From assembly GCA_965208675.1 (NCBI GenBank), contig OZ242351.1, positions 832,001 through 896,000 on the forward strand: 64,000 nucleotides of DNA. Direction: 5' to 3'. Shown piece after piece: positions 1-64,000 of this stretch (its first letter is position 1; every line of letters begins with the position of its first letter). A program made the translations under genes and the position numbers. The notes under the pieces were generated by a model. That model was given only the letters and a program-made list of their open reading frames with translations, ran no database searches and was not told where the DNA came from. The stretch comes from Candidatus Poribacteria bacterium (GTDB taxonomy: Bacteria; Poribacteria; WGA-4E; PCPOR2b).

Positions 1-2
1 CG

Positions 3-2966
3 GCGGCGAGCAACGACCGTGTAACAGCCCGCAACCTGTGGGCGCTGACAGCGACACGCGACAGTGGCGTGGCAGTTGACGACCAAGCCATTGCCAACGC
101 CGCGAACTACCTCAAGACAGCTTTCGCTCAGACCAACAAAAACGGCGAAGACACAAAGGCGTCAATCCTTTATTCCCTCTCAACGCTAGATGACCTGGAT
201 TTCGCGCGCGCAAACCGCCTGTATCGGCGCCGGAATCAGATGAGCAATGTTTCGTTGGCGTACGCTGCACTGGTCTTTGTCAATCTCAACCGCTTAGAAA
301 TTGCAGACGAGATACTTGAAATATTGGAACGCCGCGGCCTGTTGCCCGATGAAGAGAGAAACTCGACGATTGTCAGCTCGCACACAGGCCACGGTCAAGT
401 CGAGACTGTCGCTTTGGCGCTGTTAAGCATGCAAGCAGTCCGCCCAAGTTCAGCGTGGGTAAACGATGCGGTGGAATACCTAATTGGTCAGCGCCGTTAC
501 TACGGCTATTCGGCGTACGCCGCTAAAGGTGCTGTCGTCGCCGCACTAGCAACCTACTATCAAACGACGCAACATGCGGCAGATGACTACAGACTAAGCC
601 TGCTCGTGAACGGTGAACCGCTCGAAACAATTGCAGTTCAGAGGGATTCCGTTAACCGTCTAATTCACGTGCCAACCGCGCAAATTCTCGACGGACAGAA
701 CCGCGTCGAGATGCAAATCGAAGGGCAGGGGACTTATACGTACCTTGTTACAATCAGCGGGTTTTCTCCAGACGTGCCGAACTGGGTCGGCGCTGAACCG
801 GAGACTAACGGCAGTTTGAAAAACACACGAATTAACCGCCGCTACCTTCACCCACCGCTTGAATATCGGGGCAAACCCATCGGCGCGCGGAGCACGACAG
901 GGATTACTCAATTGGAAGCCGGCGCAAAGATGGAAGTCTCTGTCAACATCGTGTATGGCATTGGCGCACTCACGCCCGACCACCATTCTAAGGGCAGGTA
1001 CGTTGTTGTAGATGAATTTTTCCCCGCCGGGACAACGGTCGTTGACGGTACAGTTAATGGCGATTTTCAACACTACGATGTCGGAGACGGTGTAATCCGT
1101 TTCTACTATGGGCCCCGCGCTACCTTTAGGGACTACAGCTATCAGCTAGTCAGCTATGCGCCCGGCGATTACCGCGTCCCCCCAACTGTAATGCGCGGCG
1201 TTCAAAGCCGCGATAATATGCGGCTGGGACCGGCGGCTTCGCTTACCGTGCTAGGACCAAGCGAAAAATCCAAAGACACCTATGAGATGAATAACGCAGA
1301 AAACTTTGCACTAGGGAAAGCGTATTTCGACGACGCAAATTATGGCGATGCGCGTCCATTGCTTGAAACGCTATCCAAAGACAGCCCAAAATTCAACGCG
1401 AAAGAGGCCGCGAAGATGCTTTTGTGGATTTACACGACAGAAGAACATTACAGTGCGAGGCACGTCGTCCAAGCATTTGAGGGTTCTCGCGACCACTATC
1501 CAGATCTCGAAATCCCTATTGACAGGATTCAGGTAGTCAGCTCAGCATACCGTGATATTGGAGAATTTGAACGCGCAACCATGGTTCATCGCTCCGCAAT
1601 CGAATCCAGCTTTGCTCGGGACACGAATGTTAGCACAGCTCTTCAGGACAATGGTGAATTCTTACGTTCGATCGAATTCATTGAAGATTTGTGGCGTGAA
1701 TACCCCGACACCCCTACTACCATTCACGCTTACTTCGCAATCGCACAGTCTCTCTATGCGAGTAAAGATGCCGCGGATGGAAGCGCCAAACCAGCGCCCA
1801 AAATTCAAACCCTTAATCGAACGGTAAAGATACTCACTCAGTTCCTGACGCTGTACCCTACGAATCCGCTCGCAGACGACGCCGCGTTTTCGCTCGCGAA
1901 CGCATATATGGACCTGGAGGATTTTCAGAATGTGGTGAAACTTTGCCGCTTGAATCAGGCGTACCGCCCGGACAGTGTGCTGCTGAGCAGTTTTCAATAC
2001 CTGAAAGCGCTCGGGCTCTTTGCACTGAACGAATATGATGAAGCCATTAAGGCAGCGACGCTCGTGGCATCAAGTGAAAGCGAAGACTGTGATTTTGCGC
2101 GGTACATCGTCGGGCAGATTTACCATGCGCAGGGCAAAACGAAACAGGCGATTGACTGGTACAGGCGAGTCAGGCAAATCTACCCCGATGCGGATGAATC
2201 CATCGCTCATTTTGAAGCACAGCAGATTTCCATTCCCGAAGTCACAATTAAGCGCCCGAATTTTGACGTGGTGTTGACGTTAAAGCATCGAAACATCTTA
2301 TCGGCAGAAATTCAGGTATACCGAATTGATTTGATGAATCTCTTTCTGCGTGAAAAAGATCTCAGCCGTGTAACTCAAGTACATTTAGCGGGTATAGAAC
2401 CGGAAATCAGCCAAACCGTTAATTTTGGTGACGCTAAAGATTTCATAGAGGCAACCCGAGACATTTCGTTACCCATTACAGACGAGGGGGCATACCTCGT
2501 CATCTGCCGCGGCGGCAATCTGTCCGCGAGCGGTTTAATTTTGATTACGCCGTTGGAGATTGAGGTACAGGAGGGCGCGGAGAGCGGCCGTGTACGTGTC
2601 GTTGTGCAGGACGCACTTTCAGGCAAATATCAACCGAGAGTCCATGTCAAAGCGGTAGGCTCCACAGGCGGGCGATTTATCTCAGGCGAAACAGATTTCC
2701 GCGGCATTTTCATCGCCGACGGTTTACACGGTACGACAACTGTCATCGCGCGTGACGGTATGAATCGTTATGCGTTCCATCGCGGCAATTTGTGGCTTGG
2801 CGCCCCACCCTCCGATTCAGAATCGCCCCCCAGCCCAAGGGCAGCAACGGACTATCGTCAGCATCTTGATCGCAAGAATCAGGAAATCCAAGCGGCAAAC
2901 GTTGAAGGGTTTGACCGTTTGCGTCGAGCACCCCGCGACGGAGTCCAGCTCCAGCACGCTTATTAA
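3..2966 (+). CDS. Alpha-2-macroglobulin family protein with TPR repeats (5'-truncated by window edge)
   Basis: Frame is open from base 3. Thioester/TED-like helical region (VETVALALL), A2M receptor/MG10-like segment (YVVVDEFFPAG...PGDYRVPP), TPR helices and C-terminal MG-like domains. Confidence 0.8.
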   Translation, partial: AASNDRVTARNLWALTATRDSGVAVDDQAIANAANYLKTAFAQTNKNGEDTKASILYSLSTLDDLDFARANRLYRRRNQMSNVSLAYAALVFVNLNRLEIADEILEILERRGLLPDEERNSTIVSSHTGHGQVETVALALLSMQAVRPSSAWVNDAVEYLIGQRRYYGYSAYAAKGAVVAALATYYQTTQHAADDYRLSLLVNGEPLETIAVQRDSVNRLIHVPTAQILDGQNRVEMQIEGQGTYTYLVTISGFSPDVPNWVGAEPETNGSLKNTRINRRYLHPPLEYRGKPIGARSTTGITQLEAGAKMEVSVNIVYGIGALTPDHHSKGRYVVVDEFFPAGTTVVDGTVNGDFQHYDVGDGVIRFYYGPRATFRDYSYQLVSYAPGDYRVPPTVMRGVQSRDNMRLGPAASLTVLGPSEKSKDTYEMNNAENFALGKAYFDDANYGDARPLLETLSKDSPKFNAKEAAKMLLWIYTTEEHYSARHVVQAFEGSRDHYPDLEIPIDRIQVVSSAYRDIGEFERATMVHRSAIESSFARDTNVSTALQDNGEFLRSIEFIEDLWREYPDTPTTIHAYFAIAQSLYASKDAADGSAKPAPKIQTLNRTVKILTQFLTLYPTNPLADDAAFSLANAYMDLEDFQNVVKLCRLNQAYRPDSVLLSSFQYLKALGLFALNEYDEAIKAATLVASSESEDCDFARYIVGQIYHAQGKTKQAIDWYRRVRQIYPDADESIAHFEAQQISIPEVTIKRPNFDVVLTLKHRNILSAEIQVYRIDLMNLFLREKDLSRVTQVHLAGIEPEISQTVNFGDAKDFIEATRDISLPITDEGAYLVICRGGNLSASGLILITPLEIEVQEGAESGRVRVVVQDALSGKYQPRVHVKAVGSTGGRFISGETDFRGIFIADGLHGTTTVIARDGMNRYAFHRGNLWLGAPPSDSESPPSPRAATDYRQHLDRKNQEIQAANVEGFDRLRRAPRDGVQLQHAY

Positions 2967-3095
2967 GCGCGGCCATGTGGTATACCCCAACCGTCCCGCT
3001 TAGTTTACCACCACCACCCCGTTATTTACCCTACGCTCGCTTACCAATTCTAAACCAATATGGTGTTCTTCACGCAAAAAAAATTCGCCTTTGCG

Positions 3096-3123
3096 GGAAC
3101 ATCCGTAGAGAATTCGCGTCTTA
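3096..3123 (+). promoter_or_regulatory. ECF-type promoter GGAAC-N16-CGTCTTA upstream of ECF sigma fusion
   Basis: Matches the general ECF consensus AAC-N16/17-CGT, about 60 nt upstream of the GTG start; RBS GGGAGA. Confidence 0.65.
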
Positions 3124-3183
3124 ATAATCAAATGTGAATTTCGAGATAATCGGCATTCCAAGACTTAACACCGGGAGATTTCA

Positions 3184-6030
3184 GTGGCGCAGAGTGATGC
3201 CGAACTCATAAAGCGTACGTTGGACGGCGATGATAACGCATTCGGCTTTTTGGTGGAAAAATACAAGGGCGCCGTACACGCCCTCGCTTACCGGAAAATC
3301 GGTGATTTTCACATCGCTGAGGACATTACGCAAGACACTTTCCTCAAGGCATACCAGAAACTTTCTACGCTGAAGCGTCACGAAAACTTTTCTGGATGGT
3401 TATATGTGATTGCGGCACGGTGCTGCATCTCCTGGCTTCGAGAGAATCAAAACCCAATGCAATCCCTTGAGCAGGTAGGTGCGGCGCAGGTCGAAGCATC
3501 CGCAGAAAGGGAATATTCGGACGATCGGGTGCGTAAGCGACTCCGCGATGCGCTGGAAAACCTACCTGAAAGCGACCGAACCGTTTTGACGCTGCACTAC
3601 CTTGGCGGGATGACCTACGAGGAGGTGAGCCGTTTCATCGGCGCCTCAACGAGCGCAGTCAAGAACCGTCTCTATCGGGCACGGCACCATTTGAAGGAGG
3701 AGTTAATTAAAATGATACATCAGACTTGGGGGACTCTCCAACTTCCACCAACTTTCACGCAGCAGTTGGTCGAAAAAATCTACCGTCTCAATCCAGCTCC
3801 AGCACCGGGCAGCAAGCCGCAGGCTCCATGGATCGCCGCGGTAACACTTGGCGCGGCGACGCTTGTTGTTTTGGTAGGCATGTTATCCACATCGGAATTT
3901 CAGCAACCCTATTCTCTCAACCCGTCTACGCCGGTTGAGATAGTCGAATTGACGGATGCGCCAATAGTTGAGACCTACTTGCCGAAACCGTCAATTTACG
4001 GTCACTCCGGGGGAGATGGAAATCCTGTTTTGGCTGTCACATCGGGAAGCGGTGATACGGTAGATAAACCGCGAGGTAGCATTACCGGACGTGTCACCTA
4101 CGCAGATTCTGGGAAGCCCGCCGCGAACGTACCCATTCGTGCTGCAGGCATCCAGCCGGGTATCGGAGATGCGCACGCGCACACGGGTGCAGATGGAACG
4201 TATGTTTTGGAGAATGTTCTCGTTGGACCATACGTTGTCATGATCGGCGACACCTGGGAATGGCATGAAACTTTTGATTGGCGGGCGCCGGCTAATGAAG
4301 GAATCCATGTCGAACCAGACAGCATCTCGACGGGTGTTGATTTTTCATTAACACCGGGAGGATTCGTAGAAGGCAAGATAACGGACGGCGACACAGGCGA
4401 ACCTGTCGCGGGCATACAGATCCAGGTTTACGATGCCGCGCATCCACCGAGTCAAGGCATGGGACATTGGCTCAACACCGACACCGATGGACGTTATCGA
4501 TTCCGTGTGGCACCTGGAAAAGTGGGCATTCATGTCGGTTCAATCAATACCAAAATACCATATTACATTAAATTACCCGGAGGTGAATTTTACGGGGAAG
4601 TCGTAGAGGGTGAGACGCTTTCTGATATCGACTTTGTATGCTTCCGTGGGTATAGCATACACGGTACGGTGCGTACAGCGGACAATCAGCCGGTAACGGG
4701 CGCATCCGTCCGGGCGCATATCATTCCCATTATGGGTTTAATTGAATTGCCGAATCACGCGTCGACTGATGAGCAAGGAAGATTCACATTGAAAGGCATT
4801 CCAGTAAACGAAGAAACAGAGCAGTTAGTTATCATTGCGGAACATGACAATCTCCACGGCAGAGCGAATTGGTCGAAGGAACAGGCTGATGCCGTTGAAA
4901 TTACGCTTATTCCCCGACCTACCGCTATCATCGCGGGTCAAGCAATCGACGAGCAGGGAAGTCCAATTTCCCATGCCGGAATTGGGTTGAGTTGGGAGGA
5001 GGGATTCGCAGGCACAGCCACTACTGCGCCCGATTCATCTGTTGCAGAATCTGATTCTGATGGAAATTTCACCGTCGGTCCAACATTCTCGTTTGGTAAA
5101 TCATGGTTGGAAGTCGGTGGAAAATATCAGATTCATGCCACGGCCGCCGAATATGGAAGGACTTCTTCCGAATGGTTTACTTTGCAAGAAGGCGATCATA
5201 TCGTTCCCGACCTCGTTTTGCCCAAGGCAGAATACTTCATTGCCGGGCAGGTGGTCGACTGGCAGGGTCAGCCTGTCGGCGGCGCAACCGTTTTCGCTGA
5301 AGGAACTCGTACAGCAGTAAACGGCGTCTCCGATCGTGACGGGAGATTCAATCTGAAAAATATTGCTGATAGTCGAATTCGAGTGTATGCTTTTCATCAA
5401 GGTCCCGACTGTTCTGATACAGATGCCGAATTTGATGCAAATCGGGAGGATGTGCGCGTTATATTGGCACCGAATAAACCCATGATTAGTGATGCTGCAG
5501 GTAATAGTATCCGATTCGACCCTTTTCCGTACCCGCTTGAAGGTAAGCAGGCACCCGAACTGAAAATCTATAGCCGGCACAGTTGGTTGAACTCCGAACC
5601 CATTGAGCTGAATTCACTGCGCGGCAAAATTGCTGTCTTAAATTTTTGGTCGACCTATGTCAACCAAGAAAGTTGCGACCCTTGGCTTCCAGCGCTAAGT
5701 CGCATCCATGAGAAATACAGCGATAGGAGAGTAATTGTAATCGGCGTACATACGTCCGTCCATCAATTGGAGGGACATCCTCGCATTCAAGAAATTGAGA
5801 AATCGGTTACCCAGCGGGGGATAAAATACCCGATTGCTATTGATGTGGCAGGAGCTAACGCTAATGTTGACGTGAATGACTGGCCGAGTCAATTCGGTGC
5901 AACATTTAACGACTACCTGGTACGGTCCCTTCCAACTATCCTATTCGTCGACAAGGCGGGCAAAGTCAGAACACTCTTTCTCATCGGAGGTACCCTCGAC
6001 GAGAAAGTGAACGCGTTATTGAACGAGTAA
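3184..6030 (+). CDS. ECF sigma-70 factor fused to TM helix, carboxypeptidase-regulatory-like Ig repeats and a TlpA/thioredoxin-like domain
   Basis: Sigma region 2 (AEDITQDTFLKAY, FSGWLYVIA) and region 4 (MTYEEVS...AVKNRLYRAR). Hydrophobic helix at about aa 215-235, repeated GxVxDxxGxPVxGA/TDxxGxF motifs and C-terminal VLNFWST...LPTILFVDKAGKVR. Confidence 0.9.
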   Translation: MAQSDAELIKRTLDGDDNAFGFLVEKYKGAVHALAYRKIGDFHIAEDITQDTFLKAYQKLSTLKRHENFSGWLYVIAARCCISWLRENQNPMQSLEQVGAAQVEASAEREYSDDRVRKRLRDALENLPESDRTVLTLHYLGGMTYEEVSRFIGASTSAVKNRLYRARHHLKEELIKMIHQTWGTLQLPPTFTQQLVEKIYRLNPAPAPGSKPQAPWIAAVTLGAATLVVLVGMLSTSEFQQPYSLNPSTPVEIVELTDAPIVETYLPKPSIYGHSGGDGNPVLAVTSGSGDTVDKPRGSITGRVTYADSGKPAANVPIRAAGIQPGIGDAHAHTGADGTYVLENVLVGPYVVMIGDTWEWHETFDWRAPANEGIHVEPDSISTGVDFSLTPGGFVEGKITDGDTGEPVAGIQIQVYDAAHPPSQGMGHWLNTDTDGRYRFRVAPGKVGIHVGSINTKIPYYIKLPGGEFYGEVVEGETLSDIDFVCFRGYSIHGTVRTADNQPVTGASVRAHIIPIMGLIELPNHASTDEQGRFTLKGIPVNEETEQLVIIAEHDNLHGRANWSKEQADAVEITLIPRPTAIIAGQAIDEQGSPISHAGIGLSWEEGFAGTATTAPDSSVAESDSDGNFTVGPTFSFGKSWLEVGGKYQIHATAAEYGRTSSEWFTLQEGDHIVPDLVLPKAEYFIAGQVVDWQGQPVGGATVFAEGTRTAVNGVSDRDGRFNLKNIADSRIRVYAFHQGPDCSDTDAEFDANREDVRVILAPNKPMISDAAGNSIRFDPFPYPLEGKQAPELKIYSRHSWLNSEPIELNSLRGKIAVLNFWSTYVNQESCDPWLPALSRIHEKYSDRRVIVIGVHTSVHQLEGHPRIQEIEKSVTQRGIKYPIAIDVAGANANVDVNDWPSQFGATFNDYLVRSLPTILFVDKAGKVRTLFLIGGTLDEKVNALLNE

Positions 6031-6177
6031 CCTATATATCCCTGTTCTCTTACTCAGCGCTATCGCGCCAAGATTCTCCCCCTAGTCAACGGTGAATAAG
6101 AGGGGGTCGCCGTCTTCCGGAAAAGCTCTCGAAGGTTGGGTGGCGCCAACGGCGAAATGCAATCTACAAACATTTGT

Positions 6178-6258
6178 AACCTCCCCTAACCCCTCCTTAG
6201 TAAGGAGGAGAATTGCAATAAAATCCTCTCCCTTGCCAAGGGAGGGCGAGAGGGGGTT
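6178..6258. repeat. REP-like palindromic element with two internal hairpins
   Basis: AACCTCCCCTAACCCCTCCTTAGTAAGGAGGAG...CCTCTCCCTTGCCAAGGGAGGGCGAGAGGGGGTT lies between convergent genes and has complementary ends. Confidence 0.6.
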
Positions 6259-6266
6259 TATACGGG

Positions 6267-6638
6267 TCATAACTGAATGCCAAGTTTCCGGCACCGCTTG
6301 CGAATCTTTTTTATTGCCCCGCCAACCTGTTTCCCGTTCCGTGTAACACCAAAAAGGTGTTGACTCACAACCCGCCGCCGAATCCCAAGCATATTTCCAA
6401 TCTCCTCCTGCGTCTTCCCCTCATAAAAGTAGAGTTGGACACACCGCGCCTGCTGGTACGTCAGTTCGTTTCCGATAATATGGCGAATTTGCTGCAAGAC
6501 CCGCTGCTGTTTGGCGCGATATTCGCTCGTATGTGCATCGACTGCTGATTGATACGGAAGATATTCTTCTGTGCTGAACTGCTCAAAATACTCTGGCGGA
6601 ACCGGAACTTCCCAAAAGTCCGGATTGAATTTTAGCAT
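6267..6638 (-). CDS. Stand-alone sigma-70 region 4-like HTH protein
   Basis: LTYQQARCVQLYFYEGKTQEEIGNMLGIRRRVVSQHL; RBS AGGAGA. Confidence 0.75.
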   Translation of the reverse strand: MLKFNPDFWEVPVPPEYFEQFSTEEYLPYQSAVDAHTSEYRAKQQRVLQQIRHIIGNELTYQQARCVQLYFYEGKTQEEIGNMLGIRRRVVSQHLFGVTRNGKQVGGAIKKIRKRCRKLGIQL

Positions 6639-6878
6639 AGATCATTTCTCCTATAGTAGCCGCAAGTTACCCGCAATGCGGCAGGGTGCCTATGCCGTAT
6701 TCAATACCAACTCAGAGATAAAATCCCTTAACGGTAAATTCGGAGGACAAGGCACCACAGCCTTAGACAAGAAAAGTCAGTGTGAATTACCGACCCTTTC
6801 AAGGTTGTCATTCTGTTCCTCCTTTCCTTCTAATGGTGTTTCAATAGGTTGAGTAAAGCGAGAGAATAGATTAAACTA

Positions 6879-6913
6879 TTTACTCTTTACTCATTACGCA
6901 TTACTCATTACTC
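6879..6913. repeat. Short heptamer tandem repeat (TTACTCA/TTACGCA)
   Basis: TTTACTCTTTACTCATTACGCATTACTCATTACTC; inverted near-copy at 13756-13780. Confidence 0.6.
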
Positions 6914-7192
6914 TGCATCTTCCGAATCGTTCGAGTCTTCCGGCGGAGTTACGCCAATCCACGGATTCAGACGTGAGTGGTGAATAACCCAGTAGACAGC
7001 CGCGACAAATAATCCGCCAAGAATCGCCGCAAGAGACCAAACGACTGGCGGCACGAGAATCGGTTTGCGGGGCAATCTCTTTGCATCTAGATACACTGCC
7101 ACACCAAAACACCCGTGCACGATTGCGGTGAGAAGTACGATAAGGATTGAGATTCCGGACACAGATTTCACCCAAAACTCCATGGCTTCCAT
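6908..7192 (-). CDS. Small hypothetical membrane protein (2 TM, PLDc_N-like)
   Basis: Two hydrophobic helices flanking AVYLDAKR and WSLAAILGG; start uncertain. Confidence 0.6.
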   Translation of the reverse strand: MEAMEFWVKSVSGISILIVLLTAIVHGCFGVAVYLDAKRLPRKPILVPPVVWSLAAILGGLFVAAVYWVIHHSRLNPWIGVTPPEDSNDSEDAE

Positions 7193-7507
7193 GACATCCA
7201 CCTTCACTCTCCTTTTTCTGCTCCACCCCATGAGCGCAACGCTAAAAGATCACGCTCCGCATAGTAAATTGTCGAAATGTAAACGACGACCCCTCGACTA
7301 TACACAAGTTCGGATGCACTTTTGAATGCCTTGTGTGAATAAAATGACGCTACTACGCTCCTAGACAACAAAATTCAACATCCAACTGAAGCATTATAGC
7401 CGTGCGTTGCACTGAATTCAAGCAAAAACTCTCCGGACGAAAACGAGCAGCTGCAAAATATTGCTTTCATGTGATACAATAAATCCCCGATCGAACAGGG
7501 TGTTCTG

Positions 7508-9241
7508 ATGCTGTGTAAAACCTCTCGGTTTCATTCGATCCAAAGCCAAAGGAGATTAAGCGACGTGTGTTCAAAAATGCCCCCTCCAAAATCCGGCACT
7601 GACAATCGCACACCGAAGGAAAAAATTGACGCCATCCACCGCCCGAAGTGGTGCATTGACACAGACGACGGCAGGCTTTACTGGGACGTAATCTGTGGGG
7701 CAATTCGCAACGATGAAAAGACGATCGCTGAGCATCTAAAGAGAAACCCGGACTGCGCACGCCTTGAGTTCTGGTATACGCCGCCGATTCATTTTGCCGT
7801 ACGCGAGGGGAATTTGGAGGCGGCGCGGCTGCTATGGAATGCATATGCCTACGAGGACGTGACCAAGCTCATCGCCATGGCGGACGACCGCGGACATGCC
7901 GGTGTTGCGGACTTTTTGCGCGGTTCAATCCAAAACGGATTCGCCGACGCGGATTTTCGGCTGCACAAGGTCGTTCAGACCCGAAATTACGGCGCTGTGG
8001 GACGGGTGTTAAGGACTCATCCGGAAATCGCCGAACACCGCGATTCAGAAGGCAGAACCGCACTCCACCTGGCGGTCATCTCCGGCAACCTGCACGCTGC
8101 ACGTTCACTATTAGCCGCCGGGGTGGAGATTGACCCTGTCGATCACTTCGGCTTTCGACCGGTTCACTACACCTGCTGGAAAAACCAATACTGGGCATGC
8201 GTTAAAGGCGGCGACACCCTCCTGAAAGCCCTGCTCGACGCCGGCGCCGCCGACAGTGCTACGCTCGCGGCGGCCCGCGGAGACCTAAACTCTGTGCGTG
8301 CATTCGTTGAGGCAAATGCGGCCAATGTGAACTACGGTGAATCGCTACAGAAACGGCCCCTATCTGCAGCGGTGGAGCGCGGTCATCGTGAAATCGTGCG
8401 TTACCTGCTTGACCGCGGCGCCGATCCGACACTGTCGGAAAGCCGGCTGTGTCCGCACGGTTCCGCACTCATGACGGCATCGGTGAACGATGATGTAGAG
8501 ATGGCACGATGGCTGTTGGACGAAGGCGCCAACCCCAATCACGGCATTGACTCGTCGGGAACGCCAGCGACTCGCGCATCGTCAGATGAAATGCGCGGGC
8601 TAATGTACCAATACGGCGGGCGCCCCGAAGCAGCCTGGGGCGTCGCGCAGCGCGGCGACCTTGAAACCTTAGCGGTGATTCTGAGTTACTGCGATGATCC
8701 CTTCAGGAATGCGGAGAGTGAATTTCTTTCGACGCCTTACACCGCCATCGTGAGCGGCTGCGGACGCCGCCTCGATAGGGGAGAGTCTACCGTTGCTTAC
8801 GAAGCCATGCTGCGCATATTCTTGCGCCGCCAGTTTCCCATGCCCAAGGTGTTAACCGAGTGCAAAAGTTACCTGTACCATGTGCCCCACATGACGCGGC
8901 AGTTGCTGGAGAACGGACTGGACCCCAATTTACACGACTGGCTGCGGCGCACGCCGTTGCACGACCTGTGCACCGGGTTGCGGCACGTAGCGGATGCAGC
9001 GGAGTTGGTGCAGATGTTTATCCAACACGGCGCCGATGTCAATGCGATTGACGAAGAAGATCGCTCGACCCCGCTTGGCATCGCTGCGCGTGAAGGGAAT
9101 GCGGCGCTCGTCAAACTGCTGCTGGAAAACGGAGCAGACCCAAACGGCTCCGGCACAAATTGGGCTAAGCCGCTGGCATGGGCGCAGCGGCGGGGGCACG
9201 ATATGATTGAGGCGACATTGCGTGAGTGCGGCGCCAACTAG
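7508..9241 (+). CDS. Ankyrin repeat protein
   Basis: Multiple ankyrin motifs (GRTALHLAV, STPLGIAAREGNAALVKLLLENGADPN). Start may be at 7577. Confidence 0.9.
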   Translation: MLCKTSRFHSIQSQRRLSDVCSKMPPPKSGTDNRTPKEKIDAIHRPKWCIDTDDGRLYWDVICGAIRNDEKTIAEHLKRNPDCARLEFWYTPPIHFAVREGNLEAARLLWNAYAYEDVTKLIAMADDRGHAGVADFLRGSIQNGFADADFRLHKVVQTRNYGAVGRVLRTHPEIAEHRDSEGRTALHLAVISGNLHAARSLLAAGVEIDPVDHFGFRPVHYTCWKNQYWACVKGGDTLLKALLDAGAADSATLAAARGDLNSVRAFVEANAANVNYGESLQKRPLSAAVERGHREIVRYLLDRGADPTLSESRLCPHGSALMTASVNDDVEMARWLLDEGANPNHGIDSSGTPATRASSDEMRGLMYQYGGRPEAAWGVAQRGDLETLAVILSYCDDPFRNAESEFLSTPYTAIVSGCGRRLDRGESTVAYEAMLRIFLRRQFPMPKVLTECKSYLYHVPHMTRQLLENGLDPNLHDWLRRTPLHDLCTGLRHVADAAELVQMFIQHGADVNAIDEEDRSTPLGIAAREGNAALVKLLLENGADPNGSGTNWAKPLAWAQRRGHDMIEATLRECGAN

Positions 9242-9375
9242 ACCTCGCGCCCGCCTGCATGGGTTTTCCCGCGTAATGTGAGAATGTGTGGTGGTCATGG
9301 TCTGAACTGTGAAAATTAGGATTCAAGGATTTGCAGGACTAGTGGCACTACTGGATTGAGAATCCTCCATCAAGC

Positions 9376-9436
9376 AAAAAAAGCGGAGCCAACCCGAAAG
9401 GACGGAATCTTATTTCCCGTCTGGGTTGTACTCCGC
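9376..9436 (-). terminator. Rho-independent terminator of the His-rich protein gene
   Basis: Minus strand: GCGGAG..CAACCC..ACGGGAA / TTCCGT..GGGTTG..CTCCGC long hairpin followed by T7. Confidence 0.7.
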
Positions 9437-9451
9437 AGTGTAATGTCCATC

Positions 9452-10219
9452 CTAGTGATGGTGGTCGGATGTGTCATGGTCATGTTTGGACTTGTCATAA
9501 TCATGTTTCCACTTGCCATAACCATAGTCGTGTTTCGACTTGCCGTGTCCACGATCGCACTTCGACTTGCCATGGTCATCATCGTGTTTCGACCTGCCAT
9601 GTCCGTGACGGCGATGCCGCCCGTCTCGGCGATGATCATGATCTTTAAATTTTTTCTTACCGTGACCACGCCAGTCTTTAAACATCGCTAAACCGCTGTG
9701 TTTGCCGACGACGCCGGAAAGCGTTAGTAACGCTTCCTGCCGCGGGGTCAACCCTTCAAGAAGCGATGCCTCCAACGCCTCGAATTCTGTGCCTAACGCG
9801 GCCCGCTTATTTTTGAATTCTTCAAGCGCAGATGCGACTGTGGCGTCATCGCCCGCGACCATGGTTTTCTTGAGGTCTTTTAACATCGGACCCAACGTCT
9901 TGGCGCGCATCATTCGATGATGCAGCACAGCTTCAATCTTCGGCGCAAGGCCTTCTGCGTCTTCATCCGAGAGATTCAGGTTCGCAAGGATTTTCTTCGT
10001 TTTCCATTCGATACGTTTCGCGGCCTTGAGCTTGGCCATCTCCATCTTCTCAGCCTTTTCCTGCTCCCACTTCTCGGATTCAGAATCGTCTTTTTCAGCT
10101 TCCGCATGGGTTAAGAAGAAGCAGCTTCCGGCGAGAAAAAAGGCGACCGTTACCAAAAGCGCAATCGAACGACTCAATGCCAACTTAGACAACTTGGGAT
10201 TGTGCGACAAAATAGACAT
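9452..10219 (-). CDS. Secreted helical (Spy/CpxP-like) protein with His-rich C-terminal repeats
   Basis: Signal peptide ending AEA, LTPRQ motif, and tail repeats GRSKHDDDH/GKSKCDRGH/GKSKHDYGY/GKWKHDYD; RBS GGAGG. Confidence 0.7.
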   Translation of the reverse strand: MSILSHNPKLSKLALSRSIALLVTVAFFLAGSCFFLTHAEAEKDDSESEKWEQEKAEKMEMAKLKAAKRIEWKTKKILANLNLSDEDAEGLAPKIEAVLHHRMMRAKTLGPMLKDLKKTMVAGDDATVASALEEFKNKRAALGTEFEALEASLLEGLTPRQEALLTLSGVVGKHSGLAMFKDWRGHGKKKFKDHDHRRDGRHRRHGHGRSKHDDDHGKSKCDRGHGKSKHDYGYGKWKHDYDKSKHDHDTSDHHH

Positions 10220-10286
10220 CTTCTTTTCCTCCGTAGTTTAGTGAATTCTGTTGTTTCGTTATGATACAACCCGTGTCACTGTCCCT

Positions 10287-10315
10287 TTTGACAAATGGTG
10301 TCATAAAATGTTCGC
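10287..10315 (-). promoter_or_regulatory. Possible ECF-type promoter GCGAAC-N16-TGTCAAA
   Basis: Resembles the sigmaE-type GAAC...GTCAAA consensus, about 70 nt upstream of the His-rich gene. Confidence 0.45.
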
Positions 10316-10775
10316 AGTTTCCGCAAAAAGAAAAAATCCGCACCTTATCCTCCCCATTACCAATTTCACGTGTGAATTTACATAATCCACCCATATAATA
10401 AAGAAGAACGAGACCGTTCCCAGTAATGGTATGATCTGAAGCGGCCGCCGCATGTTATCCTCCCATTTACTGAGGGGAAGCGAGCGGGGGTTTTGTGCGC
10501 GGCAAATTTGGGCAGCTGGCACACATAAAATACAGTTTTTACAGTCTATAAAAAAGGGGTAAATTTGTGCAAGATTTCGTAGGTCGGTTAGAGCGGGAAT
10601 GATTGCGATGACCCCGAGATCTACAAATGGAGAGCATTTAGAGGTCGATGGCAAGTGTTAATGGCGTAGCGAAACCGAACGTTTTTTAGGCGTCTGATTA
10701 ATGGAGCGGCGAAAACGAATCAGGAAGTTAACTACAAGAACTGGTATGCTGGGAATAGACGTACCTTGGAAATTC

Positions 10776-11098
10776 AAGGTAACCAAAAGGTAACCAAAAA
10801 AAAAGATCGGTACTGAACTCGATGTCACAAATCTTAACATTTTGTCAAGTTTTGTCACATTACGTTACGTGCCCTGTGACATGAGAATCTCGTGATTCGA
10901 AAAGGCGGTAGATCCGCTTGCAATGCAGGTTTATTGTATGTTTATGTTTGATAAAATTTCGGGTTTAAATCACACCATGCCGTTTTTTTGAGTCGCCTTT
11001 AAGACGCAAACCCGTCCATATAAAAACCGCCAAAGTCCGATATTCACGGCGTTTATACGGATTTTTGGTTACCTTTAAACGCCAATAAATGTCACAAA
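10776..11098. repeat. Array of direct and inverted repeats (AAGGTAACCAAAA x3; TGTCACA x4)
   Basis: AAGGTAACCAAAA at 10776 and 10787, inverted at 11063-11075. TGTCACA at 10823, 10853 and 11090, inverted at 10875. Confidence 0.65.
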
Positions 11099-11304
11099 CC
11101 CTCACAAAATTTCGCATTTTCGGAAATTTCGCCTGATTTGGGATTTGCAGCATATTGGATTGACACAAGAGGAGATTTAGACCTTGATTTCAGAGTGTTG
11201 GATGGGGGCGCCCGCTAGCAGATTCTGGGCATGGGGGATACCAAGCTGCATGCGGCGAACAGCAAACTTAAATCATAATCGCTGTCGGGTTCATCAGGTT
11301 TCGG

Positions 11305-11676
11305 TTAAGACCCGAATCGTAGGATGTGACCGTCCGGGTCCTCGACTCTTAGCTCGTATGCCCACGGATAGTTTGTCGGCGTTTCTCGAAACGTCGCGCC
11401 ATTGGCTTTGAATTCGTCATAAATTGCGTCGGTGTCTGAGACGCCAATCCAGAGCCAGGTGCCGGGCTGGCCTTGTCCCCCTTCGCATAGCAAGATGGGA
11501 AAGTCATCGCGAGACACACTCGCAAAGTTGGGCGGATCGCCCCAGTCCCATTCTTTTTTAAAGCCGAGGCGGTTAATATAATAGTCAACGCTCACAGCGA
11601 CGTTCTTAACATATAAAATGGGTGTGATGCACTCCAATTCAATTGCTTTTTCTTTGTCTCCGGTAGTGTTCCACAT
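11305..11676 (-). CDS. VOC/glyoxalase/bleomycin-resistance family protein
   Basis: ITPILYVKNVAVSVDYY...LGF, PWAYELRVEDPDGHILRF; RBS AAGGAGA. Confidence 0.9.
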   Translation of the reverse strand: MWNTTGDKEKAIELECITPILYVKNVAVSVDYYINRLGFKKEWDWGDPPNFASVSRDDFPILLCEGGQGQPGTWLWIGVSDTDAIYDEFKANGATFRETPTNYPWAYELRVEDPDGHILRFGS

Positions 11677-11877
11677 CTGAAGTTTCTCCTTTGTTTACAA
11701 AACACATAATTTTAGTATAACGTAAATTCGAAATAGGATATTAGGCATCCGGGGAATGAAAAACAGCAAACCTAGATATGGGTGAAATGGTACTATAGTT
11801 CTGTGATGGGGTTGATTTTCGAAAAAAATTAAATTTGCTTTTGGATTTAATCAGGTTCAAGGACGGATGACCACGCC

Positions 11878-12172
11878 CTACTGATGCGATTCCATATACC
11901 CCCGCAACACGCCGTTCATGCGGGTTTGGTAACCTTTTCCCTGAGATTTGAACCACTTGAGCACATCGCTGTCAGGGATTATTATCGCGCGGAAAATCCT
12001 ATCGCCTTCGCTATTCGCTCAGTTGATCCTCATCTGTCTGCTGGGCGTCGGGGTCCGATACGGCTGCCGCGTTAATTTCGGCCTCGGTCATATTTTTGAC
12101 CTTCTCCCAATCGGTTTGCGAATTTTTCGGTAGATCATCGAGAGAAACTCTCACGGTACGTTCTTCTTTCAC
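11878..12172 (-). pseudogene. brnA: BrnA antitoxin pseudogene
   Basis: Manual translation: N-part MKEERTVRVSLDDLPKNSQTDWEKVKNMTEAEINAAAVSDPDA, then stops and a frameshift, then C-part DSDVLKWFKSQGKGYQTRMNGVLRGYMESHQ. Confidence 0.8.
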
Positions 12173-12209
12173 GGCGATTCACCCTCCTCGCTGAAATGAT
12201 GACGCGGAT
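12135..12209 (-). pseudogene. brnT: BrnT toxin C-terminal remnant
   Basis: IRVIISARRVNRRERRTYRESFSR* is the BrnT RIISAR tail. It overlaps the brnA start, and the rest of the gene is missing. Confidence 0.7.
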
Positions 12210-12217
12210 CTACAGAT

Positions 12218-12246
12218 AGTCTACAATGTGTACATACAAATGTCAA
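12218..12246 (-). promoter_or_regulatory. Sigma70 promoter of the brnTA remnant
   Basis: TTGACA-17nt-TAGACT with a TGTA..TACA operator-like palindrome in the spacer. Confidence 0.65.
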
Positions 12247-12355
12247 AAATATGTGGGCTACCCCATGAAACGGTATCCCTTTGCAATCTCAACTCTTTGC
12301 CTCAAGTAAAAACCTCAACCACTTTCAAAGCCGCCGTGGAAGCACTATACAACGA

Positions 12356-12673
12356 TTAGTCGTCGTTTTCGGTGGTAAATACTTCCGGGTTAATATGTTT
12401 TAACTTGAGCGTGGATAACTTTTCACGGTCCCAATCCACCAACTCACCAAAATAGTTGAACGCCCGCAGCAATCCTAAATAACGCTTTACCTCCGGTATG
12501 GCTTCCCATTCCGCAGTTGCGGCTTCATCATCGGGATTGGGGCGCGGCGTGTTGGCTTTCACTTTTTCAAATTCGACATGAGCCTTTTCTAACTCCTCCG
12601 CGACTTCTCCGCGAAACGGCTCTTCATCTTCGATGTAGTCGTCAATCATTTTCCTCAGTTCTGCATCAGTCAT
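12356..12673 (-). CDS. Hypothetical acidic protein
   Basis: ORF with RBS GAGGGG, tightly coupled to the upstream gene. Confidence 0.6.
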   Translation of the reverse strand: MTDAELRKMIDDYIEDEEPFRGEVAEELEKAHVEFEKVKANTPRPNPDDEAATAEWEAIPEVKRYLGLLRAFNYFGELVDWDREKLSTLKLKHINPEVFTTENDD

Positions 12674-12674
12674 T

Positions 12675-13190
12675 TTAGTCCCCCTCATAAAAGTTACGCT
12701 CTCGGATACTGGAATCTATTTCGCTCAGTTTCCGATTAATCATTTCGTGTGTTTCGACTAATTTGCCGGTGTTCGAATCCACCGCCTCTTTTAGCTTTTC
12801 GAGCTGATATATCAAGAAAATATAAGCGAAAACAAACATCTCGAAAAAGCCGATGTTTCTCCACTTTTCGAATTTGATAAAATTCACAAATACGGGATAG
12901 ACAATCATCACGCCCAAGAAGATGAACGGTAACAAAAACGCAAACGTGATTAATGTCCCGGAGCGGGACCGCTTGTTGTGGCGCGCTTCCAAGATGGCAA
13001 GAACTCCCGCAATGGCAATCGTTATCGCTCCAATCAGATATATTCGATGCTCATGGCCCCAATTCCAACTGGCATTGTCGGGGATAATCGCCTCCAAGCC
13101 CCTTTGTAAATATCCGAGTAAGAAAAAGCATCCGATTACTATGATGATATTCCGCCACCGGCGCAGCTTTTCAATCATTTTGCCCTCCAT
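12675..13190 (-). CDS. Hypothetical membrane protein (about 4 TM)
   Basis: Four hydrophobic segments and a coiled C-terminus. Confidence 0.6.
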   Translation of the reverse strand: MEGKMIEKLRRWRNIIIVIGCFFLLGYLQRGLEAIIPDNASWNWGHEHRIYLIGAITIAIAGVLAILEARHNKRSRSGTLITFAFLLPFIFLGVMIVYPVFVNFIKFEKWRNIGFFEMFVFAYIFLIYQLEKLKEAVDSNTGKLVETHEMINRKLSEIDSSIRERNFYEGD

Positions 13191-13492
13191 ATGTTTTCTT
13201 CGCGGCAATCAAGAAGCGCTGATTTGTATACATCATCATAGACCTCTTCGGGCGATTTGATGGTTTCGGTATAGACCGCACCCAGCCGATGGGTGATTGT
13301 TCTGCTCGTTTCCCCGCCGAATTTATCTAGGTGTTGTTTCCGGGCGCGCCTTGCCTTTGCCTCGGCATAAGCCTCACAATCAATCTTGCCATCCCCGCAA
13401 CCGATGAGAGTGCCGATTAAATAAACTGCGATTGACATCAAGATTGCAAAGATAACGACGCGCTGATAGCGCCGAAACGAAAACTCAGTCAT
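13175..13492 (-). CDS. Hypothetical lipoprotein
   Basis: Signal peptide with LIGC lipobox; RBS AAGGAGG. Confidence 0.65.
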   Translation of the reverse strand: MTEFSFRRYQRVVIFAILMSIAVYLIGTLIGCGDGKIDCEAYAEAKARRARKQHLDKFGGETSRTITHRLGAVYTETIKSPEEVYDDVYKSALLDCREENIWRAK

Positions 13493-13866
13493 TTTGAATC
13501 TCCTTGTGGTTTAGGGTTTAGGCACAAAGAGAGCGAGACCGTGGAACTATTAAATTGTAGTTAGTTTTGGGGTATCGCAATCTCGCAATCGTCGCTGTGC
13601 CAAAGCGTGATGAGGGCGGCTGCCAGGACTGGCAACCGTAGCACCCCGATGGAACGTGGACTGAAGGCTTTTTCATTCCAGCGTAGATGTCATATTTTCG
13701 CAATGACAGTGACAGCCTCTACCGTGATGAAAAGTGGACTGAAAGTTTTATTGAATAATGCGTAATGCGTAAAGAGTAAAAGGCTTAAATGCAATGTAAA
13801 GCGAAAGTCTTGCCTGCTGAACTTCAGTCCGCCTCCAACGCAAAGTGATTAAGTGGGCTAGTTATC

Positions 13867-15339
13867 CTACCGTGAAAGCCGAGCACCGGAACCTCTTGAG
13901 ACGAATCCAACAGTCAGGAAATTGGCGGCTAACCCCCAAACCCCAGCGTGGATACCCATGGGTTTCGTTGCGATTCCCAGCCCAGCAAGGTTGGCGAACA
14001 TGATCGCCAGTGCAACGCAGGTTCCGATCACGAGCCCCGACAAAACCGCATCGGTACGCAGCGATTTCAAATGTACACCGAGAAAGATGGCGGGCGCGAC
14101 TTGGCACAGCAGTTCGAGTTTAATCTCTGTTAACCGCCAGAGTGTTTGTGGGAGTTGAATTGCCAGAAACACGAGTATCACCATAAGCCCCCACGAGAAA
14201 ACTTTACCCGTGACGGTCAGGCGATGCTGAGAAGAATTTGGACGAATCCGCATATACAGGTCTTGCGTAAATACGGAGGAGATTGCAAGGAGCGCGGAGT
14301 CAACGGTAGACATAATGGCAGCGACTGCGGCTGAAAGAAAGAGGATGAGCAGAATTCGCACACCGGGAAGCCGTTCCGCCATGTCATTGAGCAAGAACAG
14401 AGTAACCTGCTCACTGCCTTGTTTATCTAAGCCCGGAAACTGTGCCGCGCCGACGAGACCGACAACAAACATGAAAAAGGTAGTGAAAATTGGCATGAAG
14501 ACCATAATTTGGAAAGATCGCCGCAGCGTCAGTTCGTCCTTAGCGGCGTAGATGCGCTGGACGGCGTGCGGATAGATTGACGGACCAAAAAATACGATGA
14601 TCAATGTGCTCAGCCAAGTGAGCTTTTGCTGCAGCGATGGCGGACGCCAAAAGGCGGGTTGGGCCGTCATGAGTTTCTCCGCCGCGGCGGACAATCCGCC
14701 GTATTGGTAACTGATGACGCCAAAGATAAAAATGCATCCCGCCGCCAGAAGAATACCTTGGATAGCATCTGTCCAGGCGACACTTCGAAGCCCACCAAGC
14801 GTTTCATAAACCAACATAATTAATGATAAAAAAACTACGCCTTGAACAAATGTCACGTACCCTCCTGTCGATGCCTCAACGATGTAACCGATTGCTTTGA
14901 GGTTGCTTAGGATGTAATTCCCGAGCGTGATTATGAAAATTACGGTCGAGAGCGACGTCAGCGGGGTAGATTTGTATCGCTGCTGGATATAGTCGCCGAT
15001 TGTGATATAACCGTATTGGCGGGAGAGTCGATGGATTTTGGGAGCATATACGAGGTAAGCGCCGACGATTGACATCACAAACGTGACGCTAACCAGAAAA
15101 AAATATCCTGTTCGATATACATTTCCCACAAACCCGACTAGCGTGAGACCGCTGTATTGCGTTGCATACAGGGTAAGGAATAAGACCATCAGTCCGAGTC
15201 CCCGGTTGCCGAGGAAAAAGTCGGACATTGAGTTTTCACGGCGGGCAAAGCGTCCGGCAAGTCCGACTACAATCAGGGATGTCAAATAGATTCCCATAAA
15301 GATTACGCCGCCAGGACCGAGGAGTGCTGTCGTTTTCAT
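13867..15339 (-). CDS. Sodium:solute symporter family protein (PanF-like)
   Basis: DFFLGNRGLG, YETLGGLRSVAWTDAIQG, AAIMSTVDSALL; about 13 TM. Confidence 0.92.
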   Translation of the reverse strand: MKTTALLGPGGVIFMGIYLTSLIVVGLAGRFARRENSMSDFFLGNRGLGLMVLFLTLYATQYSGLTLVGFVGNVYRTGYFFLVSVTFVMSIVGAYLVYAPKIHRLSRQYGYITIGDYIQQRYKSTPLTSLSTVIFIITLGNYILSNLKAIGYIVEASTGGYVTFVQGVVFLSLIMLVYETLGGLRSVAWTDAIQGILLAAGCIFIFGVISYQYGGLSAAAEKLMTAQPAFWRPPSLQQKLTWLSTLIIVFFGPSIYPHAVQRIYAAKDELTLRRSFQIMVFMPIFTTFFMFVVGLVGAAQFPGLDKQGSEQVTLFLLNDMAERLPGVRILLILFLSAAVAAIMSTVDSALLAISSVFTQDLYMRIRPNSSQHRLTVTGKVFSWGLMVILVFLAIQLPQTLWRLTEIKLELLCQVAPAIFLGVHLKSLRTDAVLSGLVIGTCVALAIMFANLAGLGIATKPMGIHAGVWGLAANFLTVGFVSRGSGARLSR

Positions 15340-15442
15340 CTAGTGCGTTTCCGGAGGTTTGAGCTGTCTAACTTGGTGTGATAATGGACGGTTGTCATAA
15401 CTGATGAAACGTGAAGTTGCGTCAGTTTTCGCGTGGACTTAA

Positions 15443-15658
15443 TTATTGAGCGTCGTCGTCATCCTTGTTGGAGGATACCGACCAGTAGCGGTGGAGACAG
15501 ACCGCAACGATAACGGCGTACAGAATGGTCGTGCAAAAACTATAGAATGCCCAAGGCGGGAACCCGAAAATCTGAACCGAATGGGATTTTGTGAAGACCC
15601 AAGGAACGGTAGCCGCAAGGAAAAAGGTCAATATAAAATACAGTTTCTTTCGTGTCAT
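15443..15658 (-). CDS. Small 2-TM SSS-associated protein (DUF997/DUF3311-like)
   Basis: IFGFPPWAFYS motif; lies immediately upstream of the SSS transporter. Confidence 0.7.
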   Translation of the reverse strand: MTRKKLYFILTFFLAATVPWVFTKSHSVQIFGFPPWAFYSFCTTILYAVIVAVCLHRYWSVSSNKDDDDAQ

Positions 15659-16061
15659 AATTTTTGTTGTCTTCGAACCCACATAATGCGCGCGTAGTCG
15701 TCCGAGAAAATGCGCGACGATTCGCAGATGGGTGCGATTCTAATCACAGCGGAACACGGTTTTTGAAGGGAAAACAAAGTCTAAGTCCAATGTCTAAACC
15801 AACTGGTCCAATTTGGAGACAATCGCGCCAATCCCAGCATATTAACCGTGCGTCAATAACTAATTCCTCAAACAGGCAAGATGCGCCTTTCGGGTTCAAT
15901 ACCCCTAACCATAGCCGATTCTCGTGGGAATGTCAATATTTAAGATTTCTGCCAGCCCATTGTGCTGATGTCTGAGAACGCCGCATTGCTATTCACACCT
16001 TGACGGCAACACCCGCTTACCGCTAAAATATCCGATACAATTCACACATGGGAAGAATTAG

Positions 16062-18716
16062 ATGTTTCTTAAGCTGACAATGATGGGTGTCTGTAATCTG
16101 TTTATTCTCGGATTAACAGGTTACATTTTCAGATGCCTCCGAACTAAAACCTTTCATCTTGACCTGCCAATTTTTGGTTTCTTATCGATTTTCAATGCGA
16201 CGTTTTTCACATTTCTCTTCGGCGTCTTTGGTGCCTTGAAACCGGCCTTGATGACGCTTGTTAGCCTCATCGGCTTGTGTGTGATGGCAGTGCATGTCTA
16301 CCGGCGAAGGCTGCTCTCCGCTGCCACACGGACTGCGTTCTTCAATCGGGTAAAGGGCACAGAACTCACCGTCGTCGGGTGGTTTCTCGCCGCGGCGGCA
16401 GTCCTTCAACTGGGGCGCATTGCATTTCATGTTTGGTATATACCGCCTTATGTCCACGACACGCTAACCTACCATCTTCCCAATGTCGCCGAATGGGTGC
16501 AAAAGGCTAGAATCCACGCCATCTCAACGCCAGTCATTCGAAGTAACTGGCCCGCGGCGTTTGAGGTGTTTGAGACCTGGTTCGTCGTTTTCCTACATCA
16601 CGATCTTCTAATTCAACTCGGCAGCGCCGTTTGCTACCTGCTTGCAGTTGCATCGGTATTCGCCATAGGCCGAGCGTTAGGCATGGGAACGCATCTTGCA
16701 GTGGGAGTCGCGTTGCTCTTTGCCTATACACCATCGGTGGCGATTCACGCGACCTCTTGCAAAAACGACCTCGCTGCAGCGGCCTTATACCTGTTTTCAA
16801 TGGCAGTATTGGTGGACCTTTGGCGAAACGGAGACAATGCCAATTTTCCTTTGAATCGCCGGTTGCTGCTATTGGCGATGGCGTTTACCTTCGGTGTGGG
16901 CACTAAGGCATATACGGTTTTTATTGCGCCGGGTCTAATTCTCTTGGGAATTCTTGCGTTGTGCAAACACCGGTTGTTAAAAGCCAGCATCAGTGCGCTG
17001 CATCCCAGGATTTTCCCATCAAAACGGCTACTCTTGCTTTATGCTAGCCTTCTCTTAAGCAGCGGGATTTTGGCGTTCTACTGGTATGTGCGCAACTACC
17101 TGGTCTTTGATAATCCGTTCTATCCGGCCGATTTACGGCTCTTTGGGCATCTTATTTTTGGATCGGGAAACCCGCCCAACCCCGCCATATCTGCCCAATC
17201 TTCCTTTAGCTTGCACTCCATGTGGCAGAACACACGGCACCTCGTGTCTTTCAAGATTTTCGATCAACTCCGATATTACGCAGATTTACATCGCGTTACT
17301 GGCTGGGGCTGGTTTTGTTTTGCGTGTGGAATTTCGTCCGTAATTTACGGTGCAGTGTTTGACAGAAAGGTACGCGCTCTCATCTTCTGTTTTGTTCTTT
17401 CCTTGTTGTCGCTGTTGGGTTGGATATTCGTTGATGATTGGCACGGGCGGTTCCTTCATTTTTTCCCGCCCATCTTTGCGATTGCATTTGGTGCAATGCT
17501 GATGCATCTGCGAATGCGCTGGGTTTGGGCGCCGTTATCGGTGTTTGCCGCTATCTGCAGCCTTTGCAATTTCGTTGCGGTGCTCAATGTCGGTGTATTT
17601 GATAAAGAAAGCATGAAACATCTTATGAACACGCCTACGCTAAAGCGCTCTGCTGCCGACCGAAGTATTCGCTGGTCTGCCGGTGGTGCATATCAAGAGG
17701 TTCATAACCGTCTACCAAAGGATGAAGTTATCGGTTATAACGTTGGAAAAAACCACGTTATCTATCCTCTATTCGACAGCGACTTTTCCCGCCATCTCCA
17801 CTACATTCCCAATTCGATTGAAGACGTTAGAGATTATATGATATCTGAGGGAATCCACTACCTGTACGCCCCCGAAACGGGAGAACGGGGCGCGTGGGCA
17901 GATCCTTATGTCGGCCATCAAATTGGAATTCGGAACGGCAGAATGGCAACATGGTTCAACGTTCAGTCGGTCAACCGCGAATACGATTCCGGAACTATTC
18001 GCGCCGACGAATGGACACACCTCGCTTTTACCTTCAATGGGCAAGAGACCGTATCTTACGTGAACGGCGAAGTCGCAGCCAAACATACAGACCGACGAGG
18101 AAATATTGAATTTAGGGAAAATCCACATTTTGTTATTGGAGACCGATCTAACGCCGCGCCGGGTGAGCCTTTCAAGGGTTTGGTCGATGAAGTCACACTG
18201 TTCAATCGTGTGTTACGTCAACAAGAAATTGAAGCGGTAATGAACCGCGGGGTTGTTCCAGCTGTACGTGTCGATAACACATCATCCGTGACTTCAGCGA
18301 ACGCCGATGGTCTGGTAGCTTACTATACATTTGAGGAAGATACTAGAGACGTGTCGGGGAATGGACACGATGGAAAAATGGTCAGTGTTGTCGAGCTAAT
18401 TCCAGATGATGGGGCACCTATTCCCAACGGCAATGGGTGTGTCCGGTTTTCGGGTCGTTCGGGCGCGATGTTGAATTGCGGCAACGCACCAGAACTCCGA
18501 ATTGCGCAAAATTTGACGTTGATGGCATGGGTCAAAGCCGAAACAGTTGATCCTACGCAGTTCGTTGCAGGTCCAGCTTACGCTGGTGGAAAATGGTATA
18601 ATAATTCGCACATTCGAAATGCGTTTCGCAAAGGGGAACTCATTAAAATATCGGAGCATCTTTATGCGCTTAAGTCGACTCAAACAGATAGTCGGATTCA
18701 TGATTCTACCGATTAA
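16062..18716 (+). CDS. GT-C fold membrane glycosyltransferase (ArnT/PMT-like) with inserted LamG domain
   Basis: DTLTYHLP, KNDL, GTKAY and WYVRNYLVFDNPFYP motifs with many TM helices. LamG motifs EWTHLAFTFNG, FKGLVDEV and GLVAYYTF. Confidence 0.8.
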   Translation: MFLKLTMMGVCNLFILGLTGYIFRCLRTKTFHLDLPIFGFLSIFNATFFTFLFGVFGALKPALMTLVSLIGLCVMAVHVYRRRLLSAATRTAFFNRVKGTELTVVGWFLAAAAVLQLGRIAFHVWYIPPYVHDTLTYHLPNVAEWVQKARIHAISTPVIRSNWPAAFEVFETWFVVFLHHDLLIQLGSAVCYLLAVASVFAIGRALGMGTHLAVGVALLFAYTPSVAIHATSCKNDLAAAALYLFSMAVLVDLWRNGDNANFPLNRRLLLLAMAFTFGVGTKAYTVFIAPGLILLGILALCKHRLLKASISALHPRIFPSKRLLLLYASLLLSSGILAFYWYVRNYLVFDNPFYPADLRLFGHLIFGSGNPPNPAISAQSSFSLHSMWQNTRHLVSFKIFDQLRYYADLHRVTGWGWFCFACGISSVIYGAVFDRKVRALIFCFVLSLLSLLGWIFVDDWHGRFLHFFPPIFAIAFGAMLMHLRMRWVWAPLSVFAAICSLCNFVAVLNVGVFDKESMKHLMNTPTLKRSAADRSIRWSAGGAYQEVHNRLPKDEVIGYNVGKNHVIYPLFDSDFSRHLHYIPNSIEDVRDYMISEGIHYLYAPETGERGAWADPYVGHQIGIRNGRMATWFNVQSVNREYDSGTIRADEWTHLAFTFNGQETVSYVNGEVAAKHTDRRGNIEFRENPHFVIGDRSNAAPGEPFKGLVDEVTLFNRVLRQQEIEAVMNRGVVPAVRVDNTSSVTSANADGLVAYYTFEEDTRDVSGNGHDGKMVSVVELIPDDGAPIPNGNGCVRFSGRSGAMLNCGNAPELRIAQNLTLMAWVKAETVDPTQFVAGPAYAGGKWYNNSHIRNAFRKGELIKISEHLYALKSTQTDSRIHDSTD

Positions 18717-18945
18717 TTTGTGTTTATTTTACGTTTACTTCACCAAGCAAGCCAAGTTCTCGTTCGAGTTCATATTGTCACTGTTGCGGCGTTGAGTCAG
18801 TTGTCCGCGAATTCGTATAGTAGACGGCACACGGAGTGTACTTGCTGCTTTATGTTTTTTGCTTGACCGACCTACCTCCAAGTGATATGATTAGTGTCTA
18901 TTTCAAGGGAAATTTCATGAACTAAGGCAGGGTGTTTTCCTAGCG

Positions 18946-19557
18946 ATGGCAAAGCGCGGACGAAAAAAAAGGACAGCCTCGCCGCCAAGACCGAGGTTTT
19001 CCCGAACGCCGGAGGATGACGTATCGAACTACAACAATAAAGGGCCTCTCCGCATTCGACTCTATGGAGATCCGGTGTTGCGCCAAAAAGCGCTGCCCAT
19101 TCCGAAAATAACCGACGTTGAGCAGAAACTTGCTGAAGACATGTTGGCGACAATGTATGCCGCACCAAACGGCGTTGGGCTAGCAGCACCACAAGTGGGC
19201 GTTTTGAAGCGATTGATTGTAATTGACCTGAATCGAGATGATGTATCTAGCAAACCGTTAGTGTTGATTAATCCTGAAACACAGCGTCTTGATGGCGAAT
19301 CAATTGAAGATGAAGGCTGCTTAAGCATACCTAATATTACGGCGGAAGTCAAACGCGCCAACGAGGCGGTAGTTTCTGCGTTGAACTTGGATGAAGAGAT
19401 AGTCTCCGTCAAGACTGAAGGCTTACTCGCGCGCGTATTGCAGCATGAAATCGACCATCTTGACGGCGTCCTATTTATCGATCGCGTTAAGGGATTAAAG
19501 CGCCAGGTCTTGCGAAAGAAATTACGGAAACTCAAACATAACACGCTACGCCAGTAA
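18946..19557 (+). CDS. def: Peptide deformylase
   Basis: GVGLAAPQVG, EGCLS, QHEIDHLDG. Confidence 0.97.
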   Translation: MAKRGRKKRTASPPRPRFSRTPEDDVSNYNNKGPLRIRLYGDPVLRQKALPIPKITDVEQKLAEDMLATMYAAPNGVGLAAPQVGVLKRLIVIDLNRDDVSSKPLVLINPETQRLDGESIEDEGCLSIPNITAEVKRANEAVVSALNLDEEIVSVKTEGLLARVLQHEIDHLDGVLFIDRVKGLKRQVLRKKLRKLKHNTLRQ

Positions 19558-19691
19558 AGTGTTAACACAGCAGAACGGGTTGATACAAAGACGGGAAAGT
19601 AACGTGCACTCAAAATTCACGCTTGAGTATTTTAGCTTTGAGATCGAGGCATTGCACCAAGAATAGCCGTGTTGTCACGTAAGTATTGTCT

Positions 19692-20528
19692 ATGACAAAA
19701 GAAGCTGAATCTTTCAGTACACATCAGAAGTTAAATTTGCTTTTCGAGCGCATAAAATCCTACGGAAGTGTAATTGTGGCATTTTCAGGTGGGGTTGATA
19801 GCACGTTCTTAACTGAATGTGCCCACCGCACGCTCGGGAAGGACGCCCTTGCCGTGACAGCGATCTCGGATTCTTACCCCGAACGCGAGATGGAAGCGGC
19901 ACGGGAAATTGCCGAATTGATAGGCATTCGATTTGAAACGATACATACGGAAGAACTTGAGATTGAAGGATATACAAGCAATCCCACTAACCGTTGTTAC
20001 TTTTGCAAAACTGAACTATTTGATAAACTCCGCCCCATCGCTGAGAAATATCAAATTGGCACGGTTGTTTACGGCGCAATCCCAGATGACATCGGGGATT
20101 TTCGGCCTGGCATGGATGCAGCGAAAGCCATGGGCGTTCAAGCGCCTCTCATTGATGTAGGTTTGACAAAAGCAGAAATCCGGGAACTATTAAGAGATTG
20201 GGGCTTTCCGATATGGGATAAACCTGCGTTCGCTTGTTTGTCATCTCGATTTCCTTACGGGACGAGAATTACTCGCCAAAACCTGCGGAGGATTGATGCG
20301 GCGGAGCAGATTCTGTATGATTTGGGAATTCGTCAATTCCGCGTGCGTAATCATGAAAACCTAGCGCGGATTGAACTTAATCCAGAAGAGATCGAACACA
20401 TGGCCGCCAAACAGATTCGTGCCCAAATCTATGAAGAGTTAACGTCTCTGGGCTATCAGTTCGTCACCCTGGATTTACAGGGGTACAGGCCGGGCAGTTT
20501 AAACGAGGGACTGCAAATTCCAACATAG
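19692..20528 (+). CDS. larE: ATP-dependent sacrificial sulfur transferase (LarE family)
   Basis: AFSGGVDS PP-loop, NRCYFCK, RPG, KPAFACLSSRFPYG. Confidence 0.9.
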   Translation: MTKEAESFSTHQKLNLLFERIKSYGSVIVAFSGGVDSTFLTECAHRTLGKDALAVTAISDSYPEREMEAAREIAELIGIRFETIHTEELEIEGYTSNPTNRCYFCKTELFDKLRPIAEKYQIGTVVYGAIPDDIGDFRPGMDAAKAMGVQAPLIDVGLTKAEIRELLRDWGFPIWDKPAFACLSSRFPYGTRITRQNLRRIDAAEQILYDLGIRQFRVRNHENLARIELNPEEIEHMAAKQIRAQIYEELTSLGYQFVTLDLQGYRPGSLNEGLQIPT

Positions 20529-20575
20529 CAGCCAGCGTTCTTCAATGCTGTAAAAATATAATCTGGAAAAAAACA

Positions 20576-21913
20576 GTGCTGCAACAACACACGGAATCCG
20601 TTCGACCAGCTGAACCGATGATTGGCGCCGAGATATTCAATTGGACCAAGTGGGATGCTTGTACCCACTGCGGATTGTGCCTGCCGACTTGTCCTACGTA
20701 CCGTGAGCTGGGCCTGGAGACCGATTCCCCGCGCGGCAGACTCTATCTTATGGGTGCTGCATTTAGGGATGGAGATCCCGTTCCTCTCAATGATGACTGG
20801 GCAAAGTATATGTACCGGTGCTTGGATTGCCGTGCGTGCGAAACAGCGTGTCCTTCCGGGGTGCATTTTGGAGAGATAATGGAGGAAGCGCGCGCGATTT
20901 ACGAACTTAATACGAACCGTCCTGCAGAAGAAAAGTTTTGGAGGCGATTTGCCTTCAAGGAGATTCTCCCGCACAAGAAACGGTTGGATCTTATCTTCGG
21001 TGCGCTGTGGCTGTATCAACGGCTTGGAATTCGTTGGTTTGCCCAAAAGTCGGGTTTGCTCAGGTTAATGGGGAAACTAGGTGAAGTGGAGCCGCTCATG
21101 CCCACGGTTTCCAATCCGTACCTAAAATCCAAACTTCAGGAGTTCACACCGTCAAAAGGAAAAGCTCAATATCGGGTTGGGTTTATTTCCGGATGTGTCA
21201 TGAATCAGGTATTTGCAGAGACGAACTTGGCAACTGTCCGCGTACTAATCGAGAATGGCTGCGATGTCATCACGCCGGCTGCGCAGACTTGCTGCGGCGC
21301 ATTGCATGTCCACAATGGTGTGCGTGATGTTGGCTTGGACCTTGCGCGACAAAATATTGATACGTTTAGTGCGGAAGACCTAGACGCGATAATTATAAAC
21401 GCAGCGGGATGCGGCGCCACGCTCAAAGAATACGGGAGTTTGTTGGAACGGGATCCCATGTATGCCGAAAAATCGAAGGCGTTTAGTGCGAAGATGAGGG
21501 ACATTAGTGAGTTCCTTGCCGAGATTGGCATGAAGCCGCCTGAAGGCGTGATTAATCGCCGCGTGACGTACGACGAACCGTGCCATCTCGTACATGGGCA
21601 GGGAAGTCGACTCCAGCCTCGCAGTGTGCTGCAGTCTATTCCGGGACTGGATTTTATCGAATTGCATGAATCGGAATGGTGTTGCGGCAGTGCGGGGATT
21701 TATAACATTACACAACCAGAGATGTCGGCGCGGATACTGAAGCGTAAGATGGAACACATTGCGGAAGTGGACGCAGAAGTCGTCGCTACGGGCAATCCGG
21801 GTTGTGTTTTGCAACTGCAACTAGGCATTCAAAAACACAACTTACCGATGAAAGTGATGCACCCGATTGAACTACTTGATTGTTCTTATCGGGAGGTAGA
21901 TCCGCTTGGGTAA
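20576..21913 (+). CDS. glcF: Glycolate oxidase iron-sulfur subunit
   Basis: Two CxxCxxCxxxCP ferredoxin motifs, SPRGR and two CCG domains. Confidence 0.88.
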   Translation: MLQQHTESVRPAEPMIGAEIFNWTKWDACTHCGLCLPTCPTYRELGLETDSPRGRLYLMGAAFRDGDPVPLNDDWAKYMYRCLDCRACETACPSGVHFGEIMEEARAIYELNTNRPAEEKFWRRFAFKEILPHKKRLDLIFGALWLYQRLGIRWFAQKSGLLRLMGKLGEVEPLMPTVSNPYLKSKLQEFTPSKGKAQYRVGFISGCVMNQVFAETNLATVRVLIENGCDVITPAAQTCCGALHVHNGVRDVGLDLARQNIDTFSAEDLDAIIINAAGCGATLKEYGSLLERDPMYAEKSKAFSAKMRDISEFLAEIGMKPPEGVINRRVTYDEPCHLVHGQGSRLQPRSVLQSIPGLDFIELHESEWCCGSAGIYNITQPEMSARILKRKMEHIAEVDAEVVATGNPGCVLQLQLGIQKHNLPMKVMHPIELLDCSYREVDPLG

Positions 21914-22014
21914 TTCGGCGCGTACAAATAGGCTTCACCTCAAACAGACTAACTTTCGCAATTTACTGGTGTACCAGCGTAAAGAAAGCCCACACCAGTT
22001 CCCACGTCCAAGAT

Positions 22015-23292
22015 TTACGTTGGCAATTCATGTTTGACGAACTTGCCTTCGATCATGACTGCTTTGGGGTTCAATTCGGCGTCTAGAATGACAAGATCCG
22101 CGTCTTTTCCGGGTGCAATTGAGCCCTTCTGATTATCCAATTTGAGACTTTTCGCGGGCGTGAGGGTCGCCATAGTCACGGCTTCCTCTAAGGAATATCC
22201 CCAACTGACGACGTTTCGCAATCCCTCCATCAGCGTAATCATCCCACCATAGAGTCTCGCGTCGCGTTCCCCCAGGTTTATCCAGACGGCTCGGTTTTTG
22301 ATGTAATAGTTAAGATTGGAGCCGGCGGATAATTTTTCCCAATCTAGCCGGTAAGCGTCGAGATTAGGCTCATACACTGAATGTTGTATCCACTCCTCTT
22401 TTGCAATACCCGCCAACGCGGTGCTATCCGTAACCAGTCCTACGCCTTCAATCCCTTTCCACATAATTAGCGTTTTCGCCCAAATAGGATTGACGTGTTG
22501 TCCATCGACGATGATTTCCGCATGAATCTTGGGATGCGTGAAGATCGCTTCGACTGCACCGAGGTTTCGGTGGTGCATGCCGCTCATGCCATTAAATGTG
22601 TGCGTCGCCCGTGTAATCCCAGCGTCTATTGCTGCCATGGCTTGGTCATACGTAGCGTTTGTATGTCCCATCGCAATGGTGATGTTATTGTAGGCTTCTT
22701 CACTGTAAGTGGCAAGGTGTTTGGTAAATTCTAGACCGTCATCATCTTCCGGTGCAATTGAAATTATTTTAATGGTGCCGTCTGAAGCCGCCCACATGGC
22801 GTGGAAATCTTCAAAATTCGGGGGACAAATGTACTCTAAATTTTGAGCACCCCGCTTTTCACGGCTCCCGAATTTTCCTTCCACGTAGGATCCCAGAATA
22901 CGCGCACCACCTTCAATGGGATTGTTCGCGAGGTATCCCACGGCTTCAAGCGATTGATTGATTTGTTCCATGCTTGCTGATGAGATTGTTAATACTATTG
23001 AAGTGACGCCTTGCACGGCGTGCGCTCGAGCTGTTTTTTCTAAATCCTTAGCATCGCTGAAAAGTGTGTCGGCACCGCCACCCCCGTGAACCAGCGTATC
23101 GATTAAGCCAGGAATCACGATGCAATCCGCCGCGTTGACAACAGTTGCCGATTGGTATTCGGATGCGTCGAACGATTCAGTACCAATCGAATAAATCTTG
23201 TCACCTCTAATGATGATGTTGCTTTTCGACTGATACAAGGGAGCATAAACCTCTCCGCCAATAATGGCGATTTTTGTATCATCTGGTGTCAT
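22015..23292 (-). CDS. nagA: N-acetylglucosamine-6-phosphate deacetylase-like amidohydrolase
   Basis: PGLIDxxxHG, GHTNAT, THTFNGM, IVDGQHV, VTDS, GSIAPGKDADLV. Confidence 0.8.
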   Translation of the reverse strand: MTPDDTKIAIIGGEVYAPLYQSKSNIIIRGDKIYSIGTESFDASEYQSATVVNAADCIVIPGLIDTLVHGGGGADTLFSDAKDLEKTARAHAVQGVTSIVLTISSASMEQINQSLEAVGYLANNPIEGGARILGSYVEGKFGSREKRGAQNLEYICPPNFEDFHAMWAASDGTIKIISIAPEDDDGLEFTKHLATYSEEAYNNITIAMGHTNATYDQAMAAIDAGITRATHTFNGMSGMHHRNLGAVEAIFTHPKIHAEIIVDGQHVNPIWAKTLIMWKGIEGVGLVTDSTALAGIAKEEWIQHSVYEPNLDAYRLDWEKLSAGSNLNYYIKNRAVWINLGERDARLYGGMITLMEGLRNVVSWGYSLEEAVTMATLTPAKSLKLDNQKGSIAPGKDADLVILDAELNPKAVMIEGKFVKHELPT

Positions 23293-23503
23293 TTAGCATT
23301 CCATTTGATAGTTAAAATATTTTTCAATGGATTAGGAGTGTCGACCACGCGTCCATCTAGCAACGGGATTGCAAGAGATTAACCATGTATTGAAGATTTG
23401 CTAACTCAGTGATCGTAACCCGGGTTTCAGCTAACATAGGCTGAGTGTTTTGGGATAATTGGGTATTGACGGTGAATCGAAGGATTTCCATTTCTAGAAA
23501 CAG

Positions 23504-24250
23504 TCAATACGTTGCTCTGCCGCCACTCACATCGTAACACTGCCCCGTAACGAAACTTGCGTCGTCCGAAGCCAAGAAATGAACGACAGCGGCAACTTCC
23601 TCGGGCTTTCCCACCCGGCCTAACGGAATCTTGCTGACCATATAATCAATCGTAGACTGGCTTACTTGTTCGAGGATGCTTGTATCAATAACGGCTGGTG
23701 ATACACAATTAACGAATATGTTGTGCGCCGTGACCTCTTTGGCAAGTGCTTTAGTCAGGCAAATGACACCTGCCTTTGAAGCAGAGTAAGGAATAAGTGT
23801 TGGATTTCCTTCCTTGCCGGCGATTGAGGCAACATTCACAATCTTGCCGTACCGCCGCTGAATCATATGATCGATTACGGCTTTGCAGCAGAGGAAAACA
23901 CCCTTTAAATTTAAATCTATGACCTTATCCCAGTCGGATTCATCCAATTCCGTCAGCGGCGCAGTTTTGCCAGCGATGCCTGCATTGTTTATCAGAATAT
24001 CAATTTGTTCAAACGTGCTCAATGTCCGTTGGACCATGTCTTGAATCTCATCTCGTTTTGAGACATCAGCTTGTATGGGGAGCACTTGACATTGCGACGC
24101 TTCAATCTCTTGCGTTACTTCTTTAATGCTTTCCAAATCAATATCTACTAGGACAACGTCCGCTCCCGCCTGAGCGATGCGAAGTGCTATCGCCCGCCCA
24201 ATGCCTTTTCCCGCGCCAGTTACAATCGCAACCCTTCCGCTTAGGTTCAT
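23504..24250 (-). CDS. SDR family NAD(P)-dependent oxidoreductase (FabG-like)
   Basis: TGAGKGIG, NNAG, YSASK. Confidence 0.93.
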   Translation of the reverse strand: MNLSGRVAIVTGAGKGIGRAIALRIAQAGADVVLVDIDLESIKEVTQEIEASQCQVLPIQADVSKRDEIQDMVQRTLSTFEQIDILINNAGIAGKTAPLTELDESDWDKVIDLNLKGVFLCCKAVIDHMIQRRYGKIVNVASIAGKEGNPTLIPYSASKAGVICLTKALAKEVTAHNIFVNCVSPAVIDTSILEQVSQSTIDYMVSKIPLGRVGKPEEVAAVVHFLASDDASFVTGQCYDVSGGRATY

Positions 24251-24407
24251 AAGCCCCCCCTTGTGTCACTTGAGTCTATTGCAGTCGTACAATACCAACA
24301 TTGAATGTTGGAATGAATGTAAATTGGTTTAATCGAAATGGATCGGAATTTTGGTGAATATGGTGATTATCCGTAGAGAACAGGTGGAAGAAAAACCCAA
24401 GGATGTA

Positions 24408-25064
24408 TCAACCATTGACCCGAAAATCATACAGCCCATGACGGAATATTACAACCCCGTTCATATTAGTTATATTGATTTTTATCTCATATCGACTAAA
24501 CCAAGCAACAAGCCCTGTTACAATTTCGCCCCCATGAAGCGTCGCCGTGACCAAAATTCTATCTTTGCAGCATTTATTGAGGATGTTGTCCTCAACGTGG
24601 AATCGATCGGATTTTGGGACGATAGCGTCTAGCTTCCGGCATTTCAATGCTTCATCGAAAACAATGTGCGGCAAAATTTGATATGCTTGATTTCGTTTAT
24701 ACATGTATTTGATACTCATTTTTTCAATTCGCCGGACCTTCCCGTCGGACAAAACATCTAAAGTGTAAGTCAGCCGGCGAATGATAACACCTACAAGCGT
24801 TTCGCCGTACCGTGCAAAAACCATGAGTGTCTTCTTTCGAATCTGCTTTTGGACGTAAGAACGGCCGAATCCCTCTGCACGGATTTGCGCCAACAATTTT
24901 GGGGCTAATTGACGGCGTGCCGGTGTATTCCGAGATTTATTATCCCGTTGCCTCCGTGCTTGTCCGTATGATACTTGGGACTGGGTGAAATACATCTGTG
25001 CTGCAGAAACTGAACCCCGTGAATCGCTTTGAGCGCGCAAGAAATGGGTTGTTGGATTTACCAT
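24408..25064 (-). CDS. Hypothetical protein with two Hfq/Sm-like domains
   Basis: C-terminal TLHGGEIVTGLVAWFSRYEI...VIFRHGL aligns by eye with Hfq Sm1/Sm2; a weaker N-terminal copy is present. Confidence 0.55.
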   Translation of the reverse strand: MVNPTTHFLRAQSDSRGSVSAAQMYFTQSQVSYGQARRQRDNKSRNTPARRQLAPKLLAQIRAEGFGRSYVQKQIRKKTLMVFARYGETLVGVIIRRLTYTLDVLSDGKVRRIEKMSIKYMYKRNQAYQILPHIVFDEALKCRKLDAIVPKSDRFHVEDNILNKCCKDRILVTATLHGGEIVTGLVAWFSRYEIKINITNMNGVVIFRHGLYDFRVNG

Positions 25065-25361
25065 TAGCGAGTTGAGTTCCTCATACCGGTTGCACGCGGC
25101 ATCGGCGGCGGTAGATTATTTAGAAACATGTATGTTTCAGTTCGTGAAATTGCCTGGTGTGGTTCATCAGCACACACTGCGATGTTTCTGCTGGAAAAAT
25201 TATCCTACTCTAATCCGGGCGCGATTTCACCTTTTATGCAATGAAATCAGGTTAAAATTCGTCTTTGCGTAGTACCGTCTTAAGAGTTTCATACTCGGTA
25301 AATAACCTGAATTATGTTGATAACGCATAGGAATTTTGGTATAATTCGTCTGTTTTAACTC

Positions 25362-25736
25362 ATGCAGTCACGGTATGGTGCAATTATGCGATCGCCTTTT
25401 TTCGGTGGAAAAACTCCCAGGACGTTCCGTTTTCTACGCTTCCTTTATCACCTTCCGAATTTCGTTAAACTGACTTGGCGTTTGTTTTGGGACCCGCGTG
25501 TACCGGTTCATCGTAAGGCAATTCTCGTGATTTTTTGTATGCTCGCGATCGTTCTGTCGGTGGCTTACTTTTATCTTCCCTTTGACGCGATTCCTGATTT
25601 CCTTCCCATTGGAAGAGGTGATGATCTGCTCATCGGAATTTTCTTGATTTTGGTTCCAGGTGCATGGTTGTTCATCAAATGTTGCCCGGACGAAATCGTG
25701 AATGAACATGTTGACCAGATATCGAAGCGACATTGA
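25362..25736 (+). CDS. DUF1232 (YkvA) membrane protein
   Basis: DPRVP..K, YFYLPFDAIPDFLPIGRGDD. Confidence 0.88.
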   Translation: MQSRYGAIMRSPFFGGKTPRTFRFLRFLYHLPNFVKLTWRLFWDPRVPVHRKAILVIFCMLAIVLSVAYFYLPFDAIPDFLPIGRGDDLLIGIFLILVPGAWLFIKCCPDEIVNEHVDQISKRH

Positions 25737-26034
25737 AATCGCCACAAAGATTATCATTGCGGAGCGGCGGGTATCAATTTATCTCACGACTAGCGCCAGC
25801 GCTATCCTCGAGTACGACTAAAAAGAGAATACCACGACATTGCAAAACACGCAACTAGAAAGTAGGAGGATACGCGTATTCTGATGTCCCTTTCGTCTTG
25901 ATGTGTATGTCTCGATTTGCTAAAATAGTCGTCTTGTTGAGATTCTCGTGAATTCGTCATATACACCATGTGAAGCAAAGTTTTATGAACATCGCTTTTA
26001 TTGTGATTTTGGGGAATAACAGAAGGAGAAGCTG

Positions 26035-27207
26035 ATGAGTCAATCGTGGATCCGAAGCGGCAATGAAGTGCTTGCAACTCTGCAAGATGTTGTTGCAACT
26101 GAAAGCGTGAACCCCGATTTGCCCGGCGGCTGTCGGGGCGAGATTGGCATGGTGGAATATATCTCTGATTTCTTCGACGCCGTAGGGATCCCTTATGCAA
26201 CACATGAAGTCCTACCGGGGCGGAGTAACATTGTCGCTACACTTGAGGGTGTAAACCCTGACCGTGTGTTGTTGTTTGAATGCCATATGGACACAGCTAG
26301 CGCCGACATCATGACCATACCGCCCTTTGAACCGCACATTCGCGAAGATTTATTGTACGGCCGCGGTGCGTCTGACACGAAGGCCGGCGGGGTGGCGATG
26401 ATGCATGCCATGAAACGGCTGAAATCGGCAGGCGTCAAACCGCCGTGCACCATCAAATACGCAGGCGCCGTGGATGAAGAATACCGCTTTCGAGGCGCGC
26501 TGCACCTTGCAACAACCGTCAAGGCGGACGCGGCGATTATCGCGGAACCAACTGAACTCGCTGTCATCCGTGCGCACAAGGGTATTGCACGTTTTCGAAT
26601 TGTAGTCAAGGGTATCGCGGCGCACAGTTCTAAGCCGCAGCTCGGTGTCAACGCCATATCCAAGATGGCTCGGATTATCAGCGCAATTGAAAGCGAAATT
26701 GTGCCGATGTACAATAAAAGTGTCCATCCTCTTGTCGGTAGTCCAACCGTGAATGTTGGCGTTATTTCCGGCGGGACACAGTTTAACTTCGTACCAGACC
26801 GATGCGTCATTGAGGTTGACCGGCGTGTCATACCCGGACAGACTCCGGAGGCGGCACTTGATGAGTTTCGCGAACTGTTGTCACGCGCTCAAGCGGTGGA
26901 TTCAGAGTTAGACGCATTTTTGGAGGAACCGTTTTTGCTGGATGGAGCCATGGAAACACCTGAAAGCGCGGCCATTGTTCAGACCGCAATCAATGCTTGC
27001 CGCGTTGTGCAAGGCGACGCGGCAATCACGGGTGTTCCTTATGGCACCGATGCCAGCAAATTTACGGCAGTCGGCATTCCTGCGATTGTCTTCGGTCCGG
27101 GCAGCATCGACCAAGCCCACGCCGCCGTGGAGTGGATATCTTGTGAACAAGTTCTAACGGCTGTAGACATTTATCAACAGATAATGATGACTGACCTTTC
27201 AGTTTGA
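26035..27207 (+). CDS. M20 family metallopeptidase (ArgE/DapE-like deacylase)
   Basis: HMDT, YGRGASDTKAG, DEE, AEPT, GPGSIDQAH. Confidence 0.92.
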   Translation: MSQSWIRSGNEVLATLQDVVATESVNPDLPGGCRGEIGMVEYISDFFDAVGIPYATHEVLPGRSNIVATLEGVNPDRVLLFECHMDTASADIMTIPPFEPHIREDLLYGRGASDTKAGGVAMMHAMKRLKSAGVKPPCTIKYAGAVDEEYRFRGALHLATTVKADAAIIAEPTELAVIRAHKGIARFRIVVKGIAAHSSKPQLGVNAISKMARIISAIESEIVPMYNKSVHPLVGSPTVNVGVISGGTQFNFVPDRCVIEVDRRVIPGQTPEAALDEFRELLSRAQAVDSELDAFLEEPFLLDGAMETPESAAIVQTAINACRVVQGDAAITGVPYGTDASKFTAVGIPAIVFGPGSIDQAHAAVEWISCEQVLTAVDIYQQIMMTDLSV

Positions 27208-27239
27208 TTGTTAGGATTTTCGAACAGGAGGAAAAAGAT

Positions 27240-27710
27240 ATGTTATCGGTAAAGCAACTGGGACACGTAGGGATATTTTGCACGGACCTGCAGACGTCAA
27301 AGGAGTTCTATACTCGTATCCTTGGTCTCACCGTCACCGACGAGGATCCCGAAGGCCGCTTAATATTTCTCAGTGCGCGGCCTGAAGAGGAGCACCATGA
27401 AGTCGCCCTCTGCCCGGGCAGGGACACGCCGCCGGGGGCGAAGGTCATCCAGCAGATTTCCTTCATCGTGGAGGATCTTGCTACACTGAAACAAATTTAC
27501 CAACATCTCAAGCAAAATGGTGTGCGCTTCCGAAGCGTTGTGAGCCACGGCATGTGCATCGCTATCTACTTCTACGATCCCGACGATAATGTCCTTGAGG
27601 TTTACGCGAAGACCCCGTACCGAACGCCGCAGCCGTATATAGAGGACGTAAATCTCGATCTGACAGAACAGGAGTTGCTAGCCATTGCTGAAGCAAGCCT
27701 CCAGTCTTAG
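27240..27710 (+). CDS. VOC family protein (glyoxalase/dioxygenase-like)
   Basis: LGHVGI, EHHEVAL, IYFYDPDDNVLEV; RBS AGGAGG. Confidence 0.88.
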   Translation: MLSVKQLGHVGIFCTDLQTSKEFYTRILGLTVTDEDPEGRLIFLSARPEEEHHEVALCPGRDTPPGAKVIQQISFIVEDLATLKQIYQHLKQNGVRFRSVVSHGMCIAIYFYDPDDNVLEVYAKTPYRTPQPYIEDVNLDLTEQELLAIAEASLQS

Positions 27711-27786
27711 CTTTGGTACTCTCAAATTTATTTGGTATGGCGTTATAGTATTATACTAACTACAGTGAATACTAGGAGATTATTCG

Positions 27787-29097
27787 ATGACTGAAACACG
27801 CAAACCGTATGTTTATGTTACGCTAGAAGGTCCTGATGATGGCGGTGATTTTGGGCCGAATACACCGGGAACCAAAACGAGCGGTTTCCAAGAAGCCATA
27901 GATTACGCACACGAAATCTGTAGGGATGTTTACGTCTTTGGGGGGAGAGGCGGAATGCACGGCGGCGAAGGCATACCACACAATGTGTATACGCTTGATG
28001 AGACGTTACGGATTCCTTGGAGTCAGGATTTTCGAATGGATGGTGGAAATTATCTGTTGGCCTATCAGCCGTCTAGCGGTGATGCAATACATATTGACAG
28101 CCAGATGAATTGCAGGTACAAGCTTGGTCTCCTTACTTGCGCTTCCGACGGCGCCACCGTCCGAATTAAACCGGAGACACCAGGTCCTGACGATTTTGTT
28201 GCTATTACTGCCAGTATTTTTGATTTCTCTGCGATCTGTTCTCAGGGAACCGGAATTGTTATTGATTCCTCTGAAGGGCTCATTATCAATAGTAAAGTCT
28301 TCGCCGAAGAAACGAACACACGCAAGCAGGGCGTCTATGTCACCGACGATGGCGGGTCGGGGCAATGGATTAGCAACAATCACATACAAGTAATGTATGG
28401 GAACCAATATCACGCCCATGCGAACTGCACGGGACTTCAGCTCGGCGACCCCGGATCAAGCAAGATAGTAAACAATACGTTTGAGATGTCGTTCCATTCG
28501 CCGAGAGGCGCATACTTGGATCCTGAGACCAAGAGATATCTGACTGCTGAAGACTTTGTCCCGGAAAATGCGGTAGGGGCAGATATTTTCGCTCAACGGA
28601 ATGTGCTGAACTTGTCATTTTACGGTAAAAGGTCTTCTGGACAGGACATAATTTTTGAGCCAGAATCGAGGGATAATACCATACACGCCTTCAACCTTCC
28701 GAATGGTATCACAAACCGGGCTACGGTGCCTACGAATCGAATCGTACCCAATTGGCCTATCGGTTTCGATTTGCCCACTCCACCAGTTCCGGCGTCGGGA
28801 GAATCGCTGGTGAATACCACCCCATACACTGCACAAATCATCATTCTTGCAACGGGTGAAGTCTCAAGTTGGACGCTAACGGATGCCGAAAGCCCCGATC
28901 AGACCTATCCACGAAACCTCAGTCTCGCGGACAATCTGAATCGACCGCAACTAACGGCGCCACCGCCTAGAGCACCAATTAACCAAACTATTTCTGCAGG
29001 CTTTTTCCCCGGACAGACAATTGTTTTGGAACCTGGGGAAAACATCCAACTCACGTATTCACAGGCGCCAACCTGGCGATGGAAGGCGTTAAGGTGA
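27787..29097 (+). CDS. Hypothetical beta-helix-like protein
   Basis: N-terminal DFGPNTPGTKTSGFQEAIDYA (pectin-lyase-like cap) and an Asn/Ile-rich beta region; RBS AGGAGA. Confidence 0.7.
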   Translation: MTETRKPYVYVTLEGPDDGGDFGPNTPGTKTSGFQEAIDYAHEICRDVYVFGGRGGMHGGEGIPHNVYTLDETLRIPWSQDFRMDGGNYLLAYQPSSGDAIHIDSQMNCRYKLGLLTCASDGATVRIKPETPGPDDFVAITASIFDFSAICSQGTGIVIDSSEGLIINSKVFAEETNTRKQGVYVTDDGGSGQWISNNHIQVMYGNQYHAHANCTGLQLGDPGSSKIVNNTFEMSFHSPRGAYLDPETKRYLTAEDFVPENAVGADIFAQRNVLNLSFYGKRSSGQDIIFEPESRDNTIHAFNLPNGITNRATVPTNRIVPNWPIGFDLPTPPVPASGESLVNTTPYTAQIIILATGEVSSWTLTDAESPDQTYPRNLSLADNLNRPQLTAPPPRAPINQTISAGFFPGQTIVLEPGENIQLTYSQAPTWRWKALR

Positions 29098-29224
29098 TTC
29101 TGCTGCGTCTGCGTATCCCAATGCAGCAAACAGAGCATTTATTTCTGTATGGACGGAAAAGCTATCGAATGAATTCGTGAATTTTCTAAGGCGGCGGAAA
29201 GAAGAGATAGCTTAATCGACTCTG

Positions 29225-30523
29225 CTAATAAGCTGCGTGGATAGTAAGCGAAGCGATGTGGTTGGTAAATTTCAGAAAGTCGAAAATTTTGGCTGTTTCG
29301 TTAGTACTATTTTTGGTGAGTTGGTAATCACCGAGTAGGTTAAGGCGGTCCCGGAGTTGCCAATTGAATCGGAGATTCAAGCCCGTCTGATTGTCCTTGC
29401 GTTTCTCGGCGTTTCCGTTTAGAACCAGCCCCTCGCCGCGTACTTCTCGCTCATCGAAATAAATTCCTAAACGGGACAGGCGCACGCGAGCCCAATTATT
29501 GCTGTCAATTTTGTAGAATGCGCTCATCGCTATTTCGATACTGGAATAGTCGTAGAAGCCGACATCAGAGTTGTTCAAGAACAGATTTAATTCTTCTTGC
29601 AATACAAATTGATCGGTCGGAATCTCGACCAGCTTGGCGGATAGAAATTGGCGCAGGTCTGTTCGCGATTCATCCCCTTGCAAGCCCGCAATAAATTGCA
29701 CGAGATTGTTCAGATTATTTCTGTAGTTCTCTCCTTCAATCGAATATTCAAACTTTCCCAATAAACGATTCACTATCCCCACCTGTATACGTGCCACGCC
29801 CTGATGACTCGTGGATCCGACAAGCAGAAAATCCTCCCGCCTTGTCAGGTCATCATCGAATGAGCGCGCGCGGAGATTGTATTCCAATAACTTACCGAAC
29901 CGGAAATTGATTTGGCGCTGTATGCTATCATAGGTGTCATCCCGCCGATCCAATCGCTGTAGTTGGTGTGATAAGCTAAGAAGTGGAAGTTTATCAGTCG
30001 GACGAAAATTAAGTTCTGTCAGAAAGAGATCTGTGAACGCATCAAATTCGTTGAGTTGTCCGTTTTCGCCGCTATAGTTTTCCAGTTGCGGAAAATACTG
30101 GAATTTCAACCCGAAATGAGATCCAAGCGGCAGAGTTCCTTGAAAGTTGACTCCGGCTTGATTTACAATACCTTGAAGCTGCGGGCTTTCGCGTCCCGCA
30201 AGGCTACTCGTATTGGGATCGATGCTCAAACCAAATTCAAGATGATTATTGAACGTATTGCTAAGCTGATAATCAACGGTTAGCTCGGGTTCAAAGATTG
30301 CCGGTTCTTCAATCTCTTGTTCAAACAATTCTTTGCCAAATTGCCTTTGAATCTGGGCCGAGGAGTTCAACACGCCGAATGTCAATTGGACAAAAATGCA
30401 AATCCAGATTGGCAGTTTAAAGCTGGCACGACTTATCTGTTGTTGCAATTGAACGTTCCTATTCCTTTCTAAGCTGAAATTAAGGATTGCAGGGGCATGA
30501 TTCGCGGTCAAAATATACCGCAC
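29225..30523 (-). CDS. Putative outer-membrane beta-barrel protein
   Basis: Signal-like segment, amphipathic strands, C-terminal LTIHAAY. True start is probably later (near 30454). Confidence 0.6.
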   Translation of the reverse strand: MRYILTANHAPAILNFSLERNRNVQLQQQISRASFKLPIWICIFVQLTFGVLNSSAQIQRQFGKELFEQEIEEPAIFEPELTVDYQLSNTFNNHLEFGLSIDPNTSSLAGRESPQLQGIVNQAGVNFQGTLPLGSHFGLKFQYFPQLENYSGENGQLNEFDAFTDLFLTELNFRPTDKLPLLSLSHQLQRLDRRDDTYDSIQRQINFRFGKLLEYNLRARSFDDDLTRREDFLLVGSTSHQGVARIQVGIVNRLLGKFEYSIEGENYRNNLNNLVQFIAGLQGDESRTDLRQFLSAKLVEIPTDQFVLQEELNLFLNNSDVGFYDYSSIEIAMSAFYKIDSNNWARVRLSRLGIYFDEREVRGEGLVLNGNAEKRKDNQTGLNLRFNWQLRDRLNLLGDYQLTKNSTNETAKIFDFLKFTNHIASLTIHAAY

Positions 30524-30588
30524 TCAATTGGCCGGTCATCGTATATTAAATTTAACACGTCCGCTCGCTTTTAAAAAGTAATCTCTTC

Positions 30589-31823
30589 TTATGGGAAGTA
30601 GCGATTCGGAATCAACTGCAAGCGACGCCCATCACACAAGCGAACTTTCCATCAACGGATAAACTGATCGGGGGATGCTGCGGCAAATCAACTGCGGATA
30701 TGACTCTGTAATTCTCATCATCGGCGGCATCGGCAATCAAGAATACACCGTTGCTACTTGTCGTACAAAGCGTGATTCCCATGAGTTGAATTTCAGTAAT
30801 CCGCCCCAGTAAGTTATCAGGCACGCGGACGGTCTTGCTCCATTTATCTTGTTCCATCAGCAAAACGCTACGAGGCGTAATGGCGGCATGCGTGGGCGTT
30901 CGATCGCTAATCTTGCGCTTTTCACTAAAGTAAAGATGCGCGAGATGGCTTGCGGCCGGATGAAAATATTTAAACTCTCCACGTATTGATGAAAGGCTGC
31001 GCCGTGCCAAGGCGATGCTTTGCCACGATCTCGAATCAACATATACCAGATGATCTTGTGAAACGCGCATCTTGTCAAACCACCCGTGAAATTCCAAAAG
31101 GTTCGTTCGATTCAATAATTCTTCCCAAATTTCAGGAGAAAACGACGGAGAATTAGGAAGCTGGATTATTTGAACCTTCGCTCCGTCGGCTCACACGCCA
31201 AGCAGCCAATAGTCATAAACTGTTACGGACTGGATCAGTCGAGGATGAACGGGGTCCGCTAAATCTAGAACGTGCAAATAGTGGTTTGTATCCATCACAT
31301 AAGCATAGGAGGCGTGGAGATTGATGTCCCGCACGGGCATGTTTTCATAAGATTCAGGACCGCCTGTCCACATAACAACTGGTTGGTGTGGATTCGATAT
31401 GTCCACTGTGTGCAGCCCATGACTGCTGCCAACATAAAGAAAATTCTGATATAATCTTACTTGATTGATTTTACCGGGCAACTCGACAGATGCAACAATC
31501 TTTAGATTCTGAGGGGTAGAGAGATTGATTATGTACAGCCCGCCGCTAGTTGTTGTACAGGCATACCCCTTCGAGAAAATAACATTGTTGTTTTTGTTGC
31601 TAAACGATTGAAGAGCAATTGAACTGAGAACTCGGGGATTTTGAAAATCCGATACATCAAGAATCGACAAAACGGTTTGATTATCGTTGACTCCGGCGGA
31701 CGTTACTTTGTTCTGTTCGATACCGATTACACTGCAACTCAGATGAACCAACATGATGAGGGTAAAAAACAATACCATCAGAGAAAATTTAACTGCTTGC
31801 CGATTCACATTTCGTGCACGCAT
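30589..31823 (-). pseudogene. LVIVD-repeat lipoprotein, interrupted
   Basis: LVIVD repeats (GLYIINLSTP, GLHTVDISNP, LHVLDLADP). The in-frame TGA at 31191-31193 is followed by the same frame to 30612, with a probable frameshift near 30630. Confidence 0.65.
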
Positions 31824-31887
31824 TGTTTGTCCCTCCATTGCGTAAACGGGAGTAGGTTGATGACCGCGTGTGAGCAGCGTACAATCA

Positions 31888-32127
31888 TTAGTAAATTGTG
31901 CAGACGCCGCCTGCGCAACTGCTGCCGGCTTTCTGAGTAATATCCCCGGCGACAGCGGATTCCTCGCTGGCTTCGAAATCCGCCAGCACTTCGGCAGTTT
32001 CATTTGCCGTCGGCGAAAACCCGACCTGAAACTGGCCAGTCGTCGTAAAGTTGGTAACACATCCCGTAATACTGATTGATGCCAAAATTGCAAAAATAAC
32101 GCAGCAATTCATCAAACGGGTAAGCAT
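31888..32127 (-). CDS. Small lipoprotein with C-terminal CAGGVC motif
   Basis: RBS AAGGAGGT, lipobox ITGC, ends SSCAGGVCTIY. Confidence 0.7.
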   Translation of the reverse strand: MLTRLMNCCVIFAILASISITGCVTNFTTTGQFQVGFSPTANETAEVLADFEASEESAVAGDITQKAGSSCAGGVCTIY

Positions 32128-32178
32128 GAAAGTAACCTCCTTATAACCACGGTTTTTCAGGATACGTGATTTTTTCAT

Positions 32179-33351
32179 TCATAACCTCACCTGTTGATAT
32201 TCAACTTCATCAAGGTTATTCGTACCGAGTCCCAATCGCCATGAAGACCGAATGTATTTGGTAGATTGAGCGGGTTTTAACCCCTCCTCTTGGCGCTTCT
32301 CATTTATGGTTTCCAACGCAATCTGATCGACTGCAACTGGATCGGGACTTACCAGTAAACCTCCATATTTCCACACACCGTTTGGATCATATACCGGTCC
32401 TCCATTAAACGCGGCAAGCAATCCATCGGCGATATTTAACACAATCTTGTCTTGAATAACAGGGTGGGCAAATATTTCCCCAATCGCGGGGTCACAATTC
32501 AGCGGGTTTGAGTGGAACCTGGATGTATTGTCAACACTTCCAAATGCAAGGTTTTTCAAGCAGCCGCTTATCCCGGTAATCGCATGGTGCTTAATTACGG
32601 GGACGTTAATGATTGCCGAAACCTTGTCGGTAAGAATCTTGGAGTACCTGGATGCAGTGCTTCCATTCACGCGGCGAACTTCAACATCTTTTTCAGTTTC
32701 ATAGAATATTTCGTCATCATACCCGACGCCTGTACTATCTGACGCAAAGCAACGCACGCCTTGGCTGCTCTGGTTGATTTTGTATCCGGCGTTGATTAAA
32801 TGCGCCTCGAATCGATCCCAGACGATAACTTGATTGTTGAGAACACCGGCTTCGTAAAGTTGATCGACGATCGTATCGACAAGGATCTGATGCGTGCAGA
32901 GGTTTTTCCCGCCTATGGGATTAACCTTTATGCCGATGATGTCGTGGGGCAGCACAAACTCTCGCCACGCCTCCTTCACGGAATCTAGACCTGTTAGCTT
33001 GATCATTGCGCGACTGAGCATTTCTCCGACAATCTGTCCATTGAGCGAATCACCGTCCCACACCGTTTCGTCGATAACTTCAACCACGGGGGTTAAGTCT
33101 TGTAAGGTGGATTCATCTAACGGTAGATGGCCCTCTTGAGCGTACGAAGGTTCATTTCTCTGAACGAGTGCTCCTAGCGCTAACCCACTACCAATCGCTC
33201 CTTTTGCCGTCCGAGCAATGAAGCGGCGCCGATTCATCCGCTTAGTTTTCAAACTGGATGAATGCGATGCGCTGTCCCTCTCACGTGAAACGAGCCGGCA
33301 ATCTTCAATTATCTGTTCCGTAATCGGATCGATTGATGTCAGTTTCTCCAT
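32179..33351 (-). CDS. DUF362 domain protein with Tat signal
   Basis: NRRRFI twin-arginine motif, IGIKVN, INVPVIKHH...SGCLKNLAFG, DPVAVD. Confidence 0.88.
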   Translation of the reverse strand: MEKLTSIDPITEQIIEDCRLVSRERDSASHSSSLKTKRMNRRRFIARTAKGAIGSGLALGALVQRNEPSYAQEGHLPLDESTLQDLTPVVEVIDETVWDGDSLNGQIVGEMLSRAMIKLTGLDSVKEAWREFVLPHDIIGIKVNPIGGKNLCTHQILVDTIVDQLYEAGVLNNQVIVWDRFEAHLINAGYKINQSSQGVRCFASDSTGVGYDDEIFYETEKDVEVRRVNGSTASRYSKILTDKVSAIINVPVIKHHAITGISGCLKNLAFGSVDNTSRFHSNPLNCDPAIGEIFAHPVIQDKIVLNIADGLLAAFNGGPVYDPNGVWKYGGLLVSPDPVAVDQIALETINEKRQEEGLKPAQSTKYIRSSWRLGLGTNNLDEVEYQQVRL

Positions 33352-33890
33352 CGGTCAAACAACTTCCTCCTATAATCACAATTCATTCTGGTATCTCATT
33401 CAATCGACTTCGAACAACGGGCTATAGTTTTCTCAATTCATCAAGCACGGTGACGATAGAAATAGAATTGCCAATCCGATTATCGCCGGACTTGCACCTG
33501 ACGATCGTTGTTTTGACAAATAATATAGCCATTGCGACCAATAAGTCTAATACACTGATTTCTTTGATTGGTTTGTGGGAGAGGCTTCCCAACCTCGATT
33601 TCAAATGAGTGGATTGCTCTTTATGTGAATATGAACCGGCATCGCATAGCTTTCAATCCACAACTTCTGTCCACATCTTCTTCTCCTACGGAAAGGTGCC
33701 AAGTCGCGCGCCAGCATACCCGCGTTATTCAGCCGCTTTATGGCTTATGGACAATATTCAAAACACCGCTATCCAGAATGTCAATACGGACGACGCGAAG
33801 TGGCGTTTAAAGGAGTTGATTACGGTATGCATAAGAATCCCCACAATCTCCCCAAATATCAAGATTACATCCCTGCCGCCAAACCTCACA

Positions 33891-34733
33891 TTAAATCTCC
33901 GCGAATTCAGGTTCTACAGAATCTGAAATAATGCCAGATTCGTAACCACGCCGAAGCAGTTCTTTGACCCCCGCTCTACCTTTAACGCCGAAGTCAAGCG
34001 TGTAGTCGTTCACAAACATTCCAACAAATTGATCCGCAAGTTCCATCTCCATATCACGTGCATATGTCATTGAATACGCCAATCCCTGCTCACGGTGTTC
34101 GAGCGCGTATCGAATGCTCTGTTTTAGGAGCGACGCAATTTTATGTATTTTTTCTTCTCCGATATCTCGGCGGATGGCATAAGCCCCTACCGGAAGCGGC
34201 AATCCCGATTCTTCATACCACCATTGCCCCAAATCAACAACTTTACATAGGCCCGCACGCGCATAAGTTAACAGACCTTCGTGGATTATCAATCCGGCAT
34301 CTGCCCGTCCGTCGTTTACGTATTCCGATATCTTATCGAACGGGACAAACTCAGGTCGAAAGTCCGGCTGGAAAAGACGCATTGTCAAATTAGCCGTTGT
34401 CATTTCGCCGGGAATTGCGACCGTCTTACCCGCTAGGGCATCGCGAGACATCTGGTCTTTAGAGATCACAAGCGGACCGAATCGATCTCCAATGCTCGCG
34501 CCGCAGGGAGCCAATACGTAGTTGTCTGCAACATAAGGGTATGCGTGGACAGAAATGGCTGTAACCTCTAATTCCGCTTCGAGCGCACGGCGATTTAAGC
34601 TCTCAATATCTTCAACGACGCACTCAATCTCAAGAGTATTGGTAGGGATGTGTCCTTCGGCGAGGGCATAAAACATAAAGGCGTCATCAGAACCAGAGTT
34701 GTGACCAATTCGTATTTTTTCGGTGAGCGGCAT
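33891..34733 (-). CDS. mqnD: 1,4-dihydroxy-6-naphthoate synthase (futalosine pathway)
   Basis: DDAFMFYAL, DIESLN, AIPGEMTTA, GLIIHEG, DLGQWW...GLPLP. Confidence 0.85.
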   Translation of the reverse strand: MPLTEKIRIGHNSGSDDAFMFYALAEGHIPTNTLEIECVVEDIESLNRRALEAELEVTAISVHAYPYVADNYVLAPCGASIGDRFGPLVISKDQMSRDALAGKTVAIPGEMTTANLTMRLFQPDFRPEFVPFDKISEYVNDGRADAGLIIHEGLLTYARAGLCKVVDLGQWWYEESGLPLPVGAYAIRRDIGEEKIHKIASLLKQSIRYALEHREQGLAYSMTYARDMEMELADQFVGMFVNDYTLDFGVKGRAGVKELLRRGYESGIISDSVEPEFAEI

Positions 34734-35323
34734 TGTTTCCTCCTACGGCTATCCAAAATCGCTTTTGTATTTGTAGACGTAAAATTGATGTTGCTCGCTT
34801 TAAGCAAAACTGTGCAAATTATAGCAGACTGAAAGAGTCAAGTCAAGGCTTGGCTAAACCGGAAGGCTCGCAATCGAGGAAAAGATCAATCTCTTGTTCA
34901 GTCCGAATTAGCAAATTGTTTAAGAGTGGAAGATTAGGGGTTTTGTGTTCAAGTATGATATTGCACCGACCGTTACGCGGCCGTTCTTTGCAATCTATGC
35001 CTTTCTCGGTTGAATTCGTTTGATTTCCCGCACATGATGGGTTCAGCTATCCTAAGATGGTGGATTAGAGTGAGAAGTAAAGGTCGAATTTGGTTGACCC
35101 GAAGGACTTCCGTCGGTATCAACAAATTGCTTGTTCTAACATAACATGAACACTACCGTTTTTTGAACCTGTGTTTGTTTGCGTTTCGTTAATGGCATTG
35201 TGGACAGTGTTGCTAACTTTCCGGTTAACTGACCGCAATCCACTCAGAAGGATCAAGGAAACAGAAGATGACCACCATAGCGTTCCAATAAAGATAATAA
35301 TCCTCAACAATAGCGGCATTTTT

Positions 35324-36595
35324 ATGAACAATATTGAAATTTCATCTCAACCTCATGAAAAACACAACTTCACTGTATTTGTTGTGAATCAGGTATTGGG
35401 GCGCATCGGCTGGATATTTAAGAACGAAACTGTCATCATCCCGCGATTCTTTGATTTTCACAGCCCGTTGGGTGTAATGCGTGGATTCCTCCCACTAATC
35501 ATTGGAGTCGGGCAAAGTTTACCTCAGTTTCTCATTGCATACCCGGTTTCAAAGATGACTAGAAAAAAAGGCGTGTTCATACTTTCTGCATTTGGCATCG
35601 CCATCCCTTGGTTTGTTTTGGCGGTGATATTAGAACGGACAGAGTACGCTGGACCTGTCATCATCGGGATTTTTCTTGTATCGCACTCACTAAGCTGGTT
35701 AATGCAGGGCTGCAATGGCCTTGCAGTGGGCGTCCTGCAGGGAAAGCTAATTCGCATTGATCAACGTGGGCGGCTGTTAGCTTATGACAACAGTATCGGG
35801 TGTCTCCTCGCAATCGCTGCTTTTTGGCTGGTCATGCCACATTGGCTTCGAGAAGGAAATACACATTATGCGTGGATATTTGGCACCGCCGGGGGTTTCT
35901 TCGCTCTATCTGCGTGCGCCAGTTTCTATTTTCGGGAAACGCCGGATTGGTATTCTTGGGAGTCTACCGGTTCATCCGCGCCGACCTCTCTTGCGCAGTT
36001 TCTTAGTTCGGGATTGATGCTAGTACGTTATGACCGGAACATTCGAATGCTGGCGGTTGTTATCGTGTTATACTATTTTGCGCGGGTGCTCGTCCCGCAT
36101 TACACGGTATTTGGGATGCGGCGATTGGGATTGGTACCAGCAAACTTTTTTTGGATAATAACGGTACAGAATATCGCAAACGCATTCGGTTATTGGGCAA
36201 TTGGTCACATAGCCGACCGGAAAGGCAACCGAATTATATTGCGTATGATTATATTCATTGGTGCTTTCGCCCCGATGGTAGCAATTGGAATCAGCCGGTT
36301 ACCCCTGGGAACTGACTTGTATTGGTTGGTGTACGCTTTTCTGGGGTTCTTTCCGACATCGTATCGGGTTGTGATGAACTACACGCTTGAGATCGCGCCG
36401 CGTGAAAAGCACGCACAATATTTGGGAGTGGTAAACCTAATTCAGGCTTGCTCGCTGATTGCATCGCCGCTGATCGGACTATTAATTGATGAATTCTCTT
36501 TCGAACCGGTGTTTATTTCCTGCGGTATATTGGCGCTGTCGGCGGCATTGCTAACTTTCCGGCTGACGGAACCCAGGCACTCTCGCATTCTTTAG
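35324..36595 (+). CDS. MFS transporter
   Basis: About 12 TM, with motif A-like GHIADRKGNR. Confidence 0.85.
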   Translation: MNNIEISSQPHEKHNFTVFVVNQVLGRIGWIFKNETVIIPRFFDFHSPLGVMRGFLPLIIGVGQSLPQFLIAYPVSKMTRKKGVFILSAFGIAIPWFVLAVILERTEYAGPVIIGIFLVSHSLSWLMQGCNGLAVGVLQGKLIRIDQRGRLLAYDNSIGCLLAIAAFWLVMPHWLREGNTHYAWIFGTAGGFFALSACASFYFRETPDWYSWESTGSSAPTSLAQFLSSGLMLVRYDRNIRMLAVVIVLYYFARVLVPHYTVFGMRRLGLVPANFFWIITVQNIANAFGYWAIGHIADRKGNRIILRMIIFIGAFAPMVAIGISRLPLGTDLYWLVYAFLGFFPTSYRVVMNYTLEIAPREKHAQYLGVVNLIQACSLIASPLIGLLIDEFSFEPVFISCGILALSAALLTFRLTEPRHSRIL

Positions 36596-37174
36596 TCAAA
36601 ATAACTTCTGCAATTCCTTTTCATAAATTGCTTTTTCGCCCTGCGCCCCGTCAAACACTTGTACGATTCTACCTACGCGATTAATGAGGTACGCAGAAGG
36701 TATAGCTGTAAGTTTATATTCCTCGACAATTCCGGGCTCCGCCAGGAGAATTGTGTAGTTGACCCCCAACCTCTCAATAAAAGGCTTGACCACCTCAAGC
36801 CCCTCTTCATCCAGAGAAATACCGACCATCTCAAACCCTTGCGTGCGATATCCTTCGTAGAGTTCGACGAAAATGGGAATCTCCTCTTCACACGGTTTAC
36901 ACCAGGTCGCCCAGAAATCCAGAAGAACAATTTTACCCTCATAGTCCGAAAGACTGACTTCTTCTAACTCAGTGCTTGCTAACGTGAAAGCGGGAGCTAG
37001 CGGCAAAGATTCGTCCACGGCGAGACCGGGCTCCATCGTGTCGTCACCGTTCGCTGCATCACCATTTGTCATTTTTTGATCATCAGGGTCCATTATCGTG
37101 TCCGTATCGGAGCAGCCAATTATCACTAGTACCCAGAGAACCAGAGTGAAAATACTCAACAATCTTGAACGCAT
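36596..37174 (-). CDS. TlpA-family thiol:disulfide oxidoreductase lipoprotein
   Basis: Lipobox IIGC, DFWATWCKPC, IPSAYLINR. Confidence 0.92.
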   Translation of the reverse strand: MRSRLLSIFTLVLWVLVIIGCSDTDTIMDPDDQKMTNGDAANGDDTMEPGLAVDESLPLAPAFTLASTELEEVSLSDYEGKIVLLDFWATWCKPCEEEIPIFVELYEGYRTQGFEMVGISLDEEGLEVVKPFIERLGVNYTILLAEPGIVEEYKLTAIPSAYLINRVGRIVQVFDGAQGEKAIYEKELQKLF

Positions 37175-37309
37175 GTGTCGCCTCCCAATAAGCAATTCTA
37201 ATTTTTATATTATAGCCCCAAAGATGCTAAGATTACGATATTTTATTTGGTTGCAAAATAGAATCTTGATTTACTAGCACAATTGACTCCTCCGAAATCC
37301 AAGATTCGC

Positions 37310-38248
37310 TTACCTACCCAATCGCAGTATGGTTCCATTAGCCCCAACAATCCAGCCTTGATTTTTATAGAGGCAAATATCAAGAAGGTTATGTTCTGCT
37401 AGGCTCGGTTGTGTTTCCCAGCTTTGCCCACCATTGACTGTGTGTAAAATCAATCCATGTTCGCCCACTGCCCAGCCTTTTCGATCATTGAGAAATGCGA
37501 CAGCTCGTAAAGTTTTCTTGGTATTGCTTTTTTGCCGTACCCAGTTTGCTCCCCCGTTCACCGTGTTCAAAATCAAACCGTTCACGCCAACAATCCACCC
37601 GTTCTCCACGTCGGCAAAATAAACACCGAACAGTGGTTCTTCCGTGTTGCTCTGCTGTTCAAGCCAGGATGCACCGCCGTTTGAAGTATAGGAGACTTTG
37701 CCTTGCTCTCCGACCATCCAGCCATTCTGATCGTCAACAAAATTCACCGCCCATGCGTGTGTGCCCGTCGGCGACTGCTGATTCTCCCACCGACGGCCGC
37801 CGTTGTTCGTGTGAAGAATCGTTCCACTTCCCCCAACTGCCCAGCCTTCTGCCGGACTCACGAAGTAGACGTCCAACAAACCAGCCTGCTTGGCATTGGT
37901 TTGTCTTGTCCACGACTTGCCGCCGCTTGCAGTATAGAAAATTTGTCCCGTCCTATTGACAAACCACCCGTGGGTTGAACTAGAAAAATGCACTTTATTG
38001 ATTACAGAATTGGGAATTGCGTCGTTTTCCGGCTGAATCGCCCACGTCACACCGCCATCCGTAGTGGCTAAAACCACACTATCCTCACCGACTGCCCATC
38101 CATGCTTGCTATCCACAAAATGGACACCATATAAGTGAGCATCTGTTCCTGATTCAGCGAACTGCCAACGAATTCCCGCGGTATCTCGATTGCAAGCGGC
38201 AAGGACGGTTATACCAGTTAACACTAGCAATACCGCACGATGTTTCAT
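37310..38248 (-). CDS. YCF48-related beta-propeller lipoprotein
   Basis: Lipobox LAAC and seven repeats of LxxVxFxDxxxGWxVGxxGxILxTxxGGxxW. Confidence 0.9.
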   Translation of the reverse strand: MKHRAVLLVLTGITVLAACNRDTAGIRWQFAESGTDAHLYGVHFVDSKHGWAVGEDSVVLATTDGGVTWAIQPENDAIPNSVINKVHFSSSTHGWFVNRTGQIFYTASGGKSWTRQTNAKQAGLLDVYFVSPAEGWAVGGSGTILHTNNGGRRWENQQSPTGTHAWAVNFVDDQNGWMVGEQGKVSYTSNGGASWLEQQSNTEEPLFGVYFADVENGWIVGVNGLILNTVNGGANWVRQKSNTKKTLRAVAFLNDRKGWAVGEHGLILHTVNGGQSWETQPSLAEHNLLDICLYKNQGWIVGANGTILRLGR

Positions 38249-38432
38249 CAAGTTTTGCCTCCTCGGCAATTTTCCTTAAGTTGTTCCGATTCGATGTACA
38301 AATTAACTTGCAAATTAAGCGGCGGTTTTGTATGCGCTCATCTAGGACACAATGGACCTTATCTTTTTGTTACGAGTTCTCACTAAATGTTTCGAGAAAA
38401 ACGAGTCAACAGTCAGGAAACTGGAATTTGTG

Positions 38433-38461
38433 TTGACAAACCGATGTGCGTATGCTAAGCT
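38433..38461 (+). promoter_or_regulatory. Sigma70 promoter
   Basis: TTGACA-17nt-TAAGCT with extended -10 TG. Confidence 0.7.
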
Positions 38462-38465
38462 ATCG

Positions 38466-38604
38466 CTATCTCAATAAGCGAAAGGGGGTGATCATTCTGT
38501 CATTTAGCGGAATGGTCAAGGGAGGTGCGGCCTCCTGAGGGGTCGTCCCTCCCTTGACTATTAATCCAGCTACAAGGCGGGGCTGAATTTTAGCCCCGCT
38601 TTTT
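38466..38604 (+). ncRNA. Candidate ~135-nt structured sRNA or attenuator upstream of dapB
   Basis: Own promoter, a 21-bp hairpin at 38513-38560 and an intrinsic terminator; no convincing ORF. Confidence 0.55.
38577..38604 (+). terminator. Rho-independent terminator
   Basis: GCGGGGCTGA-ATT-TTAGCCCCGC followed by TTTTT. Confidence 0.8.
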
Positions 38605-38704
38605 ATTTCGATTTACACACAATGGCAAATACCCCGCGCTCCAAACATCTTAAAAGAAAAATTGAATGAACATCTCATCACGTATGGAAAAGGAAGAAAG
38701 AAAG

Positions 38705-39508
38705 ATGATTCGTGTAATTGTTGATGGTGTGTGTGGACGAATGGGCAAACTGTTGGCACAAGGCGTGACCCGCGAGGAGGACATGAAACTTGTCGGTGCG
38801 GTAGAATTTGCCGGACACCCTAATGTCGGTGAAGATGCTGGCGAGATGTTGGGAATGGGGCGGCTCGGCGTACCCGTAAGAGGAAGCCTTTCTGAAGTTG
38901 TCTGTGACAGCGATGTAGTCATAGAATTTACCAAACCAGAAGCGACCCTTGAAAACGTCCGAGCAGTGGTTGAAGCAAACCGGGCGATGGTAATTGGAAC
39001 AACCGGATTTACGGACAATCAACTCGCCGAACTACAAGCATTAGCGGCGAAAATCCGCTGTGTGATGGCGCCAAATATGAGTGTCGGCGTCAATGTTATG
39101 TTGCAAGCGATTCAGCTAGTCGCAAAGGCGCTCGGAGCTGACTACGATGTTGAGGTCATCGAGGCGCACCATAACGAAAAGGTAGACGCTCCAAGCGGTA
39201 CGGCGATTCGGATTGCCGAAACCCTATCCTCCGCTCTTGACAGAAGTCTGCCCCAAGCGGCAGTTTATGGCCGCCATGGGATTGTAGGGAAACGTACAGA
39301 AAAGGAGATTGGGATACACGCCATTCGCGGCGGGGATATCGCCGGTGACCACACCGTACTCTTCGCTGGAGCAGGTGAGCGAATCGAGATTGTGCATCGC
39401 GCACATACGCCCGAAGCTTTTGCGAAAGGGGCAATCCGTGCAGCAAGGTGGGTCGTTGCGGCGCCGCCGGGATTGCACGACATTGGAGAAGTTTTGTTTT
39501 CACAATAA
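38705..39508 (+). CDS. dapB: 4-hydroxy-tetrahydrodipicolinate reductase
   Basis: GRMG, VIGTTG, EAHHNEKVDAPSGTA, IRGGDIAGDHTV. Confidence 0.97.
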   Translation: MIRVIVDGVCGRMGKLLAQGVTREEDMKLVGAVEFAGHPNVGEDAGEMLGMGRLGVPVRGSLSEVVCDSDVVIEFTKPEATLENVRAVVEANRAMVIGTTGFTDNQLAELQALAAKIRCVMAPNMSVGVNVMLQAIQLVAKALGADYDVEVIEAHHNEKVDAPSGTAIRIAETLSSALDRSLPQAAVYGRHGIVGKRTEKEIGIHAIRGGDIAGDHTVLFAGAGERIEIVHRAHTPEAFAKGAIRAARWVVAAPPGLHDIGEVLFSQ

Positions 39509-39549
39509 AATGGTGGAGTGGCAAATTTTACACCTTCTACTGGTGCGAA

Positions 39550-40245
39550 TCATTTTTGAGGTCCGGCAGGCGGCAATTTTACACCTTTCTGCAGATGTTC
39601 TTGTTTATCCCGTAATTTTGCGATTGAGTGCATAATGAGTTCTCCGATACGCCGCTGTGCTTCTCGTCTGTCCACAATTTCAAGAATTTTTTTGAAATCT
39701 ATGGGCTGACCAAATGTCACCGAAAGTTTTGCCGGCTTCAACCATTTCGCATCCCGGGGCATCATCTGTTCCGCCCCCTTAAGAAATACAGGAATTGTAG
39801 GGACATTAGCGCGATAAGCGATGAAACTAGCCCCACCGAGTGCCTTGCCTAAGACGCCGCCGACGCCGCGGGTACCTTCGGGGAAAATGAGAACGGCTTT
39901 GCCCATCTTTAAGAGCGACAGTGTATGTTTGAGGGCGGCTCGATCGGCTGCCCCTCGATGCACGGGGTAAGCATTTAGCGCGGTAATCAGCCAACTTAGT
40001 CCGGGAATTCGAAACACGTCGTGCCTAGCCATATAATGGAGTTCTCGGTTTGCGGCTGTTCCAATAATGACAGGGTCTGGAAGGCTAACGTGGTTCGACA
40101 CCAAAAGAACGCCGCCTTGCATCGGAACATTCTCACTGCCGTAGGATTCAAGTTTTCCCAAGGCATTGAAGAAAAAAGAGGTAATTCGGTGCGACCGACG
40201 GTACACAGGTTGATCTGTCCGGAAGCTGTATTTCCGCCATTGCAT
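39550..40245 (-). CDS. plsC: 1-acyl-sn-glycerol-3-phosphate acyltransferase
   Basis: NHVSLPD and FPEGTR; follows cmk. Confidence 0.9.
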   Translation of the reverse strand: MQWRKYSFRTDQPVYRRSHRITSFFFNALGKLESYGSENVPMQGGVLLVSNHVSLPDPVIIGTAANRELHYMARHDVFRIPGLSWLITALNAYPVHRGAADRAALKHTLSLLKMGKAVLIFPEGTRGVGGVLGKALGGASFIAYRANVPTIPVFLKGAEQMMPRDAKWLKPAKLSVTFGQPIDFKKILEIVDRREAQRRIGELIMHSIAKLRDKQEHLQKGVKLPPAGPQK

Positions 40246-40919
40246 TATAGACCTCGAATTCGCCCTAAAACAAAATTAACGACTTGATCGATGGTCATAT
40301 CGGTTGTATCGACAACGATAGCATCTTCGGCAGTTCGAAGCGGGCTATGTTCACGGGAGCGATCCTTGGTATCCCGCGTCCGGATTTCCTCTTGTATCCC
40401 GTTTAGCGTGGAATCAATCCCCTTAGCTTTCAGTTCAGCAAACCGTCGTCGTGCACGTGCTTCAACCGAGGCGGTCAGAAAATATTTGTGGTCCGCATTC
40501 GGAAACACAACTGTAGTAACGTCGCGGCCCTCCGCGACAATCGAAATATCCGCACCGATTCTGCGCTGCTGTTTGACAATTTCTTGCCGAAGTTCGGATA
40601 TCTTTGAAATATCGGAGACCACCTTGTTAATTTCTGGCGTTCGGATTGCGTCTGAGACATCCTCGCCATCAAGCAATGCAATCTTTCCGTTCTCGGCGAA
40701 ATCAATATTACACGTTTTCACTAGCCGAATTAACTCCGGGATATTTGTTGGATCTATGCCAGTGCGAATCGATTGCAGCGTCACTGCGCGGTACATCGCA
40801 CCGGAATCAAGGTAGAGACAATTCAATGATTCAGCGAGGCGTCGAGCAACAGTGCTCTTACCTGAGCCGGCAGGTCCATCTATTGCAACCGTCAAGTGTT
40901 TGATTGTTTTACCTCCCAA
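40245..40919 (-). CDS. cmk: Cytidylate kinase
   Basis: AIDGPAGSGKST, DSGAMYRA, EGRDVTTVVFP. Confidence 0.97.
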   Translation of the reverse strand: MGGKTIKHLTVAIDGPAGSGKSTVARRLAESLNCLYLDSGAMYRAVTLQSIRTGIDPTNIPELIRLVKTCNIDFAENGKIALLDGEDVSDAIRTPEINKVVSDISKISELRQEIVKQQRRIGADISIVAEGRDVTTVVFPNADHKYFLTASVEARARRRFAELKAKGIDSTLNGIQEEIRTRDTKDRSREHSPLRTAEDAIVVDTTDMTIDQVVNFVLGRIRGL

Positions 40920-41812
40920 GCGTCCCGTATGGATTTGGACGCATTCAGGATACGCTCAATCTCACCTGCGTCGCCATTTTCGAGGAGCGATTTAAATTGG
41001 GCAAGGTTCTCAATGACGGCATCAATCATCGGTTGCAGTGCAGGGGCGTTTTGCATAAAAATGCCTCTCCAAATCTCCGGCGAACCCGATGCAATACGTG
41101 TAGTGTCGCGGAAACCGCTTGCTGCGTAGTCCGATGCGCTAACTGAATCACCTTCTATTTGCGCCACTGTCTTCGTCAAAATTGACGCAATTAGGTGTGG
41201 AAGATGGCTGGCGCCTGCGATGAGATGGTCGTGCAGATTCGGATCGAGCAGATGAACATTTGCCCCAACAAACTTCCAAAGTTCGACAACACGTGCTAAC
41301 GCCTGCGAGTCGGTATTCCCAATTGGGGTAACGATGCATTTCGCTCCATTGAAAAGATCGGCACGCGCTGCAGCGACTCCAGTTTTTTCCGATCCTGCCA
41401 TTGGATGGGATCCGACGAATCGCACGCAGTTAGGTTTTTCGACTTGCAGGAAACTATTGACTTCTTTAACGATCTGCCCTTTGACGCCGGCGACATCGGT
41501 GATATACAAAGTGGCTGCGTCAGATCTGACACGCTTGGCACACTCTGAAATGCGCCGCACGGTATCCGATACGCGATCTACCGGCATACCAATAATGACC
41601 AAATCGCATTCACGGATGGCTGCAGAAATGTCGATTGTAGCATGGTCAATTGCGTTGTGCTGGAGAGCAACTTCAAGTGTGCTCATCCGCCTTCCGAGCC
41701 CGGTGATTGTTCCCCGGAATCCTTTGGCTTTCAAGGCCAATCCGAGTGAGCCGCCAATCAGGCCGGTGCCAAAGATTGTAATATTTCGAATCTTCCGAAA
41801 GTCATCAGCCAT
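40892..41812 (-). CDS. tyrA: Prephenate dehydrogenase
   Basis: GTGLIGGS, HPMAGSEK, SHLPH, GFRDTTRIA. Confidence 0.93.
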   Translation of the reverse strand: MADDFRKIRNITIFGTGLIGGSLGLALKAKGFRGTITGLGRRMSTLEVALQHNAIDHATIDISAAIRECDLVIIGMPVDRVSDTVRRISECAKRVRSDAATLYITDVAGVKGQIVKEVNSFLQVEKPNCVRFVGSHPMAGSEKTGVAAARADLFNGAKCIVTPIGNTDSQALARVVELWKFVGANVHLLDPNLHDHLIAGASHLPHLIASILTKTVAQIEGDSVSASDYAASGFRDTTRIASGSPEIWRGIFMQNAPALQPMIDAVIENLAQFKSLLENGDAGEIERILNASKSIRDAWEVKQSNT

Positions 41813-41814
41813 AT

Positions 41815-41987
41815 TATGCGTAGGTGTTTTGACCTGTCGACTGGGCGGCTCTGTGTAAAGACAAACCGACCATTTCTCGGGAGCGAGGATTCCTTCTTGC
41901 TGCAAGAAGTCCTGAAATCAACGCGCTTGAATGAGTCCATCTCAAGTTGCAGCGTCAAAACTAAAACCCTTATAGGTAGTTACTGGT
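41815..41987 (-). ncRNA. Candidate 6S-like long-hairpin RNA or structured leader of tyrA-cmk-plsC
   Basis: GTTTTGAC/GTCAAAAC long-range pairing, a central unpaired region and apical hairpin CTTCTTGC-A-GCAAGAAG; about 175 nt after a perfect promoter. Confidence 0.35.
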
Positions 41988-41993
41988 GCGGGC

Positions 41994-42022
41994 ATTATAT
42001 CATTCTGGTGATAACGTGTCAA
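41994..42022 (-). promoter_or_regulatory. Perfect-consensus sigma70 promoter
   Basis: TTGACA-17nt-TATAAT with extended -10 TG. Confidence 0.8.
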
Positions 42023-42271
42023 CCACAAACCTTTTCGTGAAAGAGTTGCGGGCTGCGCAGAACCGTGCGGCTTTAGAGACCGCGGTCACCCGCCCAATGG
42101 AAGTAACCTACAATTTCATGGGATACTCACTGGTGTTGCTGTCAGTGAATATTTGACGGCGCAACACTATTGTCAAATTGTGATAAATTAAGGTCGGTTA
42201 ATACAAGGAGCCTAACTTCAGGTAGGAGGGCGGGGAGGAATAGACTCGAGTGAGAGATTGTACTTCGAGTC

Positions 42272-43333
42272 TTACTCAGGTATTTGGATTTGCAAGCCTT
42301 CTTGAATGCTCTTAATTGCTGCGAGAATGAGCGGATCTGGATAAAGCTGATAAGCTCTTTGGTATGCTTCAAGGGCGGATTCTGGCTCCTGGAGGAAACT
42401 AAGATTAATCGCTCCCATTTTCTGCCATGCATCAACTTGGTTTGCATCGAGTTCGACAATATATTCATATACTTCGAGTGCTTCCCCGTAAAACCGAACA
42501 TCCCCCTCACCCCGCTCAAGACTTTGTGCTTGAACGTAGAGCAAATCAATAAGGTCGTCTTTCGCGTCGGTAAAGTTAGGTTCTTGAGCCACAGCTTCCT
42601 TGAGCAGCTCAACAGCCTTATCCGTTAACTCTCCAATTTCAGAAAGTTCTTCGGCGGACAGGTCGCGGTCGCCATAGGTGTAATCGTGTACGATGCGCCT
42701 ATAGGTCCGTGAAAGTTGCAGGCGAGCGCGCAATCCAAATGGCGCCGATTCAAACGGCAATGGAACTAATTCGGCGTCATTTTCGATAGCCTGTTTGTAG
42801 TAGTGAATGGCTTCCTTGTATTGCTGGGCGCCTTGATATAACAACCCTAAGGTATAGTGTGCTTCGGTATTAGTAGAGTCCTTTTCGAGCACATGAAGCA
42901 ACGCTTCCGTAGCAGCAGCTTTTTCGCCATACCCGTATAGCAACTTGCCACGGAGTAGATGCACGCCAATATGATCCGGTTGCTCCTTTGCTACACGTTC
43001 AAGGTGTGCTTCTGCATCTTCGTTCCAGTTGCTGTGAAAGTAAATCTCGGCGACACGCAAGTGGGCATTCAACAAGCTTTTTTCCAATTGATCCCCTGTG
43101 TCTGACCGCCCTTCCTTTGCATTTTCAATCGAATTTATTGCACCCCAGTAGGCGACCAATGCATTCACTAAATCCTGTTTGGCAAAGTCGGCATCGCCGC
43201 GTTCCATTAACGATTGCGCTTGCGATAAAGGCTGTGGATTTTCCTCGGTGCCAGCTCTTTTTACATGCAGAAACATCAGGACGAAAAATAACGCCAAGAC
43301 CATTGTTTCAAGGTATAGCAACCATTTTTTCAT
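42272..43333 (-). CDS. Tetratricopeptide repeat protein, N-terminally anchored
   Basis: N-terminal hydrophobic helix and TPR motifs (EAHYTLGLLY...EAIHYYKQAIE). Confidence 0.88.
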   Translation of the reverse strand: MKKWLLYLETMVLALFFVLMFLHVKRAGTEENPQPLSQAQSLMERGDADFAKQDLVNALVAYWGAINSIENAKEGRSDTGDQLEKSLLNAHLRVAEIYFHSNWNEDAEAHLERVAKEQPDHIGVHLLRGKLLYGYGEKAAATEALLHVLEKDSTNTEAHYTLGLLYQGAQQYKEAIHYYKQAIENDAELVPLPFESAPFGLRARLQLSRTYRRIVHDYTYGDRDLSAEELSEIGELTDKAVELLKEAVAQEPNFTDAKDDLIDLLYVQAQSLERGEGDVRFYGEALEVYEYIVELDANQVDAWQKMGAINLSFLQEPESALEAYQRAYQLYPDPLILAAIKSIQEGLQIQIPE

Positions 43334-43396
43334 ACAGATTCCCCATAATCAATACGACGCAATTTAAGGTTCCAGAATTGACGCAGATCATCTCTA

Positions 43397-45250
43397 CTAC
43401 TGAACGTCCGCCACAAGATCCAAGAATTCCTCGGGATTGACAAATTTTTCAATGCGTTTCTGCTTTAATTGATTGCCCTTTGAATCATAAAAAATTACGA
43501 CTGGCAATCCCACAATGCTGTACTTTTCCTTCAGTCGCTCGGCTTCGTCTGAATTTTTAGTGAAGTCTAGCTTGATGTTAACAAATTGCGAAAGTTTCGA
43601 TTGCACGTCGGGATGGGAGAATGTCTTGTGGTCAAGTTCTTTGCAGGCAGCGCACCATATTGCGTAAAAATCGAGCATGGCGGGTTTACCTTCTCTTCGG
43701 GCAATTTCTAAGCCTTTTTCTTCGCTGGCAATCCAATCTAAGTCGCTTTCCACTGCAGTCAGGCCGCCAAATATCATATACAATCCGACAACTGCCAATA
43801 ATATGCCGAAAGCCTTGCGAAACCGCGCCAGACTAGACAGGTCTTTAAACCGTTGCGTAAATCGTCCCAATGATACACCGAGTAGCAGCAACACACCGGC
43901 AATAACGAAAAATCCCCAAGAATATCTTAGAAAAGATCGCAGCGGTTCGATGACATCTTTGAGAAAGTATAATGCTACCGTAACAATCGCGACACCAAAT
44001 ATGTTCTCCAGCACATACATCCAAGTACCGGATCTCGGTAGAATGACTCCGGAAAATGTACCGATTAAGATGAACAGCAATCCCATACCGATGGCATATG
44101 TGAGCATCAGCCAAAATCCGAGAAAAATGTCGCTGGTAGTTGCAATATAAGCAAGCACCGCACCCAATGCGGGGCCCGTGCAGGGTGCAGCGATTATTCC
44201 CGCCACGGTACCCATACCAAATGCGCCGGCAAATCCGACGCCTCCGACGCGATTTAGCTTGTTCTGCACTGCGTATGGAAGGCGAATCTCGTAAACGCCT
44301 AGCATTGCCAAGCCGAGCACAATTAAGATTACGCAAACCGGTATTATGACTCTTGCATCCGCCATCACTTCTCCAAAAACTGCTCCGGTTTGCGCGGCAG
44401 CCATACCGAGGATTGCATACGTCAGAGCAATACCTAACACGTAAGTTACGGATAAAAGAAAAGACCTCAAGCGGTTAGTAGACCCGCCTGCTCCAAATAC
44501 GGAGACTGTAATCGGAATCAGTGGATATACACATGGTGTGAGGCTTGTGAGTATTCCGCCGCCAAACACCAAGAGAAACGCCCAAAAAAGACCTTTCGAC
44601 AACGCTTGCGACAATTTCCCGCTCTCGCTGGTTGCAATCTCCGCGCCGTTCAAATTGTCAAATTTTATTCCAGAAAAAACCTCATCGTTAATGGGTTGGA
44701 TCGACTCGTTCAATCCAACCACCTCAATTGGCACTTCTACCGTGATAGTTTTTGGCAATCGACATGTTTCGTCGCTGCACGCTTGGTATTTCAATTGAAG
44801 AGGCAGTATTTTCTCACCCAGTTGAGCGGTTTCACTCAAGACTGCTTGGATGCCGATTGCTACTTTATCATGGTAGACAGGCACAGGGGCTTCGCCGAGG
44901 GACTCAATTTTCAATAGATCGCCCTGTGGATATACAATTTCTCCGAAGGTCACATCTGGTGTGTTCGGCGGATTAGCTTCTGTCGGAATTAGGTAATCGC
45001 CTCCGGAAGGATTCGCATTTGCGTGCCACCCTTTCGCAAAATCCATCACGAGACCAATGAGGAATATGCTGCCAGGTTGCACCTTATCGACCGACAACAC
45101 ACCATGCACCGTAACAACCTCAGTTGCGCCGCTATTTTTCTGCAGCTGTCCAAGGTTTGATAACTGTGCGTGAGAAATGAGAGGCATGCCGAAGTAAACG
45201 GAGAAATAAAGTAAGCACAGTCCGGTGACGAAAACCCACTTTCTAATCAT
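43397..45250 (-). CDS. dsbD: Protein-disulfide reductase DsbD
   Basis: N-domain YQACSDETC, TM domain LTPCVYP and APCTGP, C-terminal WCAAC thioredoxin. Confidence 0.93.
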   Translation of the reverse strand: MIRKWVFVTGLCLLYFSVYFGMPLISHAQLSNLGQLQKNSGATEVVTVHGVLSVDKVQPGSIFLIGLVMDFAKGWHANANPSGGDYLIPTEANPPNTPDVTFGEIVYPQGDLLKIESLGEAPVPVYHDKVAIGIQAVLSETAQLGEKILPLQLKYQACSDETCRLPKTITVEVPIEVVGLNESIQPINDEVFSGIKFDNLNGAEIATSESGKLSQALSKGLFWAFLLVFGGGILTSLTPCVYPLIPITVSVFGAGGSTNRLRSFLLSVTYVLGIALTYAILGMAAAQTGAVFGEVMADARVIIPVCVILIVLGLAMLGVYEIRLPYAVQNKLNRVGGVGFAGAFGMGTVAGIIAAPCTGPALGAVLAYIATTSDIFLGFWLMLTYAIGMGLLFILIGTFSGVILPRSGTWMYVLENIFGVAIVTVALYFLKDVIEPLRSFLRYSWGFFVIAGVLLLLGVSLGRFTQRFKDLSSLARFRKAFGILLAVVGLYMIFGGLTAVESDLDWIASEEKGLEIARREGKPAMLDFYAIWCAACKELDHKTFSHPDVQSKLSQFVNIKLDFTKNSDEAERLKEKYSIVGLPVVIFYDSKGNQLKQKRIEKFVNPEEFLDLVADVQ

Positions 45251-45407
45251 CGTAAAGGCTCCTTTTGTGAATGAATTATATCACGTATCGGTGAACAAAT
45301 TGCTGCGATGCGAATTACAGCGATTCCCAGCTATGGTATACGCGCAAAATAGCAGGGTTTTAAATACTGGTTTTACTATGAATCCATCAAAATTTGCTAA
45401 TCTGTTT

Positions 45408-45986
45408 CTAATTCTCGTGTCCCATTCTGCCTGCGATCTTTTGTATGGCCGCGGCTTGCAATTCTCCACGATATCTCAATCCGGGTGCCTCGGCGTTCTG
45501 CAGACTCGATAACAGGTGCGTCTTTAACTCCTCAAAGGATGCCCAGCGAGCGTCCGCAATCTCTTTTGTATCCACAGGTTCCAGGTTACCGCCGACTGCT
45601 TGAGCGGTAAACACATGCAAGGTCCAGAGAACTTCCGTGTCTTCATACGAAAATTTAACAAAAACCTTTAGGAGATACTCCCGAAGTTGTATTTTCAATC
45701 CCGTCTCTTCGTATGCTTCCCGGCAAACTCCAGTTTCAAAATCCTCCCCCGGTTCGATACCGCCGCTAGGCGGACGGAATACACCGGGAGGATAGCTCGG
45801 TTTTCGGATAACTGCAATATTATCTCTATTCAAGATAAAAGGTGTTACATCGTGAGCCCGTCCATGCCTCATACTCCATTGAAGCAATTCAATCGAGCGC
45901 TTGTCCATCGTATAAGCGGTGCGAAGGATTTGCGGTACGCCGTACTTCCGTTCGATTTGATACAACACTTTCTTGGTGATATACAT
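45408..45986 (-). CDS. NUDIX hydrolase
   Basis: GGIEPGEDFETGVCREAYEETGL Nudix box. Confidence 0.92.
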   Translation of the reverse strand: MYITKKVLYQIERKYGVPQILRTAYTMDKRSIELLQWSMRHGRAHDVTPFILNRDNIAVIRKPSYPPGVFRPPSGGIEPGEDFETGVCREAYEETGLKIQLREYLLKVFVKFSYEDTEVLWTLHVFTAQAVGGNLEPVDTKEIADARWASFEELKTHLLSSLQNAEAPGLRYRGELQAAAIQKIAGRMGHEN

Positions 45987-46067
45987 GACGCCGCACTTAT
46001 GCCGGAATCGCAAGCGGTCAACGGCAACGTAGAAAATGAAATGACTAATCTGCGGGGCACCAATTTG

Positions 46068-47396
46068 TTAAATTCCTGAAACAAATCGTCCCGGACAAAA
46101 AAGATTGAGCGGATCAAGCCTTGCTTTAATCTGCTGCATTAATTTTAAGCTGCTGTCGATTTGTCCCCAAACGTCAACTTGACGTTTAATTGACGTTGGA
46201 GCTGATTCGACAATCAGATTACCCCCAACATTTCGGGCGTGATTACGCAAACCAGCAATCACATTTGAAGCCAATTTTGCTGAGGCTGTGTCGGCTGAAG
46301 GCACAGAGAAGGCAACATAAACTACGCCGTTACCGATGAGTCCCAGGACACGCAAGTCCAGCAAATCACTGCATTGATCGAGTGCCGCCGTGATGAAATT
46401 TTCTACGTCGGTCATTCGGAGATGAGCTTTACAGACAACCGCCCGAGGATTAGTTTCGGGAAACGCCGACATAGATGTCCGGACATCTCGCTGATGCGCG
46501 CCATCATTGACTTCCACACCCGTTGGGTCATTTAGGTTCGCGGCGGAACGAATTTGATTTATCTGCCAATCTACAGTTTCGTGGTGGCCGTCTAGTCCAA
46601 TCACAAGGCAGGGTTCGACAAAGTCAACTGATGGGGCGCCCCCGACAATCAAATTTAGAAAGATTGGCAAAAGATGGGAATCCGATATTTCAATAGCTGT
46701 GCGTGAAGCTTGTGCAACGCTCTTGAAGGTTATTAGCATCGTTCGCTCAACTTCTGGCAACGGGTTCAGCTTGAAGGTAATTTCCGTAATGATTCCTAAA
46801 GTACCGAACGATCCTATGTACAACTTGTTGAGATCGTACCCTGCAACATTCTTTACGACCTTTCCGCCGCATTTTACGGCGGTACCGTTCGACTGCACAA
46901 GTTGCATACCAAGCACGCGATTCCGGGAATTGCCATAGTAGAGTGATGATGGACCGCTAGAATTTGCCGCGACAATACCGCCGAGCGTTGCCCGATTAAG
47001 GTAAGGTGGATCGAATGGCAGACACTGCCCGTTTTCCGCTAGTTTAGCCTGAAGGTCGGCAAGCCGAACTCCAGATTGTACTGTGGCGGTTAAATCACCC
47101 GGCTCATATTCGAGCACCTCGTTAAGGCCTAACGTCGAAACAACCAGATCGACGCGCTCAGGGGGATTCCCAATACCCAGCTTCGTACCGCTGCCAGCAG
47201 GAATAACAGAGAGCTTGTTGTCAGCGGCATAATTCAAAACATCTCGAATTTCACCGACGGAAGCGGGCAAAGCAACTGCTTTGGGTAGTAGGTCGTCAAC
47301 ACCATAAAGATTATCTTGATCGTCGTGCAGTATACCGTTTTCGCCAACGAGTTGGCTCAATTCAACGCGCAGCCGGTTATTGACAGGTTCAGTCAT
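46068..47396 (-). CDS. glcE: Glycolate oxidase FAD-binding subunit GlcE
   Basis: ATLGGIVAAN, GGKVVKNVAGYDLNKLYIGSFGTLG; follows glcD. Confidence 0.85.
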   Translation of the reverse strand: MTEPVNNRLRVELSQLVGENGILHDDQDNLYGVDDLLPKAVALPASVGEIRDVLNYAADNKLSVIPAGSGTKLGIGNPPERVDLVVSTLGLNEVLEYEPGDLTATVQSGVRLADLQAKLAENGQCLPFDPPYLNRATLGGIVAANSSGPSSLYYGNSRNRVLGMQLVQSNGTAVKCGGKVVKNVAGYDLNKLYIGSFGTLGIITEITFKLNPLPEVERTMLITFKSVAQASRTAIEISDSHLLPIFLNLIVGGAPSVDFVEPCLVIGLDGHHETVDWQINQIRSAANLNDPTGVEVNDGAHQRDVRTSMSAFPETNPRAVVCKAHLRMTDVENFITAALDQCSDLLDLRVLGLIGNGVVYVAFSVPSADTASAKLASNVIAGLRNHARNVGGNLIVESAPTSIKRQVDVWGQIDSSLKLMQQIKARLDPLNLFCPGRFVSGI

Positions 47397-47458
47397 CTTG
47401 AGATTAAATATTTGAAAAAGAAGAAATTCCTTCTTCTCTCCGTTCTTTACTTTTCCAA

Positions 47459-48883
47459 TTACACAGATGGGCTTTCAATCCCAAGCTTCACATAGGATTC
47501 CGTGGTTGGGAAAATTTTGCCGGGATTGCACAATTTTGATGGGTTAAAAATGTCTCTGACGGTTGTCATCACTAAGAGATCCTCCGGGCTAAAAATCAGC
47601 GGCATGTAATCCATCTTTTCAACTCCGATGCCATGCTCACCTGTGATTGTGCCTCCGACTTCAGCGCAAGTTGTCAGAATCTCTAAATTCACGGCATCAA
47701 CCCGTTCGCACTGGTCTGGATCCCGCTCATCGAACAGGACGACTGGATGGATATTGCCGTCACCTGCATGAAAAACATTCGCTATAGGAATGCTGTATTT
47801 TTCAGAGATTTCTGCGACGCGGCGGAGCACCTTGGGTAGTTGGGTGCGAGGCACCACGCCATCTTGTGTGATGTAACTTGGCGCAAGCCGACCGAACGAT
47901 CCAAAAGCGCTTTTGCGTGATTTCCAAATGTTTTGACGGTCTGTTTCATCTTTTGCACGATGAATTTCGCGGCAGTTGTGGGAATTGAAGATTTCTATGA
48001 TTTGTTCGGCTTGATGCTGCATACCCGCACTGATACCGTCTAATTCAACGATGAGAACTGCACCGGCATCAAGCGGAAAACCCCAATGGAAGGCTTCCTC
48101 GACCGTTTTGATTACCAAGCTGTCCATCATTTCAAGGGCAGCGGGGATCATCCCTGCACCAATAATTTCGGACACCGCGCTCGATGCATCATTGATGGTT
48201 TCAAATACTCCCAACAATGTTTGATAGGCTTGCGGTATGCGCGTGAGCCGTACAATTGCCTTGGTGACTATTCCAAATGTGCCTTCACAGCCTACCATCA
48301 ATCCGCGGAGATCGTAACCCGGCGTCTCTTCAACATAGCCCCCAAATTCGACAATTTCCCCATCAGGCAACACAACTTCTAGACCGGTTACGTGATCCGT
48401 TGTAACGCCGTACTTCAGAGTGTGAGGCCCACCTGAATTCTCTGCGATGTTTCCACCAATAGTGCAGGCTTTTTGGCTGGATGGATCCGGAGCAAAATAG
48501 TAACCTCGATCTTCAACCGCCTGGGATAGCAGAAGATTAACGACACCCGGTTCAACTACCGCACGTTGATTTTTGACATCAATTTCCAGAATACGGTCCA
48601 TTCGATTTAGAGCGATGATAATGCCGCCGTTGACAGGAAGCATACCCCCACTTAAACCGGTACCGCCCCCCCGTGCAATAAAGGGCACACGGAATTTATT
48701 GGCGAGCTTTACAATCTTCGAGATCTGCTCTGTCGATTCAGCGAACACAACGATATCAGGTGACGCCTTAAACAGTGTTGCTCCGTCGCATTCATAGACT
48801 GAAAGCGCAGTTGAATCAGTGAGCACATTTGCCGCCCCGACAAGATCTGATAATTCAGCAGTTATGCGATTTTTTTCTATCAT
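47459..48883 (-). CDS. glcD: Glycolate oxidase subunit GlcD
   Basis: RGGGTGLSGG, PDPSSQKACTIGGN, FHAGDGNIHP, GEHGIG. Confidence 0.9.
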   Translation of the reverse strand: MIEKNRITAELSDLVGAANVLTDSTALSVYECDGATLFKASPDIVVFAESTEQISKIVKLANKFRVPFIARGGGTGLSGGMLPVNGGIIIALNRMDRILEIDVKNQRAVVEPGVVNLLLSQAVEDRGYYFAPDPSSQKACTIGGNIAENSGGPHTLKYGVTTDHVTGLEVVLPDGEIVEFGGYVEETPGYDLRGLMVGCEGTFGIVTKAIVRLTRIPQAYQTLLGVFETINDASSAVSEIIGAGMIPAALEMMDSLVIKTVEEAFHWGFPLDAGAVLIVELDGISAGMQHQAEQIIEIFNSHNCREIHRAKDETDRQNIWKSRKSAFGSFGRLAPSYITQDGVVPRTQLPKVLRRVAEISEKYSIPIANVFHAGDGNIHPVVLFDERDPDQCERVDAVNLEILTTCAEVGGTITGEHGIGVEKMDYMPLIFSPEDLLVMTTVRDIFNPSKLCNPGKIFPTTESYVKLGIESPSV

Positions 48884-49108
48884 CTAAGATGCCTCCAAGT
48901 CGTGTCCAAAGTTACCCATTACCGCATTGTTTTGAACACGAATTGTCTTTCAATTGTGTAATTTCGAATTGGAATTCTTAATTTTTGATTTGAAGTGCCC
49001 CGCAACTCAACATTGGACGGAATACAAATTGGTTTCATTTTTGCACGATTGGAACAATTGTAAAATTTTTCGTAAAAAATTTACCATTTGAGTCACATTA
49101 TTGGCTTT

Positions 49109-52100
49109 TCAAACATAGCGATTATATTTTCGCTGTTCCCCGGCGCGAGTAGTACGATTGCTAGGTTTAACGGAATTGCTGCCGAAGAGTTCTTCAATTT
49201 GTGAGATTAGTTTGGGTTGAAATGGAATTCTGTATCGAGTGTCACATTGAGCAATAACCTCGCCGTACTTGGGGCTCATCAGATGCAGGATGAGGTCACA
49301 TTTGCCGCTGTTCTGTGTGCACAAGTTTTTTAAAGCATCAATCTTCTCCGTTCTATCAATGTCTGATTCCGGAATGGTGACTTCAACAGCCGATGTCATT
49401 TTATCGACGACCTGATTGATTGGCTGCACTTCAGAAGCCTGAATTTGACGCACATCCTCTTCCATTTCATCGTCATTTCGCTGGTTTCTCTGTCTTCCAG
49501 AACCGACATTGCCGCGTATCCATACGATATTCCCCGCATCTATAACGGACCTGGCATCTTTGTAAGCTTCCGGAAACACAACGACATCAGTGGCACCTTC
49601 CAAATCTTCGATGACCATAATTGCCATTGGCTCGCCCTTTTTGGTGTCGGTGAGATGCACTGAAGCTATTAAACCTGCCACGTATACTTCTGTGCCGTTG
49701 GAGTGTTCGACAAGGGATTGGCTGGACGCAGTTGTATAATATTTGAGGACATCGTCGTGTGCTTCCAATGGATGCCCGGAGAGATAGAAACCCAGTTGCT
49801 CCTTTTCATTCCTAAGCAGTTCATTATATGACCACTGCGGCACGTCATCAAGCACAATTTGTGAAATCGGCATAACCTGTTCACCCGCGCCAAAAAGGTT
49901 CATCTGCCCTTTTTCACGATCGGCTTGCGTACTTTGCGCCATTTTCATCACTTGCTCCAAGTTTGCAAAGTGTTGGGCTCTGTGTCCTTCAAATGAATCA
50001 AATGCACCTGCCATTATCAGGCTTTCAATAACCCGTTTGCTTACAGACTTTGAATCAACGCGTTCGCAGAAATCCTGGAGCGATGTGAATGAACCATCCT
50101 GATCTCGGGATTCCACTATGGCTTCAATCGCCCCTTCATTGACATTCTTGACCGCAGCTAACCCAAAACGAATGTCCTCACCGTCAACCGTGAAGTCCCA
50201 ACCGCTGCTGTTCACGTCGGGCGGCAGCACGTCCATCTTTATGTTGAGATACTCGGATAATTCTCGGCATTCAGCGATATACTTAACAATCTTATCACTA
50301 GAACCGGATTCGCCGCTCATCATTGACGACATGAATTCGCGGGGATAGTGCGTTTTGAGATACGCCGTCTGATAAGACATAATCGAATAAGCGACTGTGT
50401 GTGCACGGTTAAACGCGTATCGCCCGAACGGTTCAAGGTAGTCGAATATTTCCTCTGCCTTTGCCGCTTTGATTCCATTATTTACAGCGCCGTCAATGAA
50501 TTTTGCGCGTTGCATTTTGACAATATCCATTTTCTTTTTGCTCATTGCATCACAGAGAACGGCGGCTTCGCCAAGCGTAAACCCAGCCATATCCCGAGCA
50601 ATTTGCATCACCTGTTCTTGATAGATGCAAACGCCGTAGGTATTCTTAAGTGCATTTTCCAATGTTGGATGAAGAGATGTCGCCTTTTCAACCTTAAGTT
50701 TTCGGCGGATGTATTGATCCATCATACCGCTGTCAAGGGGGCCGGGCCGGTAAAGCGCAGAAATGGGTATGAAATCCTCAAAGTTGTTGGGTTTAATCTG
50801 CATGATGAGGCGGCGCATTCCCGGTGAGGTTTCCAACTGAAATAGTCCCGCGACAAGGCCGTGGCTAATAAGCTCGTATGTTTTTTCGTCATCGAGTGGA
50901 ATCTCTTCGAGCACAAGTTCAACACCGTGCCGCTCCTTAATCTGCGCGAGACAGTGAAAAACTTCACTCAACGTTCGCAGGCCGAGCAAGTCGAATTTGA
51001 CCATGCCGACATCTTCAAGCATCTTGAGATTGTATTGTGTTGCAATGCGGTCGTTCTTGTCTTTGAAAAGCGGGACATATTCAGTAAGAGGACCGTTTGC
51101 CAAAACAATGCCGCATGCATGGATTGAAACATGCCGCTTCATACCCTCAATCGACCTAGCGACCTTCATCATATCTCGATTGTCCGCGGCATCGGCAAGC
51201 TCCTGCAACCGCGGAACATTTTCCAATGACTCGTTGAGCGTTACCCCAGGAACGGCGGGAATTAATTGCGTCACTCTGCGAACATCCGAGACCGGCATAT
51301 CGAGTGCACGACCGACATCAGTAACAGCCGCTTTTGCAGCAAACGTACTAAATGTTGCAACTTGTCCAACGCACTCAGCCCCGTACTTTTCCGTCAGGTA
51401 ATCAATTACAATTTTGCGGTGTTCATCGCTGAAGTCGACGTCAATATCTGGCAGGCTAACGCGTTCAAGATTAAGGAATCGCTCGAACAAGCAATCGTAT
51501 TCTATGGGGTTGTAGGTTGTCACACCAAGCGCGTACATCGCCAAACTGCCACCTGACGATCCGCGGCCGATGAAGGGAATGTTCTGCTTTCGTGCAAAGC
51601 TGGCATAATCCCAAACAATCAGAAAATAGCCGGCGTAACCTGTTTTTTGGATTACATCCAATTCATTGTCCAGCCGCGTTTTCATCTCTGTCGAGATTTC
51701 ACCGTACTTTTCACAGAGGGCCGTATGGCATAGTTCTGCAAGGTAAGAATCTGCGGTGTAACCGTCGGGAACTTCGTATTTCGGCATAATGTGTTCCCCA
51801 TAGTCGAGTTCAAGCTGGCAGCGCTTAGCAATTTCAAGCGTATTGGTAATCGCTTCGGGTGGAAAATCTTTCAACGCCCCATGCATCTCATCCGTATTCT
51901 TAAAGTAGAATTCATTGCGGAAGCGGAGGCGATTTTCTTCATTCACCGTACGCTTCATCTGGATACACAACAACACATCATGCATCTTATGATCTGATTT
52001 ATCAAGGTAATGGCAATCGTTTGTCCCGACGATTGGCAGACCATGTTCTTGGGCGAGCTGCACCATTACCTCATAGGCGCGTTTCTCCTCGGGAATACCG

Positions 52101-52636
52101 TGATTCTGAACTTCGACATATAAGTTGCCACGCCCCATAACATCCTGAAGCACCCTGAAATTCTTTACCGCTGTTTCGCGTTGGTTTGATGCCAATAGCG
52201 CCGGGACATACCCCTGTATACATCCTGTCAGCGCGATGATGCCTTCACGGTATTCGCGTAAGATTTCCATATCGATTCTCGGCTTTGAATAAAACCCTTC
52301 AAGATAACCGAGCGAAACAAGCTTCATTAGGTTTCGATAGCCTGTGGCATTCTCCGCAAGCAAGGTCAGGTGATAGGGGCTGCCTTGCTCTTTTCCGCGC
52401 TCGTGCCGGCTTTCAGGGGCAACATAGACCTCGCACCCAACAATCGGATTGACGCCTTTATTCTTCGCCTGCTTGTAAAACTCCCACGCACCAAACATGT
52501 TGCCATGGTCCGTTAGTGCAACTGCTGGTGCACTCGTTTGATAAGCCCAATCAATCATGCCCGAGATTCGGCATGCACCATCAAGCAGGCTGTACTCGCT
52601 GTGATTATGTAGATGAACAAACCCTGGATTTGACAT
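49109..52636 (-). CDS. dnaE: DNA polymerase III subunit alpha
   Basis: PHP domain (FVHLHNHSEYSLLDG), PDIDVD, FNRAH and OB fold; no intein. Confidence 0.98.
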   Translation of the reverse strand: MSNPGFVHLHNHSEYSLLDGACRISGMIDWAYQTSAPAVALTDHGNMFGAWEFYKQAKNKGVNPIVGCEVYVAPESRHERGKEQGSPYHLTLLAENATGYRNLMKLVSLGYLEGFYSKPRIDMEILREYREGIIALTGCIQGYVPALLASNQRETAVKNFRVLQDVMGRGNLYVEVQNHGIPEEKRAYEVMVQLAQEHGLPIVGTNDCHYLDKSDHKMHDVLLCIQMKRTVNEENRLRFRNEFYFKNTDEMHGALKDFPPEAITNTLEIAKRCQLELDYGEHIMPKYEVPDGYTADSYLAELCHTALCEKYGEISTEMKTRLDNELDVIQKTGYAGYFLIVWDYASFARKQNIPFIGRGSSGGSLAMYALGVTTYNPIEYDCLFERFLNLERVSLPDIDVDFSDEHRKIVIDYLTEKYGAECVGQVATFSTFAAKAAVTDVGRALDMPVSDVRRVTQLIPAVPGVTLNESLENVPRLQELADAADNRDMMKVARSIEGMKRHVSIHACGIVLANGPLTEYVPLFKDKNDRIATQYNLKMLEDVGMVKFDLLGLRTLSEVFHCLAQIKERHGVELVLEEIPLDDEKTYELISHGLVAGLFQLETSPGMRRLIMQIKPNNFEDFIPISALYRPGPLDSGMMDQYIRRKLKVEKATSLHPTLENALKNTYGVCIYQEQVMQIARDMAGFTLGEAAVLCDAMSKKKMDIVKMQRAKFIDGAVNNGIKAAKAEEIFDYLEPFGRYAFNRAHTVAYSIMSYQTAYLKTHYPREFMSSMMSGESGSSDKIVKYIAECRELSEYLNIKMDVLPPDVNSSGWDFTVDGEDIRFGLAAVKNVNEGAIEAIVESRDQDGSFTSLQDFCERVDSKSVSKRVIESLIMAGAFDSFEGHRAQHFANLEQVMKMAQSTQADREKGQMNLFGAGEQVMPISQIVLDDVPQWSYNELLRNEKEQLGFYLSGHPLEAHDDVLKYYTTASSQSLVEHSNGTEVYVAGLIASVHLTDTKKGEPMAIMVIEDLEGATDVVVFPEAYKDARSVIDAGNIVWIRGNVGSGRQRNQRNDDEMEEDVRQIQASEVQPINQVVDKMTSAVEVTIPESDIDRTEKIDALKNLCTQNSGKCDLILHLMSPKYGEVIAQCDTRYRIPFQPKLISQIEELFGSNSVKPSNRTTRAGEQRKYNRYV

Positions 52637-52835
52637 TTCTCACCGTTTGCTATTGGAGTTTGACGTTCGCCGTGTTTGGAAGGAACCAAATGTAAGTGCC
52701 GCAGGTACTAAATTTAACAGGTGTATTTGTTGACTGTTTTGCAACTTTTGAGAAACGAATGAAGTCGTATTCCTTTTTATCGCCCTATCCGCCTTGCATT
52801 TTCGCCGTCTACTTGTTTGGACGGATGGAAATCTA

Positions 52836-53663
52836 TCACCGCTGCTTAGGAGGCGGAAGCCGCTTCTTAACCTCACGGAAGCGAAGAGAATCTTTCCGGA
52901 GATTGGGCTTGCGCGGTTGACGAGCAATTTGGGTGCGCACATTCTGAATTCGTTCATCAGTTGGAGGATGGGTTGAAAAAAACTGTTCAAGTTGACCCGG
53001 TTGTCGCTTATGTAATTGGCGCAGCGTTTCAAAAAACGTCGCTATTCCTTCCGGATCGATGCCGGCATCGCGCATTTGACGCACAGCGTAAGCGTCAGCT
53101 TCTCTTTCGGCATCGCGGCTGTATTTCATCAGCGCCCCAGTTCTGGCGATGGTGCCCGCAAGCTTCTCCAATTCGTTTGGGTTTTTACCCAGGACTATCT
53201 GTTCCAAAGCGGCAAACCCGAGCTGTTTGGTCAACTGCTTTGCACCGTGACTACCCACAACATGGCCAATCTCGTGCCCCATCACCCCCGCTAACTCAGC
53301 CTCATTTTCAGCAGCTCGGATTAGTCCAAGGTTGACGTATACATAACCGCCGGGTAACGCAAAAGCATTTACCTCTTCGGCGTCAACTACTTTGAAATGA
53401 TAAACGATGTTTTTCCGTTTAGAGTGCCGAACGAGACGCGCACCTAGTTGCCTGATGTATTCGCTAACGACAGGGTCCCGCCTATACAGCGTAAGATCTT
53501 TTTCAATCTCTGTCGAGAAACGATTGCCAAGCTCTACCTCATCTTCATCATCGAAAATATTTACATCACTTAATACTGCGGCGCAACTCGATAATCCACC
53601 GACTAAAATCACTGCTAATATGAGATTAACAGTAATTGGAACACTTAGACATATTTTTCGCAT
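52836..53663 (-). CDS. M48 family metalloprotease lipoprotein (BepA/YfgC-like)
   Basis: Lipobox LSSC, NAFALPGG, HEIGH, EREAD, STHP. Start could be 53696. Confidence 0.92.
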   Translation of the reverse strand: MRKICLSVPITVNLILAVILVGGLSSCAAVLSDVNIFDDEDEVELGNRFSTEIEKDLTLYRRDPVVSEYIRQLGARLVRHSKRKNIVYHFKVVDAEEVNAFALPGGYVYVNLGLIRAAENEAELAGVMGHEIGHVVGSHGAKQLTKQLGFAALEQIVLGKNPNELEKLAGTIARTGALMKYSRDAEREADAYAVRQMRDAGIDPEGIATFFETLRQLHKRQPGQLEQFFSTHPPTDERIQNVRTQIARQPRKPNLRKDSLRFREVKKRLPPPKQR

Positions 53664-53868
53664 TGGAGCGTTGAACCTATTGTAATAATAATCCACCTGG
53701 TACGAATAAACAGTGGCATCAGAGTAATTTTAAATAGATAGTTGATTACGTCAAATTCAATACATTTTGATTCATTTATAGGCGATATTATAACCGATTT
53801 TCTAAATCCTGTAAAGCGGTGCGTTTGTCTAAGCAAAAACTCCCAACAAACTAGTGAGACTATTGAAG

Positions 53869-54534
53869 TTATGGTTTCGCAGCTTTGAAATATAGGCAGT
53901 GCGCCGTAAAGGCGCACTCATGGCAGGCAGGATTTCGGGCATGGCAAATTCGGCGCCCAAATGTAATTAAGTTCATGTGAAACGACAACGACTTTCCCAC
54001 TGGGACGATTTGCGCCATGACTTCGTGAGCTTTTTCAGCCGTACAATTCGAAGGCACTAAACCGAGTCGCCGACTAATCCGCAGAACGTGTGTATCGACA
54101 GGAAAAACCTCATGTCCGCATGCGAAAGTAAGCGTGACCGAAGCAGTTTTTATGCCGATTCCTTTGTGCTGGCACAAGAATTGGATTGCCTCCGCCGTTT
54201 CCATTTCGCATATAAATTCCAAATCCAGTTCCCCATGATTTGCTTTAAGCCATGTCAGGAAATTTTTGATGGTCCGGCTTTTCTGGACATGCAGCCCTGC
54301 AATTCTAATTGTCTCCCCTATCTCCTCGACATCCGCTTTCTGTGCCTTTTCCCATGTAGGGAAACGCTCCTGGAGCGCCGTGAAACCCTTATCGCGATTG
54401 ACGTCGTTTGTGTTTTGAGACAGAACAGTGCGGATTAAGCAATCCAAGACATTCTCATCCGCTTCACGTTCAGGAATGCCGTAAAGTTCTTCTAAAGCGT
54501 CAGAAATTTTCCGCGTCTTATTTTTCAGATTCAA
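53869..54534 (-). CDS. nth: Endonuclease III / HhH-GPD DNA glycosylase
   Basis: LSQNT, GIGIKTA, FPVDTHV..., C-terminal CxxxxPxCxxCxxxxxC 4Fe-4S motif. Confidence 0.85.
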   Translation of the reverse strand: MNLKNKTRKISDALEELYGIPEREADENVLDCLIRTVLSQNTNDVNRDKGFTALQERFPTWEKAQKADVEEIGETIRIAGLHVQKSRTIKNFLTWLKANHGELDLEFICEMETAEAIQFLCQHKGIGIKTASVTLTFACGHEVFPVDTHVLRISRRLGLVPSNCTAEKAHEVMAQIVPVGKSLSFHMNLITFGRRICHARNPACHECAFTAHCLYFKAAKP

Positions 54535-54759
54535 ATAATCCCTCCAAACGGGGTAGTCAATTCATTGGATAAATAGAGACTAAATTGGGCAATCAATAAA
54601 GGCACAGATTCGTGCGGCGAGAAGTGGGGGCTTGCATGAGGGCATCTTGTAAAATCAATTATCTAAATTAGCGCCATGGTTCATTACTGCCCTGTCAGAA
54701 GAGTAAGGCACATGAGAACCCGAATCATGTTCTTCATTTTAGCAATCATTCGGAAAACA

Positions 54760-55518
54760 TTACCGCCTTCCTAATACCATCAACACTTCTTCCTTCGTCA
54801 TGCCTAGGAGTTCGTAAATTTGCTGATGCAACTCATCGCGTTGGCGCTCATTTTCCCGATAGAGTGCAGCTAATTGATCTCTTTCGATTATCCATTCCTG
54901 TTTTAACCTCTCACCTTCCTGGTGCATAAACTCGAGCTGTTCATCCGAAAACTCAATCTTCTCGGCTTCTCCCTCTGTCAGACCGAAGACTGAATAAGTA
55001 TTTTTCCAGTATTTTGTCAAAGCATCGTGTGCTGGCCTTTCTAAGTTTTCCAAAAATTCAAGTTCCATTGCCATGTCGTAGAGTTTGTCGTTAAGTTTCT
55101 TGTATTCGGGGGTTTTTCTGATGCGCCAATATCGCTGTTTGAGTTTTTCTTCATAACTCAACGGGGATTCATCAAGGGTATCTGTCAATGGTGTATCAGA
55201 ATTCGCATCATCCCAAGAACTTTTAACCCGCTCATTACGGTTTTCCGTCGAGTCCATGTTTTCCAGCGCAGCAATCGCTGCGTCAATATCTGCTTCACTC
55301 GGTAATTTGGAGTTTTGAACCGCTGTTTGAATCGTTGATGGTTGGGACGATTCCGAGACAACTGCACGCTTCGGTTCGGCGTGGGGCATTTCAGATTTTT
55401 CCTCAGATTCATAAACCATCCTTGTAAAAATGAGAGAAATCAGGAAAAACCCGACTCCGACGACAATTGCACTGATGACAAAGATTTTGTGAAAGTTTAA
55501 CTGATTTGAGATCTTCAT
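54760..55518 (-). CDS. Hypothetical membrane-anchored acidic helical protein (paralog B)
   Basis: RBS AAGGAGG and one TM; N-half near-identical to 55677-56474. Confidence 0.75.
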   Translation of the reverse strand: MKISNQLNFHKIFVISAIVVGVGFFLISLIFTRMVYESEEKSEMPHAEPKRAVVSESSQPSTIQTAVQNSKLPSEADIDAAIAALENMDSTENRNERVKSSWDDANSDTPLTDTLDESPLSYEEKLKQRYWRIRKTPEYKKLNDKLYDMAMELEFLENLERPAHDALTKYWKNTYSVFGLTEGEAEKIEFSDEQLEFMHQEGERLKQEWIIERDQLAALYRENERQRDELHQQIYELLGMTKEEVLMVLGRR

Positions 55519-55676
55519 CAGATTTTCCTCCTTTTGTGTTATTAGGGCTCCAGAAATTATTTGCCACAAGAATCTTATTCCTTAAGCGGAACCCTGAGTG
55601 ATTGTATTGCCAGTACATGTTGTATTTTCATAAGTAGTGAGTCCAACCCGTGTTGCATGTGGAAACACTGCTACGG

Positions 55677-56474
55677 CTAATACCGTTTTCGGAGTCTCTC
55701 TAATTCTCCTAATTCTCTGAGTCTGTCATATTCGTCTAAAGCGATTTCAAATTCCTCATTCGTCATCCCTAACACATCCAGTCTTCGCTGATGCAATTCA
55801 GCTTGTTTACGGTTATATTCATTAACGATACTAACATTTCGTTTCATTTCGGCATCAACTTCCTGGCGAAGCCTCTTGCCTTCCGCTATGAGAATTTCGT
55901 ACTCCTCAGCCGGGAGGTCCATCCCGCTATCGTATTCATGCTGAGTATAGCCGAACATTGCGTATGGGTTTCTATCGTGTTCCTCCAAGGCATCTTGGGC
56001 CGAGGTGTCAAGAGTGTCTAAATCCAGCATAGGGAAGTAACCAAATTCGTAATTAGCCTCTTGGTATTCCGGAGTTTCTGATATGAGTAAATATCGCTGT
56101 GCGAGTTCTTCCTCATAACTCAACGGGGTTTCATCAAGGCTATCTGTGAATGGTGTCTCAGAATTTTCCTCATCCCAAGAATTTTCAACCCCCTCATCGC
56201 GGCTTTCTGCTGTGTCCATGTTTTCCAGTGCGCCAATTGCTGCCTCAATATCTGCTTTACTCGGTAATTTGAGGCTTTGAACCGTTGACTGCTCTGCCGT
56301 TTCTAAGACAATCTCGCGCTGCTTCTGTTCAGGTATCCCCGTTTCGGTTGTCTTAGTCTCAGATTTATCAATGACTCGCGTAAAAATGAGAGAAAACAGG
56401 AAAAACCCGACTCCGACGACAATTGCACTGATGACGAAGACTTTGTGAAGGTCAAATTGTTTTCCCGATTTCAT
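55677..56474 (-). CDS. Hypothetical membrane-anchored acidic helical protein (paralog A)
   Basis: RBS GAGGAG and one TM; lies directly downstream of the ECF-WD40 gene. Confidence 0.75.
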   Translation of the reverse strand: MKSGKQFDLHKVFVISAIVVGVGFFLFSLIFTRVIDKSETKTTETGIPEQKQREIVLETAEQSTVQSLKLPSKADIEAAIGALENMDTAESRDEGVENSWDEENSETPFTDSLDETPLSYEEELAQRYLLISETPEYQEANYEFGYFPMLDLDTLDTSAQDALEEHDRNPYAMFGYTQHEYDSGMDLPAEEYEILIAEGKRLRQEVDAEMKRNVSIVNEYNRKQAELHQRRLDVLGMTNEEFEIALDEYDRLRELGELERLRKRY

Positions 56475-56508
56475 CGGTTTTCTCCTCTCTATCTATATAT
56501 ACGGGTTT

Positions 56509-59500
56509 CTACCGGTATTCAACAATTCCATCGAGTTCCCAGATACGCATGGTTCCATCACCCGAATTCGAGAGTAATTTCGCGCCATCGCGGCTGAAGT
56601 CTAACGAACTGATCTGTCCTCGATGTTCTCTCAACCCTGCGACGCTTTGCCATGTTTGTGTCTCAATGAGTTCGACAGCGTGGTCCGTTCTGCCCACCGC
56701 CAGCAATGACGTATCCGGATTGAGGGCAACGCTGAGTGGATAAACGAACTCTGGTGTCTTCGGTAGGTAGCCGGGGAGTAGCGTTTTGTCGACGGTGCCA
56801 CTAGCGATATCAAAGACCACGAAATTCCCCGACGCAAGTCCTGCGAATAACCGCTCGCCGTCCTTACTGAACTGCAAGAACATCGGCAAATTGGGAGTAT
56901 CCTGTTGACCATCTGCTTTCGGTTGCCCCCCTCCATCAAGCAGTGGCAAATCGGAAGGCATACTCAATTTCTGGCTTAGTTTACCCGTTTGCACATCCCA
57001 TATCCAGATGGCATCAAACTTGCCGCCACAGGCAAGTCGTTTCCCGTCCGGGCTAAACGCAAGTGCCCTCACCATTGGCTCTATTCTTCCTATGAATCGA
57101 AATAATCGGTGTAATGCCGGCTTTCCATGATTGACAAGTCGATTCACTTCGGTCGCTGTCGAAATGTCCCACAAGCTTGCGGTATAGGCATGTTCGCCAA
57201 TAGCAAGTTGCTTCCCGTCCGGGCTAAATGCCAGTGCGTGAGGGTCATTACGGTCAAAGGGAATACGATGAGTTACTTCCCGCTTTGTAGCATCCCAGAT
57301 TTGAATCTCTTTATGATTGATATCCGGAACCGCGACGTGATTATTTACCGGACTGACGGCGGAAATTCGCGGATAAAAATCTTTCAAGAAAATACCCTTC
57401 TCGATGATGTCCCCTGTATTCGCCTTGAAAAGTGAAAGGCTAGTACCTGTGCTGAGGATTGTGTCATCATCATGCAAGAAATTCGCACGCCATCCTAAAG
57501 ATATGCCCGGTCTGATCGTTACCGCCCGCGACAATTTCTGCATCCCCACATCCAGCAGTTTAACCGAAGCCCCTTCATTAAAAAGCAGGTGCGTATCGTT
57601 GAGAAATTGGCTATTTGTCATACCCTCGCCCACATGAACCAGTTCGCCTGTTTGGAAATTCCACACGGCGTTTCCCAGTGCGAGGTAACGTCCGTCGGGT
57701 GAGAAAGCGATTGAGTCATCCGCAACTGTGCCACCACGCACTTTGAAGGTCTTTCTGACCTCCCAATCAGTTGTATCTACTACATCAACCCGGCGTTCTT
57801 CCCACGCTCGGAACGCGAACCATTGACCCTCCGGGCTGTATGCGGAGGTCGTCACTGCCGGAACATCATACGGAATGTCGAATTTGTGTAGAATTTCACC
57901 ATTCTGGGGATTGATGAAAAAGAATTGGTGCGGGTTCTCACCATATTTGGCTCCCGATTTAAATATCATCAGTTGCCTCCCATCTGGACTATATTCCATG
58001 GCGTGAACGGCGGGGCCTTGGGTCTCCCATTCAAATGAGCGAATCCAATCGCCTGAAATCGGATCGATGAACATAATTTCATCCAAAGCCAACGCCACAG
58101 CGACCTCCTTCATCTCTGGATGGATTGCTGTGTGGTTAATAAAATCCCACGCCGCACCCGGCTGGGAGTAGACGCTTAGCTTATCGCCTTCTTTTCGTAC
58201 GCCACAAATACGGGGGATGTCTCGATCCCAGAAGTGCCAATCAACTTGGGTTGGTACGGAAGAAGGAAAATAGATATCGTCAGACAGCCGCAAGCCGTGC
58301 TCAGCAAACACGTTTCGCATGTCATCTGAAATGATCTGATTATCTAAATCGGTTGCAAACTCCGACCCAATGTGGAACAGGAATTTCATTTTAAATGAAT
58401 GAGTCCCAACCAAAGCTTGTTTCTCAATATCCCATACCTTTAACTGTTTCGTGCCGTGCCAGACCAGAAATCGGCTATCGCGGCTGAAAGTTGGGGATTG
58501 AATGTCTCCAGCGGTATCGACAGTGATTGGTGGTTGGTTACCATCGGGCTGATGCAGCTCCAAGCCAAATGGCGTAAGGACCGTAAACCGCTTCCCATCT
58601 GGTGACGTGGCAATGTCCTGAATGCGACCGTTGCCGATGACCTGTACAGACGTCACGCTGATTATGTCGCCAACACCATTCTGTCCGCCCGGTTCTACCC
58701 GTTTGGTTGGCACACCAATCCGTTTCTTCGGCGTGTCCGCTTGTGCTACCTGAATAGCCGAGTCGGTATTGAGTAACGACACGTTGACCGCATCCTGCGA
58801 CGCGCCACCGTCTCTGCCCGTTTGAAAAAGCCCTGTGAGTCCACCTAGCAACACAACGCTCAAAGCAGCAGCGAGCGGAAGCGGCGCGAACCGATGTGCT
58901 TTTGGTACGGGGGAACTCGGCACCGACGGCTTCGAGAGCGGAGCAATTTTGTCCAAGATTGCCAAACAAAAGTTGGGTTTGGCGGGCGAGCCGAAGTATT
59001 CTTCAAATGTACTTTTTAACCGCAGACCGAGCTGCTGGCGTGCGCGAAACAGACGGACTTTAATCGCCTCACGCGATATCCCCAAGAATTCCCCAATCTC
59101 TTTGAGGGTGAATCCGCTGAAGTAGTGCATTAGAACGACCAGCCGTTGTGATTCTGGTAAGGCATCAATCTCTTTTTTGACCGTGAGTTGCGTTTCTGGA
59201 TCACTATATATCGGTGAGGTTGTAGTTACCGTTTCAGCGGCAGATTCCAACGGTTCGTGAAATTGATGCTTGCGGTGCCACATTCGGCATTCGTTGGAAG
59301 CGATCGTATATAACCAACTCCGAAAAGCGTACGGTTTTTTCAGTTGTCCAAGGTTGAGATAGGCTTTGAGCAGCACCTCTTGTGTGGTATCTTTTGCGTC
59401 CTCTTCGCTTGGTACCTGGTTCAGACAATACGCATAGACTGCCCCTTGGTAGCAGTCAACCAAGAATACGAACGCGTCTTTATCCCCATCTAACACCGCC

Positions 59501-59532
59501 TTGACTAAACCGGCATCATCATCGTAACGCAT
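56509..59532 (-). CDS. ECF sigma-70 factor fused to TM helix and WD40 beta-propellers
   Basis: Region 2 (DAKDTTQEVLLKAY, FRSWLYTIA), region 4 (FTLKEIGEFLG...KVRLFRAR), one TM and many AFSPDG...WD repeats. Confidence 0.92.
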   Translation of the reverse strand: MRYDDDAGLVKAVLDGDKDAFVFLVDCYQGAVYAYCLNQVPSEEDAKDTTQEVLLKAYLNLGQLKKPYAFRSWLYTIASNECRMWHRKHQFHEPLESAAETVTTTSPIYSDPETQLTVKKEIDALPESQRLVVLMHYFSGFTLKEIGEFLGISREAIKVRLFRARQQLGLRLKSTFEEYFGSPAKPNFCLAILDKIAPLSKPSVPSSPVPKAHRFAPLPLAAALSVVLLGGLTGLFQTGRDGGASQDAVNVSLLNTDSAIQVAQADTPKKRIGVPTKRVEPGGQNGVGDIISVTSVQVIGNGRIQDIATSPDGKRFTVLTPFGLELHQPDGNQPPITVDTAGDIQSPTFSRDSRFLVWHGTKQLKVWDIEKQALVGTHSFKMKFLFHIGSEFATDLDNQIISDDMRNVFAEHGLRLSDDIYFPSSVPTQVDWHFWDRDIPRICGVRKEGDKLSVYSQPGAAWDFINHTAIHPEMKEVAVALALDEIMFIDPISGDWIRSFEWETQGPAVHAMEYSPDGRQLMIFKSGAKYGENPHQFFFINPQNGEILHKFDIPYDVPAVTTSAYSPEGQWFAFRAWEERRVDVVDTTDWEVRKTFKVRGGTVADDSIAFSPDGRYLALGNAVWNFQTGELVHVGEGMTNSQFLNDTHLLFNEGASVKLLDVGMQKLSRAVTIRPGISLGWRANFLHDDDTILSTGTSLSLFKANTGDIIEKGIFLKDFYPRISAVSPVNNHVAVPDINHKEIQIWDATKREVTHRIPFDRNDPHALAFSPDGKQLAIGEHAYTASLWDISTATEVNRLVNHGKPALHRLFRFIGRIEPMVRALAFSPDGKRLACGGKFDAIWIWDVQTGKLSQKLSMPSDLPLLDGGGQPKADGQQDTPNLPMFLQFSKDGERLFAGLASGNFVVFDIASGTVDKTLLPGYLPKTPEFVYPLSVALNPDTSLLAVGRTDHAVELIETQTWQSVAGLREHRGQISSLDFSRDGAKLLSNSGDGTMRIWELDGIVEYR

Positions 59533-59577
59533 AATTTCCTCCTAACCTGAACCGTTCAATAGTTAAATTTCAGCAGA

Positions 59578-59607
59578 TTAGATGCGAGAATTGAGGAAAC
59601 GGTTACA
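59578..59607 (-). promoter_or_regulatory. ECF-type promoter TGTAAC-N17-CATCTAA
   Basis: About 45 nt upstream of the ECF-WD40 start; RBS AGGAGG. Confidence 0.6.
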
Positions 59608-59773
59608 CGAAAAATAAAGCTTAGCGGGATTTCAAGTTGCCTGAAGTAATAGAGGAAATATTGGTCGGCGGCCCATTTAGAATAATTCTCTACTGAGTTT
59701 ATCGCCGCTGGCAGTCGGTTTTAAATTATTGGAATGCGTGCCGCATAGCGTGATGTCCAAACGACATATTTCA

Positions 59774-60919
59774 TTAAAACACGCGATAGTTAAGCGTCAT
59801 CAGATAGTTCTGTTCGAGCTTTGACTTCTCATACTTTTCCAGTTCTATACTCGTTGTCAAATTGATTTGGTTTTCAACAAAGAAGACAAATAGCAGTTTC
59901 AATGTATTGCTAATCTGTGTGTCATCATCTTTTGATCGTTTTTCTACATTTAACAGATGGCGCATGACGAAATCTATACGATTGGTCACTTCGTAGGAGA
60001 AATCGCTCGCTGAGATGATATTGTACGTTTTCAGAAAATTTCCTCCAACTTGGCTGTTAGCGGTAAATCGCTCGTTAAATTGGGCGCGCCAATTTATCGG
60101 CAAGGAATACCTCGCAGTGATATCCGCAGCTGGAGCGACACGTTTTTCTGAGGATTCAGATGTCAGCAATTCGAGCTTTGCCCCCAAAGTGATATCCCAA
60201 CCATAAAATCGATCAGAAATGTTTTCTCTAAATAACACCTCGTCCATTCTCAAAATTCCTACAGCGTCTATTTCCTCCCCTTTCAACATGTTAGAATGTT
60301 TGATTATTCCTGCCATATCGTCGTACCAATACCGCTTAAACGCCTCTCGATAGCGCGTTCTATACTCATCCCGCTTTTCAATAATTTGGCCCAAACTCAC
60401 CATGGTCTCAGCAGGAAGATCGTCGTGCAGTTGGTCAGAAAACAACAGGAAATCTTCAATTCGTACAGCCTTCGCTAAGGCTGTGGCATTAATAAAGCGA
60501 CCGAACCCAAAGCCAATCGTGACATCCAAAGTTGGCCGATCATATCCTTTTAGGTATGCACTATGCGGATTAACCGATGCGAAGAAATTTCGATGCGGCC
60601 AAACATATCGCCTTAACCGCCAATCCATGTCTGCATTGTAGTCGTTCGCCCGTCTCTCCTTTGACGCCGACCAAATTAGGTCAAATGAATATCCGTAAGT
60701 CAACGATTCGTAAAAGGTGTTGTAGACCGTTCCAATTCTACCGTGATTACTGGTTGTCTCCTTTCCGTCGCTCGCGTAGTTGTAGTTAAAATCAATAAGG
60801 AAACTATGTGCCGTACTCACGGGAACTTTATAGTCTTTGATTAATAAATTTTGGGAATTAACCTGATTTCCTGTGGTCAAAAAAGCTAAAATAATTAGAG
60901 TCGTCGCAATGTGTTTCAT
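59774..60919 (-). CDS. Putative outer-membrane beta-barrel protein (paralog of 61850-63025)
   Basis: Signal peptide, DYKVPVSTA, C-terminal LNYRVF. Confidence 0.65.
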   Translation of the reverse strand: MKHIATTLIILAFLTTGNQVNSQNLLIKDYKVPVSTAHSFLIDFNYNYASDGKETTSNHGRIGTVYNTFYESLTYGYSFDLIWSASKERRANDYNADMDWRLRRYVWPHRNFFASVNPHSAYLKGYDRPTLDVTIGFGFGRFINATALAKAVRIEDFLLFSDQLHDDLPAETMVSLGQIIEKRDEYRTRYREAFKRYWYDDMAGIIKHSNMLKGEEIDAVGILRMDEVLFRENISDRFYGWDITLGAKLELLTSESSEKRVAPAADITARYSLPINWRAQFNERFTANSQVGGNFLKTYNIISASDFSYEVTNRIDFVMRHLLNVEKRSKDDDTQISNTLKLLFVFFVENQINLTTSIELEKYEKSKLEQNYLMTLNYRVF

Positions 60920-61030
60920 TTCTGATTATCCTAGTCGATACAGTGGTGGAAAAAAATAAATCCCTGAGTCAAATAGTATTGGTTTTAGCTCTTAGGTCTT
61001 CGTTGTCTCCATAACTTAATCTTCACAGTC

Positions 61031-61816
61031 CTATCGCGCATCGGTAAGAACCTCGTATTTCACGAGTGTAATGATATTTTCTCCTTTTGAGTCCTCTTGC
61101 TTAATTATTCGATACGGATGTTGCTTTTCTACCCAAAACAGGTATTTAGTCTTTATGACTTTCCCTTTGAGACCGGATACGCCTGACTCTATGAAGTAAC
61201 AGTCGAAAATACCTAACGGTGTCGTGACTTTTTGTTCGGCTTTAATTTTCGCATATACCCCTACCACGTGGTCGGTCGTGACAAGTATGAATTTTACCTT
61301 CTCCTTATTGAATGGATATCCGCGAATCACTTCTAGAATCGTATTGACATCGTAACTATCCTCTCGAATCTCCTTCACTACATTTCGCTTTGGGCCGGGG
61401 TAGATGAAACGGACGCGCTGCTCGGCGCGGTGTTTATAGTATTCGATGGAGTATTTTTGTTGTCCGGCATCGTCGCGCTGTTCGATCAAGAGTGGCCGCA
61501 AGTCATCTGCCCTGACAACCATTTTCTGGGAATCCGTCGAAATAACATATACAAACTGACCGTCGAAATTTTCGCGTGAAATTTTATGGATTGAGAAGTG
61601 GATTTTGCCCTTTTGGTTAACCTCATACGTTGATTTCTCTATGGTAGGAAATTGAGGGTCACGGAATGGCGGCAGTTTGACGCCACATAACCCAGTCGAA
61701 CTGAAAACGGTAGGCAATAATATTAACCCACTGAACACAATGTGAGAAAAGCGGAGCGTATAATGTGCAATGAAAACTCTCGAATTAGCAAATCCAAAAC
61801 ATCTTCCCATGTGCAT
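61031..61816 (-). CDS. Secreted DUF3108-like beta-sheet protein
   Basis: EQKVTTPLGIFDCY...FWVEK motif; hydrophobic N-terminal segment. Confidence 0.6.
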   Translation of the reverse strand: MHMGRCFGFANSRVFIAHYTLRFSHIVFSGLILLPTVFSSTGLCGVKLPPFRDPQFPTIEKSTYEVNQKGKIHFSIHKISRENFDGQFVYVISTDSQKMVVRADDLRPLLIEQRDDAGQQKYSIEYYKHRAEQRVRFIYPGPKRNVVKEIREDSYDVNTILEVIRGYPFNKEKVKFILVTTDHVVGVYAKIKAEQKVTTPLGIFDCYFIESGVSGLKGKVIKTKYLFWVEKQHPYRIIKQEDSKGENIITLVKYEVLTDAR

Positions 61817-61849
61817 CTTCGCCCATTGTCCGATTCGCGTTTCAGTCTA

Positions 61850-63025
61850 CTAGAAAACGCGGTAGTTGAGTGCAATGGTAAAATTGGTAGTGATGCTTTC
61901 CTCTGGCGCCTTTTCGATCTGTTGCGTTGCCACCAAGTTTACGTAGTTCTCAATGTAATAGAGGAACGAAAGTCCGAATGAATGGCTAGCCGCTGTGTCC
62001 GCTGCTTCGGGTTTTTCTAGGCGAATCAGATGTCGAAGGCGAAGGTCGACACGGTTGGACAGTTCGTACGAAATTTCGCTCGACAGCGACGACGAGAAGG
62101 CTTTCCCCAACCCATCAAACGGTGTGTTGATGGAAATGCGCTCGCTGACCTGCCACCGCCACGTTATTGGGCGGGCATAGCTCGCACTTACATCAAGATT
62201 TATGGGTGGGCGATTTTCATCTGTAAACGGCCTCGAGATATCGAATTTGGAGCCGAGCGTTACGTCCCATCCGTAAAAGCGATCGGCGACGTGCTCACGT
62301 TCAAGGACCTCCTCAATTCGAAGAATTCCAACTGCACCTAGCGCATCTTCCTTGAGAAGACCTGACGCACGCATGACCGCTTCCATGTCGTCATACCACT
62401 CTTTTTCGTAGGTCTCGCCATATCTGTCTTCATATTCTCTTTCACGATTGATAATTTTGCTAATTTCAAGGATTGCTGCTTTCGGGAGGTGGTCTCTGAG
62501 TTCTCCCTCTCTAATGAGAAATGCCTCAATTCGAACGGCTTTTGCTAGAGCGGTTGCTTCAATTAATCGCCCATATCCTACACCAACAGTTACCGCAGAT
62601 GCGGGTTGATCGTACTCCCGGCGCAAGTTCGAATTGACACGCACCGAACCAAATAAATCTTTGAGCGACTCATGATTCTGCATAAGATACTTCTTGACAC
62701 GCGCATCGGCATCCGCATGATAATCTGTTTTATACGCCTGTTTTTCTATGTTTCTATCAACTAGCCCTGAGCCAATAATGTCAATGGAATATCCGAACGG
62801 CAAGGAATCATAAAATCTATTGTAAACACTGCCAATGCTCCCCGTGCTGGTAGTAATAGTCGAGCCGGTTGCGGCGTGGTTCATGGAGAAATCAATAAAG
62901 AGGCGATCCGCAGTGCTAACGGGCACTTGATAGTCGGAAATAGATACCTTCTGCGCGGAAACGCCGCTAACGGCAAGGGTAGAGATTGTGATTATCATTA
63001 TGCGCCAACTCAGTCCACCGAACAT
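61850..63025 (-). CDS. Putative outer-membrane beta-barrel protein (paralog of 59774-60919)
   Basis: Signal peptide, DYQVPVSTA, C-terminal LNYRVF. Confidence 0.65.
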   Translation of the reverse strand: MFGGLSWRIMIITISTLAVSGVSAQKVSISDYQVPVSTADRLFIDFSMNHAATGSTITTSTGSIGSVYNRFYDSLPFGYSIDIIGSGLVDRNIEKQAYKTDYHADADARVKKYLMQNHESLKDLFGSVRVNSNLRREYDQPASAVTVGVGYGRLIEATALAKAVRIEAFLIREGELRDHLPKAAILEISKIINREREYEDRYGETYEKEWYDDMEAVMRASGLLKEDALGAVGILRIEEVLEREHVADRFYGWDVTLGSKFDISRPFTDENRPPINLDVSASYARPITWRWQVSERISINTPFDGLGKAFSSSLSSEISYELSNRVDLRLRHLIRLEKPEAADTAASHSFGLSFLYYIENYVNLVATQQIEKAPEESITTNFTIALNYRVF

Positions 63026-63231
63026 ACCTCGCCCTTTGAAATAATAATGGTTTGTTACTAAGACGGTATTCAATCCAATACAAGTGGTACTACTACTACG
63101 GCAGAACATCCACGATTATTGCGATTGCGCTCGAAAGTCCGCTTCGCCGGATTGCCCGGCAAGTGTTGAAATGTGGCTTCCTAAGTTGGAAGATGCGCAT
63201 AGTCTTGATTACCGCATTATTTGTGTAGTCA

Positions 63232-63999
63232 TTAAGGGAAGATTCCTAGTTCTAGATAAGAGCGGGCAATTTTGTTGATGGCACTGATGAAAGAAGCTAT
63301 TCTGAGATCAATATCGTTTCCATGTTGTTTATGGATTTCCCTGATTTCATGGTAGGCGTCAATCATTGTGTCCTCAAGGCCAGAGTTGACTAGGTCGAGT
63401 TCGCCCGCACCGCGTGACAATCGGCTGACTTCTTTTTCCGGAAACGCCTTCCCCGTTATTTTTTCGATTGCACTGAGCATGTTTTGGTTTGAACTCTCTT
63501 CAAAACGTTTCTCCAACCGTCCAAACCGCACATGCGATAGATTCTTAAGCCATTCAAAATATGAAACCGTTACGCCGCCCGCGTTCAGAAACGAATCGGG
63601 GATAATCATTGCACCTTTCTCGTTGAGTATGTCGTGCGCGGCAGGGGTAGTCGGGCCGTTTGCCGCTTCACCGATTATCTTAGCCTGAATGCGCGGTGCG
63701 TTCTCATGAGTAATCTGGTTTTCCAATGCGGCGGGAATAAGGATGTCACATGGCAACTCAAGTGCTTTTGAGGACGACTCAATATTGGTGGCGCCGGGAA
63801 AATCAAGGATTGATCCGTTTTCACGTCTATGTTCCATAACGCTTTCGAGATCCAATCCCTTTGGATTGTAGGTTGCCCCCTCGTACTCCGCCAACCCGCA
63901 TATGACCGCACCGCTTTCTTGCATAAACTTCGCGACGTGGTATCCTACATTTCCAAGCCCCTGTACGACGACCGATTTTCCTTCTAGTCCCGATGATAG
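63232..63999 (-). CDS. gdhA: Glu/Leu/Phe/Val dehydrogenase (glutamate dehydrogenase), 5'-truncated by window edge
   Basis: VQGLGNVG, DILIPAALE, EAANGP, NAGGVTVSYFEWLKNLSHVRFGRL. Confidence 0.93.
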   Translation of the reverse strand, partial: LSSGLEGKSVVVQGLGNVGYHVAKFMQESGAVICGLAEYEGATYNPKGLDLESVMEHRRENGSILDFPGATNIESSSKALELPCDILIPAALENQITHENAPRIQAKIIGEAANGPTTPAAHDILNEKGAMIIPDSFLNAGGVTVSYFEWLKNLSHVRFGRLEKRFEESSNQNMLSAIEKITGKAFPEKEVSRLSRGAGELDLVNSGLEDTMIDAYHEIREIHKQHGNDIDLRIASFISAINKIARSYLELGIFP

Positions 64000-64000
64000 G

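Follow-up and report, generated by a model that had tools for sequence, protein, structure and literature searches.

What kind of element lies between a Ycf48-like gene and dapB in this sponge-symbiont genome of Candidatus Poribacteria? The region concerned spans 38433-38608 (+) of the window, by which we mean the whole 64,000-nucleotide stretch of DNA that was analysed. It ends just upstream of dapB (38705..39508, +; ATG at 38705), the gene for 4-hydroxy-tetrahydrodipicolinate reductase (Pfam DapB_N, E 5e-39; DapB_C, E 7e-43), and is bordered on its other side by a divergent gene encoding a Ycf48-like BNR protein (37313-38248, -). A preliminary description had proposed an unannotated stand-alone structured sRNA at this site, with a non-AUG micropeptide mRNA and a switchable attenuator of lysine biosynthesis as other readings. 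We consider it likely that the element is indeed a stand-alone sRNA gene. It has its own promoter and its own intrinsic terminator, and contains no long open reading frame, the longest frame inside it being 16 codons.

The putative sRNA promoter (38433..38461, +) is composed of a -35 hexamer TTGACA (38433-38438), a 17-nt spacer and a -10 hexamer TAAGCT (38456-38461), the latter preceded by TG at 38453-38454. The sequence TTGACA-17-TAAGCT, announced as a consensus promoter, is there, but its -10 hexamer agrees with the consensus at only 3 of 6 positions and the 38433 promoter is not listed by the promoter scan of the window. In the two relatives introduced below, the same scan lists an aligned TTGACA-17-TATGCT with TG (10/12), and 21 of the 29 promoter positions are invariant in the three sequences. 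Transcription is predicted to start near 38468. The strong terminator that had been placed about 100 nt before dapB was recovered by the scan in the window and in both relatives; it occupies 38574..38608 (+), with a GC-rich stem at 38574-38602, in which one pair is compensatory among the three sequences, and a T-run, TTTTTATTT, ending at 38608. All three sequences retain both promoter and terminator, on the + strand in each case. Together they would delimit a candidate transcript of ~140 nt, roughly 38468-38605 (+), and dapB probably lies outside the unit of this RNA.

The unusual part of the putative RNA is a Shine-Dalgarno (SD) mimic, GAAAGGGGGTGATC (38480..38493, +), whose 14 nt can all pair with the canonical 16S 3' tail, one of the pairs being G-U, as had been described. 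The tail and SD motif used for this comparison are canonical short motifs that we take as a stand-in for the organism's own 16S, from which they may differ. Scored against the canonical tail, the complementary run of the mimic is 14 nt, versus a maximum of 9 among the starts of 478 ORFs (at least 200 codons, from the window and 79 related dapB loci, the start being crudely set at the first ATG), which bears out the claim that the motif far exceeds a normal SD in length. Among 20,000 random 25-mers the longest run was 10, save one of 13 that we assume overlaps the element. The duplex of the mimic with the canonical tail, which may differ from the organism's own, is predicted at -25.7 kcal/mol, compared with -6.4 kcal/mol for the SD of dapB and -11.6 kcal/mol for that of the Ycf48-like gene; judged from this predicted stability, the RNA may bind 30S subunits. 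Starts such as GAGGTGAT-5 nt-ATG, present in several loci, fit the canonical tail and suggest that the Poribacteria anti-SD is canonical at least through AUCACCUC.

The mimic is invariant in all three sequences and begins 12 nt from the start site predicted from the -10 hexamer. A search of the window allowing up to 2 mismatches found neither a further copy nor a near-complement. As had been stated, no properly spaced ATG or GTG follows it, nor does a TTG; the claim needs amending, however, in that near-cognate AUU (38494) and CUG (38497) codons do. Two other explanations were set aside: a leftover 16S 3' end on the - strand, because the match is confined to the 14-nt motif, and a CsrA-type sponge, because the few GGA motifs occur in stems rather than loops.

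A DapB protein scan of species-representative genomes returned 79 related dapB loci, titled mostly Candidatus Poribacteria and in a few cases just ‘uncultured bacterium’. The 14-nt motif stands at an equal distance from dapB in two of them, L001 and L002, which are also the closest relatives of the window among the 79 loci (DapB 83% identical) and the only ones to share its gene order (Ycf48-like, dapB, acyltransferase, cmk). In these three genomes the element keeps its position and orientation directly 5' of dapB. We built a covariance model from the window, L001 and L002 and searched 711,160 bases (the window and the 79 loci) with it; no match was obtained beyond the three source sequences, and the element is absent from the remaining 77 Poribacteria dapB loci, none of which has the gene order of the window either. 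It may lie elsewhere in those 77 genomes, away from dapB. No similar sequence was found by blastn in plasmid and phage collections. We read the element as a putative RNA gene specific to one Poribacteria lineage and as a narrowly distributed candidate family.

Within this lineage, the element is far more conserved than its surroundings. Its 5' segment (38476..38513, +), which comprises the mimic, the AUU/CUG near-cognate starts and the 5' strand and loop of a helix termed H1, is near-invariant, with 35 of 38 positions identical across the three species. As a neutral comparison, four-fold sites of dapB are invariant at 56/115 (49%); the upstream intergenic region is so at 80 of 172 positions and the stretch between terminator and dapB at 55 of 98, and between species the adjacent Ycf48-like protein shares only about 50% identity. 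All these figures derive from three sequences that amount to about two lineages, L001 and L002 being close (91% nucleotide identity in dapB).

Substitutions in the structured part point in the same direction. In the covariation check suggested in the preliminary description and made here with the two relatives, 41 pairs were counted in the hairpin and terminator, and 120 of the 123 cells (97.6%) form standard pairs, versus 38-53% in slid controls. Four pairs are changed on both sides, a number reached by 8 of 500 shuffles. Three of these belong to the 30 pairs of the hairpin, in which another nine pairs have one-sided changes with pairing kept. When the mirror structure on the - strand was assessed, 87.0% of cells were paired and 10 pairs were broken, because the one-sided G-U wobbles of the + strand become C-A there. 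Since these wobbles are kept on the + strand only, a DNA palindrome or a - strand RNA is excluded as the selected object, and selection acts at the RNA level on the + strand. Conservation and structure thus both stand above the neutral level, in a sample of three sequences.

Does this RNA belong to a known family? In the whole window, no Rfam family reached its gathering score, so that the check named beforehand produced no confident match. We also ran a permissive search in E-value mode on three 561-nt regions. The best match there was RF01867 (CC2171) in the window, which scored 21.1 bits (E 0.022), far short of the gathering score of 75; its alignment replaces 91 model positions by 13 nt and rests on a GAAAGG-GGUGAUC stretch plus the terminal hairpin, and at E values up to 10 neither L001 nor L002 matched, which places the element outside this family. 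CC2171 is likewise an sRNA with a conserved 5' part, an extended motif (GAAAGGAGGUGAUC in the model consensus) and a GC-rich end hairpin. It comes, however, from Caulobacter and other Alphaproteobacteria, a different phylum, and what it has in common with the element is confined to the SD-like stretch and the terminal hairpin. CC2171 is reported to be expressed, with no condition that affects it identified (10.1101/2022.01.24.477521). The remaining sub-threshold matches were generic hairpins (microRNA precursor models) and a few sRNA models; lying far below cutoff, such matches were treated as noise or superficial likeness and not as family identity.

The literature was equally sparse. Word searches of open-access full texts gave nothing comparable on sRNAs that sequester the anti-SD, no sRNA study in Poribacteria and, for SD-like stabilizers in sRNAs, only STAB-SD. 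On this footing the element is a well-supported candidate for a new sRNA family with an unusual motif, represented in three species. Most of what had been proposed for it as an unannotated stand-alone structured sRNA is upheld: promoter and terminator in all three sequences, conservation far above neutral, changes compatible with the + strand only and no Rfam family.

The 141-nt stretch folds at -69.3 kcal/mol on the + strand (z = -6.9), with none of 200 shuffles as good; the opposite strand folds at -53.1 (z = -4.7), also better than shuffles. The hairpin first described as 21 bp is present and extends to ~30 bp in the predicted fold (38505..38572, +), with a 5' arm at 38505-38534, the loop CTGA at 38535-38538 and a 3' arm at 38539-38572. 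Its arms pair a second SD-like run, AAGGGAGGTG, with an anti-SD-like run, CCTCCCTT. This one long hairpin, which leaves the mimic largely single-stranded, constitutes fold A; it is both the minimum-energy fold of the window and the RNAalifold consensus.

The competing helix of the preliminary description was also found. Helix H1 (38490..38517, +) is formed by GATCATTCTG (38490-38499) and CGGAATGGTC (38508-38517) around the loop TCATTTAG; its 10 bp, two of them G-U, overlap the hairpin base and compete with it, and it is present in the minimum-energy folds of both L001 and L002. H1 belongs to the alternative fold B. This is a three-way junction where a linker, ATTAATCCAGCT (38560..38571, +), pairs with the mimic and leaves only GAAAG free. 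The linker pairing joins 38485-38492 with 38560-38567 and AGC 38477-38479 with 38569-38571; folds A and B share the upper 20 bp of the hairpin (38515-38558). In L001 and L002 the partners are GGGGUGAU (window numbering 38485-38492) and the linker sequence GUUACUCC, whose counterpart in the window is AUUAAUCC (38560-38567). Of the 24 cells in this 8-bp helix that hides the mimic, 23 are paired, the exception being a G.A in the window, and the linker region (38561-38573) is invariant at 11 of 13 positions.

The predicted preference for one fold or the other varies by species. In the window, fold A has an energy of -69.3 as the free minimum (-66.7 with the mimic held single-stranded) and fold B of -64.8 with all 8 H1 pairs enforced. 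In L001 the values are -68.3 for fold A, with the mimic held single-stranded, and -76.0 for fold B as the free minimum; in L002 they are -58.0 and -66.1 under the same settings. The window hence favours fold A, and L001 and L002 favour fold B by about 8 kcal/mol, with nearly all of the mimic paired in these two (predicted unpaired probability about 0.01 to 0.14). Across the three sequences, the internal helix hiding the mimic is predicted at -4.2, -10.1 and -10.2. In fold B, 147 of 150 cells are paired. Covariation cannot tell fold A from fold B, as the helices specific to fold B hardly vary; none of the 8 H1 pairs counted varies, which leaves covariation silent on H1.

Because it is built of successive local helices, fold B would be expected to form first during transcription. 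The mimic departs from the canonical SD at a single position, 38486, where its G forms a G-C pair in the hiding helix and can still form a G-U pair with 16S, which would fit a sequence serving two partners. A conformational switch therein probably exists, and on the folding predictions it would gate the SD-like motif and not the terminator.

What might a gated SD mimic do? The mechanism that we rank first, though only tentatively, is that it docks the 30S subunit without normal translation, in the manner of STAB-SD. The RNA would have a short free 5' end, the 14-nt mimic, a compact fold with two forms and a constitutive terminator. The 16S 3' tail of a 30S subunit could pair with the mimic, starting at the free GAAAG and displacing the weaker internal helix. 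The subunit would then be held without normal translation, because only AUU and CUG follow the mimic and a very stable hairpin lies 8-11 nt downstream. A docked 30S subunit might shield the 5' end of the RNA, as STAB-SD does in cry3A mRNA, and docking could also occupy 30S subunits. We infer the transcript, its ends, the docking of 30S and the consequence of docking.

STAB-SD was described as a 5' stabilizer of Bacillus thuringiensis cry3A mRNA (Agaisse and Lereclus 1996, in PMC4113751). It binds the 30S subunit, does not direct initiation and blocks RNase J1 (PMC4113751). It is a 16S-complementary, SD-like sequence near the 5' end of a transcript with no canonical start after it (PMC4113751), an arrangement that the element, with its predicted start site, would share. 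In the element, the defining SD-like complementarity to the 16S 3' end amounts to 14 contiguous pairs with the canonical tail, which may differ from the organism's own. The two differ in setting: STAB-SD sits in the long 5' UTR of a Firmicute protein-coding mRNA and its role was shown by experiment (PMC4113751), whereas the 14-nt motif of the element would head a stand-alone, terminated Poribacteria RNA of ~140 nt. They also differ in that an internal helix can conceal the motif of the element. No RNase J was seen among the 49 ORFs that the window contains.

Several observations count against docking. The 24 invariant nt after the mimic exceed the needs of a docking site, the predicted folds of L001 and L002 pair the mimic almost fully, and AUU and CUG stand at start-codon spacing with a conserved in-frame stop, so that translation is possible. 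A few Gram-positive mRNA leaders are known to show SD-like docking that leads to no translation; should the RNA be made and its mimic hold 30S, such docking would be extended to a free-standing, self-gating sRNA in an uncultured sponge-symbiont phylum. The ingredients of the element, an SD-like docking motif and an intrinsically terminated sRNA, are known ones; their self-gating arrangement is unusual.

The possibility of translation leads to another reading, which we regard as unlikely: a very small mRNA or dual-function sRNA in which the mimic is a real, very strong ribosome binding site for a peptide of 13-14 residues with a CUG or AUU start. Alternatively, the act of translation itself would melt the hairpin and remodel the RNA. 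The frame in question, ILSFSGMVKGGAAS (38494..38538, +), runs from AUU or CUG to UGA over 14 or 13 codons (AUU CUG UCA UUU AGC GGA AUG GUC AAG GGA GGU GCG GCC UCC UGA), with its UGA stop (38536-38538) in the hairpin loop. AUU (38494) and CUG (38497) are located 5 and 8 nt after the GGGGG core, a spacing typical of start codons, and where related loci have a real ATG 3-5 nt after GGTGAT, the element has its CUG 4 nt after it. The codon at which the frame stops is shared by all three sequences (TGA, TAG, TAG), the would-be coding 5' arm is more conserved than the 3' arm (16/22 versus 11/21), and in the weak alignment to CC2171 the same motif is followed, at comparable spacing, by a conserved GUG.

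Nevertheless, the frame has no AUG, GUG or UUG start, and a stable hairpin begins 8-11 nt past the candidate starts. Its changes (S>L, K>E, A>V, A>T, S>F, as against one purely synonymous) show no third-position bias; third positions are invariant at 11/14, compared with 55% in dapB, which points to constraint on nucleotides rather than on protein. The shared stop is weak evidence because a Y-U-R-R loop gives an in-frame stop in 3 of 4 purine combinations. Dual-function, peptide-encoding sRNAs such as SgrS/SgrT, RNAIII/hld and SR1/SR1P also combine a short terminated transcript, a ribosome binding site, a very short frame and a structured body. They use canonical starts, however, and their peptides are under protein-level selection, in contrast to the AUU/CUG candidate starts and non-coding-like substitutions of the element. 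Translation of the AUU/CUG frame is therefore possible but not indicated, and for the earlier idea of a non-AUG micropeptide mRNA the conserved stop counts in favour and the mostly non-synonymous changes count against; it is a reading that we do not favour.

A base-pairing regulator or sponge is another doubtful reading. Here the purine-rich, invariant 5' segment would pair with pyrimidine-rich partners, and the SD likeness would reflect the partner and not the ribosome. Such partners could be inhibitory anti-SD arms in target 5' UTRs, activated by an anti-antisense route, or C-rich sRNAs. The architecture is that of a trans-acting sRNA, with a seed-like 5' segment (35/38), a structured body, an A/U-rich linker and a U-tailed terminator; the invariant stretch is longer than ribosome docking needs, and the RNA already pairs SD-like with anti-SD-like runs internally. 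Against this stand the lack of a second copy or near-complement in the 64-kb window and duplex predictions with the dapB initiation region and 48 ORF starts of the window, which did not rise above shuffled controls (best -26.0; control mean -20.5, sd 3.6, minimum -36.6). This target comparison is a weak one, covering 64 kb of genome and relying on whole-length duplex prediction, which performs poorly on long sequences.

Improbable, in our view, is a cis-acting dapB leader, in which transcription from 38433 would mostly stop at the terminator and regulated read-through would feed dapB. Its attraction lies in the position of the element, directly upstream of dapB and in the same orientation in all three genomes, and in the promoter scan of the window, which lists no promoter between terminator and dapB. 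However, the terminator formed in all 15 predicted folds with no alternative pairing; these comprised free and constrained folds of the three sequences, including ones in which a hairpin arm or a ribosome-sized footprint was blocked. An antiterminator made of the 3' hairpin arm and the 5' arm of the terminator, for which 10 of 12 pairs can be drawn by eye in the window, was rejected, being chosen in no constrained fold and weaker in L001 and L002. Moreover, L001 and L002 have their own dapB promoter, TTGCTA/TTGCGA-17-TATACT, right after the terminator, and the element is missing from the remaining 77 Poribacteria dapB loci. The window counterpart of that promoter is degenerate. Because no dapB promoter was detected in the window, read-through may contribute to dapB expression in its genome.

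Nor does the element resemble known lysine-responsive leaders beyond its outline. Like amino-acid attenuators and the lysine riboswitch (RF00168), it would be a promoter-proximal structured RNA with an intrinsic terminator ahead of a lysine-pathway gene; unlike such attenuators, it lacks a competing antiterminator, an Rfam match and a run of regulatory codons. In the three 561-nt regions the lysine riboswitch gave no match at E values up to 10, and no riboswitch or other cis-regulatory family came near its gathering score. The would-be leader peptide contains one Lys codon in the window and L002, with Glu (GAG) in L001. Taken together, the terminator in 15/15 folds and the separate dapB promoter of L001 and L002 indicate that the element is most likely a stand-alone RNA of ~140 nt and not a lysine attenuator. 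The switchable lysine attenuator of the preliminary description fails on these two findings and on the missing riboswitch match.

Still more speculative is a ribosome-directed riboregulator, to which we assign a slim chance. In this scheme the gated mimic would occupy the anti-SD of free 30S subunits and would tune or protect the initiating pool, with no single mRNA target, and switching between folds A and B would determine when the mimic is exposed. A regulator targeting the anti-SD would, if true, represent a new mode of global translational control.

The weakest alternative, a hairpin that arose by chance, a palindrome acting at the DNA level (for instance as a repeat element or protein-binding site) or a - strand RNA, is very remote: the L001 hairpin is a perfect 44-nt palindrome that matches the model on both strands, and the - strand too folds better than shuffles, but conservation lies far above neutral, no other copies were found in the window, the 79 loci or the collections of plasmids and phages, pairing survives the one-sided changes on the + strand only, and in all three sequences it is the + strand that carries both the promoter and the T-run of the terminator.

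At L001, one of the two related dapB loci (L001 and L002) that carry the sRNA element and the gene order of the window, the hairpin of the candidate small RNA (sRNA) forms a perfect 44-nt palindrome (L001 3811-3854) of 20 bp closed by the palindromic loop CTAG, and the covariance model built from the three sRNA sequences matches it on either strand with 45.2 bits. Such an unbroken duplex of at least 20 bp would plausibly serve as an RNase III substrate.

Upstream of the sRNA promoter, the window sequence contains a direct repeat, GTTACGAG / GTTTCGAG (38369-38376 and 38389-38396; copies 20 nt apart), located 37-64 nt upstream of the -35 element. The three-sequence alignment revealed that the repeat is conserved in L001 and L002, where both copies read GTTTCAAG. 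This repeat could be a regulator-binding site serving the sRNA or the divergent Ycf48-like gene. The latter encodes a BNR protein and adjoins the sRNA at all three loci (window 37313-38248 (-); L001 2605-3543; L002 2602-3522). Between the window and L001/L002, its product shares only 49-52% identity, whereas DapB, PlsC-like and Cmk share 77-83%; this neighbour of the sRNA is fast-evolving.

Immediately 3' of the terminator, the promoter scan identified a promoter-like site, TTGCTA/TTGCGA-17-TATACT (9/12), in L001 (3902-3930) and L002 (3903-3931), presumably dapB's own promoter. The aligned window sequence (38606-38704) is degenerate, and the scan reported no promoter within this interval.

Further downstream, the minus-strand ORFs listed for cmk (40245-40919) and prephenate dehydrogenase (40892-41905) overlap by 28 nt (40892-40919); the actual cmk start may lie further inside the listed ORF.

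Elsewhere in the window, domain matches identified two very long proteins (3184-6027 (+) and 56512-59532 (-)). The N-terminus of each carries sigma-70 regions 2 and 4 of the ECF type, followed in one protein by CarboxypepD_reg and AhpC-TSA domains and in the other by a WD40 beta-propeller; both are unusual sigma-factor fusions. The interval 7508-9238 (+) encodes a protein of 577 residues with ankyrin repeats (Ank_2, E 1.6e-51); eukaryote-like repeat proteins of this kind are a typical feature of sponge symbionts.
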